A stretch of 64,000 bases of DNA from Planctomycetota bacterium (GTDB lineage: Bacteria; Planctomycetota; SZUA-567; H5-PLA8): positions 240,169-304,168 of the forward strand of contig JBBRPR010000002.1 in the NCBI GenBank assembly GCA_038227875.1, read 5' to 3'. The position numbers and the translations under genes are program-made. A model generated the notes under the pieces. It did no database searches. It saw only the letters and a list, made by a program, of their open reading frames with translations, and was not told the origin of the DNA. This document shows positions 1 to 64,000 of the stretch, in pieces. Within the stretch, counting starts at the first letter, position 1, and each line of letters starts with the position of its first letter.

Positions 1-62
1 GCGTCCGTCGCCATGCCGGTCTGGAGCACGTATTTGACAAATGTTTCGTCGCTATTCGCCAT
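1..62 (-). CDS. 5' fragment of a gene continuing beyond the window (MANSDETFVKYVLQTGMATD...), possibly a Ser/Thr kinase-type N-terminus
   Basis: Manual translation of the minus strand from ATG at 62 stays open to the window edge; not in the ORF track; product guess from N-terminal style only. Confidence 0.35.
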   Translation of the reverse strand, partial: MANSDETFVKYVLQTGMATD

Positions 63-283
63 GCGTAACGTGACACCCACCCGATCGCCAGCGCTAATAC
101 TGCCTGAAAGATCGATCTCGTGCAAGGCGGATGACTTAGAGACGACAGCTTTTCCCTGCGCGAGGTGCGTTCCACGCTTAAATACACCGCAGACTTTCAC
201 AGAAGCTATTGTTTTGAAAGAAGTTAGGCACGTGTGCGCAAGAATTTCCGAGTGTTGTTGTACCTCTTATACACAATTCAATA

Positions 284-799
284 TTAACGCGGAGCGCGTT
301 TGCGAATGGCTTTGGCGGGCACTCCGGCATACACGGTTCCGGGTGGAACGTCTTTGGTGACGACCGCTCCGGCGCCGATCGTGGCGCCTTCGCCGATCGT
401 TACACCGCACAAAATCGCAACATTCGATCCGATCGCGGCGCGTTTGCAGATGTGCGTGGGTTCGCATTTCCAGTCGCCGGGCTTGACGGGGCTGCCATCG
501 GGAAGCACGGCGGCGGGATAGCGGTCGTTGATGAACGTGACGCCATGTCCGATGAAACATTCGTCGTCGATCGTCACGGCTTCGCAGATAAACGTGTGGC
601 TTTGAATTTTACAGCGCTTGCCGATTACCGCGCCTTTTTGAATTTCGACGAAGGCGCCGACCTTCGTTCCATCGCCGATGCTGCAGCCGTAGAGATTGAC
701 AAACGAAAAGATGCCGACGTTTTCACCGAGCACCACGTCGGGTGCGATGCGGATGAAATTTTCGCGGTCGTAATTCGCATCGCGTTTTGGATGAGCCAC
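284..799 (-). CDS. Left-handed beta-helix acyltransferase (WxcM/WbpD-like nucleotide-sugar N-acetyltransferase)
   Basis: Hexapeptide repeats, 'GVTFINDRYP', C-terminal 'IGAGAVVTKDVP..GVPAK'; GTG start with GGGGAG RBS. Confidence 0.85.
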   Translation of the reverse strand: MAHPKRDANYDRENFIRIAPDVVLGENVGIFSFVNLYGCSIGDGTKVGAFVEIQKGAVIGKRCKIQSHTFICEAVTIDDECFIGHGVTFINDRYPAAVLPDGSPVKPGDWKCEPTHICKRAAIGSNVAILCGVTIGEGATIGAGAVVTKDVPPGTVYAGVPAKAIRKRAPR

Positions 800-897
800 G
801 TGAATCGCTACTCCCCTAAATATGCCCAGGCATGAAATGCTGCTTCCTGCCCGCTTAAGTGTCGTCAGACGAAGTGAAAGGTTACCACCGGGTGAAG

Positions 898-1662
898 TCA
901 GCGCTTCCGCACGACATCATCGGCGGCATAATCGTAATGGCCGGCTTGAGCATAAAAGCCAAAGAGTCGCTTTTGTTCCTCGGTCAATCCGGCGATCACA
1001 TCCGGCGAGAGGCTCTTGGTGTAATCCCACTGCGGCCGCACCCACGGACGGCTGTAGAAGGCATGAATGGCGCGGCGCGGTTTGCTGGTTTTGTTGGCGC
1101 TGCCGGCATGCCAGAGTCCGCCATTGTACGCGATGAGACTGCCGGCGGGCGCTTCGAGATAAATAGCTTCCTTCTCGATGGCGTCGCGGTCCATCTTGCC
1201 CTTGATCCACATGCGATCCTGGCTGCGCGGCACGATTCGGGTGCAGCCGTTTTCGCGGGTGAAGTCATCGAGGCAATGCAACGCGTTGATGTAGAGCACC
1301 GAGCCGGGAATCGTTTCGTTCTGATCGATGTGGAGATCCTGCTTCACGCCACCGGGTGTCATCGTCAGACCATTGAGGCTCGCCAGAACGCAGTTCTCGC
1401 CCAGCAGCATTTGCATCAAGGGCAGCACGCGGGGATTTAAAGCAAACGAACGGAACCAGGCGTGCTTCTGAGGCAGCAGGTAGGCCACTTTGTAGGTGGT
1501 GTTGTGCCAGCCGCGCTCCGGGCCAATTTCCTTTTCGCGTTCGAAGATTTCTTCCAGCGCGGCGTTGGTGGTGTCGAGCTGCGTGCGATCGAGCGCATCC
1601 GGGAGGATCGTGTATCCCTGGGTGCGCAACTCGTCTGCATGGACTTCCAGCGTTCGGGCCAT
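898..1662 (-). CDS. Phytanoyl-CoA dioxygenase (PhyH) family Fe(II)/2OG oxygenase
   Basis: HxD ('LHIDQ'), 'NGCTRIVPRS', distal His 'WHAGSAN', 2OG-binding Arg 'RRAI'. Confidence 0.85.
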   Translation of the reverse strand: MARTLEVHADELRTQGYTILPDALDRTQLDTTNAALEEIFEREKEIGPERGWHNTTYKVAYLLPQKHAWFRSFALNPRVLPLMQMLLGENCVLASLNGLTMTPGGVKQDLHIDQNETIPGSVLYINALHCLDDFTRENGCTRIVPRSQDRMWIKGKMDRDAIEKEAIYLEAPAGSLIAYNGGLWHAGSANKTSKPRRAIHAFYSRPWVRPQWDYTKSLSPDVIAGLTEEQKRLFGFYAQAGHYDYAADDVVRKR

Positions 1663-1667
1663 TTTCT

Positions 1668-2795
1668 TTACGCCATGGCGGGAGATTTGACATGTGCCAC
1701 GCCGGCCGGCGCCGTGGCCGTGGATTGATTACGGACCAGTGAGACAGGCATGAACTTGCGTTCGGCCTTGGTCACTTTTCCGGTCATCAATTCCAGGAAC
1801 TGACGGGCGGCAACGCGGCCGGTTTCGGCATAGTCGACGAACGTGGAGGTGATGAAGCGGCCGGGTTCGAATTCCAGATTGTAGTTGCCGAATCCGCCCG
1901 TGACGCTGATGTCCTCGGGAATACGATAGCCGAGCTTTTTCAATTCCTGAATGAACGAGAGCGCCGAACCATCCGTGTTGGTCACGAAGGCCGTGGGCGC
2001 TGGGCGGCGGCCGAGGACGCGCAGCAGCATTTCCTGGATCGCCTCCGGCGAGCGGCGGCCGTATTCCTGAATATCCAGCGAGAGCCCGGCATCCTGCATC
2101 GCGACGCAGTAACCTTTCAGGCGTTCGTCTTCGATCAGCGTCAACGAACTGTTGTTGTGAACCTTGCTGACCATCAACGGGCGCAGGAAGGTGATGTGTT
2201 TGTGGCCCTGCTCGATCAGGAGCTTGGTGGTCTGGAAGGTGCCGAAGACGTTGTCGAAGACCACCGACGAGACGCCGTGGCGGTAGCAGTCGTGGTCGAT
2301 GGAGAGCAGCGGCAGGCGCATTTCCAGCAGTTCAAAGATCACGCGGTCGGCGTCGACTTCGAACAGAACCAAACCGCCGAGCTTGAGTTTGGAGAGCTCG
2401 GTCTCCAGCGCCAGGCGGTCGAGCTGGATCAGCGAACAGGGAATCAGCGTGAACCCGGCGGTCTGCAGTTCGGTCGTGAGTGTATCGAGAATGGGTTTGG
2501 GGTAGGGCATGCCTTGCAGGTATTCCGGAGGTCCGGAGTGGAGCAGCCCAATGCGGTGTCCGCCACTGCCGGGCTTGAAGGCCTGCGACTTGATGAACAG
2601 GCCAGTGCCGCGCTTGGCTTCGATCATGCCTTCGGCGCTGAGCGCATGAATCGCCTTCTGCACGGTCTTGGTGCTGACGTTGAAGCTCTTGGCCAGCGAC
2701 CGGATGGTGGGTAGCGTTGTTCCGGGCTCGTACTGGCCATCCAGAATACGCTGGCGAAGTTGTCGTTTGATCTGCTGACTTGGGGACAGTTGCAT
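1668..2795 (-). CDS. GntR wHTH regulator with LacI-type ligand-binding domain (AraR-like architecture)
   Basis: N-terminal 'LPTIRSLAKSFNVSTKTVQKAIHAL..EG..RGTGLF'; C-terminal 'GHKHI', 'RIPEDISVTG'. Confidence 0.9.
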   Translation of the reverse strand: MQLSPSQQIKRQLRQRILDGQYEPGTTLPTIRSLAKSFNVSTKTVQKAIHALSAEGMIEAKRGTGLFIKSQAFKPGSGGHRIGLLHSGPPEYLQGMPYPKPILDTLTTELQTAGFTLIPCSLIQLDRLALETELSKLKLGGLVLFEVDADRVIFELLEMRLPLLSIDHDCYRHGVSSVVFDNVFGTFQTTKLLIEQGHKHITFLRPLMVSKVHNNSSLTLIEDERLKGYCVAMQDAGLSLDIQEYGRRSPEAIQEMLLRVLGRRPAPTAFVTNTDGSALSFIQELKKLGYRIPEDISVTGGFGNYNLEFEPGRFITSTFVDYAETGRVAARQFLELMTGKVTKAERKFMPVSLVRNQSTATAPAGVAHVKSPAMA

Positions 2796-2824
2796 GGCTC
2801 ACCTCAAAGAATCACGCTTATTGT

Positions 2825-2917
2825 ACCTGTGGTACTTCTCTATACGCTACAGCGCTCCAACTTGTGGAACTTTCTTGGAAAACGCCGATTCACAGTAAGA
2901 TGCACCTCGTAGAACTT
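2825..2917. promoter_or_regulatory. Three copies of an ACYTGTGGWACTT-like motif upstream of the GntR gene (possible operators)
   Basis: ACCTGTGGTACTT 2825-2837, ACTTGTGGAACTT 2860-2872, ACCTCGTAGAACTT 2904-2917. Confidence 0.35.
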
Positions 2918-3084
2918 AAACTATCGGGACTGCAATTTCAATATAATACTCGACTTACAAAGCCAATTTTCCGGGTAGCACACTTGCGCTTTTCTGTTGT
3001 TCTTTCTCCCCGCGCTGTAGCACACCGTCAAGAATAGACGAAGTCGGTGGCCAGCGAGCATTTACGGAGTAGATTGAGCCGGCG

Positions 3085-3978
3085 ATGAGTTCCTTTAAAT
3101 GTGCGTTTTGTGGCTCTCCTTTGTCCGTCCCGGACACTGGGGTGAAGACCATCGTCTGCCCCAATTGTATGGGTACACTGCCGCTGCCGTCCGAACCTGT
3201 TGGTGACGGTCCGCTGGCCGAGTTGCCGAACGCGCAAAAGGGTTTCCCGTTCATTCATATGTTGCTCGTCGCGCCCCTCGCGATCCTGTTCTTAGGTGTG
3301 CTCCTTCAGATGTGGTTGTCCAGGCAGTGGGGCGCGGCGGCTATCGCAGTGGTGCTGGGAGGAACTGCCGCCGCCGTACTGTTGATCCGCATGCGCGGCC
3401 GCTGGACGCTTTTTCGCGTGCTTTGGATCATGGCGCTTTCGGGCGTGTGGGTCGCGGCCAATTATCACGTGGGTATGCGGAAGCAGTGGGTACAGCGCAC
3501 GTTCGCTCCGGTGCAGACGGAATTCGCCGGATACGTGCCGCCCCCTTCGCGAGTGGTAACCGCGTCGCGGTTGATTAAGCTCAAGCTTTTTCCGCTCATT
3601 CTGCATGGCCGCGGAAAGACGCGCGTGGAAAGTAACGCGCCGACGCTTCCGATTTCTTCGGAAGACTTTAAGCTCTACGAGGAATTGCCCCCAACTCTGA
3701 AGGCCGCGAACGCAGCCGAAGTTCAATCGGTGGTGGTTGTGAATTGGGGTTGGGACGCAACGACCCGCGCTGGAACGTGCGACATCACCGTGGTCGAACG
3801 TAAGACGCGAATGATTCTGGCGGCGACGAAGTTGACCCATGCGGACACGTCGGCTGAAGCGCACGGTCCAGATTGGCGCGGTGTGCAGCCTTCAGTGAAA
3901 GAGGTGTTGAGTTATCTGGAGAAGCTGGGCATCGAGGCGGAACGCACACCGCAACCTGAAGCGACTGGGACTGATTGA
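3085..3978 (+). CDS. Hypothetical membrane protein with N-terminal zinc ribbon
   Basis: CAFC...CPNC followed by about three hydrophobic segments. Confidence 0.7.
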   Translation: MSSFKCAFCGSPLSVPDTGVKTIVCPNCMGTLPLPSEPVGDGPLAELPNAQKGFPFIHMLLVAPLAILFLGVLLQMWLSRQWGAAAIAVVLGGTAAAVLLIRMRGRWTLFRVLWIMALSGVWVAANYHVGMRKQWVQRTFAPVQTEFAGYVPPPSRVVTASRLIKLKLFPLILHGRGKTRVESNAPTLPISSEDFKLYEELPPTLKAANAAEVQSVVVVNWGWDATTRAGTCDITVVERKTRMILAATKLTHADTSAEAHGPDWRGVQPSVKEVLSYLEKLGIEAERTPQPEATGTD

Positions 3979-4056
3979 ACAAGATTTGACGATTGGACTG
4001 TGACTTGCCGTAACCGTACGACAACACGTTGGCACACACTGGAAAAACGAACTTAC

Positions 4057-7000
4057 ATGTCGATCCGCGTCGCTCTAAACCACCGTACTGAGTACAAATT
4101 TGACCGCTTTGTAACTTTGTCGCCACATACGGTCCGACTTTCACCAGCCCCGCATGCGCGGACACCGATTTTGAGCCGGTCGCTGTCGATCAAGCCGACG
4201 AAGCATTTCATCAACATTCAACAGGACCCGTACAGCAACTATCTGGCGCGGATCGTATTTCCCGAGCCTGCGAAAGAATTGGTCATTGATGTCAGCATCA
4301 TTGCGCAAATGGTGGTGATCAATCCGTTCGATTTCTTCGTGGAAGAGTACGCCGAAAATTACCCGTTCACCTACGAGAAGGTGCTCGAACGCGAACTGAA
4401 GCCGTTCCTCGAAACCGAACCCCCGACGCCCAAACTGGCCGCCTTGCTGGAAACGATTCCGCGTCAGAAAAAACGCACGATCAATTTCATCGTCGACATC
4501 AATCAGCTGCTCCAGAAGGAGATCCAATACCTGATCCGCCTGGAACCCGGGGTCCAGGCGTGCGAAGAAACCCTGATGCTCAAATCCGGCTCCTGCCGCG
4601 ATTCGGCGTGGCTGATGGTGCAGGTCCTGCGCAACCTGGGGATCGCCGCGCGGTTTGTATCGGGTTACTTGATCCAGCTTACGCAGGACATCAAGTCGCT
4701 GGATGGTCCCAGCGGTTCCGCGACGGACTTCACCGATCTTCACGCCTGGACGGAAGCGTACCTTCCCGGCGCCGGCTGGGTCGGCTTCGATCCGACCTCG
4801 GGCTTGCTCGCGGGCGAAGGACATATCCCGCTGGCGTGCACGGCCGAACCGTCGAGCGCCGCCCCGGTCTCGGGCGCGGTCGACAAATGCGAATCGGAAA
4901 TGCATGTGTCGATGACCGTCACGCGCATTCACGAAGCGCCGCGCGTGACCAAGCCGTATCCAGAGGAGATCTGGACGGCCATTGACGCGTTGGGAATCAA
5001 AGTCGAGTCGGATCTTAAAGAACAGGACGTGCGCCTGACGATGGGCGGCGAGCCGACGTTTGTGGGCATCGACAATACCGACAACGACGAATGGAACACC
5101 GCCGCCGTTGGACCGACCAAGCGCTTCATCGCCGGAAATCTGATCAAGCGGCTGCGCAGCCGTTTCGCGCCGGGCGGTCTGCTGCATTACGGACAGGGCA
5201 AGTGGTATCCCGGCGAATCGCTGCCGCGTTGGGCGCTGGGCTGTTACTGGCGCAAGGACGGCGAACCGATCTGGAACGATCCGGAGCTGATCGCCAAGGA
5301 AGATGCGAACGAAGGTTTCGACGCCGCGCGCGCATCGCACTTTATCCGCGAGCTGGCGCAGCGGCTGGATGTCGACCCGGCCTGTTCGATTCCCGGCTAC
5401 GAAGACGTCTGGCAGTACATGCTCGCCGAACGCCGCCTGCCGGCGAACGTCGATCCGCTCGACAATCGTCTTGACGATCCCGAGACGCGCAAACGACTCA
5501 GCAAGGTTTTCGATCAGGGACTCGAAAAAATCATCGGCTACGCGCTGCCGCTGGAACGGCGCTACTTCAACGACAGCACGCGCTGGGCGACGGGACGCTG
5601 GTTCTTCCGGCGCGAGCACCTTTACCTGATCCCCGGCGATTCGCCGATGGGATTCCGCTTGCCGCTGGATTCGCATCCGTGGTCGCCGAAAGACGAGCGC
5701 GCGATCTATCCGCTCGATCCGCTCGCCGCCGCTCGGGAAGCGCTGCCGCCGTTCGCGAACTTGCGTCCGGGCGCCCAATTCATTCCCGGCGCGCACCTGC
5801 ACCCGGGCCAACGCGCCGTGGTTGCCAACAATCCGCGCGAATGGGCCGCGCAGCGCCTGTTCTGGCCGCGCAACGCGGGGAAACCGTACTCGGGTGCCGC
5901 GCCCGTGCCGCCGTTGCGTTCGCCAATTCCCGATAAGAAACGCGAGCCGCAGCAGTTCGACGTGATCCGCACGGCGCTGTGTGTGGAACCGCGCAACGGC
6001 CATCTCTACATCTTCATGCCGCCGCAGCGTTACTTGGAGGATTACCTGATCCTCGCCGCCGCGATTGAAGACACGGCCCGCGAACTGGGCACGCCGGTGG
6101 TGATCGAAGGGTACACCCCGCCGGACGACGCGCGGCTCAACGCGATTAAGGTCACGCCTGATCCGGGCGTAATTGAAGTCAACATTCACCCGGCGACGTC
6201 GTGGCAGGATCTCTCGAAGAACACGGAGATTCTCTACGCCGAAGCGCACCAGTCGCGCCTGCAGGCGGTGAAGTACATGATCGATGGCCGCCAGACCGGC
6301 ACCGGCGGCGGCAATCACATTGTCATCGGTGGCGGCACGCCCGAAGACAGTCCGATTCTGCGCCGGCCCGATGTGCTGAAATCGCTGATCGCCTTCTGGC
6401 ACAACCATCCGGCGCTGTCGTATTTGTTCTCGGGCATGTTCATCGGTCCGACCAGCCAGCATCCGCGCATCGACGAAGCGCGCCACGATTCGCTCTATGA
6501 GCTGGAGATCGCGTTCAAGAATATTCCCGACGGTGGCAACGTTCCGCCGTGGCTGGTCGACCGGACGCTGCGCAATCTGCTCATTGATTGCACCGGCAAC
6601 ACGCACCGCACGGAATTCTGCATCGACAAACTCTACTCGCCGGATACAGCCAGCGGACGCCTGGGCCTGGTCGAAATCCGCTCCTTTGAAATGCCGCCGC
6701 ACGAACGCATGAGCCTCGCGCAGCAGCTGCTGATTCGCGGCATGCTCTCCACATTCTGGAAGACGCCGTACAAGCAGAAGCTGGCGCGCTGGGGCACGGA
6801 ACTGCACGACCGTTTCATGCTGCCGCATTTCGTGAAGCAGGATTTCCAGGACGCGCTGCTGGAACTCAACGACCGCGGACTGCCGTTCTCGATGGACTGG
6901 TTCCTGCCGCACTTCGAATTCCGCTTCCCGGAACTTGGCGCTTTCGCGCAGCAGGGCATTCACGTCGAACTGCGCGCGGCGCTTGAGCCGTGGCACGTGC

Positions 7001-7470
7001 TGGGTGAAGAAAACAGCCCGGGCGGCGTGGCTCGGTACGTCGATTCGTCCGTGGAACGTCTGCAGGTGAAAGTCAAAGGCATGACCGACACGCGACATTC
7101 CGTGGTCTGCAACGGACACGCGCTGCCGCTCCATCCGACGGGAACCAACGGCGAATTCGTCGCCGGTGTGCGCTACCGCGCGTGGCAGCCGCCAAGTTGC
7201 CTGCACCCGACGATCCCGATCGATTCGCCACTGGCGTTTGATCTCTACGACAGCTGGAACAAACGCATGGTCGGCGGTTGCACGTACCACGTTGTCCATC
7301 CCGGCGGCCTCAGTTACGAGACGCTGCCGATCAACGCCAACTCCGCCGAAGCGCGCCGCATTGGACGATTCTCCATTATCCGCCAGAGGCCCGGCGCCAT
7401 GGAGGTGACGGAGCCCGAGCGCAATCCGGAATTCCCGTTCACTCTCGATCTCAGAAAAACGATGAAATAA
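4057..7470 (+). CDS. Transglutaminase-like / DUF2126 putative amidoligase fusion protein
   Basis: 'GSCRDSAW' catalytic Cys, 'DLHAW..YLPGAGWVGFDPT'; DUF2126 hallmarks 'MGGEPTFV', 'GQGKWYPGESLPRW', 'TPDPGVIEVN', 'GTGGGNH', 'GNTHRTEFCIDKL'; start reassigned to ATG 4057. Confidence 0.92.
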   Translation: MSIRVALNHRTEYKFDRFVTLSPHTVRLSPAPHARTPILSRSLSIKPTKHFINIQQDPYSNYLARIVFPEPAKELVIDVSIIAQMVVINPFDFFVEEYAENYPFTYEKVLERELKPFLETEPPTPKLAALLETIPRQKKRTINFIVDINQLLQKEIQYLIRLEPGVQACEETLMLKSGSCRDSAWLMVQVLRNLGIAARFVSGYLIQLTQDIKSLDGPSGSATDFTDLHAWTEAYLPGAGWVGFDPTSGLLAGEGHIPLACTAEPSSAAPVSGAVDKCESEMHVSMTVTRIHEAPRVTKPYPEEIWTAIDALGIKVESDLKEQDVRLTMGGEPTFVGIDNTDNDEWNTAAVGPTKRFIAGNLIKRLRSRFAPGGLLHYGQGKWYPGESLPRWALGCYWRKDGEPIWNDPELIAKEDANEGFDAARASHFIRELAQRLDVDPACSIPGYEDVWQYMLAERRLPANVDPLDNRLDDPETRKRLSKVFDQGLEKIIGYALPLERRYFNDSTRWATGRWFFRREHLYLIPGDSPMGFRLPLDSHPWSPKDERAIYPLDPLAAAREALPPFANLRPGAQFIPGAHLHPGQRAVVANNPREWAAQRLFWPRNAGKPYSGAAPVPPLRSPIPDKKREPQQFDVIRTALCVEPRNGHLYIFMPPQRYLEDYLILAAAIEDTARELGTPVVIEGYTPPDDARLNAIKVTPDPGVIEVNIHPATSWQDLSKNTEILYAEAHQSRLQAVKYMIDGRQTGTGGGNHIVIGGGTPEDSPILRRPDVLKSLIAFWHNHPALSYLFSGMFIGPTSQHPRIDEARHDSLYELEIAFKNIPDGGNVPPWLVDRTLRNLLIDCTGNTHRTEFCIDKLYSPDTASGRLGLVEIRSFEMPPHERMSLAQQLLIRGMLSTFWKTPYKQKLARWGTELHDRFMLPHFVKQDFQDALLELNDRGLPFSMDWFLPHFEFRFPELGAFAQQGIHVELRAALEPWHVLGEENSPGGVARYVDSSVERLQVKVKGMTDTRHSVVCNGHALPLHPTGTNGEFVAGVRYRAWQPPSCLHPTIPIDSPLAFDLYDSWNKRMVGGCTYHVVHPGGLSYETLPINANSAEARRIGRFSIIRQRPGAMEVTEPERNPEFPFTLDLRKTMK

Positions 7471-7668
7471 TTTACTCCGCGCCGACAAATCGCTACAATA
7501 CGTGTTCGGCGCTGGGGGGCGCATAGCAGCCCGTTGATAAACCTAAGGCCTGCGCCGTGAAACGCGTACTGCCAGGCGTTTCACGGAGAAGTTTGGCGGA
7601 CTTTACTTTTTCAACGGGCTGTAAGCAGAGCTTTGACCGGCGGCGCCGGTTGAAGTTCAGGAAGAGCA

Positions 7669-10248
7669 ATGCAAGAACAGAGTCAGACGTCGCAAAATCC
7701 CAAGGACCCCGGCATTCCCAGTGCGCTCAGCGCGGAGTGGCGTGCCGACTATCATCCCGCCGCGGACGCTTATGATGAAGTTTATTCCGGACCCGGCACG
7801 TTCCGGCCGCATTGGGACACGTTCATCAAGCAGTTCGACACGCTGGGCGAACAGGAACTCAACCGCCGCTGGGAACAAGCGCGGCGCCTGATTCACGAAA
7901 ACGGCGTCACCTACAACGTCTACGGCAATCCCCAGGGCATGAACCGCACGTGGGATCTCGACGCGCTACCGTTGCTGATTTCCGCCGAAGAATGGAAGCA
8001 TCTCGAACGCGGCCTGGTTCAGCGCGCGACTCTGATCAACGAAATTCTGGCCGATCTGTACGGCGAACAGAAGCTGCTCCACAAGGGACTGCTGCCGCCG
8101 GAATTGATTTTCGCGCATCCCGGATTTTTGCGCGCCTGCCATCGCCTGCCTGTGCACAACCGCCAGCATCTGACGCTCTACTCCGTCGATATTGGCCGCG
8201 GCGCAGACGGACGTTTCCTGGCGATCGCCGACCGGACGCAGTCGCCGGCTGGCGCTGGCTACGTGCTCGAAAACCGCATCGTTTTCTCGCGCATTTTTCC
8301 CGACGTTTTCAAAGCCTGTCACATTCAGCGCCTCGCGCTGTTCTTCCGGCGCATGCGCCAGACGCTCACTTCCCTGGCGCCGCACAACCGCGACAACCCG
8401 CGCATCGTGTTGCTCACGCCCGGACCTTTCAACGAGACGTACTTCGAGCACGCGTACCTCGCGCGCTACCTGAACTACACGCTGGTTGAAGGCGGCGACC
8501 TGACCGTACGCGATGGGTGTCTTTACTGGAAGACGCTGGGGGGGCTGCACCGCGTCGACGTGCTGTTGCGAAGACTCGATGACGACTTCTGCGATCCGCT
8601 GGAACTGCGTCCCGATTCCTCGCTGGGCGTCGCCGGGCTGGTGGAGGCGGTGCGCGCTGGCAATCTCGCCGTCGCCAATCCGCTTGGGACCGGGCTGCTG
8701 GAGACTCCGGCGCTCAACGCGTTCTTGCCGTCGCTCGCGCGCCATTTGCTCAACGACGATTTGATCCTGCCGACGGTCAGCACATTCTGGTGCGGCAAAC
8801 CCGAATGGCTCAGCCATGTCGTCGCCAATATTCAGAAGATGGTGATCAAACCGACGTACCCCGGCACGGCCATCGAGCCGGTGTACTGCGGGCATCTGTC
8901 GGCTGACGAACGCAGCGCCCTGGTCAATGCCATCAAGGCCAACCCGACTGCGTATGTGGCGCAGGAACAGGTCGCGCTTTCGACTGTTCCGGTCTGGCAC
9001 GCCGGAAAACTGCAGCCGCGACAGGCGGCGCTGCGCACGTACCTCGTTGCCGCGGACAAAACGTTCGACCTGATGCCCGGCGGTCTCACGCAGATTCTAC
9101 GCGAAGGCGAAACGCTGATGTTTTCGCTTCAGCACAGCAGCGGCAGCAAGGATACGTGGGTCCAGGCCAGCGGCCCGATCAGCGACTTTTCCATGCTGCA
9201 GCCCGCGGGGCAGAATCTGGCCATCAGCCGCGGCGGAAGCGATCTGCCTAGCCGCGTTGCGGACAATCTGTTCTGGCTGGGCCGTTATGTCGAGCGTGCT
9301 GAATCGATGGTCCGCCTGCTGCGCACGATCCTGGTGCGGCTCTCCGACAAATCCGTCTCGCTGGACGTCCACGAACTGCCGATCCTCATGTTTGCGTTCA
9401 AGCATCAGCGCCTGCGCGCCGAACACTTCAATCCGGAAAAAAAGCGCGCCGTACAGGCCGACGAGCTTGGCGATGTGCTCAAGGAAACATTCAGCCCCGG
9501 CGGTCTGTACGAAACGCTGGGTCTGCTCCAGTCCGTCGCGCGGACCGTGCGCGACCGACTGTCCAACGATGCCTGGCGCGTGATCTTGAGCCTCGACGAA
9601 TCCGTCTGGCCCAAGGGCCGCAACGAACGCATTCACGAACAGATTGCGCGGCTGAATTTCATGCTCACCACGCTCGCCTCGTTTGGCGGACTGGCCAGCG
9701 AGAGCATGACGCGCGGGCAGGTCTGGCGTTTTGTCGACATGGGCCGGCGCCTGGAGCGCGCCATCAATCTCGCGCGCTTCGTCTGCAGTACAATGGTGAA
9801 ATCGGATGTCGCCGAAGGTTCACTGCTGGAAGCTGTGCTTGAAGTCGCCGACAGCCTGATGACCTATCGGCGCCGTTATCTCGCGTCGCTGCAGCTGGCG
9901 CCCATTATCGATTTGCTGCTGATCGACCAGACCAATCCGCGCTCAATGGCTTTCCAGTTGGAAGCGCTGGGCGAACACGTAAAGAATTTACCTGGAGACA
10001 GCCGCACACCCTTCTTTACGCAGCAGGAAAAAATCGTCTTCGGTGCAACGGCGAGCCTCCGGCTGATTGATCTCGACGCCGTGTGCAAGCCTGCCGCCGA
10101 GACGGGTATCCGCCGCGATCTGGAAGCGCTGCTGGTGAAACTCGAAACCGACATGGGCAAGCTCTCCGACCTGATCACGCGCGATTACCTCAGCCACGCC
10201 CAGAGTTCGCGGCAGCTGGCGACTTTTTCACGTGAGGGCGCGTTTTGA
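7669..10248 (+). CDS. Circularly permuted ATP-grasp type 2 domain fused to alpha-E (DUF403) domain
   Basis: 'LLTPGPFNETYFEHAYLARYL', 'RRLDDDFCDPLEL', 'SKDTW', then 'SRVADNLFWLGRYVERAE', 'GRRLER', 'NPRS'. Confidence 0.92.
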   Translation: MQEQSQTSQNPKDPGIPSALSAEWRADYHPAADAYDEVYSGPGTFRPHWDTFIKQFDTLGEQELNRRWEQARRLIHENGVTYNVYGNPQGMNRTWDLDALPLLISAEEWKHLERGLVQRATLINEILADLYGEQKLLHKGLLPPELIFAHPGFLRACHRLPVHNRQHLTLYSVDIGRGADGRFLAIADRTQSPAGAGYVLENRIVFSRIFPDVFKACHIQRLALFFRRMRQTLTSLAPHNRDNPRIVLLTPGPFNETYFEHAYLARYLNYTLVEGGDLTVRDGCLYWKTLGGLHRVDVLLRRLDDDFCDPLELRPDSSLGVAGLVEAVRAGNLAVANPLGTGLLETPALNAFLPSLARHLLNDDLILPTVSTFWCGKPEWLSHVVANIQKMVIKPTYPGTAIEPVYCGHLSADERSALVNAIKANPTAYVAQEQVALSTVPVWHAGKLQPRQAALRTYLVAADKTFDLMPGGLTQILREGETLMFSLQHSSGSKDTWVQASGPISDFSMLQPAGQNLAISRGGSDLPSRVADNLFWLGRYVERAESMVRLLRTILVRLSDKSVSLDVHELPILMFAFKHQRLRAEHFNPEKKRAVQADELGDVLKETFSPGGLYETLGLLQSVARTVRDRLSNDAWRVILSLDESVWPKGRNERIHEQIARLNFMLTTLASFGGLASESMTRGQVWRFVDMGRRLERAINLARFVCSTMVKSDVAEGSLLEAVLEVADSLMTYRRRYLASLQLAPIIDLLLIDQTNPRSMAFQLEALGEHVKNLPGDSRTPFFTQQEKIVFGATASLRLIDLDAVCKPAAETGIRRDLEALLVKLETDMGKLSDLITRDYLSHAQSSRQLATFSREGAF

Positions 10249-11114
10249 AATACCGGATCCACCACCGCACCGCGTACGTGTACGCCGGCGGCGTGACACT
10301 CTGCCACAACATCCTGCACCTCAAGCCGCGCAAGACGCCACGTCAGACGTGCCTGTCGGCGAAGCTGTCGATTACGCCGGAACCGGCCGTGGTGCGAGAG
10401 TATCCCGACTACTTCGGCAACCTCATCACGTATTTCTGCATCGAAGAACGCCACGAATCGCTCGACATCCTGGCGCAGAGCGAAGTCGAGGTCGCTGCGT
10501 TCACGCCCCCGCTGGTGGAATTCACGCCGCCGTGGGAGGACGTGCGCGATACGCTCAACTACAATGCGCCCGCGCATCTCGATGCCATTCAGTACAAGGT
10601 TCCATCCGATCACGTGATTCTCGACGAGACCGTCGCGGCCTACGCGCTGCAATCGTTCACGCCGCGACGGCCGATCCTCGCCGCCGCACAGGACCTGACG
10701 ACGCGCATCCATCGCGATTTCAAATACGACACGACCGCGACATCGATCAACACCGCGCCGCAGGAAGTGATGCGGATCCGCAAAGGCGTCTGTCAGGATT
10801 TCGCGCATCTGCAGATCGCGTGTTTCCGGGCGATCGGGCTGGCGGCACGGTATGTCAGCGGCTATTTGCAGACGCGACCGGCCGGCGATCCACAGAAACT
10901 CGTCGGCGCCGATGCCTCGCACGCCTGGGTCGCGTTTTACTGTCCGGAATTTGGTTGGATTGATCTCGATCCCACGAATAACCTCGTCCCGTCGGAGCGC
11001 CACGTCACCGTAAGCTGGGGACGGGACTACGCGGATGTCAGTCCGGTAAAAGGGGTGATCATTGGCGGGGGACGGCATACGATCTCCGTTGGAGTGGATG
11101 TCGCTGCGATTTAA
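10245..11114 (+). CDS. Bacterial transglutaminase-like protein (N domain plus core)
   Basis: 'GVCQDFAH', 'ARYVSGYL', 'ASHAW', 'DPTN', 'GRDYADV'; TTG start overlaps upstream stop. Confidence 0.92.
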   Translation: MKYRIHHRTAYVYAGGVTLCHNILHLKPRKTPRQTCLSAKLSITPEPAVVREYPDYFGNLITYFCIEERHESLDILAQSEVEVAAFTPPLVEFTPPWEDVRDTLNYNAPAHLDAIQYKVPSDHVILDETVAAYALQSFTPRRPILAAAQDLTTRIHRDFKYDTTATSINTAPQEVMRIRKGVCQDFAHLQIACFRAIGLAARYVSGYLQTRPAGDPQKLVGADASHAWVAFYCPEFGWIDLDPTNNLVPSERHVTVSWGRDYADVSPVKGVIIGGGRHTISVGVDVAAI

Positions 11115-11388
11115 GAGAGGTTTTTATTGCGGATTTCGGATTGCGGATTTCGGATTAGATTGGCGTGCACTCAGGAGAAGTGATTCGTTTTTCAAGGACT
11201 GGAATACGTCACTGGGAGCAGGCATTGCCGATCTAATCCTCAATGCTGTTGAATGCTGTTTCTGCTCGCAGTGTTTGGTTTTGTACAGAGTGGTGTAAAG
11301 AAGTCGAAAACACTCACGTGTGCGCCTCACGATCAACTGGCGCAGGATTTGCCGCTGGTGTAATGCAATCATCTGTGGGGACATCTTT

Positions 11389-12819
11389 GTGAGTTTTTCG
11401 GCGTACCGGACCGACGGTTTTTACGATGAACTTTTTGAATCCGACGGGCGACCCCGCGCGACGGCGCAGATTCTCATTGACCGGCTCTCATCGCTAAGCG
11501 ACCTTGAGATTGCGCGCCGCCAGCAGGACGCCGAAACCGCGTTCCTGCGAATGGGAATCACGTTCAACGTCTACGGCGACGGCGCCGGCACCGAAAAGAT
11601 TTTCCCATTCGACCTGATTCCGCGCATCGTTGAAGCAAAAGAATGGGAGTGGATCGAACGCGGCCTCAAGCAGCGCATCCATGTCCTCAATCTCTTCATC
11701 AACGACATTTATCACGATCAGAAGATCATCAAAGATGGAGTCATTCCCGAAGAGATCATCAAGTCGGCGAAATCGTTCCGGCCACAGTGCCTGGGCCTGA
11801 AGCCGCCACGCGGCATCTGGTGTCATGTCACCGGTACTGATCTGGTGCGCAACGGTGACGGCACGGTTTACGTGCTGGAAGACAATCTGCGCTGCCCGTC
11901 GGGCGTCTCGTACGTGCTGGAAAACCGCCAGGTGATGAAGCGCACGTTCCCGCAGGTCTTCGAAAAGTCGCACGTTCGCCCGGTGGAGGATTATCCCAAC
12001 CGCCTGCTCGACGCGCTCCATTACGTCTGCCCGAACATCGAAAATCCCTGCGCCGCGCTGATGACGCCGGGCATCTACAATTCCGCGTATTACGAACACG
12101 CGTTCCTCGCGCAGCAGATGGGCATCGAACTGGTCGAAGGCCGCGACCTGGTCGTCGCCGATGGTCAGTTGAATATGCGCACGACCAAGGGCCTGCGCCG
12201 GGTTGATGTACTCTACCGCCGCGTCGACGACGATTTTCTCGACCCGGAAGCGTTCCGCGCCGATTCCATGCTCGGCGTCGCGGGTCTGATGGAAGTCTAC
12301 AAATCCGGCCGCGTCGCGCTGGTCAATGCGCCGGGCACTGGCATCGCCGACGACAAGGTCATCTACGCCTATGTGCCGGCGATGATCAAGTACTACCTCA
12401 AAGAAGACCCGATCCTCTCCAACGTGCCCACGTACCTCTGCTGGGAAAAGAAAGACCGCGATCACACGCTGGCGAATCTCGAAAAGCTCGTCGTCAAAGC
12501 CGCCAACGAATCCGGCGGTTACGGCATGCTGATTGGACCGAGCTCCACCGCCGCGCAGCGGGACGAATTCGCCGCCAAGATCAACGCCAATCCGCGCAAT
12601 TACATCGCGCAGCCCACGCTCTCGCTCTCGCGCGTGCCGGTACTGGTCAATTCGAACTATGAAGGCCGGCATGTGGACTTGCGTCCGTACATCATTTACG
12701 GCAAAGATATTTACGTGCTTCCCGGCGGCCTGACGCGCGTGGCGCTGAAAAAAGGTTCGCTGGTCGTGAATTCGTCACAGGGCGGTGGCAGCAAAGATAC
12801 GTGGGTCCTCTTTCGATAG
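11389..12819 (+). CDS. Circularly permuted ATP-grasp type 2 peptide ligase
   Basis: '[18 protein letters not shown]', '[10 protein letters not shown]', '[25 protein letters not shown]'; start reassigned to GTG 11389 behind GGGGA. Confidence 0.93.
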
Positions 12820-12826
12820 GTTTTGA

Positions 12827-13849
12827 ATGCTCAGCCGCGTTGCCGACTCTATTTTCTGGATGAACCGCTACATCGAACGCGCCGAGAACGTGGCGCGCTT
12901 CATCGACGTGAACTGGCACCTGATGCTCGATTCCGATGGCAGTGCCGCCGACGATCAGTGGCTGGCGTTGGTCAACACCACGGGGGATCACGCCGAATTC
13001 GCCAAGCACTACGACAAAGTCACCCGCGACAACGTCATCAAGTTCCTGAGCTTTGACGAGAACAACGGAAATTCGATTCTCCGCTGCGTCCGCGCCGCGC
13101 GCGAAAATGCGCGCACCGTTCGCGATGTCATTTCGTCCGAAATGTGGGAGCAGATCAACACGTTCCATTTAATGGTGCGTGAAGCCAGTGCCTCCGGTAA
13201 GGCCCTAGAATCGCCGCACGAATTTTTCAACCAGGTCAAGAACGCCAGCCATCTGTTCCTTGGAATTACCGACACGACCATGTCGCACGGCGAAGGTTGG
13301 AACTTCGCGCGGCTGGGCCAGATGATCGAGCGCTGCGACAAGACCTCGCGCATTCTCGACGTCAAATACAACATGCTCAACGCCCGCAACACTGCCGACG
13401 CCGACGCGATCCAGTGGGCCGCGATTTTGAAATCCGCCAGCGCGCTGGAAATGTACCGCAAGACGCACCGCCGCATCACGCCCGAGCGCGTGGTCGAATT
13501 CCTGATGTTCGATTTCGAATTTCCGCGCGCCGTGCTTTTCTGCCTCGCCGCCGCCGACCATGCGTTGCACAGCATCACGCACACGCCGCAGGGACAGGCG
13601 AAGATGCCCGCCGAGCAGCTCATGAGCGAACTTTACCGTGACCTGACGACGACCACGGTGAGCGACGTTCTAGCTTCCGGACTGCATCAGTATGTCGACG
13701 CGCTGCAGACGCGCCTGAATCAAGTCGGCATCGCCATCGACAACGATTTCTTCTCGTCAGAAGAAACGTTGCCGGTCAAGAAGTCGACGCAGATTCTGAC
13801 TCAGACTCAGACCCAAGGCGCCAGCGTACAGACCCAGAAGCAAGGCTGA
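12827..13849 (+). CDS. Alpha-E domain protein (DUF403) with Gln/Thr-rich tail
   Basis: 'MLSRVADSIFWMNRYIERAENVAR', 'ARENAR', 'IERCDKTSRILD', 'FPRA'. Confidence 0.92.
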   Translation: MLSRVADSIFWMNRYIERAENVARFIDVNWHLMLDSDGSAADDQWLALVNTTGDHAEFAKHYDKVTRDNVIKFLSFDENNGNSILRCVRAARENARTVRDVISSEMWEQINTFHLMVREASASGKALESPHEFFNQVKNASHLFLGITDTTMSHGEGWNFARLGQMIERCDKTSRILDVKYNMLNARNTADADAIQWAAILKSASALEMYRKTHRRITPERVVEFLMFDFEFPRAVLFCLAAADHALHSITHTPQGQAKMPAEQLMSELYRDLTTTTVSDVLASGLHQYVDALQTRLNQVGIAIDNDFFSSEETLPVKKSTQILTQTQTQGASVQTQKQG

Positions 13850-14002
13850 GCCGCACCCGTTCATCATTCATAATTCATAGATCATCGTTATCCGTTCTGT
13901 GAACACGTGCAGCAGGTTCTTCCGAACTCTGCTGTTTTCGCGTGAAAGATTCCTGCACGCCGTCCGTTCAGTACACAGACCCGACGATGCGAGGAATTTT
14001 GT

Positions 14003-17000
14003 ATGAAGAGAAACTGTGTGTTATCCGTTGTGCTGAGTGTGAGCTTCTGCTGCGGCGCGGTTTTTTGCGCCGAGGGCGAAGACTGGAATCTGCCTGCGCC
14101 TCAGCGTGTGGCAGAAGGTGAGACGCTGGCGGCGCGCGGTGAGATCGCGGGGGCCGAGCGCATTCTGCGACAGCTCGAGAACGAAGCGAAAGCGACAGGC
14201 TCGCTGGCGGAACGGACGACAGCGGAAGCGCGCGTCGACCGGCTGCGGCTGGCGGTCGCGCGCGCTCATGTTAAAGGCGGTTCGTGGCCCAATGCGCTGA
14301 CGCTGCTGAATGCGATCGAACTGGAAGGCAAGAGCCCTTCAATTCAGCGCGCGATCTGTGCGGCGACGCTCGATGCGCTTAAACCACTGATGCTGGAGTC
14401 CGACGGCCAATGCGTCGCGCCGTGGACGCCGCTGGCCAACGATAAATTCGGGCCGCAGCAACCCTCAGAAGCGCTGCGCGCACCGTACACCCGCGTAGAT
14501 CGCAAAGAAGCGGCGGAGCTGATCGCCGCGGATTTGACGGCCTGGGAGCGCATTGAAACAGAGACCGGTGGCGTCCTGACCGATTCGGAAAAGGCGACGG
14601 CCGCGGCACTGAGTCCTGTGACGCGGACGCTGGTGCGCTACGCCTGGGGCGTGGTGTCGTACGAGACAGTGGCGAAGGCCATCGACGCGCTGCCCGCGGC
14701 CGAGCGCCGGCTGCAGGCGCTACGGTTGACGCAGTTACTGCTGCGCGAGCATGATCTGGCGCGCGCGGTGCCGCGGCTGCTGGATCTTGAAAAATCGGCG
14801 AAGGACGACGTGTCGAAAGCGGCGGCCGAAGAGCTGATCCGCATTTCCGTCGCGTACGAACGGCTGCGCACGAGTCTGCCGATGTGGAATCCCGGCGTCG
14901 ACGCGGCGGTCAAACCGTACCTCGCCGATCCGGCTTGGGCGGCCAAGCGCGACGCGATCGTCAAGGAACTCGACAAGGCCATCGGCGCGGTCGATTTGAA
15001 GATTGTGCTCGGTGGAGAATCGGCAGCGGACCTCGAACGTGGCGATTCTGCGCCGATGGCCTCCAACCGCGAAACGAGCGACGTCGTCGTTCCCGCGGAC
15101 ATTCTTGCCAAGGCGGAACTCGGCGATCACTTCGAAACGATCAATCCTGACGTGCCGGATACGCACAGCACTCAAAAGGAAAAGCCGGAAGAGAAAAAGG
15201 AGACACCCGAGGAAAAAGAAGCGCGCGCGAAGCTCGACGGAGAACGCCAGAAGCGCGCTGGCGAAAAGCCAAGCCGCTACCACAAGTTGGGCTACCTCGC
15301 CGGCGTGCTGCGTAAGAATGTGCTGCTGGATCTGGATCCTAAAAAGGCCGGTTCGCGCGAGACGCGCGAAGAATACGAACTGCAGGTCGATCATCAGGAA
15401 TTCATGATCGAAGCGCTCGGGCCGGATTTTCAAAAGGACACGTCGCAGGGCTTCCGGCCGCTGACGCCGGACTCGCCGCTGCGATTGGTAATTCTCTCGC
15501 GCTACCACGGTGACCTGGATGTCGATGCGCGCCGCCTGCCCAACCGCGAGGCGTTCGAGAAACTCGACGCGGGCATCAGTCCCGAAACAATCGCGCAGCT
15601 TCCGGTGGCGAAGAACTACACGGTGCCATTCGCGACGATGCTCGAAAATCTCGCGCCGTATCCGACGAAGGGCATTCATGAAATCAAGACACATGGTCTG
15701 GCGCCGGGATTTTACGTGCTGACCGCGCGTGCGCGTTATTCCCCCGTCGTCGCGGTCACGCGCCTCGCGGTGAGCGAGACGAAAGTCGTCGTCCGCCATG
15801 CGCCGAAGGAAATCCTGATCTGGACGCTCGATCGCATCACCGGCACGCCGCACGCCAGCAAGCTCAAAGGAGAGATCAAACCCAATTACATCGGCCAGCA
15901 GGCCTGGGGTGGCGCGGAACTGCCTCGCCGTGATCGCTTTGATGCGATTGATGCGACGCGATTTTACCAGGGACTCGGTGATGAACTGAACCGTAACGCC
16001 ACGGACAACGCCGACGAGTCGTATGCGGCAGGCGTCGCGGAAGGAAAGAAACTGCACGACAAATTCCCGCTCACGCCCGTGGCCCTTCCGACGGAGAGCG
16101 ACGCCAGCGGTCTGGCGCGCGTGGAAATTCCCGCGGGCTGGCGCGGACACCGCTGCGCGATTCATGTCGTCGCCGACGGCTGCGACGTCGACGCCATTCA
16201 TGATCTCAAGGACGTGGTCAACGAAAAGGTAGAACGTGTCGCGGAATGGGTCGCGGACCGGCCCGTGGCCCGGCCGGGTCAAACCGTGAAGATCCACGGC
16301 TTCGTGCGCGAAAATCACAACGGACGGATGATCGTTGCCAGGGGCGGCGAGATTCCGCTGAAATTGACGGCGGTTGGCGCAACGCTCTTTGAGGCGAAGG
16401 TGGCGGTGGACGAAAATGGCGCGTGCGATGTGGAGCAGATCATCGACGCCGACACGCCGGACGGACTACTCTCGGTACAATCGGTCGGCGTAACACCGCT
16501 GTGCGCGATCATCGGCGGCGAAGTGGCGACGCGGCGTGTGCGGCTGGAACTGCCCGCGCATCCCATGCAGGCCGGCAGCCGCGTCAAAGCCCGTGCGATT
16601 GTTGAAAGCGCGGCCGGCATTCCGCTGGTTGGCATCGCGTTGAAGGTGCAGGCGCGATTCCACCACTTTGAGCGGGTGGCTGCTGCGCCGCTGCCGTTCG
16701 GTGAAGAATTCGCCGTCGCTACCGCTTCGCTAAAAGGAGACGTTCAATCCGCGTGGAATCAGGATCGCGAAGTCGTGAGCGGCCTGAATGGCGATGTGGA
16801 GTTTCAGATTGAAATTCCCGACGACGGCAACATGGTCGGGCAGGTGCTTGTCGTTGCGCCGGGCGGCCGCCGCGCGCAGGCCAGTGCCGAAGGGCGCGTA
16901 CTGGGACTTGCCAGCGGGTGCGTGTTTCACATCGATCCGATTGCCGAGCAGCCTGCCGGAAAACCCGCGCGCCTGACATTGATGGCGCGAACCTTGGAAG

Positions 17001-20000
17001 GCACCCCCTACACGAAGCCTTTCCAGATCGCTGACGCCAACGGCCGCGTGATCACCACCTTGACTCCGGATCAGAATGGGCGGGGTGTCGCGGACGTGCA
17101 GTTGCCTCCTCAGCTCTACATGCAAGTGCGGCCCTCGGCCGGCGACGATGGCGGCTGGCAGCGTGTGAGTTTGAATAATCAGGAGCCATCGGCGGAAGTC
17201 CGTGGAGAACGCGGCGTACTCGCGGCGCGGCTGGATCGCAAGGAATACCGCATTGGCGAAACGGCGCACGTTTACCTGCGTGCCGACCGCCCGGCACTGA
17301 AGGTGCTGATGACGACAGAGAGCTCCGGAGTGACACGCGCGCAGATCGTGACGATCACAGAGCGCGCTGCGACGGTGGATATTCCCATCGGTGACCAGGA
17401 CGCGCCGAACGCAACGATCGCGCTCACCGCGCTGGCCGACGACAAGGTCGAATGCGTGCTGCTGCCGCTTGATGTCGCGAAGTCGGAACGCGAACTGACG
17501 GTGCAGCTCACCTCCAACGCGACGAAGGCCGAACCGGGGCAGACCGTGCAGATGACCGCGACGGTGAAAGATGCACGCGGACAGGCCGTCGCCAATTCCA
17601 GCGTGGTCGCCGCTGCGTTTGACGTGCAGTTGCTCTCGCTGGCCGACGATCCGGCTCCAGAGTTTGGCCTGCCGTTCCTGGCGGCCGGTCGAGTCACGCA
17701 TGATGTTGGCTGGACGACAGGTTTCAACACGTTCAGCTACGGCAGTGCGTTTGTGTGGCTTACGCCGGAATGGTCTTTCGGTCCGTACGGGAATGACGCC
17801 AGCGGTTTGGGATTTGGCTATGGCACGGGCCTTGGCCATGGCTCCTTCGGTGCACGCGGCTCTGGCGGCCGCAGATTAATGGTAATGCGTCATGGCGGTT
17901 CGCGCGCCACCGTTGGAACCGAACCGTTCCGCGTGCGCGCGCGATTTTCGGAGCAGGCGCTGTGGAGCACCAAGCTCACCACCGGCGCAGACGGCACGGT
18001 CACGTTTCCGTTCGTTGTACCTGACAATCTGACCACATTTCGCACAGTGGCATACGCGCTCGATACGCGCGGCTATCCGGGCAAGGCGATGCTCGATCTG
18101 CCCGTACAGCGCGACGTCGAACTGACGCTCGATCTTCCGCCTGAATTGCGCGAAGGCGACCGCACTGAAGTTGCTTTGAACGTTTGGAACTACAGCGACA
18201 CGCCGCAGTCGGTGTCGCTCAAGCCGAACTTTCCGCTGCCGGTGCTGTCGTCGAAGTGGATATCGGCCGAGGGCGCAAAGCCGGTGCCCGAGAGTCTCGA
18301 GATCGCACCGCGCTCCAGCGCATCCATCGCTTACATGCTCGATGTCAAAGCCTCGGCGCTGCCCGTCTCGTTCGATACCGCGTCGAACAACCTGCGTTTT
18401 GACGTGAGCGCGACCAATAAAGCCGGCGCGAAACTCGATCAAGCCGTCTTCAACGTGCCGCTGCGGTTGATGGGACATCCCGAGCACCAGACGACGCAGG
18501 CCGTCGTGCGCGAGAAGGGGACGGTGCACGTTCCGTTCTCGGGGTCATTCGATCCGCTGCGAACGAGTCTGACGCTGACGATCCGCCGCGGGCTGCGCGG
18601 GTTGGCGCTGGATATTCGCGAACTTCAATATGTCTTCCCAGAACATTGCCCCGAGCAGACGCTCTCACGCTTCGTGCCGGCGATGGTGCTGGCGTCGACG
18701 CTGCCGGAGGATCAGCAGACGGCGGAAGATCACCAGAAGCTGGAGCGCGTGTTGAAGAGCGGCATCGCGCGCATGCGCACGCTGCATGGCGCGGGGTTCG
18801 CACCGGAATTGCAGCCGCTGAGCGCGTGGTATCTGCGGCGGCTGGCGCAAGTGCCGGCAGGACTGGAAGCGCTGCGCTCCAATGCGGACTGGATTAAGGC
18901 GGCCGAATATTGCGAAAATATGATCGTCATATCGAAGGGCAATGCGACGCCCGATCCGTTTCCCGTGCTCTCCGAAACTGCCGCACAAGGTCCGCAAGGG
19001 TATGGCGGATTCCGCTCCGATCTGTGGACGACGTTCGGTGCGTCGCAATCGGTGTATCGCGGCGGAGCCATCAACCGGCGCGAAGTCCGCGCGCGATTCA
19101 CGCAGGTGTGTCAGAGTTGCATCGAGTTTGCGCGCAAACACAAGCTCGCGCCGCACGACCGCGCGCTGGCCGGGCTGCTCTGTGCGCAGTTGGGATTTGT
19201 CGACCAGGCGAACGAATTGCTCCGATTGCGCCTGCACGACGCCGAATTCACGGCACCCGTAGTACCTGAAAAGGGTGGGGCGGAGAACGTTGTGCCGAAG
19301 TCGGTCTGGTTCGATCAGCAGGAGCGTACACTGGCAGTGGCGCTGGACGTGATGACTGCGGTGGAATTGAAGCAGCCCGAAGCGGAAATTCTGGAGCTTG
19401 CGCTGCGATTGCAGGACCGGCAGGCCTCGCGCGGCGCGGGATTCGGGACGACGTTCCTCAATGGCGTCGGCCTGCTGGCGCTGGCGGACGCGATGAAAGT
19501 CACGGGTGTCGCCTCAAAGGAGGCTGGGTCGATTGTGGTCTCGCTGGGCAAGTTCACAACGGAACTCCCCGCCGGAGCCGACGTGCGGCGCGTTACGATT
19601 GATAGCGCTGCGGTGGAAACGGCGTTTAAGGACGGCTGGGACGTAAGCGTGGCGGCGCCTGCCGGCCAGCTGGCGGGAATTGCCATCGACCGCACGACAC
19701 TGCAACCGGAGAAGGTCGGCGAGAAATCGGCCGACGGCATCGCGGAATCGATCCGCGCGCTTCGCCTGACGGGAACACCCGATGCGAATACCGGTGTCAC
19801 ACTCGATCGCTGCCTCTTTGTGCGACCGCCCGCCGACGCGGCGACGTTGTTGCAGCAGAATTGGAGGCCGTATGCCGGACAACCGTTGCCACTCGGCACG
19901 GAACTGCTCGTGGTTACCAAAATTACGCGCGAGACCGGTACCGAGTTTGTACAGGTGGAATTGCCGACGCTGCCAGGTTGGGAAGCGCTGACATGGAACG

Positions 20001-21469
20001 AAGAAGTTGAAGGCGTGTCCGTTGAGTTCGCGCGTGCGATGCCGGGCATGCTCTCCGACGTTACTGCCGCGGGGTTGTTCGCTCATGAAACAGTGGACGG
20101 CAACGAGGTCGCCGGAAAGATTCTCGAGAGTGTGCGCGAAAGGCATTGGGGCGAGGAGCGCGGATCGATCGATTTCGATAAGAAATTCATCACCCGCGTC
20201 CATATGAATGATCGCGGTTCACGGCTCGTGTTTATTGTGGGCATGCCTAGGGATAAAGAGACGACTCAAATCGTGGTGCAGTCGGGAGCGCTCCGCGCGC
20301 CGGGCCGTTGCCAGCTGCCCGGTGCTCGCGCGTGGTGCTGGTACAACCCGCTGGTGGATGTGACCAGTGCCGCCGACCTGGTGCAGGTAGCCGAAGATCA
20401 GAGCGGATCGTTGGAAGCTCCTGGTGTGGCGCTGGCGACGCAGGCTTGGCTCGAGAAAGCATGGACGGTGCTCGCGCGGGACGGTTGGAAGACGAAACCG
20501 TCTGTGGAATTCAAAGGTGCGATCGACTTGCATGCGCTGGCGCTGACCGCGCTGGGCCGCAGCGACGCCGCCGACGCGAAGTCTCTCGTGGATGAATGGC
20601 TGGCGCAGCGTCCGAAGATTGCAGCGTTTACCAATTTCCAACAGTGGCGCCAGGAACGGTACGAGTTGGTGCTCGTAGCCCGATCGGAAGCGATGAATTC
20701 CGCGATCCGCGCGGCATTGCTCTCCCGCTATGCGTCGTGGGATGGTGTGCGCGCCGATTGGAAGGATCTGGGCCTGGGGGCGCTGCAGCCGCCGGATCTG
20801 GATGAGGTGAGCGGCTGGCTCGCGACGGAAAAGTCCCGCACGAAAGAGCTGCTGCCATTCGTTCCCGCGGAAGCCCGCGCCACGGCGCTGGCGATGCAGG
20901 CGCTGACGGTGCGCGACGCGCTGGCACTGTGGTTCGGGGCCGACACGCAGGCCGCGAATGCCTGGCTGTGGCGGCAACCGGCGGAGACATTCGTGCCGAA
21001 AGATACGGCCTCGCTGGATGAATGGGCCGTGAATCTGCGCAAGGTCTACGGGCTCGAGATTGCCATTGATCCGCGTGCGCCATTGGTGTTGTCGCTCCCC
21101 GCGCCGGAAGAGAGGGAGACGCTGGCGCATTACGTTCAGAATCATCTGGCCGCTGCCGAATTGGTGGCCAGCGGATTCGACGCGGGCAAGAGCGTCATGC
21201 TCTCGCATATCGGCGCGGCTCCAGACAACAAGCCGACGACGCTGGATGCGAAGTTCGCACTGTCGCTGCGTGTGTTTACCTTCGGCAGCGACGCGCGACA
21301 CGTGGCGAATCTGCGCGAGGCCCTGGCGCTTCGCGGCATTCAATTGGTGGCGCCGGATTCGCCGGTGGCGTTTGGTCCCGATCTGACGCTGCGCGAGGCG
21401 CTTCAGGTTCTGGCCAAGTCGCTCAACAAGAGCGTGCGGGTCGAGAGCGATATCATTGAGCTGAAGTAG
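14003..21469 (+). CDS. Secreted alpha-2-macroglobulin-like protein, 2488 aa
   Basis: Signal peptide; MG-domain motifs 'DRPVARPGQTV', 'DRKEYRIGETA', 'VRARFSEQALW..PDNLTTFR', 'LPPELREGD'; thioester-type CPEQ at 18647-18658. Confidence 0.8.
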   Translation: MKRNCVLSVVLSVSFCCGAVFCAEGEDWNLPAPQRVAEGETLAARGEIAGAERILRQLENEAKATGSLAERTTAEARVDRLRLAVARAHVKGGSWPNALTLLNAIELEGKSPSIQRAICAATLDALKPLMLESDGQCVAPWTPLANDKFGPQQPSEALRAPYTRVDRKEAAELIAADLTAWERIETETGGVLTDSEKATAAALSPVTRTLVRYAWGVVSYETVAKAIDALPAAERRLQALRLTQLLLREHDLARAVPRLLDLEKSAKDDVSKAAAEELIRISVAYERLRTSLPMWNPGVDAAVKPYLADPAWAAKRDAIVKELDKAIGAVDLKIVLGGESAADLERGDSAPMASNRETSDVVVPADILAKAELGDHFETINPDVPDTHSTQKEKPEEKKETPEEKEARAKLDGERQKRAGEKPSRYHKLGYLAGVLRKNVLLDLDPKKAGSRETREEYELQVDHQEFMIEALGPDFQKDTSQGFRPLTPDSPLRLVILSRYHGDLDVDARRLPNREAFEKLDAGISPETIAQLPVAKNYTVPFATMLENLAPYPTKGIHEIKTHGLAPGFYVLTARARYSPVVAVTRLAVSETKVVVRHAPKEILIWTLDRITGTPHASKLKGEIKPNYIGQQAWGGAELPRRDRFDAIDATRFYQGLGDELNRNATDNADESYAAGVAEGKKLHDKFPLTPVALPTESDASGLARVEIPAGWRGHRCAIHVVADGCDVDAIHDLKDVVNEKVERVAEWVADRPVARPGQTVKIHGFVRENHNGRMIVARGGEIPLKLTAVGATLFEAKVAVDENGACDVEQIIDADTPDGLLSVQSVGVTPLCAIIGGEVATRRVRLELPAHPMQAGSRVKARAIVESAAGIPLVGIALKVQARFHHFERVAAAPLPFGEEFAVATASLKGDVQSAWNQDREVVSGLNGDVEFQIEIPDDGNMVGQVLVVAPGGRRAQASAEGRVLGLASGCVFHIDPIAEQPAGKPARLTLMARTLEGTPYTKPFQIADANGRVITTLTPDQNGRGVADVQLPPQLYMQVRPSAGDDGGWQRVSLNNQEPSAEVRGERGVLAARLDRKEYRIGETAHVYLRADRPALKVLMTTESSGVTRAQIVTITERAATVDIPIGDQDAPNATIALTALADDKVECVLLPLDVAKSERELTVQLTSNATKAEPGQTVQMTATVKDARGQAVANSSVVAAAFDVQLLSLADDPAPEFGLPFLAAGRVTHDVGWTTGFNTFSYGSAFVWLTPEWSFGPYGNDASGLGFGYGTGLGHGSFGARGSGGRRLMVMRHGGSRATVGTEPFRVRARFSEQALWSTKLTTGADGTVTFPFVVPDNLTTFRTVAYALDTRGYPGKAMLDLPVQRDVELTLDLPPELREGDRTEVALNVWNYSDTPQSVSLKPNFPLPVLSSKWISAEGAKPVPESLEIAPRSSASIAYMLDVKASALPVSFDTASNNLRFDVSATNKAGAKLDQAVFNVPLRLMGHPEHQTTQAVVREKGTVHVPFSGSFDPLRTSLTLTIRRGLRGLALDIRELQYVFPEHCPEQTLSRFVPAMVLASTLPEDQQTAEDHQKLERVLKSGIARMRTLHGAGFAPELQPLSAWYLRRLAQVPAGLEALRSNADWIKAAEYCENMIVISKGNATPDPFPVLSETAAQGPQGYGGFRSDLWTTFGASQSVYRGGAINRREVRARFTQVCQSCIEFARKHKLAPHDRALAGLLCAQLGFVDQANELLRLRLHDAEFTAPVVPEKGGAENVVPKSVWFDQQERTLAVALDVMTAVELKQPEAEILELALRLQDRQASRGAGFGTTFLNGVGLLALADAMKVTGVASKEAGSIVVSLGKFTTELPAGADVRRVTIDSAAVETAFKDGWDVSVAAPAGQLAGIAIDRTTLQPEKVGEKSADGIAESIRALRLTGTPDANTGVTLDRCLFVRPPADAATLLQQNWRPYAGQPLPLGTELLVVTKITRETGTEFVQVELPTLPGWEALTWNEEVEGVSVEFARAMPGMLSDVTAAGLFAHETVDGNEVAGKILESVRERHWGEERGSIDFDKKFITRVHMNDRGSRLVFIVGMPRDKETTQIVVQSGALRAPGRCQLPGARAWCWYNPLVDVTSAADLVQVAEDQSGSLEAPGVALATQAWLEKAWTVLARDGWKTKPSVEFKGAIDLHALALTALGRSDAADAKSLVDEWLAQRPKIAAFTNFQQWRQERYELVLVARSEAMNSAIRAALLSRYASWDGVRADWKDLGLGALQPPDLDEVSGWLATEKSRTKELLPFVPAEARATALAMQALTVRDALALWFGADTQAANAWLWRQPAETFVPKDTASLDEWAVNLRKVYGLEIAIDPRAPLVLSLPAPEERETLAHYVQNHLAAAELVASGFDAGKSVMLSHIGAAPDNKPTTLDAKFALSLRVFTFGSDARHVANLREALALRGIQLVAPDSPVAFGPDLTLREALQVLAKSLNKSVRVESDIIELK

Positions 21470-21484
21470 TCACTGTCTGTTTTT

Positions 21485-21512
21485 AACCAGGTATTAAATT
21501 TAATACCAGGTT
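21485..21512. repeat. AAATTT-centred palindrome, copy 1
   Basis: AACCAGGTATTAAATTTAATACCAGGTT, perfect 18-bp core. Confidence 0.7.
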
Positions 21513-21657
21513 CCCACGACTAAAGCTTGTCCACCAGAACGTTGACAAGCGCGTGTGCCGAGGGGTGTTTTCTTGTTGACGGTAAGCTCCGCAGGATGAC
21601 GATTACCGGTTCGGGGCGCACCGCCCCATGACTAAAAATCACCCCCAGGAGCGCAAC

Positions 21658-22533
21658 ATGTCACAGTTGGACATTCGTATCGGCACGCTGGCCGGAATGG
21701 ATAAAGGCGCGGCGTACCTGAAACAAATCATCCCACACGGCTTCGAGAGCTTCTCCATGACGTTCTGGGAGAAGATCGGCGACATCAACGTCGAAAAGAC
21801 CGCCAAGGAAGCGCGCGAAGTCTGCGGCGACAAGGCGATCATCAGTTCGATCGGGATGTTCGGCAACCCGCTGCAGAACGAAAACACGGCTAAGGATTTC
21901 GCGCGCTGTATCGACAACGCTCATCTCTTCGGCACCAATCTGGTCTGCGGATTTGCCGGCGCGATCGAAGGCAAGCCGCTGCCGGAATCGATGCCGCAGT
22001 TCAAGAAGGTGTGGGGCGAGCTGGCCAAGCGCGCGGAGAGCAAGGGCGTGCGCATCGCGTTTGAAAATTGCGACATGGGCGGCTGGTGGCACGACGTCAA
22101 ATGGAACGTCGCTCATTCCCCGACCGCGTGGGAAATGATGTTCAACGAAGTGCCGAGCGACGCGCTGGGCCTCGAGTGGGAGCCCTGCCACCAGATGGTC
22201 TCGCTGATCGATCCGCTGCCGCAGCTGCGCAAGTGGGTCAACAAGGTCTTCCACGTTCACGGTAAGGACGCGACAGTGGCGTGGGAAGTGATCAAGACGT
22301 CGGGCATTCGCGGCGGCAAGCCGTATGTCTGGCACCGCACGCCGGGCTTCGGCGACACGAACTGGACGGATGTGATCAGCATCCTGCGCATGGGCAAGTT
22401 CACGGGCAGCATCGACATTGAAGGCTGGCACGACCCGATCTACCGCGGCGATCTGGAAATGACCGGGCAGGTCCACGGTTTGAACTATCTGAAGAACTGC
22501 CGCGGCGGTCCGTATATTCAGAATCCGAAGTAA
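21658..22533 (+). CDS. Sugar phosphate isomerase/epimerase (xylose isomerase-like TIM barrel)
   Basis: 'IAFENC', 'EWEPCH', 'HVHGKD', 'PGFGDTNW', 'IDIEG'; AGGAG RBS before ATG 21658. Confidence 0.88.
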   Translation: MSQLDIRIGTLAGMDKGAAYLKQIIPHGFESFSMTFWEKIGDINVEKTAKEAREVCGDKAIISSIGMFGNPLQNENTAKDFARCIDNAHLFGTNLVCGFAGAIEGKPLPESMPQFKKVWGELAKRAESKGVRIAFENCDMGGWWHDVKWNVAHSPTAWEMMFNEVPSDALGLEWEPCHQMVSLIDPLPQLRKWVNKVFHVHGKDATVAWEVIKTSGIRGGKPYVWHRTPGFGDTNWTDVISILRMGKFTGSIDIEGWHDPIYRGDLEMTGQVHGLNYLKNCRGGPYIQNPK

Positions 22534-22548
22534 GAGAAAGTGAATCGG

Positions 22549-22582
22549 CCGGCCCTCTCTGAATCAGAGAGGGCCGGTTTTT
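22549..22582 (+). terminator. Intrinsic terminator between convergent genes
   Basis: CCGGCCCTCTCTGA / TCAGAGAGGGCCGG stem followed by TTTTT. Confidence 0.8.
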
Positions 22583-22589
22583 ATACGCC

Positions 22590-23762
22590 TTAAACCGCCG
22601 CCACCTGAACCTGCCCCAACCGCTTCTCCCAACCCGTCTGATGAATATTCAAATACGCCGACTGCTCGTAGGGATGCGCAAGCGCGACGTCCACATTCAG
22701 ATCCACGCCAAGTCCCGGCGCGTCCGGCAGCGAGAGGTGGCCGTTTTCCGGATTGATACGCGGCGACCACGTGACCAGGTCGCGCGCCCACGCGTCGTTG
22801 AAAGAATCGAAGTGCTCCTGGATGAGAAAATTGGGCACGCACGCCGCCAGTTGCAGACAGACAGCCGTCGCCACGGGCCCGCCGCTCTGGTGCGGCGCGA
22901 TGAAACTGCCGTGGGCCAACGCCAGATGCGCGACTGCCAGCGTGTTTCCGATTCCGCCGAGCGACATCGGTTCGGGCTGGAAGATGTTCACCCCGCCGGC
23001 GGCGGCGAGCGTGTAGAACTGGCCGACGGTGTCGTACATTTCGCCCGTGGCCACGCGGATCGGCGAACGTTTCGCGACTTCGTTGGCCGGTTCTTCGCGC
23101 TCGCGGGTCGTCGGCTCTTCCCACCAGTAGATGCTCAGCGGCGCGAAGCGTTCGGCGACGCGGACAGCTTCGGCGGCGGTGAATCGGGCGTGAACGTCAA
23201 TGAGAATGCGGAAATCGCGGCCCAGTTTTTCACGCAGGGCTTTGACGATGTCGTAGGACAATTGGAGGTCGTCGTCTTCAATGAAATTCTGCGCAGTGCC
23301 GAAGGGGTCGAGCTTCAGCGCGTGGAAGCCCTTTTTCACGACCGCGTCGGCGGCCTTGCAGAAATCGGCGGGCGTGCGTTCGGTGCGGTACCAGCCATTG
23401 GCGTAGCCAAGGACCGACTTGCGGATCTTGCCGCCGAGCAGCTGATAAATCGGCACACCCAGCGACTTGCCGAGAATGTCCCAGCAGGCGACTTCGATCG
23501 CGGCCATGGCGGTGCGGTGGATGTGGCCGCCGTCGAGCGAGACGCTTTCCATCAGGCGCTTGGCCAGCGCTTGGACTTGGCGCGGATCCTGGCCGATGGC
23601 GAGGTGTTCGAGTTCGCGCACCGCGGCTTCAGTGGTCTTGATGAAACCGTTGAGCGTGCCTTCGCCGATGCCGTGAATGTCCTGGTCGGTGTGAACTTTG
23701 ACCAGGAGCCAGTTCTTCCAGCCAGCTCCGACGGCGAACGTTTCGATCTGCGTGATTTTCAT
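22590..23762 (-). CDS. Mandelate racemase/enolase superfamily acid-sugar dehydratase (galactonate/gluconate dehydratase-like)
   Basis: 'IEVACWDILGK..GVPIYQLLGG', 'YANGW', 'KLDPFG', metal ligands in 'DVHAR', 'EEP', 'TGE'; start ATG 23762 with AAGGA. Confidence 0.88.
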   Translation of the reverse strand: MKITQIETFAVGAGWKNWLLVKVHTDQDIHGIGEGTLNGFIKTTEAAVRELEHLAIGQDPRQVQALAKRLMESVSLDGGHIHRTAMAAIEVACWDILGKSLGVPIYQLLGGKIRKSVLGYANGWYRTERTPADFCKAADAVVKKGFHALKLDPFGTAQNFIEDDDLQLSYDIVKALREKLGRDFRILIDVHARFTAAEAVRVAERFAPLSIYWWEEPTTREREEPANEVAKRSPIRVATGEMYDTVGQFYTLAAAGGVNIFQPEPMSLGGIGNTLAVAHLALAHGSFIAPHQSGGPVATAVCLQLAACVPNFLIQEHFDSFNDAWARDLVTWSPRINPENGHLSLPDAPGLGVDLNVDVALAHPYEQSAYLNIHQTGWEKRLGQVQVAAV

Positions 23763-23773
23763 GCGATGTCCTT

Positions 23774-24769
23774 TCAAGAAAGCGCGGAGACAGCCGCGGC
23801 AGCGATGCTCTCGGCGTCCATTTTGTAATGTTTGATCAAGTATGGAATCGATCCGCTCTCGCAGAAGCAATCGGGAATGCCGATGCGACGGAGCTTCACC
23901 GCGATGCCGGCATCGACGAGCGTGTCGGCGACGGCGCTGGCGAGACCGCCGGTGATGACGTGATTTTCCGCGGTGACCAGCGCCTTCGTGCGTTTCGCCA
24001 GCGCGAGGACCGCGTCGCGGTCGAAGGGTTTGATCGTGCCGAGGTGGAGCACCGACGCGCGAATGCCTTGCGCATGGAGTTGCTTCTCAGCGTCGAGCGC
24101 TCGGCCGGTCATCAAGCCCGTGGAGATGATGCCCACGTCGGCGCCTTCCGTCAGTAGCTGACCTTTGCCCAGCGTGAATTGATATTTTACTGGATCGAGC
24201 ACGATTGGAACCTGTCCCCGCAGCAAGCGCATGTACACCGGGCCCGGGTGCGCCGCGATGGCGGGAATGACTTGCGACAATTCCGTCGCGTCGCACGGAT
24301 CGATCACCGTGAGGTTCGGGATCGAGCGCATCAGCGCGAGGTCTTCGATGCCTTGATGCGTGCCGCCGTATCCCGTCGTGAGTCCCGGCAGACCCGCGAT
24401 GATCTTGACGTTCGCTTTTCCCAGCGCCGCGCCGATGGCGATAAAATCATACGCGCGGCGCGTGGCGAAAACGCAGTACGTCGTCGCGAAGGGAATCAGA
24501 CCCGTGCGCGCGAGGCCCGCGGAGATGCCGATCAGATTTTGTTCAGCCATGCCGACTTGATAGAAGCGTTCGGGAAAGCGCTCCGAGAAAATATGCATGT
24601 CCGTGTACTTGCTGAGATCGGCGCTCAAGCCCACGATGCGGCTATCGGCTTCGGCGGCTTTGACCAACGCATGTCCGAAAGGCGCAGTGGCCGTGGCACT
24701 CGCGCCGGTCGTGTCGGAGGTCAGAATGTTGCCGGTGACTCCGCGGTTGGTGGAAAGAGTGGCGGTCAT
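23774..24769 (-). CDS. Transketolase-like protein, C-terminal (pyrimidine-binding) subunit
   Basis: 'GMAEQN', 'RAYDF', 'GGTHQGIED', 'HLGTIKPFD', 'AENH..GGL'; ATGA overlap with upstream gene. Confidence 0.9.
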   Translation of the reverse strand: MTATLSTNRGVTGNILTSDTTGASATATAPFGHALVKAAEADSRIVGLSADLSKYTDMHIFSERFPERFYQVGMAEQNLIGISAGLARTGLIPFATTYCVFATRRAYDFIAIGAALGKANVKIIAGLPGLTTGYGGTHQGIEDLALMRSIPNLTVIDPCDATELSQVIPAIAAHPGPVYMRLLRGQVPIVLDPVKYQFTLGKGQLLTEGADVGIISTGLMTGRALDAEKQLHAQGIRASVLHLGTIKPFDRDAVLALAKRTKALVTAENHVITGGLASAVADTLVDAGIAVKLRRIGIPDCFCESGSIPYLIKHYKMDAESIAAAAVSALS

Positions 24770-25632
24770 TGGGCTGCTCCTGATTCCAATTGAGCTCGGG
24801 CGATCGCCCACTCGTCGGGGCTGACGCGGATGAAGTGATTTTTCTCACGCTGCTCGAACAGTGGAACGCCTTTGCCCATCAGTGTGTCGAGGACAATCGC
24901 GTGCGGCTTGTCGGCGACGGTTTTGCACGCGTCGAGCGCAGCGAGCAGCGCGGCGATGTCGTTGCCGTTAATGCGCTGCGTGTGCCAGCCGAACGCGCGC
25001 CATTTCTCGTCGACGGATTCGACATTCATCACGCGCGCCGGCGGTCCATCGGCCTGCTGGTTGTTGCAGTCGATGAATGCAAAGAGATTGCCGAGACGGT
25101 AGTGCGCGCCGGCCATCGCGGCTTCCCACGTGGAGCCTTCCTGCAGTTCACCGTCGGAGAGCAGATTGAAAATGCGCGGAAAGCCTGCGCCGCTCTCGGT
25201 GCGCGGCAAGCGCCGCACCCCCAGCGCCATACCGATGGCCTGCGACAGGCCGTGGCCCAGTGAGCCGCCCGTCATTTCGAAACCAGGTGTGACTTCGCTG
25301 CCCGACATTTCCAGGCGAGAACTGTCGGCACCATACGTGTCGAGCTCCGCCAGCGGAATTACGCCGGCTTCGGCCAGCGCGGCGTAAAGGCCGATCGAGT
25401 AGTGACCGATCGAAAGCACGAAGCGGTCGCGCGCGGGCCAAACGAGATTCTGCGCGTCGTAGTTCATCTCGCGGAAGTAGAGTACTGCGAGCAGATCGGC
25501 GATGCCCAGGCCCTGCCCGACGTAGCCTTGGCCCACGATCTCCGCCATGTGCAACACGTGGCGTCGCAGATTCTTGGCGTGCGCCTGAACGTGCGCGATT
25601 TCCGTGGCGCGATCGGTGAGTGTCGAATTCAT
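24766..25632 (-). CDS. Transketolase-like protein, N-terminal ThDP-binding subunit
   Basis: 'RDRFVLSIGH', 'GGSLGHGL', ThDP motif 'SDGELQEGSTWEA...N', 'TLMGKG'. Confidence 0.9.
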   Translation of the reverse strand: MNSTLTDRATEIAHVQAHAKNLRRHVLHMAEIVGQGYVGQGLGIADLLAVLYFREMNYDAQNLVWPARDRFVLSIGHYSIGLYAALAEAGVIPLAELDTYGADSSRLEMSGSEVTPGFEMTGGSLGHGLSQAIGMALGVRRLPRTESGAGFPRIFNLLSDGELQEGSTWEAAMAGAHYRLGNLFAFIDCNNQQADGPPARVMNVESVDEKWRAFGWHTQRINGNDIAALLAALDACKTVADKPHAIVLDTLMGKGVPLFEQREKNHFIRVSPDEWAIARAQLESGAAQ

Positions 25633-26402
25633 GCGAGCTCCATTCCGCCGGAGAAATTGAAGCGCTCGGCGGTGACGTAAGCGGCTTCGGTGGATGCCAG
25701 CCAGACCGCGGCGGCGGCGACTTCCGCGGGTTCGACGCGGCGGCCCATCGGCAATCCTTTGGTGCGATCCTCTTTCAGTTCTTCCGTGGTCTTGCCCGTG
25801 ACCTTTTGCAGATCGCGTTCGAGTTCATCGATCATGCCGCCGGTCATGCGGCCGGGGACCAGCGCGTTGACGGTGATGCCCTGCGGCGCCCACGCCACGG
25901 CGGCGGAACGGACCATGCTGTCGACGGCCGCTTTGCTCGCGGCATATGAGGCGAAATTGGGGAAGCCGAGTTTTGACGCGGGGCTGGAGATGTGAATGAT
26001 GCGGCCGTACTTTTTCGGCAGCATCACTCGCGCCGCGGCCTGCATGGCGAAGAACGCGCCGCGCACGTTGACCGCGAAGACTTTGTCCCAGCGTTCGGGC
26101 GTGACTTCGAGCATGCTGTCGACGAGACAGACCGCCGCGCAGTTGACGAAGATGTCGATGCCCCCCAGGCGCGATGTCACCTGCTCGGCGGCGTCGCGGC
26201 AGGCGTTGGCGTCGGAGACATCCAGCCGCAGCGCGTGGTGCGAGCTCGGCGATTGAAGCAGCGCGACGGTAGCGGCGGCGGCCGGTTCGTTGAGATCCGC
26301 GACGGCGACGCGCGCGCCTTCGAGTGCGAAACGCTTCGCGATTTCACGGCCGAGACCGTTGCCGGCGCCGACGATCCAGGCGGTGCGATTTGCTAATAGC
26401 AT
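25629..26402 (-). CDS. Short-chain dehydrogenase/reductase
   Basis: 'GAGNGLG' Rossmann motif, 'YAASK', 'VNALVPG'. Confidence 0.9.
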   Translation of the reverse strand: MLLANRTAWIVGAGNGLGREIAKRFALEGARVAVADLNEPAAAATVALLQSPSSHHALRLDVSDANACRDAAEQVTSRLGGIDIFVNCAAVCLVDSMLEVTPERWDKVFAVNVRGAFFAMQAAARVMLPKKYGRIIHISSPASKLGFPNFASYAASKAAVDSMVRSAAVAWAPQGITVNALVPGRMTGGMIDELERDLQKVTGKTTEELKEDRTKGLPMGRRVEPAEVAAAAVWLASTEAAYVTAERFNFSGGMELA

Positions 26403-26415
26403 GAGTTCTCCTCAA

Positions 26416-26436
26416 TCGCGGACGTAACGTCCGCGA
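26416..26436. repeat. Short intergenic palindrome
   Basis: TCGCGGACGT-A-ACGTCCGCGA. Confidence 0.55.
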
Positions 26437-26466
26437 ATTCCATTTGGCATTCCGGGTAACGAGACG

Positions 26467-27273
26467 CTACGCGTTCACCGGCTGCTTGCGTTGGTGATGC
26501 AAGTCAGCGACGTGGGCTTCGTTGTCAATGACCTGCTGCAGATGGCGCATGCGGCGCGGGTTGGCGGTGTTGCGCATCAGGTCGGAATGGGTGCGCGGTG
26601 CCCACGCTGGGATGTGAATGCCGAGGTATTTCTTCAGCCCTTCGACTTCGTCCGGCGTTTTGCAGTGGCTGCCGAGATTGAGCGTAAACATGCGGCGGTG
26701 CGTGCTGCCGCCGTACGAAGCGTGCTTGGTGTTGTGATTGAAGATCGCCAGATCGCCCGGTTGAGTCTCGAGTCCGACGGCGGGAATCTCGCTGCCGTGA
26801 AGGCCGAACGCGGTCTTCGAATTTCCGACCTGGCCAGCCGCCTGCCCGAACGTGTCGTCGACATTGTGCGAGCCGGGAATCACGCGCAACGCGCCGGTGT
26901 TAAACGTCAACGGATCGAGATAGAAGGCGATTTTGATGAAGCGGACGCGGGTGTCCCACCAGCCGTCCGAATGCCAGCCGGTCTCGCCGGAGTAATAATT
27001 GCCGTCGCCGGCGAGGTAATTGAAATCGGGACCGAGAATCGATTCGGCGACGCCTTCCAGAATGGGATGTTCGAGCAGCGTGCAGAGTTTTTCGCTGCCG
27101 TCGATGAACGGCACGACGGAGGTGCGCTTCGATCCGTCGTGAACATTGTTGGTCTTGCGGTGGACGGCTTCGAACTCGCTGGTGATCCAGCCGATGTCAT
27201 TTTTCATCGCGCCTTTGACGTGCAGAAAGCCAAAGGTATTGAAAAAGTTCAGTTGCTCCTGCGACAGTTTCAT
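26467..27273 (-). CDS. PhyH-family Fe(II)/2OG dioxygenase
   Basis: 'WHSDG', 'GALRVIPGSH', 'PGDLAIFNHNTKHAS', 'RRMF'. Confidence 0.87.
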   Translation of the reverse strand: MKLSQEQLNFFNTFGFLHVKGAMKNDIGWITSEFEAVHRKTNNVHDGSKRTSVVPFIDGSEKLCTLLEHPILEGVAESILGPDFNYLAGDGNYYSGETGWHSDGWWDTRVRFIKIAFYLDPLTFNTGALRVIPGSHNVDDTFGQAAGQVGNSKTAFGLHGSEIPAVGLETQPGDLAIFNHNTKHASYGGSTHRRMFTLNLGSHCKTPDEVEGLKKYLGIHIPAWAPRTHSDLMRNTANPRRMRHLQQVIDNEAHVADLHHQRKQPVNA

Positions 27274-27304
27274 GATCGTTCTCCAAAGTCCAGTAAGATT
27301 GGGG

Positions 27305-27332
27305 TACCCTGGTACAAATTTGTACCAGGGTA
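27305..27332. repeat. AAATTT-centred perfect 28-bp palindrome, copy 2
   Basis: TACCCTGGTACAAATTTGTACCAGGGTA equals its own reverse complement. Confidence 0.8.
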
Positions 27333-27348
27333 GGTGGAATTGAATCGG

Positions 27349-28053
27349 CTACTGGCGTTCGTTGAGCGCCGCGAGGGCGATGCGGCTGTATTCCATGTGG
27401 CGATCGATCTCCGCGCCGGCGACTTTGGGATCGCGGGTGCGGATGGCGTCGAGCAATTGGCGGTGGATCGTGCGGCTGTAGTCCACGTTGCGCGGCTGAG
27501 GCGTGGTGTTGACCATCGTCGCCATGATGAATTCCTGCAGCACTTTGAACACGTTCTGCATCGGCTCGTTGGACGTCATTTCGACGAACTTGTAGTGGAA
27601 GGCAAAGTCGGCGTGAATCGAACCGAGAAAGTCCTGTCCGTCGCGATCGATCTCGGTGCAGAGGCGTTCGAGTTCGGCGAAGTCGGCATCGGTGGCGATC
27701 TCCGCTACGCGCCGGGCCGCGTAGCATTCGATCACGGCGCGAAATTCGTGGAACTTCATCAGTTCGTGCGGCGCAATGGTGAGTGCGCTGCGCAGCAGTT
27801 GAGCGCTGCCGATCAGCGCCGTGCCGCTGGCGACAAACGTGCCGCGGCCGTGCTGGACGTCGAGCAATCCCACGGTCTGCAGGCGGCCGATTGCCTCGCG
27901 CAGCACCGACCGGCTGACACCAAAGCGCTTGGTCAATTCGCCCTCGGTGGGGAGCTGATCCCCCGTGGCGAGTTTCTTTTTCGCGACGAGCGAACGGAGC
28001 TGGTCGACGACGTTGTCGACCAAAGAGGGTGTGGACGCGCGCTGAAGTTTCAT
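27349..28053 (-). CDS. FadR-subfamily GntR regulator
   Basis: 'LPTEGELTKRFGVSRSVLREA..L...G..GRGTFV' plus FCD domain 'DFAFH...N..H'. Confidence 0.92.
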   Translation of the reverse strand: MKLQRASTPSLVDNVVDQLRSLVAKKKLATGDQLPTEGELTKRFGVSRSVLREAIGRLQTVGLLDVQHGRGTFVASGTALIGSAQLLRSALTIAPHELMKFHEFRAVIECYAARRVAEIATDADFAELERLCTEIDRDGQDFLGSIHADFAFHYKFVEMTSNEPMQNVFKVLQEFIMATMVNTTPQPRNVDYSRTIHRQLLDAIRTRDPKVAGAEIDRHMEYSRIALAALNERQ

Positions 28054-28069
28054 GGCCGGCCTCCGAAAG

Positions 28070-28090
28070 ATCAGATGTCGGACGTCTGAT
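28070..28090. promoter_or_regulatory. Candidate FadR autoregulatory operator
   Basis: ATCAGATGTC-G-GACGTCTGAT (one mismatch), 16 bp upstream of the regulator start. Confidence 0.6.
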
Positions 28091-28183
28091 GTTTACCCTG
28101 CGGTTTGGCCGAAGTCAATGGGGTGGTGATAAAATTCTTCTAAGTCATTTATTTGAAATAAGATGTGTCATAAAATTAATTTA

Positions 28184-28334
28184 TCTGTCCGCTAAAAGTA
28201 GTCGCGGTAACAGTAACAGCTCGGCTGCCGAGTCTGTCCGTTACCGACAAATTTTCGCCGGACTGAGATTGCTTACACGGGGCTTGAACTCAGGGAGAAC
28301 CCGACCGACCACCGACTACATTTAGCCGGACAGA
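28184..28334. repeat. Cluster of three copies of a ~27-bp motif (GTTACCGAC..TTTTAGCCGGACAGA), outer copies inverted
   Basis: 28184-28211 (reverse), 28240-28266, 28311-28334; fourth copy at 62266-62293. Confidence 0.65.
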
Positions 28335-28400
28335 AATTGCAGCGACGAAGAGATTGCGCACCCATTGTACTATTCGGAACTCGAGCTATTATATACACGC

Positions 28401-29321
28401 ATGTACAAAAACTTCTTCGTCGACCCGAAAGCGACCTGTGTCGAGCGCATTCCCGCCACGTTTCCGGGGTTTCCCAAGGCGCTGAAGCTCAATGCGCTGG
28501 AGAATTACTGGTCGGCGTTACAGATGACGCCGGTCAGTTCGGTCGAATGGCGCTGCACGCCGGCGTGGACGGTCGGTCCCCGAGTCGTTCCGGATTCGAT
28601 GTTTTTCCACATTCACAGCGGGCGGGGGAGGGGCTTCGTCGAGGACCAGCACTTTGAACTGCGGCCCGGCGATTTCATGCTGATTCCAAAGGGTTGTTCT
28701 CATGGAGCAGTGCAGGAGAAAGGGCACCCATTTCATCTCACGGCGACGCACTTTCACGCGCACGTTTTCGGTGGCGCGAATCTCCTGGATCTGCTCGGCT
28801 TTCCCGTGCACATCCGCACGCATCCGCAGCGCGACGCGGAGATCGTCCGGTTGGTGCGGGAGAATGATCGCGAGTACGGTGCGAAGGCCCCGGGCTACCG
28901 CCAATCCGTCGCGGCGAACCTGACGCGCATCCTGCTTTATATTGTCAGGAATCATGGCGAGCACTTCAAGCCGCCGTACGCGTCGGACCGCAGCCAGGAA
29001 TTGCGCCGGCTGCTCCCGGCGTTCGATTGTCTGGAACGAAACTTGACCGACGGCCTGATCGCCATCGGCGACCTGGCGAAGACGATTCACGTCAGCGAAG
29101 TGCAGTTCCGCAAGCTCTTCCGCCGGGTCACCGGCGTCAGCCCGGCGCGTTACATCCAATCGCGGCGCATCGAACGCGCCTGCCGCATGCTGCGCGAATC
29201 GAATGCGTCGGTGGAGGAAGCGGCCGTCGCGTCTGGATTTTCGGACAGCGCGTTTTTCTGCCGCGTTTTCAAGACGTGGACCAAGACGACGCCCACGGAA
29301 TACCGCAAGAGCGCCGTCTAA
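28401..29321 (+). CDS. AraC-family regulator with N-terminal cupin domain
   Basis: Cupin 'LRPGDFMLIPKGCSH'; HTH 'FRKLF..TGVSP..YI..RI..A..L', 'GFSD..FFCRVFK..TP.EYRK'. Confidence 0.9.
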   Translation: MYKNFFVDPKATCVERIPATFPGFPKALKLNALENYWSALQMTPVSSVEWRCTPAWTVGPRVVPDSMFFHIHSGRGRGFVEDQHFELRPGDFMLIPKGCSHGAVQEKGHPFHLTATHFHAHVFGGANLLDLLGFPVHIRTHPQRDAEIVRLVRENDREYGAKAPGYRQSVAANLTRILLYIVRNHGEHFKPPYASDRSQELRRLLPAFDCLERNLTDGLIAIGDLAKTIHVSEVQFRKLFRRVTGVSPARYIQSRRIERACRMLRESNASVEEAAVASGFSDSAFFCRVFKTWTKTTPTEYRKSAV

Positions 29322-29325
29322 TTAG

Positions 29326-31248
29326 CTACGCGTCCACCGGCTGCTGTAACTGCGCTAGAACCTTACGCGCAAAATTTCGGACCAGCGCGCGCGGATCGTC
29401 GGCGTGGCGTTGCGCACAGGCGAGGGCTTCGGCGTCGGCGCCCCACTTGGCGAGCACCGGCGCGGCGGCGAGATCGATCTCGAAGCGCCGGTCGTCGGAG
29501 ATCGGCGCGCCGTAGGCGCCCATGCTGTTTTGCAGGACCAGCTTCGTGTCGACCTTCAGCGCGATGGCGGCGCGCACGGCTTCGAGCGCTTCTTCCTTCG
29601 TGGCGACGCGACCCAGCGCGTGAATCGCGGTGACGATCTTGCGATGCGTCGGCGCACCGTCAGTCAGCAGGCCCAGGGTCAGATCAATCGACTTCGTTTC
29701 GCGGAGGCCGAGGAAGTCGAGCAGGTAGAACGCGCCGAGGTAGCGTTCCAGTTCGCGGTTGTGGACCGCTTTGTCTGCTCGGCGGCTGAGCACCACGGCT
29801 TTCAGCACGTCCACGCCATCGGTGATTTTCTGCAGTGCGAGCACGGAGGCAGCCATCAGGCGCTGGTCGTCGACGCCGTCACGGACCGCGGCTTTGAGTT
29901 CTGCTTGAGCCGCGGCGCCGCGCTGAACAAGTTCGCAAATCGCATGCGATTCACGCGGCGAACCGAAGAGCTTCAGCAGTCCGGCGACGTCGGTCTTCTT
30001 CAGTTCGTCGTTGGGCGGAAGGATGCTGCCCAGTCCGGTTCCCGAGAGGACTTCTTCCGGCAGCGCGTTGCGTTCGACCAGGCGCTTCTGCACGGCGGAG
30101 ACGTTGACCTTGCGCACGGTGGTCTTCGATGCGATCGCGACTTTCGCGGCGACGGCCGCGGATTCGCCGAGCGCCTGGATATCGCGCTGCATGCGGAAAA
30201 GCTGATGCGCATCATGCGTCATGCCGACGGCGCGGCAGGCGACAAGGAGATTGTCGACGACCTTCGGCACCTGGCAGCGGTACGGCACGTCGTGGCTCAT
30301 TTGCTGATGCCACGCGTTGAAGCCGCCGATCCACAGTTGCGCGTCGCGGGATTCGTTCTCGTAGTCGAAAGCATGGTTGTCGTAGTGCGCTTTGGCGCGC
30401 GTGACGACATCGGGAAAACGGCGCGCCTGCTGCTGGTCTTCGAGCGTGACCACGTATTCGGCGTCGATAAAGCGGCTCTCGCGCAGACCCAGGATCGGCG
30501 AGACGTAGATCATGCGCGACGCGGCGTCGTAGCTGTTGCGCGCCAGGTGCGAGCGGCCGAGAACCTGCGCGCGGGACTGGTCGAGCGCGTTGGTCGGGTC
30601 GACGTAACCGGCGTCGAAATTCCGGAAGGAGACCGATTCGTTGTTCTGCACCAGGCCCGGCGCGAGGCTGTAGGGCTGCGGGGCGTGGTCGCCTTCACGG
30701 CCGAAGTTGAACGGCGCGCCCGCGGCGGCGGCGACATCGGCGTCGCCGGTGCAGTCGATAACGACGCGCGCTTCGAGCCAGAAGATGCCGTGATCGTTTT
30801 CGGCGACGATGCCCTTCAACGCATTACCGTCAAGCACCGCTCCGACGAAAAAGCTGCGGTAGAAACACTGCACGCCGGCTTCGTCGGCCAATTCCTGGAG
30901 CGCGAGTTTCTTGGATTCGGGATGGAAGCCGCTGGCCTTACCGCCGATGCGCGCGGTCCATGCGGCGGTGCGCTGGTCGATCTCGTGCTGAATGCCGGTC
31001 TGGATGCCGTGGTAGTACATGTGGATGCCGCCGCCGGTGCCGATGCCGCCGAGAAAGCTCTGCGGTTCGACCACCGCTGTCTTGAGGCCTTCCTGCCCCG
31101 CGACAATCGCGGCGGGCGCGCCGCCGGTGCCGCCGCCGACCACGACGACGTCGAACGTGCCGAGCTTCGGAATCAGCGCGACGTCCAGTGTGGCAAGTCC
31201 GCGCGCGTCGCTCGTGGGAAGTTGGTTGGTGCGTACGGTCAAATTCAT
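29326..31248 (-). CDS. FAD-dependent oxidoreductase (FAD_oxidored family) with C-terminal helical repeats
   Basis: 'DVVVVGGGTGG', 'LGGIGTGG', 'IDCTGDADV', 'RESR', 'VPYRCQVP..DNLLVACR'. Confidence 0.85.
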   Translation of the reverse strand: MNLTVRTNQLPTSDARGLATLDVALIPKLGTFDVVVVGGGTGGAPAAIVAGQEGLKTAVVEPQSFLGGIGTGGGIHMYYHGIQTGIQHEIDQRTAAWTARIGGKASGFHPESKKLALQELADEAGVQCFYRSFFVGAVLDGNALKGIVAENDHGIFWLEARVVIDCTGDADVAAAAGAPFNFGREGDHAPQPYSLAPGLVQNNESVSFRNFDAGYVDPTNALDQSRAQVLGRSHLARNSYDAASRMIYVSPILGLRESRFIDAEYVVTLEDQQQARRFPDVVTRAKAHYDNHAFDYENESRDAQLWIGGFNAWHQQMSHDVPYRCQVPKVVDNLLVACRAVGMTHDAHQLFRMQRDIQALGESAAVAAKVAIASKTTVRKVNVSAVQKRLVERNALPEEVLSGTGLGSILPPNDELKKTDVAGLLKLFGSPRESHAICELVQRGAAAQAELKAAVRDGVDDQRLMAASVLALQKITDGVDVLKAVVLSRRADKAVHNRELERYLGAFYLLDFLGLRETKSIDLTLGLLTDGAPTHRKIVTAIHALGRVATKEEALEAVRAAIALKVDTKLVLQNSMGAYGAPISDDRRFEIDLAAAPVLAKWGADAEALACAQRHADDPRALVRNFARKVLAQLQQPVDA

Positions 31249-31278
31249 CGCAAGATCCTCAATTCGAATCCAAGGAGT

Positions 31279-31304
31279 ACCCCAGGGTAAATTTACCCTA
31301 GGGT
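31279..31304. repeat. AAATTT-centred palindrome, copy 3
   Basis: ACCCCAGGGTAAATTTACCCTAGGGT, perfect 16-bp core. Confidence 0.7.
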
Positions 31305-31313
31305 CGGGTTGTC

Positions 31314-32231
31314 TCAGGCGTTGACGCGCAATTCCGCGATCGCGCGCGTGGCAGCTTGCGCGCCGAGCGCAACGCGCTCCTGCAACGAGGGCTTTTTGCC
31401 CAGTACGCGCGGTCCGGCGACGAACACGTTTTCGGCGAGCTTCGAAAGGTCGAGCTTTTCCGGGTTGAGCACGAACGACTCGTGCGCGCTGAGCGCCAGC
31501 GATGCTTTTTCGAAGCCGGGAACCTTGCGCAGCGCCTCGATGGTGCGGGCGAGCGCGAAGCGCACCGTGGATTCGGCGGCGAGCGCGCTGGACGTGTTGA
31601 CGCTGACGCGGACGTGAGCTTCGTGCGGCCAGAGCGTTGGGCGCACTTCTGCTTTCGCGACGCCGTCGACATTCACGGTCGTCAGCGCGGTTGGCGTTTC
31701 CACGGCGCAGAGCAGGCAGGCGCGTTCGGTGCTGGTCGCAGTTGAGGTGTTCGATGCGCCGCCCACAAGCCGCGACGTCTCCGTCGCATCAATGAAGACG
31801 CGCGCCTGGACGGCGAGCGGGCCGGACTTGGTGGTGAGGCGCGCGAAGCCTTTCGCGGCATCGATGGCACCGGCGAAGGCGCGAAAATGCACGCGGACTT
31901 TTGCTTCCTGCATCATTTTGTCGAGCAGGCATTCCAAGGCGACGGGATCGAAGATGCCATCGCGCGTGGCGTTCAGTGCGCTGAGGCGTTCGAGCATACG
32001 TTCCAACGCGCGCGGGATTTCGGCGCCACGTTCGAGGAACAGCTCCAAGCCGTGGGAAACTTCCCAGCCGAGCGCGCCGCGTTCTTCGATCAGGATGGTG
32101 TCTAGACCCGCGTCGGAGGCCGTCAGCGCCGCGGCAACGCCGGCGAGGCCACCACCGATGACGCACAGTTCGGCTTTGTCGAGAAGGGAAAGTTGGGACG
32201 TCAGGGAGACGGAATCAGCCACGTCGAACAC
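31314..32231 (-). CDS. Short, divergent FAD-dependent oxidoreductase-like protein
   Basis: 'VIGGGLAGVAAA', 'IEERGALG', 'FIDAT', 'ENVFVAG'; GTG start with AGGAG. Confidence 0.75.
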   Translation of the reverse strand: MFDVADSVSLTSQLSLLDKAELCVIGGGLAGVAAALTASDAGLDTILIEERGALGWEVSHGLELFLERGAEIPRALERMLERLSALNATRDGIFDPVALECLLDKMMQEAKVRVHFRAFAGAIDAAKGFARLTTKSGPLAVQARVFIDATETSRLVGGASNTSTATSTERACLLCAVETPTALTTVNVDGVAKAEVRPTLWPHEAHVRVSVNTSSALAAESTVRFALARTIEALRKVPGFEKASLALSAHESFVLNPEKLDLSKLAENVFVAGPRVLGKKPSLQERVALGAQAATRAIAELRVNA

Positions 32232-32414
32232 CTCCTATAAGGGAGCGCTTGCGCGCGGATCATTCGTACAAGAGGCTTTATACGGCGAATTCCGCTGGGA
32301 ACGTCTGCGTTATCGGTTGAAAACATGGCGATTTCAGCTAATGTGAATAGCGCGTCACAGTGAGACGTCAGTCCCACGTGGACATTTCGAGGCGGAACGG
32401 GTAACGTACGAGCC

Positions 32415-32783
32415 ATGAAGACGGCGGGCATCACACGCATGAAGGTCGGCGCACCGGTCGCGGTTCTTTTCGCGACGGTGGTCAATGCCGCGTCGGCGTG
32501 CGATCCGGCCGCGATGGCGTCGCTGCCGAAAAATCCCGGCGCTCCCGATCTGTCGTGGGCTCTGCAGTGCGGCGCAACCAGCGCCCACAGCACGCGCACG
32601 CTGATCGCCAAGCGCGCGGCTTCCCAGATTCAGTCGATGGACCGGTACTTCGGCGCCGAGCCGGGATACCTGCTCCAGAACAGTGCTCCGATTCAGCGGG
32701 TGGAAGAGACGCGCGTCGTCAGCGTGGTTCTGCCGCCCAATCAACTCCACACCGAATCCACCCACCAGCACGCCGCTCCGTAG
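32415..32783 (+). CDS. secA leader ORF with signal-peptide-like N-terminus; candidate SecM-like arrest peptide ending HAAP-stop
   Basis: Basic then hydrophobic N-terminus ending ASA; co-directional, 135 nt upstream of secA start. Confidence 0.6.
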   Translation: MKTAGITRMKVGAPVAVLFATVVNAASACDPAAMASLPKNPGAPDLSWALQCGATSAHSTRTLIAKRAASQIQSMDRYFGAEPGYLLQNSAPIQRVEETRVVSVVLPPNQLHTESTHQHAAP

Positions 32784-32918
32784 TGCCGCTCCGGTAATTC
32801 CTTTTTGATGTTCGTACCGCATCGCGCGTGAGCGCGACGGTGTGAGCGTTGAATCGAATTGCCAACCCGTTTCCATTCAAACCACTACGAGCCGAGCGCA
32901 GAGCGGCAGGAGTTTAAC

Positions 32919-35900
32919 ATGATTGACACAGTCACCGAAATTGTTGGCAATGCCATTGGCACGATTTTCCCCTCGCGGTCCGCGAGCGTTTTGAAAAAGC
33001 TGCTTCCCCGCGTGGAACAGATCAACGCGATGGAGCCGAAGACCGCAAAGCTGACCGACGCGGAGCTGAAAGGCCGGACCGAGCATTTCCGCAAGGAGAT
33101 CGCCGAGATCCGCGCCAAGAATCCCGATGCGGACAAGAACGGGATGATTGAACGTTATCTCGATTCGATCGTGCCCGAAGCCTTCGCGCTGGTCCGCGAA
33201 GCGGGCAAGCGCGCGCTGGGCATGCGGCACTTCGATGTGCAGATGATCGGCGGCATGGTGCTTCACGGCCTGGCCTCTCCGATCAAGGAAAAGCAGAACC
33301 GCGGCATGATCTCCGAGATGGTGACCGGTGAAGGCAAGACGCTGGTTGCGTCGCTCCCCAGTTACCTCAATGCATTGCCGCGCCGCGAACACGAATACGC
33401 CTATGTTCACGTCGTCACTGTCAATGATTATCTGGCCAAACGTGACGCGGAGTGGAATCGGCCGCTGTTCGAATTGCTGGGTATGACCGTCGGCGCCATT
33501 CAGGGTTCGATGGATTCAGCGGACCGGCACCCGGCCTATGGCAGCGACATTGTTTACGGTACGAACGCCGAATTCGGCTTCGATTACCTCCGCGACAACA
33601 TGAAGATGGACGCGGAAAAGCAGGTGCAGCAGATGCGGCACTTCGCGATCGTCGACGAAGTCGATTCGATCCTGATCGACGAAGCGCGCACGCCGCTGAT
33701 CATCTCCGGCGGCGCCGAAGAGGAGATCACCGAGCGCTACCTCACCGCCGCGAAGCTGGCCGAACATTTGAAGCCCACGCCGCTGTCGGAAATCGAACGC
33801 ATCGAGGACCTGCGCCTGCAGGGCGTCTTCGAAGAACCGCAGTCGGGCCACTATGTCGTCGACGAGAAGGACCACACGGTGACGCTGACGGCCGAGGGTA
33901 TCCGCGAAGCCGAGCGCGTGCTGCAGATCGACAATTTTTACTCCGGCAAGCACATGGACTGGCCGCATTACATTTCCAACGCGCTCTCGGCCAAGGAACT
34001 CTATAAGAAGGAAGTGAAGTACGTCGTCCAGCAGAGCCGCAAGAACAAGATGGAAGTGCTGATCGTCGATGAATTCACCGGCCGCATCATGGACGGCCGG
34101 CGCTGGGCCGACGGCTTGCATCAGGCCGTTGAAGCGAAGGAAGTGCTGGCCGGCGAAAAGATCGAGATGGAAGCCGAGACGCACACGCTGGCGACGATCA
34201 CGATTCAGAATTTCTTCAAGCTTTACAAGAAACTCGCCGGCATGACCGGAACGGCCGTCACCGAGTCGCGCGAGTTCGGGCAGATTTACAAGCTGGAAGT
34301 CGTCAGCATCCCCACCAATCGCCCGATGCGCCGCATCAACTACCCGGACGTGATCTACGGTTCGGAAAAAGAGAAGTGGGAAGCGATCTGCCTGGAGATC
34401 GAAGACGTCAACGCCACGGGGCGTCCGATCCTGGTCGGTACGACCTCGGTCGAAAAGTCGGAACTGCTGGCGGGCATGCTGGAACGCCGCGGCTACCGCG
34501 GACGCTTTGAAATTCTGAATGCCAAGCAGCACGCGCGCGAAGCCGTGATCGTGGCCAAAGCCGGACACCTCGGCGCGATCACCGTCGCGACCAACATGGC
34601 CGGCCGCGGCACCGACATTCTGTTGGCGAATTTCACTTTCGCCGACATGGTCGCGCACTGGCAGAAGATTGGCCTGGCACCCAAGCAGTTCGACATCAAC
34701 CGACCGCGCGAACAGCTGGAAGAACACCTGGTCGGTTTCTGGCTGAAGCATTTCAACGAGCAGTTGTTCAAGGACACGCCGCAGGAAAAGCGCCGCGAAG
34801 TGCTCGATAAGTGGTGCCGCGAAAACGGGCGCAACCCGCTCAAGCTTGCCGAGAGCGTCAAGGAACTCGGCGGCCTCCACATCATCGGCAGCGAACGTCA
34901 CGAAGCGCGGCGCATCGACAATCAGTTGCGCGGCCGTTCGGGACGCCAGGGCGATCCGGGCAGCTCGCGCTTCTTCCTTTCGCTCGACGACGACCTGATG
35001 CGCATCTTCGCGAAGGATTGGGTGCGCGGATTCCTTGTCGCCAGCGGCATGAAGGACGGCGTGCCTCTGGAATCGCGCATGGTCAGCCGCTCGATTGAAA
35101 AAGCGCAGCGCCGCGTCGAGGAACATCACTTCGGGACGCGCAAACGGCTGCTGGAATACGACGAAGTCAACAACGAGCAGCGTAAGCTGGTCTACAGCCT
35201 GCGCCAGAAGGTGCTCGAATCGCGCGAACTGAAAGAGACCATGATCGACTGGGTCGAAGATGTGATCGCGATGGCGATGGAACGCGAAATCGGTATCCAG
35301 GATCCGCCGCCGCCCAGCGCGCTGGTGAGCCTCGCCACGTGGGCGAAGCGCAAGTTCGGCATCGAGATCACGCCGCAGGAACTCGGCGACAAGTCGCCCG
35401 ATGAAGTCGAGAAGCACCTGATGGACCGCATCCGCACGCTTTACAACGAGCGCGACGTACAGCTTGGCGAAGTCGAAACGTTCAAGGACAAGACGCTGCA
35501 TTACACCGAAGCCGAACGCAATCTCCCGCCCGAACAGCTGGTGGAAGTCTGCAAGAAGAAGATGGCCGAGGCGATCGGCCTCGACGATCCGTCCAAGGTG
35601 GAATTTGACGCCGCGCGGGTGGCCGAGGGTTACGTGCCGGGATACGTGCGCATTCCGCAGAAGGACCGCAAGATGCGCCTGCTGGAACGCTTCCTGTTCC
35701 TCGACATCATCGACACGAAGTGGAAGGACCACCTGCGCAACATGGACAGTCTGCGCGAAGGCATTTACCTCCGCGGCTACGCGCAGCGCGATCCGAAGCT
35801 CGAATTCAAGCGCGAAGGCTTCAAACTCTTCGAAGACATGTTCGCCTCAATGAAGGAACAGGCGACGGACATGATTTTGAAGATGCAGGTCAGCGAGGAA

Positions 35901-36248
35901 GTCGAGAAACAGGAAGTCGCGTCGGTCTGGAACGAAGAGCAAGCGCAGACGATCCATCAGGAAGCCAGCAGCGCGTTCTCCGGAGCGCCCGCGGAAGCGG
36001 CGGCTCCGGCCGGCGGCGGCTCGGCCGAGATGGAAGCGCAAAGCGAACACGGCGGCGAGAAGCTCAAGCCCGTCGAAACGATCCGCAAAACCACGCGCGT
36101 GGCCGGCCCGAACGACCCGTGCCCGTGCGGCTCAGGCAAGAAGTATAAGAAATGCCACGGCCGCACCGGCGGAGACATCGACGACCTGATCGCCGATCGC
36201 GGTCAGAGCAAGAAGGAACACAAGGGCGAGGTACGTCTCGGCGGCTGA
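32919..36248 (+). CDS. secA: Preprotein translocase ATPase SecA
   Basis: 'EMVTGEGKT', '[13 protein letters not shown]', '[19 protein letters not shown]', '[11 protein letters not shown]', '[18 protein letters not shown]', SEC-C '[13 protein letters not shown]'; AGGAG before ATG 32919. Confidence 0.98.
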
Positions 36249-36277
36249 GGCGGCGCTTGGCGCAGGACTGAGGACTG

Positions 36278-36313
36278 AAAAAAAACTCGCCGCATTTAGC
36301 GGCGAGTTTTTTT
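36278..36313. terminator. Bidirectional intrinsic terminator
   Basis: A8-CTCGCCGC-loop-GCGGCGAG-T7 between convergent secA and peptidase. Confidence 0.88.
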
Positions 36314-36334
36314 ATTCGACATTCGACATTCGCA

Positions 36335-38011
36335 TCACTTCACTGGCATGCCGAGAATACTTTCCGTCTCCAGATCCTTGCCGTTTGAATTCACGATCCG
36401 TCCGACCGTGCGGTTTTTCTTCAGGAAGTACTTTTGCGCCACGGCGGTCACCTGCTCGGGCGTCACGGCGCTGATCTGCTGGATCTCCTTGAACAGATCG
36501 TGCCAGTCGCCGGTGATCGCCTGATAGTCGGCCAGCTCCTGCGCCAGGCCCATGTTCGAGCGCAGCTTGCGGAGCACGTCGGCGCGGTAGCGCGTCACCA
36601 CACGCTGCAGCTCTTCGTTGCTGGGCGTTTCGGTTTTCAGCTTCTCGATTTCCGCCAGCAATACCGTTTCCAGTTCGTCGGCGCTCTGACCTTCGGACGG
36701 CTCGCCGTTGAAGAAGAAGAGGCGCGGGTAGCGCGCACCCGGTCCCATCCATGAGCCGATGTTGTTGGCCTTGCGCGCTTTCACCAGATGCGTGTACATC
36801 CGCGAGGCATGTCCGCTGGTGGCGATTTCGTCGAGCACCGTCAGCGCGGCGTTGTCGGGATGGTTGCGCTCGGGAATGTGGTAGCCGATCATCAGCGCCG
36901 GTTGCGCGGGGAATTCGACTTCAACACGGCGTTCGCCGTCCTGGGCCGGTTCGACGGTGACGAGCTTCTCCGGATCGGGCGCGGCGGGAATGCGGCCGAA
37001 ATATTGCGTCAGCAGAGCCTTCGTGGCCGCGACATCGATGTCCCCGACCACCACCACAATCGTATTGCTGGGCACGTAATGTTCGCGGTAGAAGCGCCGC
37101 ACTTTTTCGCGGCTGTATTCGAGAATGTCGCTGCGCGCGCCGATCACCGCGGTACCGTACGGATGAGCCTGGTAGGCGGCGCCGAGGAATACTTCGTAAA
37201 GTTTGCCGAACGGGCTGGAATCGGTGCGCATGCGGCGCTCTTCCAGCACTACTTGCTTCTCTTTTTCGAGCTGGCGCGGGAAGGTGTTCATGTAGCGGTC
37301 GGATTCCAGCGCCGCCCACAGTTCCAGCTTGTTGGCCGGCAGCGAAACATGGTAGTCGGTGCAGTCGTCGCTCGTGAACGCGTTCAGGCCCGAACCGCCG
37401 TTGCGGCCGATGATGTCCGAATACTGATTCTGCTCGACGTACTGCTCCGCGTTTTTCACCTTCTCGGCAAAAGTCTTCACCAGATCGCCGAGCTGCGCCT
37501 TGTCCTCGTCCTTAAGCTTCACGCCGTCCTTGGCCCACTTCGCCGCCAGCGCGTCGACGCTCTTGGCGTACGCGTCGGGATTGCCGCCGGTGCTGGTGAC
37601 CTGCGCGAGCAGCGAAAGAAATCCATCGCGCATGTCGGCGGGGAGCTTCTGTTCGAAGTTCTGAATCTTTTCGTAGAGTTTGTCGATCTCCGCGACGGCT
37701 GTCTGTTCCAGCGCGAAGTTCTTCGTGCCGACGTACGGCGTTCCTTTAAAGGCGAGGTGTTCGAGCTGGTGCGCGATGCCGGTGATGCCGACGTGCTCGT
37801 CGACGGAGCCGGTCTTTACATACGTGACGCAGGAGATCACCGGCGCCGCGCCGCGCGAATACAGGATGATCGTCAGGCCGTTGTCGAGCTTGAAGGACGT
37901 GATCTTGTTCTGAATGTCCGCGAATTCTTCCTCGGCAGCGGTGCAGCAGGAGAACGAGTGCGTGGCAAGCGCCAGAACGATCGCCGCGAGTGCCCGAAAA
38001 TTCCGCATCAC
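36335..38011 (-). CDS. Secreted M16 (pitrilysin-family) zinc peptidase
   Basis: Inverted zinc motif 'AHQLEHLAFKG', 'LNAFTS', 'VVLEERRMR', 'HPYG'; signal peptide. Confidence 0.9.
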   Translation of the reverse strand: MMRNFRALAAIVLALATHSFSCCTAAEEEFADIQNKITSFKLDNGLTIILYSRGAAPVISCVTYVKTGSVDEHVGITGIAHQLEHLAFKGTPYVGTKNFALEQTAVAEIDKLYEKIQNFEQKLPADMRDGFLSLLAQVTSTGGNPDAYAKSVDALAAKWAKDGVKLKDEDKAQLGDLVKTFAEKVKNAEQYVEQNQYSDIIGRNGGSGLNAFTSDDCTDYHVSLPANKLELWAALESDRYMNTFPRQLEKEKQVVLEERRMRTDSSPFGKLYEVFLGAAYQAHPYGTAVIGARSDILEYSREKVRRFYREHYVPSNTIVVVVGDIDVAATKALLTQYFGRIPAAPDPEKLVTVEPAQDGERRVEVEFPAQPALMIGYHIPERNHPDNAALTVLDEIATSGHASRMYTHLVKARKANNIGSWMGPGARYPRLFFFNGEPSEGQSADELETVLLAEIEKLKTETPSNEELQRVVTRYRADVLRKLRSNMGLAQELADYQAITGDWHDLFKEIQQISAVTPEQVTAVAQKYFLKKNRTVGRIVNSNGKDLETESILGMPVK

Positions 38012-39054
38012 TTTTTGCTCCTGGTTTTGCTCTTGGCTTTGGCTGGTGCCGGGGATTTCTTCTCGGTCTTGGCGGCTGTTTTCTTGACCGGGGCTTTGAC
38101 AGCCTTTTTAGTATCCGCCGCCGCTGCTTTTTCGGCTTTCGCGGCCTGCATCGCTTTCGCTTCCTTCGCGGAAAGTTGCGGGCGCGCGGGCTTGTCGGGA
38201 TACGTGCCGGTCTTCATCGCCCCGGCGTCGCGCGCGAGTTCCACGGCCGTCCAGAGATTATCCCATTCGTCCTGCGTGTTCTCGCGCGGCGTTTCCAGGA
38301 TCGCGGGCAGATGCCAGACGCGCGGATCGGCGAAGAACGCGCGGAAGCCGTCGAGGCCGATCACGCCCTTGCCGATGCTTTCGTGGCGGTCGAGCTTCGA
38401 ACCGAGCTCGCCCTTCGAATCGTTGAGATGGATGCACTTCAGCTTCTTCAGGCCCAGTGTCGCATCGATTTTATCGAGCATCGCTTTGACGCCATCAGGC
38501 GTGCGGATGTCGTAACCGGCGGCGATGGCATGGCAGGTGTCGAGACACAGCCCAAGCCGGTCGCCGAGTGCAGTCTCCTCCAGCAGCGTCGCGATCTCTT
38601 CGAAGGTCGTGCCCAGCGTCGTGCCGGAACCGGACGTGTTCTCGAAGAGAATCTCAGGGCCGCCGGGCACCATTGATGCCGCGTGCTGCATGCACTTGGC
38701 CACGCGCGTGCGGCCGATCACCGGACCCGCGCCGCCGTGGTTGCCGATGTGGAGCACGTAATACTTCGCGCCGATCTGTGCCGCGCGCTGCAGTTCGGTG
38801 ACGATGCTCTCCGAGGAGAGCTGATAAAATTTCTCGACGTTCGAAGCGGGATTAATCAGGTACGTGGCGTGGACGACGAGCGGATCGATGCTGTTTGCCG
38901 TCAGCCCCGCTCGGAATTGTTCAACGAACTGCGGATCGAGCGGCGACTTCTGCCAGCCGCGCGGATTGCCGCAGAACACCTGCAGCGCCTGGCAGCCGAT
39001 GTTCTTCGCGAACGCCGGTCCGTCCTTGAAACTCAGATGCATTCCAAAGCGCAA
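38008..39054 (-). CDS. nfo: Endonuclease IV with Lys/Ala-rich C-terminal tail
   Basis: 'VHATYLINPAS', 'VLHIG', 'ENTSG', 'LDTCH', 'HLNDSK', 'DRHE', 'LETP'. Confidence 0.92.
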   Translation of the reverse strand: MRFGMHLSFKDGPAFAKNIGCQALQVFCGNPRGWQKSPLDPQFVEQFRAGLTANSIDPLVVHATYLINPASNVEKFYQLSSESIVTELQRAAQIGAKYYVLHIGNHGGAGPVIGRTRVAKCMQHAASMVPGGPEILFENTSGSGTTLGTTFEEIATLLEETALGDRLGLCLDTCHAIAAGYDIRTPDGVKAMLDKIDATLGLKKLKCIHLNDSKGELGSKLDRHESIGKGVIGLDGFRAFFADPRVWHLPAILETPRENTQDEWDNLWTAVELARDAGAMKTGTYPDKPARPQLSAKEAKAMQAAKAEKAAAADTKKAVKAPVKKTAAKTEKKSPAPAKAKSKTRSKK

Positions 39055-39165
39055 AGTATCATCCTCGTATCGCGGCCATCGTGTTCCGGCAGTTTTGAAT
39101 TTTGAGTTTTGAATTAACTTCGCGGCGACAGTAATTCAGAACGAAGAACTCAAAACTGTCCGTCC

Positions 39166-40050
39166 CTACTCATTTTTCGGCTTCAGCTTTTTCTTAACCG
39201 GCTTCTCGGCCTTCACCGCCGGCTCTTCCTCGTCTTCGGCCTTCGGTTCTTCAGTCATGGGCTCGTCGGTCTTCTCTTCGGCATTGGCGTCTTCCGTAGT
39301 GGGTGCGGGCTTCTTGGAACTATGAGTCGCCGCCGGCGCCGGCGGCTTCATCTTTGCGCCGTCGAGGATCACGTGGATTTTGTTGCCTTCGCGTTTCAGC
39401 AGCTTGATGACTTTCAGATCTTCGAACGGATTCTGCTGTGTTCCTGATGCCGCGGGCGGCGCCTTGCCGGTCTGCTCCAGCGCCTTGGTCACGGTGCTCA
39501 AGTATAACCGCGCGAAGAACGGCACCGGCCGGTCGTGCATGATCACCTGCTTGACGTCCAGCTTGGTGAAGCGTCCTTCGTCCATTTCGCAATCGAAGAA
39601 CAGGTCGATGTTGACGTACTGCGGCGTGGTGGATCCAGCTTCCTTGACCGACGACGAGAACTTGACTTCGTAGTCGTTGTCGTGGAATCCGCCGCGGAAG
39701 ACGACTGTGTCGTTGGCCTTGCTCTTATTTTTCTTCTTGTCCTCGGCGATGATTTTCTCCATCACGCCGTTGAAGACTTCGGGGGTGACGTATTCGTCGA
39801 CAATCGCCTTGTTGGCCTGCGCCGTCGAGACCTTCATGATGATGCGGTCAACGTCTTCCTTCTCGCCTTCGCTCAAATTCAGCGGTGCGTACGTGGCGAT
39901 GGTCGGCTCTGCCGCGTTCTTGAACCACGAGATCGTCTGCCAGACGAGAATGCCAAAGATGATCAGCAGGATCGCAAAAATGCCCGCGACGATCGCCAGG
40001 ATCTTCAAGCAGCCAAACGACGATTTCTTTTCTGGAATGGGATCAGCCAC
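39166..40050 (-). CDS. Hypothetical single-pass membrane protein
   Basis: 'GCLKILAIV...' TM segment, acidic/basic tail; start reassigned to GTG 40050 with AAGGAG. Confidence 0.75.
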   Translation of the reverse strand: MADPIPEKKSSFGCLKILAIVAGIFAILLIIFGILVWQTISWFKNAAEPTIATYAPLNLSEGEKEDVDRIIMKVSTAQANKAIVDEYVTPEVFNGVMEKIIAEDKKKNKSKANDTVVFRGGFHDNDYEVKFSSSVKEAGSTTPQYVNIDLFFDCEMDEGRFTKLDVKQVIMHDRPVPFFARLYLSTVTKALEQTGKAPPAASGTQQNPFEDLKVIKLLKREGNKIHVILDGAKMKPPAPAATHSSKKPAPTTEDANAEEKTDEPMTEEPKAEDEEEPAVKAEKPVKKKLKPKNE

Positions 40051-40133
40051 GCGCGAACTCCTTGTGTGATTGGAATTAACATTCAACCACAACGAGTTAC
40101 GTGCGACAAGTGGAGTACAATCGCCGATTAAAT

Positions 40134-40169
40134 AAGCCAGCATGGGGACTATGGTCCCCATGCTGGCTT
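40134..40169 (-). terminator. Terminator-like hairpin
   Basis: AAGCCAGCATGGGGAC-TATG-GTCCCCATGCTGGCTT, 16-bp perfect stem, T-rich flanks. Confidence 0.75.
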
Positions 40170-40209
40170 TTAACCACCTGGCCAATTGGCCATAAGTAAA
40201 ACTACAACG

Positions 40210-40500
40210 CTACTTCGTCGCCATCTCCTTCGCTGAGTTCTTCTGAATCAGCGAGATGATCACTTGGTCGGAGACGTGGGCCTTGTGGAGCGCGATCACA
40301 TCGTCAGACGTGAGGTGCTTGGTCGCCTTCGCCTTTTCCACGGCGTCGATCAACTGTGTCTCCGTCGCGCCGCTCTGGGCAAGGCCCACGACGTCCGGCG
40401 TCGGGCCTGTGGCCGTTTGCGAACGCGAGTAGAGGAAGAAGCCGGCCACTCCAACCAGTACCAACGCGCCGAGCCCCAGGAACATGCCTTTGGTGTTCAT
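40210..40500 (-). CDS. Small membrane-anchored hypothetical protein
   Basis: N-terminal TM helix, two similar short helical repeats, GGAGG RBS. Confidence 0.75.
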   Translation of the reverse strand: MNTKGMFLGLGALVLVGVAGFFLYSRSQTATGPTPDVVGLAQSGATETQLIDAVEKAKATKHLTSDDVIALHKAHVSDQVIISLIQKNSAKEMATK

Positions 40501-40929
40501 GATTTCAACCCTCCCTTATCTTCTGTTTCAGATGCTGCAATCTCACTACTGCCCTGTATCTCTAACGATTCATCCGTGGCAGTATTCAGTATCAGTGGAG
40601 AAGCGAGTGCAGGGCCAATGTGCATTCACAGTTCTAAATCATTGGCGTAACAAGTCTTGCATCGGCATTTGAGGGCGTGGACGTGAGCGTATATCGACCG
40701 ATTTCCGGTGGCGCGGCGAGATTCGGAAGGGAACTACAGGCGTTGTGATAGCTGATGGAAAGGACAGCACGAAAGATGGAAATTGGTCCCGTCTCTGGAC
40801 AATCTATTCTAATCCGTTAGGTTATCCACGCTTCCGTCGTCGGGCTCGGGCGGAGGCCTTTGCTTTTCGAGCCCAAGTGTTACCTCAGAACGGCGCAATT
40901 CGCGGCATCGATCGAAGTGGGGCTGTGCA

Positions 40930-41030
40930 CTGAACACCCCGGCCGGAACGAGTTCGGCTGAATCGAGACAGCGGCGCGCAAGAGGATTCCCACCGGCTGA
41001 AAAATGCCGCGGCGGAATCCAGAAGGAGTT
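40930..41030 (+). promoter_or_regulatory. Structured rpsB 5' leader (possible S2 autoregulation)
   Basis: Two hairpins (GGCCG..CGGCT and GGATTCC..GGAATCC) directly before the AAGGAG RBS; function inferred from position. Confidence 0.3.
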
Positions 41031-41039
41031 TTCACCGCA

Positions 41040-41804
41040 ATGCCCATTATCAATGCCAAGGACCTGCTGGCCACGGGTGCTCATTTCGGACATCGCACCA
41101 GCCGCTGGAATCCCAAGATGGAGCCGTACATTCTTGGGAAGAAGAACAAGATTCACATCATCAACCTGCGCGAAACCGTCCGCGGCATCGTCGCTGCCTA
41201 CCACTACTGCAGCAAGATTGTGGGCGAAGGCAAGCAGGTGCTGTTCGTCGGCACCAAGCGCCAGGCGCGCGAAATCGTCACGATGCACGCGCAGCGCTGC
41301 GGCATGCCGTACGTCGCGGAACGCTGGCTGGGCGGTTCGATGACCAATCTCGAAACGATCCGCAAGCGCGTCAGCCGCTTGATCGAACTGGAAGGCTTCG
41401 ACGCCACCGGCGAAATCAATACCTACTCGAAGAAGATGCAGAGCTCGCTCAACCGCGAAAAGCGCAAGATCAAGCGCAACTTGGACGGCATCCGCACGAT
41501 GCAGAAGCTGCCCGGCGCGCTGTTCATCATCGATCCGCGCCTGGAACACAACGCGGTCATGGAAGCCCGCCGCCTGGCGATTCCGGTCATCGCGATGCTC
41601 GACACCGATGCCGATCCGACGCTGATCGACCTGCCGATTCCGGCCAACGATGACGCCATCCGCTCGATCGACCTGGTCGTGGCGAAGGTTGCCGACGGCT
41701 GCCTGGAAGGCTCCAACAAGCGCAAGTCCGGCGGCGGTTCCGCGCCGTTCGTCGCGCATCAGCCCAAGGAAGGCGCTCCGGCCACGCCCACCGGCGGAAA
41801 GTAA
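41040..41804 (+). CDS. rpsB: 30S ribosomal protein S2
   Basis: 'GAHFGH..RWNPKM', 'LFVGTK', 'RWLGGSMTN', '[10 protein letters not shown]'. Confidence 0.98.
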
Positions 41805-41911
41805 GCAAGCAGCGCGTCAGCAGTACAATTAATCTTCGCGCCTCGGCGTTTGTTGCGCCGAGGCGCTCCCATTATACTAACAATGCGCGTCCGGGATGCG
41901 GGCGCGTGAGG

Positions 41912-42012
41912 GCTTTGGCTCTCGGCTCTTTGCACTTGGCTCTTGGTCCTGCCGGGTTGGACGTATCCATCGCCTGACAGGACCAAGAGCCAAGAGCTAA
42001 GAGCCAAGAGCT
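41912..42012. repeat. Inverted pair of heptamer tracts (TCTTGGC / GCCAAGA) in rpsB-tsf spacer
   Basis: Degenerate TCTTGGC repeats at 41912-41946 facing GCCAAGA repeats at 41981-42012. Confidence 0.65.
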
Positions 42013-42036
42013 GATCTGATCGAAGGAGAGATGAGA

Positions 42037-42906
42037 ATGAGCGACATTAACGCCGCATTGGTTGGAAAACTCCGTGAGAAATCCGGCGCGCGGCTGATGG
42101 ATTGCAAAAAGGCGCTGACCGAAACGCAGGCGGAATTCGGCGGCAGGGGCGAAAGCCCGTGGCTCGACGCGGCCGAAGGCTGGCTGCGCAAGAAGAGCCT
42201 CGACAAGGGCGGCTCGATGGCCGAGCGCGCGGCCGCAGAAGGCTTGCTGGGACACAAGGTCTCCAACGGTGGCAAGACGCTGACGGTTGTCGAAATGACG
42301 GCCAACACGGATTTCGTGGCGAAGAACCCGGAATTCACGACGCTGCTGAACTCGCTGGTCGAAATGGCCGACGCCAACAAGATCGATTCGGCCGAAAAGC
42401 TGAGCGCCATGACGCTCAACGGCCAGCCCGTCACCGATGTGGTCAAGTCGCTGGCCGGCAAGATCGGTGAGAACATCAGCCTCAAGCGCGTCGTCCGCTT
42501 CGACGGTGAAATCGGCTTCTACATTCATCACGACAACAAGCAGGGCGCCGTGGTGGAACTCGAAGGCGTCACCGGCGAAAAGGCGCAGGCGCTGGGCAAG
42601 GATATCTCCATGCATATCGTCTTCGCCAAGCCCAATTGCCTCACCCGCGAAGAAGTGAATCCGGAGCTGATCAAGAAGGAGCAGGACATCGCGACGGAAC
42701 GCTTGAAGGCCGATCCCAAGAACGCCAACAAGCCGCCGGAGATCATGGCCAAGATCGTCGCCGGCCAGGTCACCAAGTTCTACTCAACGCTCGTGCTGCC
42801 CGATCAGCCGTACTACAAGGACGGCGCCAAGACGGTCGCGCAGATCCTGAAGGACAACGGCGCAACGGTGAAGCGATTCGTGCGGTTCGAAGTCGGAGTC
42901 GTTTGA
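42037..42906 (+). CDS. tsf: Elongation factor Ts
   Basis: 'LREKSGARLMDCKKAL', 'TDFVAKN', 'KIGENI', 'RFVRFEVG'. Confidence 0.97.
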   Translation: MSDINAALVGKLREKSGARLMDCKKALTETQAEFGGRGESPWLDAAEGWLRKKSLDKGGSMAERAAAEGLLGHKVSNGGKTLTVVEMTANTDFVAKNPEFTTLLNSLVEMADANKIDSAEKLSAMTLNGQPVTDVVKSLAGKIGENISLKRVVRFDGEIGFYIHHDNKQGAVVELEGVTGEKAQALGKDISMHIVFAKPNCLTREEVNPELIKKEQDIATERLKADPKNANKPPEIMAKIVAGQVTKFYSTLVLPDQPYYKDGAKTVAQILKDNGATVKRFVRFEVGVV

Positions 42907-43013
42907 CGCTGGACGTTTGAAGAGTAAGGTAATGAGGACTGAGAAGCGCCGATCCTGGCGCTCTCAGTCCTCAGTCTTATCCAGCCGAATTTAACAATCC
43001 GAGAGCCGATTCC

Positions 43014-43859
43014 ATGTCGAGTACTGCGGACAACCACGACTCGAGCATCAGCAAGAAAAAACCCGTCGGCTCGATCGACATCAACCGCCCCAAGCCGCCG
43101 TCGTCGGGGTTCACTCCGGCGGTCAACGACGACCGGGTGCCGCGGTACAAGCGCATCATTTTGAAGCTGTCCGGCGAAATGCTCGGCGGCGATTCCGGCA
43201 AGGGCATCGACCCGGCGCAGATTCAGGTGCTCTGCGAACAGATCGTGGAACTCAAAGACCGCGTTGAAATCGCGGTCGTCATCGGCGGCGGCAACATCAT
43301 CCGCGGCGATGCGGCGAGCAAAGGCAGCGAACTGCTCCACCGCGCCACGGCCGATTACATGGGCATGCTGGCGACCATCATGAACGCCCTGGCGCTGCAG
43401 GACGCGCTGGAGAGCATGGGCGCGGAAACGCGCGTGATGTCGGCGATCAAGGCCGAAGAAGTCTGCGAACCGTACATCCGCCGCCGCGCGCTGCGCCATC
43501 TGGAACTCAAGCGCGTCGTGATTCTCGCCGGCGGCACCGGCAACCCGTACTTCACCACCGATACGACCGCGGCGCTGCGCGCGATGGAGATCAAGGCGGA
43601 GATCCTGATGAAGGCGACGAAGGTCGCCGGCGTCTTCGATTCCGATCCGGCCAAGAATCCCAACGCAAAGAAATACGACAAGCTCAACTACATGCAGGTA
43701 CTGCGCGACCGCCTGGGCGTGATGGACACGACCGCCATCTCCCTGTGCATGGACAACAAGCTGCCGATCCTGGTTTTCAGCCTCAAGGAACAGGGCAACA
43801 TCCGCCGCGCAGTGATGGGCGAGAATATCGGCACGATGGTCTGCGCCGAAGGAGAGTAA
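43014..43859 (+). CDS. pyrH: UMP kinase
   Basis: '[11 protein letters not shown]', 'GGGNIIRG', 'DYMGMLAT', 'GNPYFTTDT', 'VMDTTA'; ~40-aa N-terminal extension, start uncertain. Confidence 0.97.
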
Positions 43860-44036
43860 CGAGTCGATTTTCAAGTACGTGCGTGGCGCCTGACTCTGAC
43901 CTGCATTTCACGGTCCGTCCCCAAAGCGATGCTGTGACGTGCGGATCTCAGAGCCAGGGGCCACCAACGACGGAGCAGTGGAACACGAGAGCCGTTGAAC
44001 AGTAGAGAACACGATCGAGGCAGGGGAGCGCCGGAC

Positions 44037-44603
44037 ATGGATATTGATGAAATTCTGCTCGAAAGCGAAGACCGCATGATCAAATGCGTCGCCGATTACG
44101 ACGCGCACCTCAAGAGCGTCCGCTCGGGCCAGGCCAGCCCGGAGATGGTCGAACACATTCTCGTCGACATCCCAGCCTACGGCGGCGTGGTGAACTTGAA
44201 GAGCGTGGCGCTGACCAGCAAAGCCGACGCGCGCATGCTGGTGATCAAGCCCTTCGACCCGAAGACGATCAAGGAAATTGAAAAAGCGATCAACGCCGCG
44301 AACCTCGGCCTGACGCCCATGAACGACGGTAAGATCATCCGCCTGAATTTTCCGCCGATGAGCGAAGAGAATCGCAAGAAGCAGGTCAAGATCATCAAGG
44401 AACGCCTCGAGCAGCACAAAGTCACCGTCCGCAATATCCGCCACGATGCGCTGAAGGGCCTCAAGGAGCTCAAGGGCAAGGCCGGCGTCGGCGAAGACGC
44501 GGAGAAGAAGGCCGAAACGGACGTCAACGATCTGACCAAGAAATACGAAAGCGAATTGGACGCGAACTTCGAGAAGAAATCGAAAGAGATCATGACGGTG
44601 TGA
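44037..44603 (+). CDS. frr: Ribosome recycling factor
   Basis: 'VRSGQAS', 'LGLTPMNDG..IRL..PPMSEENRK', 'VRNIRHDA'. Confidence 0.96.
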   Translation: MDIDEILLESEDRMIKCVADYDAHLKSVRSGQASPEMVEHILVDIPAYGGVVNLKSVALTSKADARMLVIKPFDPKTIKEIEKAINAANLGLTPMNDGKIIRLNFPPMSEENRKKQVKIIKERLEQHKVTVRNIRHDALKGLKELKGKAGVGEDAEKKAETDVNDLTKKYESELDANFEKKSKEIMTV

Positions 44604-44686
44604 GCATTGCGCCACTATTTTGAAATCGTTAAATCCACGCGCGCCGCACCGGCGCGCGTCTTTTCTGAAAGAAGCAGTCACGCTTC

Positions 44687-45832
44687 ATGCTGAAAATCAA
44701 CATCACCCACCACGACAAGCTCGCCCGTTCCGGCGTCATCACCACCGACCATGGCACGATCGATACGCCCAGCTTCATGACCGTCGGCACGTTGGGCGCG
44801 CCAAAGGGCGTCACCCCCAAGGACGTGCTCGAGCACGGCGGACAAGTGCTGCTGATGAACGCCTTCCATCTCGCCTGGCGGCCGGGTGAGGAGCGCGTGA
44901 AGCGCCTGGGTGGGCTGCATAAGTTCTGCGGCTGGCCCGGGCCGATTCTCACCGACTCCGGCGGCTTCCAGATCTTCTCGCTGCCCGGTCTGCGCAAAAT
45001 CACCGACGAAGGTGCGCTCTTCGCCAGCCCGGTCGACGGCCTGATGCGCCTGTTCTCGCCGGAAGCCGTGGTCGACATTCAATGCGCGCTCGGGCCGGAT
45101 ATCGCGATGGTGCTCGATGAGTGTCCGGCTTTTCCGTGCACGCCGGCGGAACTCAGCGGCGCTGTCGACCGCAGCGTACGCTGGGCGCAGCGCTCGTACA
45201 CGCGCTGGAAAGACGTCGCGCCGCCGCACGTCAATCTCTTCGGCATCGTGCAGGGCGGTTTCAACGAACAGGAACGGCAGCGCTCGCTGGAAGCCACGGC
45301 GGCGATCCCCTTCGCGGGGTTGGCGCTCGGCGGATTCTGCGTCGGCGAAACCATCGAGGACACGCACCGCGGCATCGCCTTTACCGCGCCGAAAATGCCG
45401 GCCGAACGGCCGCGCTACCTGATGGGCATGGGCACGCCGGCCGATATCCTCCACGCGGTCGCGCACGGCATCGATCTCTTCGACTGCACCATCCCGACGC
45501 GCAACGGGCGCAACGGGCTGGCGTTCACCTCCGTCGGCCGCGTGCGCGTGAAGAACACCAAGCACAGCGACGACCCGTCGCCGCTCGATCCCAACTGCAA
45601 TTGCTATACCTGCACCAATTACGGGCGGGGCTTCCTCAGGCATTTGTCGCTTGCCCGTGAATTGAACGCGGCTATCTTGGTCTCTCTTCACAACTTGGCC
45701 TTCTATTTCAATCTCATGAAAGGAATACGAGAGGCCATTCGGGAGCAGCGGTTTTCGCAATACAGTTCGGATTTCATGGCGCGCTGGAATGCCGCATCTG
45801 AACCCGATGGCGACGAGGCCGACGACGCGTAA
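44687..45832 (+). CDS. tgt: tRNA-guanine transglycosylase
   Basis: 'TDSGGFQ', 'LDEC', 'GIVQGG', 'PRYLMGMG', 'FDC..PTRNGR', zinc site 'CNCYTC...HN'. Confidence 0.96.
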   Translation: MLKINITHHDKLARSGVITTDHGTIDTPSFMTVGTLGAPKGVTPKDVLEHGGQVLLMNAFHLAWRPGEERVKRLGGLHKFCGWPGPILTDSGGFQIFSLPGLRKITDEGALFASPVDGLMRLFSPEAVVDIQCALGPDIAMVLDECPAFPCTPAELSGAVDRSVRWAQRSYTRWKDVAPPHVNLFGIVQGGFNEQERQRSLEATAAIPFAGLALGGFCVGETIEDTHRGIAFTAPKMPAERPRYLMGMGTPADILHAVAHGIDLFDCTIPTRNGRNGLAFTSVGRVRVKNTKHSDDPSPLDPNCNCYTCTNYGRGFLRHLSLARELNAAILVSLHNLAFYFNLMKGIREAIREQRFSQYSSDFMARWNAASEPDGDEADDA

Positions 45833-45856
45833 CGCATAAAGGATCGACTACAGACC

Positions 45857-46249
45857 GTGGCAGATTCAAACAACACCACCGCAACACAAGGCACACCCAG
45901 CCCCGCGACTGGCACCGGAACGGGCACAGGCACAGGCGGCGCCGGACAGGGAGCTGGCTCGCCGTTCGATCCAGGCATGCTGCTGATGTTCGGTTCGATG
46001 GCGATCTTGTTCTGGCTGTTCATCGTCCGCCCGGAAAAGAAACGTCAGAAGGAAAAAGAAGCACTCACCTCCTCGCTGAAAAAGAGCGATAAAGTCGTCA
46101 CGATCTTCGGCATGTACGGCACGATCGTCGACATCGACGGCGAAGACATCACGCTGATGGTCGATCAGAAGAAGGAAGTCAAGATGCGCGTGCGGCGCAG
46201 CGCGATCGACCAGGTCCTGGTCGAGGAAACGAAGGAATCCAGGAAGTGA
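45857..46249 (+). CDS. yajC: Preprotein translocase subunit YajC
   Basis: TM helix then 'RPEKKRQK', 'LKKSDKVVTIFGMYGTI'; tgt-yajC-secD synteny. Confidence 0.95.
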   Translation: MADSNNTTATQGTPSPATGTGTGTGTGGAGQGAGSPFDPGMLLMFGSMAILFWLFIVRPEKKRQKEKEALTSSLKKSDKVVTIFGMYGTIVDIDGEDITLMVDQKKEVKMRVRRSAIDQVLVEETKESRK

Positions 46250-46704
46250 AGCAGTCCGACGCCAAGACTACTGGCCGCGCCATTCCGCTGTTCTCCGCGG
46301 TCGCGGCGTTGATGTCGCTGCTGACGGCCGCCGCTGGGCCGTTCTCGCAGACCGTCAAAGTGGTTCGCGTCGACTCCGCCACGCCGGAAAACCGGACCGG
46401 CGACTTCGAGCTGGAAATCAGCGCCATCGATCTGGCGCCAAAGCCGGAAGACACCTCTTCAAAGCCGAAGCAGCAGACGCATTCGCAGTCCGCGCCGGAG
46501 AAGTCCGCGAAGATCGTGCAGCCGCTCAGCGGCCATTGGGAATCGGCGGCGCAGATCGACCTGCCGGTGGCCGACGTTCCCGCCGCGACGCCGCTGGTCT
46601 CACCCACGTGGATCCACGCAAGCAGCACCGACGTTCCGAACACTGCAGTTGTCTCCTCGCACCAGGCGCCGATCAAAGCCGGGCGCGCTCCGCCGTACAT
46701 CTAG
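46246..46704 (+). CDS. secDF leader ORF; candidate RAPP-type ribosome arrest peptide
   Basis: Signal-peptide-like N-terminus, RAPP at 46684-46695 two codons before stop, GTGA overlap with yajC. Confidence 0.78.
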   Translation: MKQSDAKTTGRAIPLFSAVAALMSLLTAAAGPFSQTVKVVRVDSATPENRTGDFELEISAIDLAPKPEDTSSKPKQQTHSQSAPEKSAKIVQPLSGHWESAAQIDLPVADVPAATPLVSPTWIHASSTDVPNTAVVSSHQAPIKAGRAPPYI

Positions 46705-46858
46705 GCTCAACTCCTGCCGCACGAGCCTGGAGCTCATCCGCGGCGACACTCACACACAAAAATCGGCGGCCATTTGCTGCTGATGTTCGAATTTTGGCTC
46801 TGCTGCCGCCGTCCGCCTGTGCTGACGCGGTGCAGCATTTAGAACGAGGTGACGTCAC

Positions 46859-49837
46859 ATGGAAGGCACTTTCAGCGCGCTGTTGCCTGTTGCGATCGGC
46901 ATTTTTGCCATCGCCACGGCGCTCTACAGCGGTATGTCGTACGGCTTCTACCATTTCGGATCGACCCTGCTGGGCCTGGGTTTTCTCTTCGGCCTGTTCC
47001 TGATTTTCGCGATCCTGATCCGGGCATCGCGCGGCTTCTTCAATCGCTTTGCCGGCCGCATCAACTTTGCGCTCTTCCTCATCGCCGTGCTCGGCGCCTA
47101 CTTCGCCTTCCTCTTTCAAGAAGGCAAGTACCCGATGGGCATCGACCTCGCCGGCGGAACGGAGCTGATCTACCGACTCGACTACACGCGCGCCAAGGAA
47201 AACATTGCGCGCACGAATGAACGGTTGACTGCCGAACGGGCGAAGGATTCCGAGTCCAAGGAAACCAAGAATCTCTCGTCGCAGATCGCAAATCTGGAGC
47301 AGGGCATCAAGACCGCGCCGGAAAAGGCCGCTGAAGTCGTCCGCCGCCGCATCGATCCGACCGGCACGAAGGGCATTCCCGTCACCACGCTCGGTAGCGC
47401 CCGCGAACGCCTGCGCATCCAGTTGCCCAAGGCCACGCCGCAGGAAGTCGAACGCATCAAGCAGGCGATCCAGACCCGCGGCCGCCTCGCCTTCCACATC
47501 GCCACCGACGACCAGACCATTATCCAGCAGGTCCAGCAGAGCACGACCAAGCCCAAGGTTTCTCCCGACGGCCAGTACGAAGAAAAGATCATCGAGAACA
47601 AGAAGACCATCAGCGGCGAAAAGTCCGAAGAAAAGATTTACGTCAAGCGCGTGCCCGACATGGACGGCTCCCACGTGGCGCTGGCCGTGGCGCGCCCGAG
47701 CCACGAAAGTTCGAGCTGGGAAATCGGCTTGAGCTTCGATGCCACCGGCGGCGTGGAATTCGGTCAGCTCACGCAGCGCAGCATCAAGAAGCGCATGGCC
47801 ATCGTCCTCGACGACGAAGCCAAGTCCGCGCCGACGATTCAGGAACAGATCAACAGTGAATGTCGCATCAGCGGCAGCTTTACCCAGAAGGAAGCCGAAG
47901 AACTGGCCGCCGTGCTCACGGCCGGCTCGCTCCCGGCTGAAGTGAAGCCGGAAAGTGAAATCCAGGTCGGTCCCAGCCTCGGCCAGGAACAGATCAGCAG
48001 CGGCATGCTGGCCACGGTGATCGGTACCGGCGTCGTCATCGTCTTCATGCTCATCTATTACCGTTTCTCGGGTTTGGTGGCGAGCTTCTGCATGCTGCTG
48101 AATCTCCCGATGTTGCTGGGCGCGATGGGCTTCTTCAAAGCCACGCTGACACTGCCGGGCATCGCTGGAATCGTGCTGACGCTGGGCATGGCCGTGGACG
48201 CCAACGTGCTGATCATCGAGCGTCTGCGCGAAGAATTGGCGCGTGGGCGGTCTCTGCGACAAGCCGTCACCCACGGTTTCGACCGCGCCTTCCTGACCAT
48301 CATCGACTGTCATTCCACGACGTTGATCTCGTCGATCATTCTCTACTATCTCGGTACGGGCCCGGTGCGCGGATTCGCGGTGTCGCTGTCGGTCGGAATT
48401 CTGACGACGCTGTTCTGCAATCTGTGGCTCAACTGGTTGATCATGGACTGGCTGGTCAGCCGCGACGCGGTGCCGAGCCTGAACATGATGCAGTTCTTCA
48501 AGGCCACGAACATCGACTTCATGGGCCAGCGCAAGATCTGGATGGCGATCACCGGCGCGCTGGCTCTGGGATCGATCATTCTCTTCGCGGTCGATCAGAA
48601 GGATCTTTACGACGTCGATTTCACCGGCGGCACGCGCATCCAGTTCAACTTTGCTCAAGGCAAATCGCAGAACCAGGATGAAGTGCGCAAGACTGTCGAA
48701 ACCAAGGTCGCGCAGCAATTGAAAACCAAGCAAGCCGCGGCGCTGGGCACGGAGGGCGTGGAACTGCAGGTGCAGTCGTTCGGCCAGCCGGAAACCGGCA
48801 CCAAGGACAAGTTCCGCAGCTACACGGTGACGACGCGCATCACCAATCCCGACGTGATCGAAGAACTGAGCAAGGACTTGATCGAACAGTTCAAGGCCGA
48901 TCTCGAACCCGATGCCGTGACGGTGACGGAGAAGAACATCGACGTGCGCTTGAATCAGGCCAGCGGTCTGAAGGCCGAAGACGCCAAGGCGCGCGTCAAC
49001 GCCGCGATTGCCGCTGCAGCCGCCGATCCGGGCAATCTGGAAATCAAGCCGTCGCTGGATGTATTGAAGGCGGCCGACGCGAAGACCGACAACGGCTACT
49101 ACCTGGTCGAACTGGGACCGGTGCCGGTCGATCCAGCGGTGAAAGCGAAAGTTGTTACGCTGGTCGCCGCCACCAAGATCGCCGACCGCGCCGACGGTGC
49201 GATCAGCCGCAAGGACGCGTTCGGCGCGCAGGTCGCCGGCGAAATGTGGAAGCAGGCTCTGCTGGCCCTGATCCTGGCCAACACAGCCGTGTTTATCTAC
49301 ATCTGGTTCCGCTTCGAGTTCTCCGGGGCGTGGGGTTTTGGCGCGATTGTGGCGCTGATCCACGACACGGTGATCGCGACGGGCGGCGTGGTGCTGCTGC
49401 ACATGCTCGCGCCGATCACGGGCTTCCAGATCCGCATCGACCTGAACATCGTCGCGGCGCTCCTTACCATCACCGGCTTCAGCGTCAACGATACGATCGT
49501 GGTCTTCGACCGTATCCGCGAAGTGAAGCTGGCGCATCCGACTCGAACCTACGAGGAAATCGTGAACGAAGCGGTCAACGCGACGCTGAGCCGCACGATT
49601 CTCACCAGCTTGACGGTGCTGCTGGCCGACGCGAGCTTGCTGATTTTCGGCGGCCCGACGATCCGCGGCATGGCGTACACGCTGCTGGTTGGGTTCTCGG
49701 TGGGAACGTACAGCTCCATCTTCATCGCCGCGCCGTTGATGATCTGGTGGTACCGCAAGTTCGGTGGCGGCAAGGCCGCTGCCCCGAGCACGCCGGTTCC
49801 CGCGGGCACCATTTCGGCCAAGGGCGCGCAGATCTAA
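46859..49837 (+). CDS. secDF: Fused protein translocase subunit SecDF
   Basis: 'GIDLAGG', 'MAIVLD', 'AGSLP', 'VGPSLG', 'TLPGIAGIVLTLGMAVDANVLI.ER', 'DFTGG', 'GFSVNDTIVVFDRIRE', 'TLSRT'. Confidence 0.97.
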   Translation: MEGTFSALLPVAIGIFAIATALYSGMSYGFYHFGSTLLGLGFLFGLFLIFAILIRASRGFFNRFAGRINFALFLIAVLGAYFAFLFQEGKYPMGIDLAGGTELIYRLDYTRAKENIARTNERLTAERAKDSESKETKNLSSQIANLEQGIKTAPEKAAEVVRRRIDPTGTKGIPVTTLGSARERLRIQLPKATPQEVERIKQAIQTRGRLAFHIATDDQTIIQQVQQSTTKPKVSPDGQYEEKIIENKKTISGEKSEEKIYVKRVPDMDGSHVALAVARPSHESSSWEIGLSFDATGGVEFGQLTQRSIKKRMAIVLDDEAKSAPTIQEQINSECRISGSFTQKEAEELAAVLTAGSLPAEVKPESEIQVGPSLGQEQISSGMLATVIGTGVVIVFMLIYYRFSGLVASFCMLLNLPMLLGAMGFFKATLTLPGIAGIVLTLGMAVDANVLIIERLREELARGRSLRQAVTHGFDRAFLTIIDCHSTTLISSIILYYLGTGPVRGFAVSLSVGILTTLFCNLWLNWLIMDWLVSRDAVPSLNMMQFFKATNIDFMGQRKIWMAITGALALGSIILFAVDQKDLYDVDFTGGTRIQFNFAQGKSQNQDEVRKTVETKVAQQLKTKQAAALGTEGVELQVQSFGQPETGTKDKFRSYTVTTRITNPDVIEELSKDLIEQFKADLEPDAVTVTEKNIDVRLNQASGLKAEDAKARVNAAIAAAAADPGNLEIKPSLDVLKAADAKTDNGYYLVELGPVPVDPAVKAKVVTLVAATKIADRADGAISRKDAFGAQVAGEMWKQALLALILANTAVFIYIWFRFEFSGAWGFGAIVALIHDTVIATGGVVLLHMLAPITGFQIRIDLNIVAALLTITGFSVNDTIVVFDRIREVKLAHPTRTYEEIVNEAVNATLSRTILTSLTVLLADASLLIFGGPTIRGMAYTLLVGFSVGTYSSIFIAAPLMIWWYRKFGGGKAAAPSTPVPAGTISAKGAQI

Positions 49838-49843
49838 GACGGA

Positions 49844-49885
49844 GTCATTGGTCAGTGGTCATCGGTCATTGGTCATTGGTCATTT
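49844..49885 (+). repeat. Heptamer tandem repeat (GTCATTG)x6
   Basis: gtcattg gtcagtg gtcatcg gtcattg gtcattg gtcattt. Confidence 0.8.
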
Positions 49886-49926
49886 TTCATTTAACGGACC
49901 GTGTGTCGTAGTTATCAGCGAATCAC

Positions 49927-49960
49927 GTGAGGCAGGCCCTGGTGGCCTGCCTCACTTTTT
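49927..49960 (+). terminator. Intrinsic terminator after secDF
   Basis: GTGAGGCAGGCC / GGCCTGCCTCAC stem followed by TTTTT. Confidence 0.88.
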
Positions 49961-50050
49961 ATGAACGAAAATATCTCCGCTTAAACGCCGTCCCTCTCCA
50001 GCTTTAGCCATTTGGTGCACAGAAAAACAGAGCGACCGTTTGATTTTCTA

Positions 50051-50100
50051 TAAGTGTATAGTGTACACTAAGACTGTAGATAGTGTTCGGTTAACACTAA
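50051..50100. promoter_or_regulatory. Two tandem NrtR-type operators (21-bp palindromes with GT-N7-AC core)
   Basis: TAAGTGTATAGTGTACACTAA (50051-50071) and ATAGTGTTCGGTTAACACTAA (50080-50100), just before RBS GGAGG at 50106. Confidence 0.72.
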
Positions 50101-50119
50101 TAACTGGAGGACGCCAACC

Positions 50120-50959
50120 GTGACCACGCACTTCGCCATCGCCGCAGGATCGGTCACCGGCCGCGACCATGCGCAGTGCGGGCGCGGGAATCAGGATGCC
50201 CTCCACATCGCCACGCGCGATCAAGTTACCGCACTTGTCGTCTGCGACGGCTGCGGGAGCAGCGCCCACAGCGAAATCGGCGCGTGGCTCGGCGCGCGCT
50301 GGACCGGCGAACTGCTCCTGAAGTACATGCTCAAAGACCCGGCCGCACTGAATTCCAACGAAACGGCGCAAGCACTTCTGGAACGCGTACGCCAACGCTT
50401 GCTGCGGCGGTTGCGCAGCCTGGTGCTCAGCGTCTCAGGTCCGAAAAACGAAGCGCTCACCGATGTCCTCTTCACCATCGTCGGCGCGCTGATCACGCCG
50501 ACGTACACGGTGCTCTACTCGCTCGGCGACGGACTGCTGGTGCTCAACGGCGATGCCCTGCGCATCGGGCCGTTTCCCGGCAACGAACCCCCGTACGTGG
50601 CCTACGGCCTCTGCCGCAGCGCCGAGCGAGCACCCAAGTTTACGCTCCACCACCGCATCGCGACGAGCGATGTTCGTTCACTCCTGGTCGGCACCGATGG
50701 CGCCGGAGACTGGACGGACATCGCCGCGAAGTTTCTGCCCGGGCGCACGGAACTCGCCGGGCCTTTAAGCCAGTTCTGGCAGGATGAGCGGTATTTCAAA
50801 AATGCCGATGCCATCCGCCGCAAGCTCGCGCTGGTCAACCGGCCCGCGACGCTCCCCGACTGGACCACACGGGCTGTGCAGCGCATCCCGGCGCTCCTGC
50901 GCGATGACACGACACTGATCGTCGCGCGGCGCATCGGCGGAGAGGCGGTGCAGCCATGA
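50120..50959 (+). CDS. PP2C-like protein phosphatase (YegK / PP2C_2 type)
   Basis: 'GSVTGRDH...NQDA', 'VVCDGCGSS..SEIGA', 'LGDG', 'GTDG', 'DDTT'. Confidence 0.87.
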   Translation: MTTHFAIAAGSVTGRDHAQCGRGNQDALHIATRDQVTALVVCDGCGSSAHSEIGAWLGARWTGELLLKYMLKDPAALNSNETAQALLERVRQRLLRRLRSLVLSVSGPKNEALTDVLFTIVGALITPTYTVLYSLGDGLLVLNGDALRIGPFPGNEPPYVAYGLCRSAERAPKFTLHHRIATSDVRSLLVGTDGAGDWTDIAAKFLPGRTELAGPLSQFWQDERYFKNADAIRRKLALVNRPATLPDWTTRAVQRIPALLRDDTTLIVARRIGGEAVQP

Positions 50960-52827
50960 AAATCCTCCTCGCTGGAAAAAAGATCGCGCTCGATCCGGCC
51001 AAGGCCTTCGGCAAAGGCGGCGAAGCCGACGTCTTCGATCTCGGCCAGGGCACCGCGCTGAAACTGTACAAGCAGCCCGATCATCCCGACTTCGACGGCT
51101 TCCCCGATCAGCAGGCCGCCGCGCAGCAGCGTCTCGACATGAACCAGCGCAAGCTTCCGCTTTTCCCGAAGCAGCTGCCGGAGCGCGTCGTCGTTCCCGA
51201 TCAGCTCGCGACCGATGCGAGCACCGGGCGCATCGCCGGGTACTCCATGAAACTGGTCGCCGGCGCCGAGCCGCTCCTGCGCTACAGCGAACGCGGATTC
51301 CGCCAGACGGCCGGCATCAAGCCGGGCGCCGTGGTCGAGATTTTGCGCGATCTGCACGCCAGCGTCCGCGCGCTCCACCGCGGCGGCGTGGTGATCGGCG
51401 ACTTCAACGATCTGAACGTGCTCGTCGCCGGGCAGAAAGCGCACCTGATCGACGCCGACAGCTTCCAGTTCGGCGCGTTTCTTTGCCCGATGTTCACGGT
51501 GAAGTTCGTCGACCCGGCCCTCTGCGCGCAGAACGCCAAGAGCCTCGACTTGATGCAGCCACACAACCGCGAATCGGACTGGTACGCGTTCGCGGTGATG
51601 CTGATGCAGTCGCTGCTCTACGTCCATCCGTACGGCGGCATCTATAAGCCGAAGGATCCCACACGGCGAATGCTGCATGACGAGCGGCCGCTGCAACGCA
51701 TTACGGTCTTCAATCCGGAAGTCGTCTACCCCAAGCCGGCGCTCCACTTTTCGATCCTCCCCGACGAGGTGCTCGACTTTTTCCACCGCGTCTTCGAACA
51801 GGACCAGCGCGGCGAAGTTCCGGAGCGTGTGCTCGATGCCATGGAGTGGTCGGTGTGCCCGGTCTGCGGCACGGAACACGCGCGCCGCATCTGCCCGCAT
51901 TGCGTTCACACCGCCCCCGCCGCGATCAAGTCCGTCACGCGCGTGCGTGGAACCGTCACCGCCACGCGCGTGTTCAAGACTCCCGGCGTGATCCTGCATG
52001 TGGCGCTCGACCGGGGACAGCCGCGCTGGCTTTACCATGAAAACAACGCCTTCAAGCGCGAAGACGGATCGACCGTCAGCGGCGGGCCCCTCGCACCGGG
52101 ATTGCGCTACCGGATTGTGAAGCAGGCGACGGTGCTGGGACGCGACGGCCAGTTCGCGGTGCTCGAAACCGGCAAGCCGCTGCGCCGGCAGAGCACCGAT
52201 GCGTTCCGCCATCTGCCCATGTTCGACGTCAACGCGCGGCACTGCTACTGGGCGCTGGGTGGACAGCTCTTCCGCGACGGAACGCTCGGGCCGGAATACA
52301 TCGGCGACGTGCTGCCCGAGCGGACTGTCTTCTGGGTGGGCGATCAATTTGGATTCGGCTTCTACCGCGCCGAGCGGCTGAGCGTCGCGTTCGTCTTCGA
52401 CGCCAACCAGCGCGGCATCAACGACCGCGTCAAGCTGCCGCGCCTGCGTGGGGAATTGATCGACGCTCACTGCGTCTTCGCCGGCAACCGCGCCTGGTTC
52501 TTCACTGCCGCGCAGGAGAACGGACGACACCGCAACCAGTGCACGGTTCTGGATTCCAGCGGCGCGATTCTCGCCACGGCCGAGGCGGAAGCCGGCGACG
52601 GAAGCTGGCTGGCCCACATTCGCGGTAAGTGCGGGGCGGGGGAGTTCCTCTTCGCACCGACCGACGCCGGCGTCGTCCGCCTGAAACTGGCCGGCGGCAC
52701 GATCGCCCTGGACCGCGAATTTCCCGACACGGAACCGTTCGTCGATGCGGATTCCGAACTGCTGGCCTCGCCGCACGGACTGGTCTGCGCGACGAAACAC
52801 GAGATTCAACTGCTCGCCTTTTCTTAA
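50956..52827 (+). CDS. YegI-like atypical Ser/Thr kinase with zinc ribbon and beta-rich C-terminal region
   Basis: 'GKGGEADVF', 'ALKLY', 'IGDFNDLNVL', 'LIDADSFQ', 'SDWYAFAV', CPVC..CPHC; ATGA overlap with phosphatase. Confidence 0.87.
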   Translation: MKILLAGKKIALDPAKAFGKGGEADVFDLGQGTALKLYKQPDHPDFDGFPDQQAAAQQRLDMNQRKLPLFPKQLPERVVVPDQLATDASTGRIAGYSMKLVAGAEPLLRYSERGFRQTAGIKPGAVVEILRDLHASVRALHRGGVVIGDFNDLNVLVAGQKAHLIDADSFQFGAFLCPMFTVKFVDPALCAQNAKSLDLMQPHNRESDWYAFAVMLMQSLLYVHPYGGIYKPKDPTRRMLHDERPLQRITVFNPEVVYPKPALHFSILPDEVLDFFHRVFEQDQRGEVPERVLDAMEWSVCPVCGTEHARRICPHCVHTAPAAIKSVTRVRGTVTATRVFKTPGVILHVALDRGQPRWLYHENNAFKREDGSTVSGGPLAPGLRYRIVKQATVLGRDGQFAVLETGKPLRRQSTDAFRHLPMFDVNARHCYWALGGQLFRDGTLGPEYIGDVLPERTVFWVGDQFGFGFYRAERLSVAFVFDANQRGINDRVKLPRLRGELIDAHCVFAGNRAWFFTAAQENGRHRNQCTVLDSSGAILATAEAEAGDGSWLAHIRGKCGAGEFLFAPTDAGVVRLKLAGGTIALDREFPDTEPFVDADSELLASPHGLVCATKHEIQLLAFS

Positions 52828-52851
52828 CTTTCTCATGAAAGGAGAAACACC

Positions 52852-53901
52852 ATGGTCGCTCCCAAACTCGCTCCACCCGCACTCCCGCCGTACTTCGACA
52901 AGAAGCTCGTCGGCAAAATCTGGCGCGTGCCGTACCAACAGCGCGCCGCCGAAGCCGAAGAGTGGTCGAAGAAGTACGCCATCCCACCGGCGGCGCGCGA
53001 CAACCCGCGCATCTGCCTGATGCTGATCGACGTTCAAAACACATTCTGCATGCCGGACTTTGAACTCTTTGTCGGCGGCCGTTCGGGCACCGGCGCCGTC
53101 GACGATAACGTCCGCATCTGCGAGTTCATCTACCGCAACCTCGCGCGGATCACCGAAATCGATCCGACCATGGACACGCACACCGCCATGCAGATCTTCC
53201 ACCCGATCTTCTGGATCGACGATGACGGCGGCCATCCCGCGCCGTTCACCAGCGTCGCCCTGGAAGATGTGCAGAAAGGAAAGTGGAAGGTCAATCCGGC
53301 CATCGCTAAGAGCATCGCGGGCGGAAATTACGTCGCGCTGCAACAATTCGCTCTGCACTACGTCACCACGCTGAGCAAGGCCGGGAAGTACCCGCTGACG
53401 ATCTGGCCGTATCACGCGTTGCTCGGCGGCATCGGTCATGCGCTGGTTCCGGCGGTGGAAGAGGCCTGTTTCTTCCACGCGGCGGCGCGGCACAGCCAGA
53501 CCGGATTTGAAATCAAAGGCGGCAACCCGCTGACGGAAAACTACTCGGTGCTGCGCCCGGAAGTTCTCGACGGCCCCGATGGCCGCGCGATCGCGCAGAA
53601 GAACACGCGCTTCATCAAGAAGCTGCTCGACTTCGACGCCGTGGTGATCGCCGGACAAGCCAAGAGCCACTGCGTGGCCTGGACCATCGACGATCTGCTC
53701 ACGGAGATCCTCGCGCAGGACCCGCAACTCGCGAAGAAAGTTTATCTGCTTGAAGACTGCACCTCCCCAGTCGTGGTGCCAGGCGTGATCGATTACACCG
53801 ACGCCGCCAACGACGCGTTCCAGCGCTTCGCCAAAGCGGGCATGCATATCGTCAAGTCGACAGATCCGGTGGAACGCTGGCCGGACCTCGCTGTTCCGTA
53901 G
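52852..53901 (+). CDS. Nicotinamidase-like cysteine hydrolase (isochorismatase superfamily, long form)
   Basis: D-K-C triad in 'LIDVQNTF', 'IKGG', 'GQAKSHCV'; metal ligands 'DTH', 'WPYH'. Confidence 0.85.
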   Translation: MVAPKLAPPALPPYFDKKLVGKIWRVPYQQRAAEAEEWSKKYAIPPAARDNPRICLMLIDVQNTFCMPDFELFVGGRSGTGAVDDNVRICEFIYRNLARITEIDPTMDTHTAMQIFHPIFWIDDDGGHPAPFTSVALEDVQKGKWKVNPAIAKSIAGGNYVALQQFALHYVTTLSKAGKYPLTIWPYHALLGGIGHALVPAVEEACFFHAAARHSQTGFEIKGGNPLTENYSVLRPEVLDGPDGRAIAQKNTRFIKKLLDFDAVVIAGQAKSHCVAWTIDDLLTEILAQDPQLAKKVYLLEDCTSPVVVPGVIDYTDAANDAFQRFAKAGMHIVKSTDPVERWPDLAVP

Positions 53902-54010
53902 TCCGGGCATCCTGCCCGGTCCGACGGACGGAATATGTTCTTTCAAGAACCGTTGTCGTGAATGTGACATTGAGATTTTCCAATACGACCGGGCGGGACG
54001 TCCGGACTAC
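53898..54010. repeat. REPIN-like inverted pair of GTAG-type REP sequences
   Basis: GTAGTCCGGGCATCCTGCCCGGTC (53898-53921) and GACCGGGCGGGACGTCCGGACTAC (53987-54010), 3 mismatches. Confidence 0.75.
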
Positions 54011-54028
54011 AAAAAAGGAGCACTACCC

Positions 54029-54817
54029 ATGAACCAGAACCCCGACATCACCCAACTCTTCCAGACCGCGCAGCAGGACGGCACGCTTTCGACGGAAGCC
54101 GCGCAAGCCTTGAGCGTCGTCGACATCGGCGCGCAGATTCAGGCGGGCCTCGGCACGCCAGTCGACAATGTTCAGAGCAGCGAAGTCATCCTCGTTACGA
54201 TGATGCCCGACGATTCCGGCTCGATCCGCTCAAGCGGCAATGCGCAGGTCGTACGCGACGGCCACAATCTCGTGCTCGACGCGCTGGCCTCCTCGAAGCA
54301 GAAGAGCGGTGTGCTGGCGCACACGCGGTACCTCAACGGACACGTCCTGTTTCCGTACTGTCCGCTCGACCAGAGCGTCCGATTGGACAAGAAGAACTAC
54401 AACCCGAGCCTGGGAACGCCGCTGTTCGATCAGACGGTGGTACTGCTTGGCACGGTGCTGGCGAAAGCGCAGCAGTTCTCCGACAACGGCGTCGCGGTGC
54501 GCACCGTGACGCTGATCATCACCGACGGCGCGGACGCCGGTTCACAACAAGCGACCGCCAAGACCGTCGCGCAGATTGTGCGCGACATGCTGAAGACCGA
54601 GCAGCACATCGTCGCCGCGATGGGCATCGACGATGGCTCGACATGTTTCAAAAGCATCTTCAAGAGCATGGGCATCAGCGACGAATGGATCCTGACTCCG
54701 GGCAATTCCCAGACGGAAATCCGCAAGGCGTTCCAGGTCTTCAGCCAGTCTGCGTTGCGCGCGAGCCAGTCGGCGCAGAACTTTTCCAAGATGGCAGCGA
54801 AGGGGTTCTTTAATTGA
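54029..54817 (+). CDS. vWA-domain protein (TerY-like)
   Basis: MIDAS 'DDSGS', 'TPLFD', 'IITDG', 'AMGI'; AGGAG RBS. Confidence 0.83.
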   Translation: MNQNPDITQLFQTAQQDGTLSTEAAQALSVVDIGAQIQAGLGTPVDNVQSSEVILVTMMPDDSGSIRSSGNAQVVRDGHNLVLDALASSKQKSGVLAHTRYLNGHVLFPYCPLDQSVRLDKKNYNPSLGTPLFDQTVVLLGTVLAKAQQFSDNGVAVRTVTLIITDGADAGSQQATAKTVAQIVRDMLKTEQHIVAAMGIDDGSTCFKSIFKSMGISDEWILTPGNSQTEIRKAFQVFSQSALRASQSAQNFSKMAAKGFFN

Positions 54818-54842
54818 GATCAGAACGTAATGATGAGTTATG

Positions 54843-54911
54843 AATGGTGCCACGGATGAACGGACATTTGAGCTGGCGCTCAAACATCCGCGCATCCGTG
54901 GCACCATTTTT
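54843..54911 (+). terminator. Long hairpin closing the operon (terminator or REP-like)
   Basis: AATGGTGCCACGGATG / CATCCGTGGCACCATT arms followed by T run, between convergent genes. Confidence 0.6.
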
Positions 54912-54917
54912 AATTCA

Positions 54918-55550
54918 TCAATCTTTCAACGACGGCGATTCGAGCGTCATGGTGCCTTTGATCTTCAGGCTGAACGGGCCGTCTTTGGAGATCTTGTAGT
55001 TGCCGCTCTTGGCGGTTTTGCCGTTGATCTCGATCTTCAGGACGAGGTCATGGACGGCGATGCTGACTTGGGTCTTCTCATCGGGCTTGACGATCAGGTC
55101 CGACGGCTTGGCGGGAATGAAATTGGGTTTGGCGGACGTGCCGATCTGAATCGGACCGTAGACCATCATTTTGCGCGGGTCCCATTCGAGGCCGAAACCG
55201 GTCACGGACGTCAACCGGGTGGTCATGTTGTTGGAGGTGGGCAGCACGTATTCCTTGGCTTCAAAACTGTTCCGGCAAAAGGCGTTGAGCGTACCCTTGG
55301 CGCCAGTGGCAATGGTGAACGAGAGGGTGCCGTCGGTTTTGGGAGATTCGAGCGATCCGTCGGTGGTTTCGAAAATGTTGGGCTTGGGCATTTTCCACGT
55401 TCCGTGGATCTCGGTGAAACCGGCGGCCTTCAACGCCTTCTCGGCGCCGGGATCGATCTCGTCTTTGACTTCCTTCTCTTTCACTTCAGCGGCTTGAAGG
55501 AGGCAGCAGAGCATAGGCACAAGTGCAATCAGCATAGGTTTAAGATTCAC
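54918..55550 (-). CDS. Hypothetical secreted protein
   Basis: Signal peptide, beta-rich mature region, AAGGAG RBS. Confidence 0.72.
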   Translation of the reverse strand: MNLKPMLIALVPMLCCLLQAAEVKEKEVKDEIDPGAEKALKAAGFTEIHGTWKMPKPNIFETTDGSLESPKTDGTLSFTIATGAKGTLNAFCRNSFEAKEYVLPTSNNMTTRLTSVTGFGLEWDPRKMMVYGPIQIGTSAKPNFIPAKPSDLIVKPDEKTQVSIAVHDLVLKIEINGKTAKSGNYKISKDGPFSLKIKGTMTLESPSLKD

Positions 55551-55574
55551 TTCGGGACTCCTTATAAAATGCTC

Positions 55575-56030
55575 TCACGAGCGTTCGATGGGTGGCGGAA
55601 TTTTGGTGGGCGGCTTGACTTCAATGCGGAACGTATCGAGCGCCGCCGCCGCGGAGACCGCCGGCGTTTTGGCCGGCGCGGGCCGGGGCGTGTAGTTGGC
55701 GGTGCTGACGGTATTCGGCGCGGGCTGTACGCGTGGGCCGGGGGTCACGGTGTCTGGAGCGCTGGTAGCGGTGGAAGCCGTTCCGGAATTGTAATCGGGG
55801 CGCAGCGTATTTTTCAGGTCGCTGAATTCCGAGGCGACCGCAGCGGCGTCCATCTCGCGTTTGATTTCCGACGTCGCTTCGTTCGCGGCGCGCTTGAATT
55901 CAGCGATCGTGCGCCCAACGTTGCGCGCCACCGAGGGCAGATTCTTGCCGAAGAGCAACAACGCAATCAGGCCGATGACCAGCGCATCGACGCTGAACAG
56001 ATTGGAGAGGGATGCGAGGGTCAGTTCCAT
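55575..56030 (-). CDS. tatA: TatA/TatB-family twin-arginine translocase subunit
   Basis: 'IALLLFGKNLPSVARNVGRTIAEFKR'; long Pro/Thr tail; start reassigned to ATG 56030. Confidence 0.85.
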   Translation of the reverse strand: MELTLASLSNLFSVDALVIGLIALLLFGKNLPSVARNVGRTIAEFKRAANEATSEIKREMDAAAVASEFSDLKNTLRPDYNSGTASTATSAPDTVTPGPRVQPAPNTVSTANYTPRPAPAKTPAVSAAAALDTFRIEVKPPTKIPPPIERS

Positions 56031-56117
56031 GCGGCGGCCATCCTGCGTTGCACTGCCCGGATTGTACACGGGTAGAGGACAACGTCAGCGCAAATTTTGA
56101 GGTTGTTGTGGTGAAAA

Positions 56118-56981
56118 TCAGCCGCGCTTGGCGTGCAGTTCTCGCAGGCTGCTGATCGAGCGACGACCGATGAGCCAGGCCAGGGAGGTGAGCAGGAGGG
56201 TGACAACGAGGCGTCCCGTCAGTGAGAATCCGGTGGACGTTTCGACTGGCGTTGCGTTCAGGGTGACGGAGGCAATCGGCGCAACAGGCTCTACTTGGCT
56301 CCGCGCCAGATCCGATGTCGGTTTCGGCTCCGGCGCGGAGAAATTCACGGACTTTTCATTGAGTACTGCCGCCTGCGTTTCAATGACAGGACGACCAGTT
56401 GTGGCGATGGCTTCAAAAAGTTGCATAAATTGATTTTCATTCAGCGCTGAAACGCTGACGCTGCGGTAACCCGTGAGGCTCTGCGCATCACCGACGAAAA
56501 AGTCGAACTTGCCGCCACTGGCGCGATGGACAAGGGGGCGACCGTCATCGCTCAGCGCGAAGTCGATCTCCCCCGCGTCCCCGCCGATCACACGCCAATG
56601 CGGCGTGCGCCCAAACTTGGAAAGCATTACCACCACCCGCGATCCCGGTACCAGATTGGGCTGGCCGGGGACGATCGTCTGCATTCCGCTGCCGCTGCTG
56701 CCACCCAGGTATTCGGCGCGCACAAGATCACCGGTGTCGGTTCCGGATCCCTTGAAGACGTGTTGAATTTTCAGAGTGACAGCCGTCATCGGAACGGCTT
56801 CTCCGCCGGATCCTGCGGCCTGGCGGTCGAGCACTTCGGCTGCAACCACCAGTTCGGCGGACTTGAACAGATCTGCGAGGTCTTCCGTCAGGCGCGAGGC
56901 CGCGTTAGTGGGGGCGTCGTGCCAGACAGTGACGGTCAGCAGCGCGATGAGAGTGAGGGCAATCAGGGTGAGTCTTTTCAT
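56118..56981 (-). CDS. Hypothetical exported protein with C-terminal membrane anchor
   Basis: N-terminal signal, Pro-rich linker, C-terminal TM helix followed by RR. Confidence 0.72.
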   Translation of the reverse strand: MKRLTLIALTLIALLTVTVWHDAPTNAASRLTEDLADLFKSAELVVAAEVLDRQAAGSGGEAVPMTAVTLKIQHVFKGSGTDTGDLVRAEYLGGSSGSGMQTIVPGQPNLVPGSRVVVMLSKFGRTPHWRVIGGDAGEIDFALSDDGRPLVHRASGGKFDFFVGDAQSLTGYRSVSVSALNENQFMQLFEAIATTGRPVIETQAAVLNEKSVNFSAPEPKPTSDLARSQVEPVAPIASVTLNATPVETSTGFSLTGRLVVTLLLTSLAWLIGRRSISSLRELHAKRG

Positions 56982-57197
56982 CGCGATCTCCGTTCTTACG
57001 GAGCTCTTAAATGCACGTGGCTGGCCGAACGGAGGTAATTGAGAATAAAATTATAAAGTCAATAATATACAATTCTTACAAGATTGATTTTGAAATTTGC
57101 ACAATGTGACAACTGTTTGGAATTCTGGACAGTGTCCGAGGACTCGGTTGGACAGTCCTCGGTCGTTTGCAGACTTTGCCAGCGGGAATTACAGCTT

Positions 57198-58991
57198 TTA
57201 CATTTTATTGTACCGCGGTCCACCGCCTCCTTCGGGGACTGTCCACGTGATGTTCTCGTACGGGTCTTTAATGTCGCAGGTCTTGCAGTGCACGCAGTTG
57301 CCGGGGTTGATCATCAGGTGGCCCTTGTCGGGGATGCCGATGTCGGCGACTTTCGTGGGCTGAATCCATTCGTAGACGCCAGCCGGACAGAAGTGCTGAC
57401 AGGGGTTTCCGAACTCCTCCGTGCAGCGCTGGACGCACAGATCAAGGTCCGGGACCTTCAGATGGCAGGGCTGGTCCTCGGCGTGATTGGTGCCGGAGTT
57501 GAAGATGTCCGTGACCTTGTCGAAGGTCAGCTTGCCGTCGGGCATGTAGCGCGTCAGGCCCTGGAAGTCCGGGTGATGGACGCCGAAGCGTTCGGTCAGT
57601 TCGAAGTCCGCCTTGATGCGCAAGGGATCGGAGAAGCCCTTGCCCTTGGTCAGCCGCTGCGCCATGTCGTTGACCGCGCCGCTGGCCAGGCCTTCGGCAT
57701 AGCCCTGGCGCCAATTGCGATACTGGTAGAGTTCGTCCTTGGCTGTGCTGGTCTGGAAGTAGTCCTCGTAGCGGCCGAGCTGCCGGGCGCTGAAGTCTTT
57801 CTTTTCCAGCGCTTCGAGAATCGCTTTCGCGGCGAGCATGCCGGACTTGAAGGCCAGATGCACGCCCTTCAACCGCGCGGCGTTGAGGAAGCTGGCGCTC
57901 TCGCCGACGATGCAGAATCCATCGCCGTAGAACCGCGGCATGGAGTAGTAGCCGCCTTCCGCGATCGCCTTCGCGCCGTAGCTGACCAGCTTGCCTTTTT
58001 CGAGGAGCTTGCGCATGTACGGATGCGTCTTGAAGCGGTTGAATTCGTACTGCGGGTCGATGTACGGATCTTTGTAGTCGAGTCCCACCACCAGGCCGAT
58101 TGAGATGTGCGTGGGGTCGACGCCGTAGATCCAGCTGCCGCCGAAACTGCTGGTCGCCGTCAGGCCCACGCCGATGGGCGTATGCATGACGCCGAGGTCC
58201 TTCTCCTGAAGGTAGTAGCCTTCGAGCGGGCCCTTTTGCAGCGGGAAGCCGAGCGTGTGGATTACTTTTCCGGCCGGGAAGGCGCCTTCGGGAATCTCCC
58301 AGATTTCCTTCACGCCCAGCGCGTAGATCTGAGGGTTGCGGTCGTTGTCGAGGTTGGCGTACTTGGTGAGCTGCTTGGTGAGGCTGCCGCGGACGCCTTC
58401 GGCCAGCACCGTGACCTTGGCTCGAATTTCCGCGCCGGCCTGGAAGTTGGACTTGTTCTTGCCGTCCTTGCCGACGCCCGTGTCGCCGCAGCGCACGCCG
58501 AGGATCTGCTGACCGGCGGTGACGAATTCCGCGCCGGGGACGCCTTCGAGAATTTCGATGCCGCGCTTCTTGGCCTGTTCGGCCAGCCAGATCGTCAGTT
58601 CGCCCAGCGAGATGATGTAGTTGCCCTTGTTGTGAAGGTAGGGCGGGATCAGCGGCGAGGGCAGGTGAATCGCGCGCTTGGGGGTCAGCATCAGGATTTC
58701 TTCTTCGTGAACCTTCTGATGGACCGGCGCGCCCTGCTGCTTCCAGTCGGGGATCAGTTCGTCGAGACCGCTGGGGTCCATCACCGCGCCGGAGAGGATG
58801 TGCGCGCCGACGCTGACGCCTTTCTCGATCACGTAGATCACCGGCTTGTCGAACTTGCGTTCGGGGTGCAGGTTGTTGTGCTGGACGCACGCGTCGTGGA
58901 GATGAATGGCGCACGCCAGGCCCGCGGGGCCGGCGCCGACGATCAGCACATCTGTTTCGAGCACTTCGCGATCAGGCATGGTTGGTTGCAT
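57198..58991 (-). CDS. Electron transfer flavoprotein-quinone oxidoreductase
   Basis: 'DVLIVGAGPAGL', 'HILSGAV', 'LGVKEIW', 'HAEDQPCHL', 4Fe-4S 'FCPAGVYE', 'NCVHCKTCDIKDP', 'WTVPEGGGGP'; start 58991 or 58979. Confidence 0.95.
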   Translation of the reverse strand: MQPTMPDREVLETDVLIVGAGPAGLACAIHLHDACVQHNNLHPERKFDKPVIYVIEKGVSVGAHILSGAVMDPSGLDELIPDWKQQGAPVHQKVHEEEILMLTPKRAIHLPSPLIPPYLHNKGNYIISLGELTIWLAEQAKKRGIEILEGVPGAEFVTAGQQILGVRCGDTGVGKDGKNKSNFQAGAEIRAKVTVLAEGVRGSLTKQLTKYANLDNDRNPQIYALGVKEIWEIPEGAFPAGKVIHTLGFPLQKGPLEGYYLQEKDLGVMHTPIGVGLTATSSFGGSWIYGVDPTHISIGLVVGLDYKDPYIDPQYEFNRFKTHPYMRKLLEKGKLVSYGAKAIAEGGYYSMPRFYGDGFCIVGESASFLNAARLKGVHLAFKSGMLAAKAILEALEKKDFSARQLGRYEDYFQTSTAKDELYQYRNWRQGYAEGLASGAVNDMAQRLTKGKGFSDPLRIKADFELTERFGVHHPDFQGLTRYMPDGKLTFDKVTDIFNSGTNHAEDQPCHLKVPDLDLCVQRCTEEFGNPCQHFCPAGVYEWIQPTKVADIGIPDKGHLMINPGNCVHCKTCDIKDPYENITWTVPEGGGGPRYNKM

Positions 58992-59097
58992 CCGACGGTT
59001 CGGGTTGCGCTTGGGTACCAGTACGGTTTTGCATTTTACAGCCGCCTAGCGTACGGTTTTCCAAGTCCATTTTCCATTCGCGATTCAGGAGAGCTTC

Positions 59098-59634
59098 ATG
59101 GCCCGTTCCCCGTTCAAAATTCTGAAGGAAAAGTCGGTCCTGCGCAGCCGCGTATTTGAAGTCCGCCATCAGACGTGGCGCGGGCCGGAGAACAGCTCGT
59201 TTGAGCGGCATACCATTTATCATCCGGGCGCCGTGGCGATTCTGCCGTTCGACGCTGACGGCAACGTGCTGCTGATCCGCCAGTTCCGCCCGGCCGTCAA
59301 CGATTTCCTGCTCGAGATCCCCGCCGGAACGCTGGAGAAGGGCGAAGCGCCGCTCTTTTGCGCCAAGCGGGAGTTGATCGAGGAGACCGGATTCGCCGCC
59401 AAGCGCTGGAAGAAGCTGGGCGCGGTCTTTGCGGCTCCGGGGTTTTGCAATGAGTTGATTCATCTGTTTAAGGCCTGGGATTTGAAGGCGGACTACGCGG
59501 AACAGGACGAGGACGAGCATATTGAACTGGCGCGGATGAGCGTGGGGGCAGTACGCAAGGCGGTGAAGTCGGGGAAGATTCGGGATGCCAAGACGATGAG
59601 TGCGCTGCTGTGTGCGGAAATTTTACAGCATTGA
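59098..59634 (+). CDS. Nudix hydrolase, ADP-ribose pyrophosphatase-like
   Basis: Nudix box 'GTLEKGEAPLFCAKRELIEETG', 'HPGAV', 'QFRP', 'APGF..E', 'DAKT'. Confidence 0.88.
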   Translation: MARSPFKILKEKSVLRSRVFEVRHQTWRGPENSSFERHTIYHPGAVAILPFDADGNVLLIRQFRPAVNDFLLEIPAGTLEKGEAPLFCAKRELIEETGFAAKRWKKLGAVFAAPGFCNELIHLFKAWDLKADYAEQDEDEHIELARMSVGAVRKAVKSGKIRDAKTMSALLCAEILQH

Positions 59635-59659
59635 TTTCAAGCGCGGAGAGCAGAGTTGT

Positions 59660-59796
59660 GAGCAGCGGCTGTATGCTGCTCCTTGCTGTGACGCTCTCGA
59701 CATTCGCGCAAGCGGATTCGATGTAACACGGCAGGAAGCATATTCACCTTCAGTTGGGATGCGCTGAGCAAGGAGCAAGCATACGGCCGCTTGCTC
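59660..59796. repeat. Long inverted repeat element between convergent genes
   Basis: GAGCAGCGGCTGTATGCTGCTCCTTGCT (59660-59687) pairs with AGCAAGGAGCAAGCATACGGCCGCTTGCTC (59767-59796). Confidence 0.7.
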
Positions 59797-59861
59797 CTTG
59801 ACACCATTTTGCAAGCCGTCATTCATCATTCACATTTCATTCATATTAGTTTACGTCCTCC

Positions 59862-61994
59862 TTATTCATACGAGAGCACCACGGCTTCGTTCATTTTCCA
59901 TTCGACCTGGATTTCCTTGCCGGCGCCGAGGTCCTTGCCGGTACGTTCGTCTTTACAGTTTTTCACCGGAGTGGCGAATTCCAGGGTGACGGGGAGTTTC
60001 TCGGTCTTCAGGCCTTTGGAGTTGCCGCCGCCTTCCGACGAGTGCGAGGTTTCGGCGTTGCTGAGCAGGAACAGCAACGTGCGGCCGTCTTTTTTCCACT
60101 GAATGATTTCGTAGCCGAATTCCTTCTCGCCGGCGTTTTTGATGCGGACCGGGGATTTGATTCCGGCATCGGCGATGTGCTTCATGAAGATGCTGCGCTT
60201 GCCGGCGTCGGCGAAACCGTGCGGACGGTACGCGTCGTACCACTGGGGCGAGAGATTCATCAGCACGGCAGTGCCTTTGCCGAATTTGTTGACGTGGTTG
60301 ACGTCCATCTTGCGCACGGCTTTGTTGAAGCCCGAGGCGTCCTTGATGCAGGTGTTTCCGTTGGTGAGGAGTACTTCCGCCGGCTTGCCGAAGTTGCTGT
60401 CCTGGTCGGTCTCGGCCCAGAGTACGCCACCGAAGATGTCGGCGGACTTCATCTTCGGGTCGTGCTTGACGCCGAACATGTCGTCGAGCGCGCCGCCTTC
60501 GGCGCGGCCCTTGCCGTGCTGGTCCCACAGGCCGGGGAGGTAGTCGGCGATGACCGTGCCACCGTTGGTGCAGAATTCCTTGATCTTCTTCGCTTCGGCG
60601 TCGGAAAGGCAGAGCGTGTGGGTCAGGATCAGGACCTTGTATTCGGCCGGGATGCCCTTCTCGATCACGTCGGCGTAGCTGACCCAGTTGTAGGCGTAGC
60701 CTTCGTCGCGGAGCATGTTCATCCAGGCTTTGTGGACCAGCAGCGAGCAGGCCAGGCCCGGATCGGCGGCCTTGCGGTTGGGCCAGGTCTTGCGGTGCGC
60801 TTCGGCGTCCATGATCCAGCCCAGCTGCATCGAGGGATGGTTGTAGTAGAGCGCCACGCCATCGTGGCTGCGTTCGGCGCCGTTGAGGAGCGGCGCGATC
60901 TTCTGCGTCAGTTCCTTCCAGGTCGGCGCCATTTCGTCGAGGAATGGCTTGGGCTTGCCGCTCTGCCACCAGTTGTCGTCGACCCAGCAGATCATCGCGT
61001 GCTGGCCGGACGCGACCTGCGACCAGGACTGCCAGATGGTGTCGTTGGTGTTGTTGTAGAACAGCGTGGCCGCGTTGAGGCACATGGGGTTCATGCCGCG
61101 GACGTATTCGTTGGCGCCGTAGGATTCGATGAACTGAATCTTGCGGCAGACTCGCGCGTAGTCGAAGCCGCCGAAGGCATCGGGCAACTGGCCGCCGACA
61201 AAGCCGCAGGGCGTCTCGCCGTCGAGCGTGTTGGCGTATTCGACCAGATCACCGACGAAGTTGTTGAAGTAGGCGTCGTTGAAGGTCCACTGGTCCATCA
61301 GCGGACTGGCGTCGAAACCGGCGATGTCCAGTTCGCGCAGCTTGGGGAAAAAGTCGTTGTAGCTGACCCAGTTGGGGCGCTTGGGCGCCTTGTCCTTGCC
61401 GTAGATTTCTTCGAGCCACTTGGGGTACGCGGCGGCGTCGTCGGTGACGCGCCACATGCAGGGGTTGTTGAAGTGGCCCCATGAAATTTCGTCGTCGAGG
61501 GCGTACGCGCCGCGATTGGGGGAGTCCTTCAGATTGGTGATGGAGCCTTTGACCACGCCCTTGAGCTTGGTCATCATCGCGTCGTTCATGGGCTTGGCGC
61601 GAACGCCGGTGCCAGAGAGTTGCTTGATGTCGCCGTGCCCGCCGTCCCAGATATGCAGGTCGCCCTTGCCGGCGGTGTGGTCGGCGTAGAAGCGGAGTTT
61701 GAATTTGTCGATCCATGCCAGGTAGCCGGTCTCGCCGCGGTTGACGAACGAGCCATTGATACCGTGATCGAGGCACCACTGGCCGGAGGCGTCGTCTTGC
61801 CCGATGGGCCAGGCCGCGTACCAAGGCATGACCGTCCAGCCCGGCAGTGCCTTGGCGAACTTCTTATCCTGCGTGACGCGTTTGAAATCCTTCGAGATCT
61901 TGATGTAGGTGACGTAAGGATCTTCGTCCTCCGCCCACGCGGAAAGCGCGTTGAGGAAGGCGAGTGTGATCAGAAGCAGGCAGCATTGTTTCAT
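59862..61994 (-). CDS. Secreted glycoside hydrolase-like protein with GH42-type trimerisation domain
   Basis: Signal peptide from ATG 61994; 'LDDE', 'VALYY..PS', 'YKVLIL..CLSD.E...I..F..NGGTVIAD..PG'. Confidence 0.7.
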   Translation of the reverse strand: MKQCCLLLITLAFLNALSAWAEDEDPYVTYIKISKDFKRVTQDKKFAKALPGWTVMPWYAAWPIGQDDASGQWCLDHGINGSFVNRGETGYLAWIDKFKLRFYADHTAGKGDLHIWDGGHGDIKQLSGTGVRAKPMNDAMMTKLKGVVKGSITNLKDSPNRGAYALDDEISWGHFNNPCMWRVTDDAAAYPKWLEEIYGKDKAPKRPNWVSYNDFFPKLRELDIAGFDASPLMDQWTFNDAYFNNFVGDLVEYANTLDGETPCGFVGGQLPDAFGGFDYARVCRKIQFIESYGANEYVRGMNPMCLNAATLFYNNTNDTIWQSWSQVASGQHAMICWVDDNWWQSGKPKPFLDEMAPTWKELTQKIAPLLNGAERSHDGVALYYNHPSMQLGWIMDAEAHRKTWPNRKAADPGLACSLLVHKAWMNMLRDEGYAYNWVSYADVIEKGIPAEYKVLILTHTLCLSDAEAKKIKEFCTNGGTVIADYLPGLWDQHGKGRAEGGALDDMFGVKHDPKMKSADIFGGVLWAETDQDSNFGKPAEVLLTNGNTCIKDASGFNKAVRKMDVNHVNKFGKGTAVLMNLSPQWYDAYRPHGFADAGKRSIFMKHIADAGIKSPVRIKNAGEKEFGYEIIQWKKDGRTLLFLLSNAETSHSSEGGGNSKGLKTEKLPVTLEFATPVKNCKDERTGKDLGAGKEIQVEWKMNEAVVLSYE

Positions 61995-62348
61995 GGAAAG
62001 GATGCTCCAAAAGGTTGGTCTGGTCCAATACACCGGTGCGATTACGTGTGTCGAACTAAGTACATCAATATGGGAAAAATTGTTGTCAGGGGTTGGCAGG
62101 GCGCGAGGTGGAGCGGGAGTTGGGATTCTGTCGCGCTGCAAGGTGCAATGTTACGGAATGTTACAAAATGTTACGCGGTTGGGGGCTCCTTTCTAGGTGC
62201 ACGGTGTGTGCGAGTGGTTGTGATAGTTGGCGTTGGGGGGTGCCGCATCTCTAGACTCCGATAGGTCTGTCCGGCTAAAAAGTGGTCGGTAACTGCGACG
62301 CGAATTAAGAGAAGTGTGCGTGTTCGGCTTGAAACGAGAGCATGGCAT

Positions 62349-62819
62349 ATTTTCCTATAGTATAAAGCAACTCTCGAACCTAAAAGTCAAGTACTATTCC
62401 TAAATTTAGTTAAATAGATTTTATAATACATATTGTGCAGCAGTGCACGGGGTGGGGGCTCCTTTCTCGTGTTCTGCGGGGCTGTGGCGCGTTCTGGCTT
62501 TTAGATGGCACTCGGATCGGGTTGAGGTTGCGGAGGTGCGCAGAGGCTGCTGTGGCGCGAATGCGGGCCAAACCTGAAGCCTGGGTGCGTTGAGGATTTC
62601 GCTCTTTCAGAGCTCTGCGAATCTCCCGGGGGCTGTTCCAGGAGCGTTGCCCCTGGCTTTCACATGATGCCCCTTTGGGGCTGCGGAGTATTCGGCGCGG
62701 GTCTTTGATTTTCCTATTATAACTAAGCGGTCGAGAAACGCAAAAATCAAGTGTTTTCTTTAAATTTATTTAAAAAGATTTTATAATACGTGATGTGCAG
62801 CAGGTGCACAGGGTGGGGG
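62349..62819. repeat. Imperfect ~110-bp AT-rich direct repeat, two copies
   Basis: 62349-62458 and 62708-62819 share ATTTTCCTAT..TCAAGT..TAAATTTA.TTAAA.AGATTTTATAATAC..TGTGCAGCAG.TGCAC.GGGTGGGGG. Confidence 0.75.
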
Positions 62820-62901
62820 TGTGGGCAGGGGGGTGGTTTTCTCGCGCAAAGGCTCTCGGGAACGGTTGGTGAAGCGACCGTTCGGTCTGTAAAATGTCCC
62901 G

Positions 62902-63321
62902 ATGGCTCGCACACGGCGCTGGTATCGGCTTCACCTGAGCACTGCTCTACTCTTGCTGCTCGTCAGTGGCGGCATCTTGGGGTTGAATCTGCGTGAACAT
63001 GTCGAGCCGATGATGACGGCGTGCAGCGAACCCGAAGTGGTTGATTTGCAGCGCGCCAGAGCTTTCAACGCGAAGTATCCCGAAGCCGAACTGGAAGGCG
63101 AGCAGACGACATCGTTCGGCTGGCCGTTTCATTTCATCTCTGTGATGCGCTGGTATCACGCCGGCGAAACGTCGTGGACGTTTCACAACGAGGTTTGGAT
63201 TTGGTACGAATATGAAAGGAAGTACCTGGTTGAAGATGCTGCGGTGTGGGTTGTGCTGCTTATTGGGCTGGCGGTGGGTGCGGAGGTGATCACGTGGAGC
63301 AAGTCGCGTGTTCGGGCTTGA
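62902..63321 (+). CDS. Small two-TM hypothetical protein
   Basis: 'RRWYRLHLSTALLLLL' N-terminus, 'FGWPF', C-terminal TM helix. Confidence 0.7.
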   Translation: MARTRRWYRLHLSTALLLLLVSGGILGLNLREHVEPMMTACSEPEVVDLQRARAFNAKYPEAELEGEQTTSFGWPFHFISVMRWYHAGETSWTFHNEVWIWYEYERKYLVEDAAVWVVLLIGLAVGAEVITWSKSRVRA

Positions 63322-63496
63322 ATTGTCGCTACTGTGTACTGGTAGATAGTGAATGGATCTGACGCGGAGCTTAGTCGGGGGGCGGCCTGAACGGCGAGCC
63401 CCCCGGACCAGAATTCCCTTATGTATTCAGCGCCCTGACAGGCCGCCTGAAAAATAATGTCTTGGAAAATTGACGAGTGGAACGCGCGTTATTCCA

Positions 63497-63856
63497 GCAC
63501 CCCTTCAGGGTGCGATTGCCTATGGGAATCGGGTCCGGGGGCTCGGCCTTCCAGGCCGGCCCCCGGCTAAGCTCCGCTGTCCCTGCGGGACAAGAAACGA
63601 TTTGCAGAGATGTTGGTAAAGACAAGATTTACTCGCGCGCGAGGGCTGAAGCCGCAACCCCTTCAGGGTTGCTCGGCGCGTTGGGGAATGTGTACCCAGG
63701 GTAGCGCTGCGGCGCAACCCTGGGCTTTGTGGCCGTTAGCCCGTTGGGCTAAGTGGCGTGCGCTGCGCTCGGCGCGGGTAAGCAACTGCCGGAAAGCCGG
63801 CTGAAGCCGGCTGGTTGGAGCGCTTAATGGTTGGGCCCACCACTTAAAAGTGGTGG
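63497..63856. repeat. Cluster of REP-like multi-hairpin elements
   Basis: CCCTTCAGGG hairpins at 63497-63513 and 63654-63672, GC hairpins 63535-63566 and 63695-63724, AGCCGGCTGAAGCCGGCT, CCACCACTTAAAAGTGGTGG. Confidence 0.6.
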
Positions 63857-63870
63857 CAAGCAACGGCTTG

Positions 63871-64000
63871 AACTGCAACTGCAACTGCAACTGCAACTGC
63901 AACTGCAACTGCAACTGCAACTGCAACTGCAACTGCAACTGCAACTGCAACTGCAACTGCAACTGCAACTGCAACTGCAACTGCAACTGCAACTGCAACT
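63871..64000 (+). repeat. Perfect hexanucleotide microsatellite (AACTGC)n, at least 21 units, running off the window
   Basis: Direct reading of the sequence. Confidence 0.97.

Follow-up and report, generated by a model that had tools for sequence, protein, structure and literature searches.

In the 64,000-nucleotide stretch of planctomycete DNA analysed here (the window), a short open reading frame (ORF) with no Pfam or NCBIfam family match lies between yajC and a fused secDF (Table 1). This leader ORF probably encodes a ribosome arrest peptide of the RAPP type, serving as an export-monitoring leader for secDF. Because the terminal R-x-P-P is kept across its relatives, the leader very probably belongs, by sequence comparison, to an established class, the stalling peptides by which the protein-export machinery is tuned. 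That class is itself already described at large scale, and the planctomycete leader adds a member to it. If this is true, SecDF, the proton-driven export booster, is adjusted in this planctomycete order by means of a short stalling motif, and the order represents one more lineage in a convergent evolution in which the same motif arose independently in actinomycetes, alphaproteobacteria and others. For annotation, the leader ORF and its roughly 70 relatives would be better labelled candidate arrest leaders than hypothetical proteins.

The leader ORF between yajC and secDF

The genes are arranged in the order tgt, yajC, leader and secDF, as read from the ORF list and Pfam matches. A preliminary description of this DNA had reported a 152-aa ORF joined to yajC by a GTGA overlap and separated from secDF by a gap of 154 nt, and both were borne out: the GTG start of the leader at 46246 overlaps the TGA stop of yajC (GTGA, 46246-46249), and the gap has the given length. 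A purine-rich, GGA-containing box was found shortly 5′ of the secDF ATG in all of the relatives examined (15/15). An antisense frame of 173 aa lies opposite the leader ORF (46179-46700). Mapping of four DNA sequencing runs to the locus gave short fragments, with the bins spanning the arrest region (46610-46717) at zero depth; the pieces over the remainder of the leader ORF were short and mostly below 90% identity. A single G>A was seen at 46851 in these mapped runs.

Table 1. Features of the tgt-yajC-leader-secDF locus, in window coordinates.
Feature	Position	Strand	Basis or remark
tgt (queuine tRNA-ribosyltransferase)	44687..45832	+	Pfam PF01702, E 3.4e-134
yajC	45857..46249	+	Pfam PF02699, E 2.2e-23
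AAGGAA, Shine-Dalgarno-like box of leader	46232..46237	+	about 9 nt 5′ of leader GTG, read from sequence
Leader ORF, 152 aa	46246..46704	+	ORF list; candidate arrest peptide / monitoring substrate
Uncharged hydrophobic segment L15-F33	46288..46344	+	19 residues; signal peptide or N-in signal anchor, judged by hydropathy
Post-signal motif G31-P32-x-S/A-Q35-x-L/V-R/K-V-x-E/R (GPxSQxxRVxE)	46336..46377	+	2.2 bits per column across 69 members
Mid motif K89-A101, KIVQPLSGHWESA	46510..46548	+	family consensus RLLKPxxDxWESA; ungapped, 2.0 bits per column
Presumed arrest module R147-A148-P149-P150	46684..46695	+	CGC GCT CCG CCG; across 69 members, R 96%, both prolines 100%
Predicted 9-bp hairpin including TAG stop	46700..46731	+	MFE fold; 46700-46708 pairs with 46723-46731
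Spacer from leader stop to secDF ATG (46859), 154 nt	46705..46858	+	first 60 nt C-rich, G-poor (C 0.40, G 0.20)
GAGGTGA, Shine-Dalgarno box of secDF	46846..46852	+	sequence
Fused secDF, 992 aa, presumed regulated gene	46859..49837	+	Pfam SecD_SecF_C, SecDF_P1_head, Sec_GG, SecD_1st

The leader peptide begins with MKQSDAKTTGR, which places the basic residues K2, K7 and R11 ahead of an uncharged stretch, LFSAVAALMSLLTAAAGPF (residues 15-33), whose median length across the leader family is 21 residues. AlphaFold2 places a helix at residues 15-29. Behind this segment lies a low-complexity polar spacer, and the peptide ends in PIKAGRAPPYI before a TAG stop at 46702-46704. The architecture is thus as first described, the signal-like character of the N-terminus being judged by hydropathy from the basic start and the hydrophobic stretch. 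The hydrophobic segment is separated from the P-site proline by 116 residues in the window leader, the family median being 114. The AlphaFold2 model has a mean pLDDT of 56 and a pTM of 0.19 and holds, beyond the N-terminal helix, two 3-residue strands and a 4-residue helix (98-101). With no element longer than four residues except the N-terminal helix, the model gives little indication of a folded domain. A complex prediction for the mature leader and the periplasmic domain of SecDF scored 0.00, which speaks neither for nor against binding.

Conservation and distribution of the R-x-P-P ending

The RAPP ending of the leader is beyond chance. Among the six-frame ORFs of this genome, 28,218 are 80-300 aa long; R[AG]PP occurred within the last 9 residues in only 9 of them, and of these 9 only 3 had a signal-like N-terminus. 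Loss of RAPP in relatives had been named at the outset as grounds for abandoning an arrest function. The motif withstood this check. The leader ORF was found at the yajC-secDF junction in 17/17 genomes of the family, with an R-x-P-P ending in 16 of them (RAPP 3, RGPP 12, RPPP 1) and CGPP in the remaining one. The identity of these leaders to the window protein is only 15-25% overall, and R-x-P-P is the sole nearly invariant part across genera. A second family of the same order carries an RGPP-ended ORF before secDF in 2/2 genomes, which cannot be aligned to the window leader. No such leader ORF was found at 21 loci from sister families, and yajC abuts secDF at 14 of these. The ORF is therefore lineage-specific and inserted into a normally contiguous junction, as had been proposed. 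Four planctomycete loci among the YajC matches listed had no ORF between yajC and the next gene, and a metagenome scan with an alignment of close relatives gave 33 pattern matches, none of which was confirmed.

A profile search with the leader family against 1.84 billion proteins returned 73 matches, 71 of which were short proteins with the leader-family architecture or fragments of it, the other 2 being long and unrelated. Two matches had a named source and both were labelled Planctomycetota. [RH]-x-P-P was present within the last 12 residues in 64/73 matches (RGPP 46, RAPP 9, RPPP 6, HGPP 2, HAPP 1), and the stop codon followed 2 or 3 residues past the motif in 57 of these 64. Throughout the leader family the distance from RxPP to the stop is always 1-7 residues. 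Across 69 members, column information reached 3.97 bits for RxPP versus 1.0-2.2 bits elsewhere. R-x-P-P is under strong selection in an otherwise fast-evolving, apparently unfolded leader. The arrest arginine is replaced by cysteine in one ortholog (G008) and by threonine in a distant member (P0030), so that either loss of the motif is tolerated or the motif does not account for everything.

Proposed routes from a stalled ribosome to secDF

The stalling geometry and structural mechanism at RAPP are treated in PMC10951233. RAPP and RGPP are reported to stall ribosomes of several species and to be refractory to EF-P (PMC12992588), and an RGPP leader is reported to induce secDF2 in Alteromonas (PMC10987492). 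In the planctomycete leader, the N-terminal signal, 116 residues away, would already have engaged the Sec translocon at the time of the stall. Active export would then pull on the chain and release the arrest, and with slow export the ribosome would remain parked, covering the stop codon along with the start of the spacer. The parked ribosome would raise expression of secDF, which is the least certain step. The 116-residue spacing is similar to that of published Sec monitors, for which signal-to-arrest medians of 131.5 and 71 (SecM) and 133 (VemP) are given in PMC10987492.

The hairpin potential ascribed to the spacer in the preliminary description stood in part. Its complementary arms exist: AGGCTC (46703-46708) and GAGCCT (46723-46728) belong to the predicted hairpin across the leader stop, and CGGCGGC (46764-46770) and GCCGCCG (46805-46811) are both present further on. 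However, stability was no better than that of shuffled sequences. The window spacer alone gave z = -1.21, with 12.5% of shuffles folding equally well, and a 206-nt stretch showed no excess structure against dinucleotide shuffles (z = -0.35); the spacers of 17 loci had a median z of -1.29, with z < -2 in only 3. Leader-secDF spacers cannot be aligned even inside one genus. A ribosome stalled at P149 would cover the 5′ arm of the hairpin across the stop. Folding with this footprint masked, a check that had been suggested together with the hairpins, did not make the ribosome-binding site of secDF any more accessible by prediction in the window (0.41 to 0.32), and all changes at this site across 15 loci were small. 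The best complement to the ribosome-binding-site region outdid more than 83% of shuffles in 0/17 loci. Neither the masked folding (15 loci) nor the duplex search (17 loci) supports a switch in which a hairpin sequesters the ribosome-binding site of secDF. A pattern scan of 45600-47100 found no sigma-70-like promoter and no terminator-like site.

Since no sequestration of the secDF ribosome-binding site is predicted, the link may run through transcription, possibly with Rho blocked on the C-rich tract behind the leader stop, or by another route. As an explanation in its own right, an arrest peptide that acts on transcription, where Rho loading is blocked or an attenuator hairpin is shifted and RNA polymerase reads into secDF, is conceivable though on balance unlikely. 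In TnaC, a ribosome parked over the stop codon blocks Rho loading. Besides the lack of a predicted sequestration, action on transcription is favoured by a tract of 50 nt in which C exceeds G by 11-17 and which begins 0-5 nt past the stop in 6/15 family loci, including the window, and by GC-rich hairpins, each with a short U run behind it, seen by eye 5′ of the ribosome-binding site at several loci. Nor is a sequestering hairpin reported for ApdA, ApdP and ApcA, for which a distinct mechanism has been suggested (Sakiyama 2021, PMC7897499). However, the stop-proximal C-rich tract is absent at the other 9/15 loci, one of which (G015) has such a tract 105 nt further on, a ribosome footprint would overlap the tract by no more than a few bases at its start, and the pattern scan gave no terminator-like site in the window.

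It is less probable still that the leader is a genuine accessory protein of YajC-SecDF, small and either exported or membrane-anchored, with RxPP kept for a reason unrelated to secDF regulation, such as slower termination in aid of co-translational targeting or the use of the tail for binding. The ORF is surrounded by an operon of translocon subunits, GPxSQxxRVxE and RLLKPxxDxWESA are conserved outside any plausible tunnel contact, and the G008 ortholog retains the ORF despite its Arg to Cys replacement. Against this, AlphaFold2 gave no confident fold, and the sequence is mostly free to vary, yet RxPP, 1-7 residues from the stop, is nearly invariant; RAPP and RGPP are, moreover, reportedly strongly avoided in proteomes except for arrest (PMC12992588). 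An accessory role is compatible with arrest and both could hold. By contrast, it is extremely improbable that the leader frame arose by chance in GC-rich DNA and is never translated. The 173-aa antisense frame shows the ease with which long frames arise here, but the same junction and the same N-terminal, middle and C-terminal motifs recur in 17/17 family genomes, 69 motif-bearing members are found in public data, and the leader carries a Shine-Dalgarno-like box of its own, with its start codon coupled to the stop of yajC. The comparative data refute the chance frame for practical purposes.

Known arrest leaders and the two internal motifs

SecM of Escherichia coli is an exported leader with a C-terminal R-A-G-P arrest that is released by export and controls secA. 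The planctomycete leader resembles it as an exported leader with a C-terminal arrest motif that would control a Sec component. However, SecM carries RAGP and lies upstream of secA whereas the present leader carries RAPP and lies upstream of secDF, and it does not therefore qualify as a SecM; the arrest sequence of SecM also extends over some 17 residues and works via a defined secM-secA stem-loop. VemP of Vibrio is likewise an exported leader, located before secD2F2, but its arrest sequence is unrelated to RAPP.

Four in-silico criteria have been set out for the Sec-monitoring arrest peptides termed uDF_RQH, which include ApdA and ApdP (Fujiwara et al. 2024, Nat Commun, PMC10987492). They call for an unannotated same-strand ORF of <300 aa directly before secDF (here 152 aa, 154 nt away), an N-terminal secretion signal or transmembrane segment (here by proxy, from hydropathy and the AlphaFold2 helix), >30 residues between this localisation signal and the C-terminal motif (116; family median 114) and a conserved RAPP-like motif at the C-terminus such as RAPP, RGPP, HAPP or QAPP (16/17 genomes; 64/73 matches). 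By these in-silico measures the leader fits the uDF_RQH class. Like uDF_RQH_Enterobacterales of Alteromonas naphthalenivorans (R125GPP) and uDF_RQH_Desulfuromonadales (RAPP), it is a small unannotated ORF placed directly before secDF, with a localisation signal at its N-terminus, then a long and variable spacer, and RAPP or RGPP just short of the stop, and its distribution is patchy at the level of orders. It differs from the published uDF_RQH peptides in coming from a small planctomycete order and in carrying a further conserved motif whose distance from the arrest site is fixed. Moreover, a stem-loop is reported to mask the secDF2 ribosome-binding site in the Alteromonas leader (PMC10987492), whereas none is predicted for the planctomycete leader. 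The main text of that paper names Planctomycetota only for uA_LPPP. Six C-terminal strings of the leader family had no match in a part of the supplement of PMC12992588, which does not imply their absence from it.

ApdA (Actinomycetota) and ApdP (Alphaproteobacteria) are likewise signal-bearing leaders before secDF with RAPP near the C-terminus (PMC7897499, PMC10951233), and structures have been determined for them (Morici et al. 2024, PMC10951233). As far as PMC7897499 describes them, they share with the planctomycete leader the lack of a predicted hairpin sequestering the ribosome-binding site. However, the profile search with the leader family returned only its own architecture besides the two long unrelated proteins, and the Streptomyces ApdA homolog, as described in PMC12992588, has no conserved motif outside the arrest site whereas the planctomycete leader has two.

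In the first of these, the post-signal motif, conservation across the 69 members is 87% for P32 and 72% for Q35, with a segment mean of 2.2 bits per column. In the window leader the mid motif is 48-60 residues away from P149, the presumed P-site residue, and its distance to the arrest arginine is 46-52 residues in 62/69 members and exactly 49 in 36/69. RLLKPxxDxWESA, as a second motif at a nearly fixed distance from the arrest arginine, may be a new feature. Both motifs lie far from the presumed stall site, and their conservation suggests that the leader may also act as a protein.

A bolder proposal, which we regard as doubtful, makes the leader an arrest peptide of two modules that carries its own ruler. 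The mid motif, and not the N-terminal signal, would be the handle for the pulling force, and the leader would report the activity of SecDF or the proton-motive force specifically, signalling to secDF without unmasking of the ribosome-binding site. The amphipathic, acidic mid motif would be held 46-52 residues before the arginine while the flanking stretches vary freely, and at the stall it would sit 48-60 residues from the peptidyl-transferase centre. Force profiles in E. coli indicate that nascent chains meet the SecYEG channel at about 45 residues (PMC7886326), which would put the motif at or just beyond this contact point. Either the periplasmic head of SecDF or the membrane potential, through its action on the acidic residues, might supply the pulling force. 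MifM of Bacillus subtilis has an unrelated arrest sequence and monitors YidC through a transmembrane segment, whereas the mid motif is amphipathic and spans no membrane. The narrow distance between force-generating segment and arrest in MifM (median 54 residues, PMC10987492) nevertheless resembles the fixed 51 residues from mid motif to P site in the planctomycete leader, and this fixed spacing would provide a simple handle on where the releasing force acts along the nascent chain.

The leader ORF and its conserved ending

The leader ORF separates yajC from the fused secDF (see table). Its GTG start is preceded by AAGGAA and overlaps the yajC stop through a common GTGA. The N-terminus, MKQSDAKTTGR, leads into an uncharged hydrophobic stretch of 19 residues (L15-F33), followed by a polar, low-complexity middle and the C-terminal end ...QAPIKAGRAPPYI. 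A 154-nt spacer runs from the leader stop to the secDF start, with GAGGTGA 7-13 nt 5′ of the secDF ATG. Every sequence feature listed in the preliminary description, both inverted repeats included, is present at the locus. A 173-aa antisense frame (46179-46700, minus strand) overlaps nearly the whole leader ORF and has probably arisen as a side effect of coding sequence rich in GC.

Features of the yajC-secDF locus in window coordinates
Feature	Coordinates	Strand	Basis
tgt	44687-45832	+	Pfam-confirmed
yajC	45857-46249	+	Pfam-confirmed
Leader ORF, 152 aa	46246-46704	+	ORF list; no family match in Pfam or NCBIfam search
R147-A148-P149-P150 codons	46684-46695	+	Read from sequence
Predicted 9-bp hairpin	46700-46708/46723-46731	+	Fold prediction
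Leader stop codon	46702-46704	+	Read from sequence
Fused secDF, 992 aa	46859-49837	+	Pfam-confirmed

Conservation of RAPP among relatives had been set beforehand as a test, and R-x-P-P was found in 16 of the 17 genomes of the window's family (the whole order is represented by 20 genomes in the collection). The leader ORF stands at the same place in all 17; the yajC-secDF junction could be read in 15, whilst in two genomes with broken contigs the leader 3′ end was located before secDF. Where whole, these leaders are 138-191 aa long, and their overall identity to the window protein is 15-25%. They end in RGPP (12 genomes), RAPP (three: the window's genome G000, G002 and G014), RPPP (one, G007) or CGPP (one, G008). 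In the 15 aligned family sequences neither proline ever varies, and 14 have the Arg. A word-indexed search returned close relatives at 46-86% identity, every one ending in GRAPP plus two residues. Moreover, when 1.84 billion representative proteins were searched with a profile, there were 73 matches, 64 of which carry [RH]-x-P-P in the last 12 residues (RGPP 46, RAPP 9, RPPP 6, HGPP 2, HAPP 1), with the stop two residues after the motif in 33 and three residues after it in 24. The nine motif-less matches comprise two long unrelated proteins, three short fragments, two with a missing or different C-terminus, one TGPP and one CGPP, the last being the G008 protein. When 69 motif-bearing members were aligned, the RxPP columns held 3.97 bits each, against 1.0-2.2 bits in every other segment. 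On the strength of such sequence comparison, we consider it likely that the leader ORF is an arrest leader before secDF.

The Arg of RxPP is a critical residue in published arrest peptides. The CGPP ortholog (G008, locus L002, oriented 1411-1896) and the TGPP of the distant member P0030 are natural Arg variants, usable as built-in controls. Three further loci carry peculiarities of their own. In the G001 ortholog (L003, 1444-1935) a further GRAPP occurs internally, about 30 residues ahead of the terminal RGPP (...EPDGRAPPAEF...PPARGPPGLS), and may be a second stall site. At the G014 locus (L110, 1360-1830) a stop interrupts the secDF frame after about 119 codons and the frame resumes about 85 nt later, so that either the assembly is in error or the gene is broken. 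Lastly, G013 has two contigs (L146 and L147), on each of which a leader 3′ end (...AARGPPNS and ...AARGPPIG) precedes the 5′ end of a secDF, through either a strain mixture or a duplicated locus.

Distribution in the lineage and in the genome

In both genomes of a second family of the order, yajC does not adjoin secDF. Both have a signal-bearing ORF before secDF that ends ...PGDPRGPPLRS or ...PGDPRGPPYRS and, by eye, is without the mid motif of the window's family, a second conserved leader motif described below. No such ORF was recognised before secDF in the single genome (77% complete) of a third family. Three sister families of the class were sampled at 21 loci from 21 genomes (three of the loci contig-truncated) for an ORF of at least 45 aa, ending no more than 450 nt before secDF and with a RAPP-like motif among its final 14 residues; none of the 21 had one. 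The preliminary description had taken the yajC-secD junction to be normally contiguous, which is borne out by 14 of these 21 loci, where tblastn puts yajC immediately before secDF. Four planctomycete loci from other lineages likewise had no ORF between yajC and the next gene. Since the sampled loci of the sister families and of other planctomycete lineages are without such an ORF, the leader ORF looks, from sequence, like an insertion into an otherwise contiguous yajC-secDF junction. The genomes compared are a related sample, and these counts describe a pattern rather than prove independent events.

The RAPP ending was also set against the background of the whole 9.3-Mb genome. Among 28,218 six-frame ORFs of 80-300 aa, only nine have R[AG]PP within the last nine residues, and three of the nine, the window leader included, combine a basic N-terminus with an uncharged hydrophobic 15-mer. 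A second signal-bearing ORF with such an ending (C17:34288-34638, plus strand; L159:1501-1851; 116 aa) is His-rich after the signal and ends ...PPGRGPPANTFA. Its 3′ neighbours encode an unknown 455-aa protein, a ZnuA-type metal-binding protein and an ABC-3 permease, an arrangement that fits the published link between RGPP leaders and metal homeostasis. A third (contig C51, L160:3501-3878, minus strand; 125 aa) resembles it at the N-terminus, ends ...PPSRAPPVA and is followed by genes for an ABC ATPase, an FtsX-type permease and a small His-rich exported protein. The genome also holds two much shorter SecDF-like genes (C93:6059-7474 and C1:297933-298481, both minus strand), one of 606 aa and one apparently split (222 + 434 aa). 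No RAPP- or RGPP-ended leader precedes either, and therefore the leader belongs with the long canonical secDF adjoining yajC.

Leader architecture and a motif at near-fixed spacing

AlphaFold2, given a 22-row family alignment, modelled the leader with a mean pLDDT of 56 and a pTM of 0.19, predicting a helix at 15-29, two 3-residue strands and a 4-residue helix at 98-101. The model is more in keeping with an unfolded leader than with a domain. The hydrophobic stretch, of median length 21 residues across the family, is, as judged by sequence, a candidate for either a cleaved signal or an N-in anchor; its end lies a median of 114 residues from the presumed P-site proline in the family, and 116 in the window.

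Directly after the hydrophobic segment comes a conserved motif, G-P-x-S/A-Q-x-L-R-V-x-E. Further on is the mid motif, with family consensus RLLKPxxDxWESA (KIVQPLSGHWESA, residues 89-101, in the window). The stretch from signal to mid motif varies from 59 to 77 residues (22 sequences). The arrest Arg follows the Trp column by 49 residues in 36 of 69 members and by 46-52 in 62, these members being related and the counts not independent. The other seven give 62-67, the aligner having picked a different upstream segment; for two of them, G012 and G006, a smaller alignment gives 46. The intervening 49 residues are poorly conserved (1.0 bit per column).

With the ribosome at the presumed stall, 48-60 residues would separate the mid motif from the peptidyl-transferase centre. 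Force profiles in E. coli place the contact of translocating chains with translocon and membrane at about 45 residues (PMC7886326), and in MifM the force-generating segment lies at a narrow distance, median 54, from the arrest site (PMC10987492), a likeness to the fixed position of the mid motif. The near-fixed spacing is observed; in our boldest reading, the mid motif would give the releasing force its point of attack. A mid motif at fixed spacing may be a new feature.

Published arrest leaders and possible routes from a stall to secDF

RAPP-type leaders before secDF are a kind already well described. Sakiyama et al. 2021 found ApdA and ApdP, RAPP leaders before secDF (PMC7897499). Fujiwara et al. 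2024 screened 30,175 genomes under four criteria, all of which apply to the window leader (its localisation signal judged by hydropathy), and defined an 'RQH family' of RAPP, RGPP, HAPP and QAPP leaders in 19 order-level groups, 11 of them before secDF, plus orphans in nine phyla, with arrest demonstrated in vitro and in vivo (PMC10987492). In the main text of that paper, Planctomycetota are mentioned only for uA_LPPP. A 2025 paper by the same authors describes RAPP and RGPP arrest as robust and EF-P-refractory, both motifs being avoided in proteomes and found close to the C-terminal end of small secretory proteins encoded ahead of genes of many kinds; one supplement row counts 1,074 RAPP ORFs before genes called SecD (PMC12992588). 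The window family is a further candidate member of this known class of arrest leaders, not a class of its own.

By analogy, a stalled ribosome whose P site is occupied by codon 149 would cover the stop codon and several nucleotides after it, and its footprint would include the 5′ arm of the 9-bp hairpin predicted there. The preliminary description had noted hairpin potential in the spacer; the inverted repeats are present, yet the predicted fold of the region is no better than that of shuffled sequences (z = -0.35; spacer alone, z = -1.21). Across 17 loci the spacer has a median z of -1.29, with three loci below -2 and three positive, and spacers are wholly dissimilar even between members of one genus. 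Folding with the ribosome footprint masked made little difference to the secDF ribosome-binding site: predicted unpaired probability of site and start changed slightly, in both directions, and in the window fell from 0.41 to 0.32. In none of the 17 loci does the best complement to this region beat more than 83% of shuffles. The arrest-leader part of the earlier interpretation holds as far as sequence comparison goes, whilst the hairpin part is not supported. The window leader differs here from one published RGPP leader, for which arrest-dependent induction of secDF2 proceeds via a stem-loop masking its ribosome-binding site (PMC10987492), as no such pairing is predicted in the window; it resembles ApdA, ApdP and ApcA, for which the discussion in PMC7897499 reports the same negative for an RBS-sequestering structure.

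There is a weak hint that the stall might act instead at the level of transcription, for example by blocking Rho. In tnaC a stalled ribosome blocks Rho, and a C-rich, G-poor tract starts 0-5 nt past the stop in six of 15 family loci, the window included, although this leaves most of the loci without one. GC-rich hairpins accompanied by short U runs can be made out by eye at several loci as well. In the spacer of the window, contigs from two environmental runs carry A instead of G at 46851 (GAGGTGACG to GAGGTAACG), a position between the secDF Shine-Dalgarno box and the start.

Follow-up and report, generated by a model that had tools for sequence, protein, structure and literature searches.

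A four-gene operon in the genome of a Planctomycetota bacterium appears to be an NrtR-repressed unit that places the first step of deamidating NAD salvage under an added phosphorylation switch, a reading to which we give a probability of roughly 55%. The operon occupies 50051..54817 of the window, that is, of the whole stretch of 64,000 nt analysed (SZUA-567; H5-PLA8; assembly GCA_038227875.1, contig JBBRPR010000002.1, 240,169-304,168, forward strand). As the sequence-only reading had stated, it is compact: four co-oriented ORFs in the order PP2C-kinase-hydrolase-vWA, the first two overlapping by 4 bases. The features are as follows.

49927..49965, + strand: intrinsic terminator of tgt-yajC-secDF, the unit upstream (12-pair stem and T run)
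50051..50071, no strand: NrtR box 1, 21-bp palindrome with GT-N7-AC core (26.1 bits, genome-wide rank 9)
50080..50100, no strand: NrtR box 2 (23.6 bits, genome-wide rank 11)
50120..50959, + strand: PP2C_2-family Ser/Thr phosphatase, PphC/YegK-like (PF13672; GTG start, GGAGG at 50106-50110)
50956..52827, + strand: YegI-clade Ser/Thr kinase (kinase domain, Zn ribbon, C-terminal beta-propeller)
52852..53901, + strand: long nicotinamidase-like cysteine hydrolase, 349 aa (motifs, fold, pncB co-occurrence)
53898..54011, no strand: palindromic repeat of dispersed type, separating the hydrolase and vWA genes (z -5.4; not module-specific)
54029..54817, + strand: divergent TerY/YegL-like vWA protein (intact MIDAS, C-terminal Ser triplet)
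54830..54922, no strand: closing hairpin between convergent genes (z -10.8; dispersed repeat)

The locus and its NrtR boxes

The operon had been described as insulated on both sides. Upstream this stands, the secDF terminator (z -4.9) being real and single-copy genome-wide, but the closing hairpin matches 64 places in the genome, which rules it out as a dedicated insulator. Because of these matches, and of the long hairpin inside the operon that matches 72 places, we regard it as a dispersed palindromic repeat, which may nonetheless serve as a terminator. A promoter scan upstream of the operon found no site.

Control by NrtR, proposed earlier from the letters alone, is well supported. Scored with a matrix trained on only 9 other sites of the same genome, both boxes fall within its top 11 sites, and the best remaining non-training site reaches 20.2 bits; a permuted-matrix control gave 0-8 matches above 18 bits in 6.1 Mb, and we therefore do not trust sites near 18-20 bits. 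The GT-N7-AC core follows the consensus of Rodionov et al. 2008 (PMC2330246). Exact AGTGT-N7-ACACT palindromes number two, at 50053 and 50082, and with one mismatch allowed there are 3 matches against 0.48 expected. The genome encodes nrtR itself, preceded by the same type of site, and its other sites precede nrtR-NADAR-pncA, pncB/nadE, sirtuin, ARH and PARG genes. Leaving aside the operon's own two, the 12 top sites comprise 10 that precede genes we checked, nine of these being NAD-salvage, ADP-ribose or DUF4291 genes. The arrangement recurs elsewhere: boxes lie upstream of 23/29 related operons as against 4/39 solo hydrolases, and in two genomes of the same family the gene order is permuted with tandem boxes in front of the new first gene.

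Release of DNA binding by ADP-ribose has been shown for two other NrtRs (PMC2330246), and the operon is probably switched on by a product of NAD breakdown. Cleavage of NAD, or erasure of ADP-ribosylated targets, would supply ADP-ribose; judging from NrtR biochemistry, the repressor would then leave both boxes, inducing the operon jointly with pncA, pncB, nadE, the sirtuins, ARH, PARG and NADAR.

The hydrolase and NAD salvage

The identification of the third gene as nicotinamidase-like also holds. The protein has a conserved Asp-Lys-Cys triad (D60/K222/C274), an Asp/His/His metal site (D108/H110/H188), F65 and W185. Its AlphaFold model (pLDDT 97) has nicotinamidases as best fold matches, as were all 13 best Foldseek rows listed, and a profile search of PDB sequences returned Pnc1 as best match (E 7e-9). 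It is 145 residues longer than PncA, finds no Pfam match, PF00857 included, and scores 15.4 bits against the PncA model NF008623 (cut-off 174). Among 150 representatives there was no vWA-hydrolase fusion, the N-terminal fusion partner being another domain, and a metagenome scan for hydrolases with that domain gave mostly unfused copies.

Counted over related genomes, whose kinship overstates p-values, the hydrolase occurs in 50 of 151 genomes of the cyanobacterial phylum and pncB in 49 of those 50, while 94/151 have neither; canonical PncA is found in 3/151, all pncB-positive and hydrolase-negative. A further count of hydrolase-PncB coupling gave 48/53, and 6/10 tested genomes hold no other PF00857 gene. 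The hydrolase very probably turns nicotinamide into nicotinate for PncB-NadD-NadE, which would name a likely nicotinamidase for many cyanobacteria with PncB but no recognisable PncA. Canonical pncA is also present in the genome studied here, within the same NrtR regulon, so the module is not the sole gate on salvage in this organism.

Conserved linkage of these genes, anticipated earlier, is seen in other genomes, where nrtR adjoins 20/29 related operons. The link between hydrolase and triad is one-way. The hydrolase lacks a vWA partner in 47/50 cyanobacterial-phylum genomes and the triad in 6/10 own-phylum genomes, whereas the vWA profile matched only hydrolase-bearing genomes (3/151, 4/201), and vWA was never found without hydrolase. 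It is more apt to regard the hydrolase as the core of the unit, with the triad as an optional add-on.

The triad, viral copies and other readings

Descent of the triad from the TerY-P/YegLKI type, as first read, is supported. The phosphatase matches PF13672 at 68 bits (cut-off 24; E 8e-19), with metal-binding Asp motifs almost invariant among 35 relatives and 23% identity to PphC. The kinase is homologous to E. coli YegI over the kinase domain and Zn ribbon (hhalign 98%, E 2e-13); its kinase-domain residues K36, D149 and D166-x-D168 are invariant in 25 relatives, and in YegI K39, D141 and DSD are essential (bioRxiv 10.1101/819920). A CxxC-CxxC Zn ribbon (C301-C316) is followed by a predicted beta-propeller at about residues 328-622 (pTM 0.51), the model matching WD40/Kelch propellers and the LRRK2 kinase-WD40. 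In the vWA protein the MIDAS residues D61, S65, T130 and D166 are invariant, and S63 nearly so, over 19 sequences, phage forms and YegL among them; these sequences also have in common the C-terminal Ser triplet S239, S241, S246. Its structure neighbours in the Atlas are of vWA fold; its hhalign match to TerY/YegL is weak (probability only 22%, E 0.001), with MIDAS and Ser triplet common to both, and 0/27 family members match Pfam at curated level. PDB sequence searches with the kinase and vWA profiles gave no useful match.

The hydrolase itself had been suggested as the kinase substrate. We found no Ser/Thr kept in module-linked yet lost in solo hydrolases, and the vWA Ser triplet is the better candidate. 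We infer, at about even odds, that the kinase uses its Zn ribbon and beta-propeller to sense either a ligand or a protein and, with PP2C acting against it, would set the phosphorylation of a partner, likeliest the Ser-rich last helix of the vWA, which would then tune the hydrolase or its flux. Such a switch is accessory, the enzyme working without the triad in many genomes.

The unit also travels in viruses, the complete quartet being present in 68/76 viral loci. PncB was found in 10/10 chosen viral records; over a set of 23, 11 lack a PF04095 match and 12 lack NadE, including complete records of 82-153 kb. Given the one-way link and these viral quartets, the triad resembles an accessory phospho-switch acting on the salvage of nicotinamide more than it does a TerY-P defence system. 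The defensive alternative, which the sequence-only reading had raised, is that ADP-ribose from phage attack induces the operon, the kinase senses a phage protein, the response limits infection and the hydrolase clears nicotinamide. It can draw on the homology of the triad to YegLKI/TerY-P, PMC7699616 reporting TerY-P activity against T7-like phages, on a patchy distribution (3/41, 11/201) in which cyanobacterial copies (about 75%) are closer than same-family ones (49%), and on an ARH/PARG co-regulation that resembles the counter-ADP-ribosylation systems predicted in section 3.8 of PMC9503650. We consider it unlikely: the recurring neighbours of related operons include no nuclease or toxin partner that could act as effector, the surroundings are housekeeping genes with host-like GC3 (0.80-0.84 vs 0.82-0.85), vWA identity stays at 50-70% across phyla, and large phages carry the unit beside pncB/nadE/nadD, among NAD salvage and RNA-repair genes. 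PADLOC gave no TerY match for the operon and was equally blank for the control E. coli YegL/PphC/YegI, hence is uninformative.

Less likely again is a metal-sensing maturation unit, in which loading or guarding the hydrolase metal falls to the MIDAS vWA, and kinase and PP2C answer metal or redox state rather than NAD stress. The intact MIDAS, the Zn ribbon and the metal-dependent PP2C would suit it, as would hydrolase-vWA being the most persistent adjacency (38/80). One paper reportedly concerns a need of PncA for a metallochaperone. For TerY-P, a role as metal-sensing switch has been put forward as a hypothesis (cited in PMC11090510). Against this, solo hydrolases, the majority in cyanobacteria, have the same metal ligands, and the NrtR boxes tie expression to ADP-ribose. 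Least probable is that the substrate of the hydrolase is another amide or acyl compound, an NAD or ADP-ribose by-product, so that the enzyme is not redundant with canonical PncA; pncA does accompany the module in all three module-bearing genomes of the family, the enzyme has large insertions and carries S272 where an acidic residue usually precedes the catalytic Cys, and some complete quartet-bearing phages show no PncB or NadE, but module-linked and solo hydrolases interleave in a quick tree with identical active-site residues, and the solo ones track pncB.

If the salvage-switch reading is extended to viruses, bacteria and huge phages might share a kinase-gated NAD recovery, in which depletion of NAD, or ADP-ribosylation, is sensed by the propeller kinase, which via the vWA activates a divergent nicotinamidase; in phages, with PncB-NadD-NadE, this would be a further, sensor-controlled NAD reconstitution against NADase defences. 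We put this forward tentatively. Carriage of the unit by large phages points to a control point in NAD recycling not described before. The module suggests that NAD salvage is regulated post-translationally at its first step, gives the TerY-P-type triad a concrete partner and inducer, and brings a candidate regulated route into the contest between phage and host over NAD. Our literature searches (TerY with nicotinamidase; vWA/PP2C/isochorismatase/NrtR; phage NAD reconstitution with nicotinamidase) found no description of the module.

Relation to known systems

With PncA/Pnc1 (PDB 2wta, 2h0r, 3pl1) the hydrolase has in common the fold, Asp-Lys-Cys triad, Asp/His/His metal site, Phe/Trp/Tyr pocket residues and pncB coupling. 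It differs in length (349 vs about 200 aa), in its 17-18% structural identity, in falling below the PF00857 and NF008623 cut-offs and in its optional kinase module, and it stands in for canonical PncA in cyanobacteria. The regulon agrees with those of PMC2330246 in its 21-bp GT-N7-AC palindromes, autoregulated nrtR, and pncA/pncB/nadE and draG-type targets; Table 1 of that paper has no kinase/phosphatase/vWA target, and the regulon here also takes in PARG, sirtuin, NADAR, OGFr_N and DUF4291 genes.

Phage NARP1, NARP2, NARP3 and the jumbo-phage pncB-nadD-nadE clusters (10.1101/2024.02.11.579819; PMC13464706; PMC11662467) are likewise phage-borne NAD-rebuilding genes. The module differs in its deamidating route from nicotinamidase and its kinase/phosphatase/vWA unit; Adps-Namat, Nampt-Nmnat and PnuC-NadR are no part of it.

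ARG-centred counter-ADP-ribosylation systems (Iyer et al. 2022, PMC9503650) likewise combine a Nudix-HTH repressor, ARG, a phosphatase and sometimes a vWA, as laid out in section 3.8, which names no kinase, PP2C or nicotinamidase. Their core is ARG with a rhodanese-type, calcineurin, HD or HAD phosphatase; the core here is nicotinamidase, kinase and PP2C, with ARH optional (inserted in 12/29 related operons) and absent from this operon.

E. coli YegL-PphC(YegK)-YegI and TerY-P have the same MIDAS vWA with C-terminal Ser triplet and the PP2C_2 phosphatase, and YegI the same GD-x-N loop, DxD motif and Zn ribbon. The anti-phage form of TerY-P is described in PMC11090510 as a stand-alone three-gene unit with the kinase fused to an OB fold. 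In the present module the kinase ends in a beta-propeller, where YegI has a membrane part, the vWA was found only with the hydrolase, and the unit is set apart by this fourth, nicotinamidase-like gene, the order PP2C-kinase-hydrolase-vWA, NrtR control and a context free of restriction or ter genes.

Gene content and boundaries of the operon

The four reading frames lie where the sequence-only reading had placed them, and its domain calls (PP2C, YegI-type kinase, nicotinamidase-like hydrolase, MIDAS vWA) are supported by Pfam, alignment, fold and residues.

50051-50071 and 50080-50100, two NrtR boxes
50120-50959, + strand, ORF1, PP2C
50956-52827, + strand, ORF2, kinase
52852-53901, + strand, ORF3, hydrolase
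54029-54817, + strand, ORF4, vWA

ORF1 matched PP2C_2 in the Pfam search. ORF2 aligned with E. coli YegI over 277 columns (hhalign 98%, E 2e-13), and its K36, D149 and D166-x-D168, invariant across the 25 relatives compared, correspond to YegI K39, D141 and DSD, shown to be essential in bioRxiv 10.1101/819920. The kinase domain is followed by a CxxC-CxxC ribbon and then an all-beta domain (model pLDDT about 82-95) for which the nearest folds are WD40/Kelch propellers; the whole-chain fold matches were LRRK2 kinase-WD40, with domain packing unsure because the model pTM is 0.51. ORF3 had no match in the Pfam search; the closest folds to its model (pLDDT 97) are nicotinamidases, and its catalytic and metal residues align with those of the canonical PncA of the same genome. 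ORF4 has a vWA fold, and in the 19 sequences compared, which range from the window to phages and YegL, the MIDAS set, S239, S241 and S246 are invariant.

Upstream are genes that we take, from reading their sequences, to be tgt-yajC-secDF. The terminator between them and the operon is present in a single copy in the genome. The hairpin at 54830-54922, proposed to close the unit, must be given up as a dedicated insulator, being a dispersed repeat with 64 matching places; the other long hairpin of the operon region (53898-54011) likewise has 72. Together with 49838-49890 these represent three dispersed short-repeat families of 64-76 matching places each. A Nudix hydrolase gene (59098-59634) lies a further 4 kb downstream; no box was found for it, and it is outside the module.

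Probable control by NrtR

The exact palindrome AGTGT-N7-ACACT occurs eight times in 9.3 Mb, twice upstream of the operon, and the same site precedes the genome's single nrtR, first gene of nrtR-NADAR-pncA-Nudix-macro. Using a matrix trained on nine genome sites, the window's boxes not among them, these boxes ranked 9th and 11th. Other strong sites lie upstream of pncB/nadE and an OGFr_N gene, two sirtuins, two ADP-ribosylglycohydrolases, two PARG-type genes, DUF4291 and one gene of no assigned family, with a weaker site upstream of a gene judged Nudix-like by eye. The NrtR consensus is a 21-bp GT-N7-AC and the effector ADP-ribose, according to PMC2330246, whose Table 1 regulons, unlike the regulon here, are without a kinase module. 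The ranks, and the same site before nrtR and NAD/ADP-ribose genes, favour the NrtR control first suggested from sequence; we put the probability that the operon is so regulated at about 0.9.

Among the best 80 of 581 confirmed loci, a survey weighted to close relatives, 23/29 PP2C-bearing operons are preceded by a box scoring 13 bits or more, versus 4/39 solo hydrolases. The proposed check for neighbourhood conservation found nrtR (43-71% identical) adjoining 20 of these 29 operons, and ARH is inserted in 12.

A 417-aa gene with no Pfam match (L003:6272-7525, G000:C2:202271-203524) stands immediately after a 31-bit NrtR box and is a predicted member of the ADP-ribose regulon. At locus L004:6910-8726, RtcB-like and release-factor-H-like genes (by eye) are convergent with an NrtR-controlled microbial PARG gene. 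Six loci (L057, L063, L079, L081, L085, L088) have a variant palindrome (TTAT-R-GT-N7-AC-Y-ATAA type) upstream of the hydrolase or operon, the main box being absent; perhaps it is the site of another NrtR clade.

Hydrolase role and the optional triad

Beside the hydrolase in the best 80 of 581 loci we found vWA in 38, kinase in 33 and PP2C in 29. All four genes occur in 26 (one with a kinase remnant only), and in the remaining three PP2C loci the sequence ends at most 533 bases from the hydrolase. Distribution is patchy, with the hydrolase in 3/41 relatives and 11/201 own-phylum genomes. Two genomes of the same family carry the genes as hydrolase-vWA-PP2C-kinase, with tandem boxes upstream of the hydrolase, which is only 49% identical; one of these operons is divergent from pncB-nadE. 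Genomes G084 and G085 (loci L089, L090) carry a hydrolase with a single box and a vWA on a separate contig, apparently broken-up operons. A recurring domain of ~240 aa, with no match in Pfam or Atlas, is fused N-terminal to the long nicotinamidase in P0123, P0127, P0130, P0132, P0135 and P0144.

In an evenly drawn cyanobacterial-phylum sample (151 related genomes, so counts are not independent), 50 had the hydrolase (in two of them partial or split, in three interrupted by an internal stop), 56 pncB, 49 both and 94 neither. Canonical PncA exceeded the cut-off in three, all with pncB and lacking the hydrolase. Because a control showed that this model misses Bacillus-type PncA, PF00857 was checked in ten genomes with hydrolase and pncB; no other member was present in six, and four had one. 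Across 53 hydrolase-bearing genomes, pncB occurred in 48 and canonical PncA only in three of the source family. This co-occurrence, with the rarity of canonical PncA, makes nicotinate production the likely role, and the hydrolase very probably has nicotinamidase activity. A distinct 329-aa isochorismatase-like gene between pncB and nadE (L206:5260-6246, genome G094) is possibly a third nicotinamidase type.

The triad is optional for the hydrolase. The vWA profile matched in 3/151 cyanobacterial-phylum and 4/201 own-phylum genomes, each time adjoining the hydrolase (it missed one distant vWA, recovered by a broader profile); 47/50 cyanobacterial-phylum hydrolase genomes lacked vWA, and 6/10 other own-phylum genomes lacked the triad, one of the six cut by contig ends. 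In a quick-method tree of 90 rows, which excluded short-flanked loci lacking a partner gene, solo and module-linked forms interleave, with at least five changes required by well-supported branches; repeated loss of the triad would be the simplest reading. Deep branches are represented by viruses only, and the tree is rooted on a long branch.

The hydrolase had been offered as a possible kinase substrate. Comparison of module-linked with solo hydrolases found no Ser/Thr specific to the former, which disfavours that idea and leaves the Ser-rich helix of vWA as the favoured candidate target. Thirteen other positions distinguish the two forms and may reflect interface or kinship. We give phospho-control of the nicotinamidase step an even chance; the source genome has both hydrolase and canonical PncA in one regulon, which counts against a simple gate.

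Viral relatives and comparison with known systems

Relatives at 32-62% identity occur in three GenBank huge-phage records and in IMG/VR contigs. The quartet is complete in 68/76 IMG/VR loci (19/22 representatives), many being near-copies of one gut lineage, five found via vWA and eight used in profile building; five of the eight incomplete loci stop at a contig edge. Neighbours include pncB, nadE, nadD-like, NrtR, Tpt1, Pnkp-Hen1, RNA ligase, Thg1 and DUF2828. PF04095 matched in 12 and NadE in 11 of 23 viral records, and PF17767 identified PncB in all ten selected for that test (nine PF04095-positive, one negative); some complete smaller phages matched neither PncB nor NadE. Terminase was detected in 2/5 viral records tested, so the IMG/VR set may include records that are not from phages. 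One viral record carries its own NrtR gene directly after the module kinase (L110:12983-13684).

The accessible parts of the TerY-P literature (PMC11090510, PMC7699616), of PMC9503650 (section 3.8 and supplement included) and of PMC7824862, PMC11662467, 10.1101/2024.02.11.579819, PMC13464706 and PMC6941528 do not describe the unit. It is apparently new to the literature, though the gene set or the enzyme of cyanobacteria may already be mentioned in Anantharaman 2012, Gerdes 2006 or the supplements of either.

The module is a real, conserved TerY-P triad variant, apparently undescribed, devoted to a divergent nicotinamidase in an NrtR-governed operon. Its hydrolase falls outside the curated PncA families, and the module resembles PncA in how it works. 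The claim of a TerY-P triad stands for a YegLKI/TerY-P-like switch, which the module resembles in its working; it does not extend to the anti-phage TerY-P form, from which the propeller and the fourth gene set the module apart.
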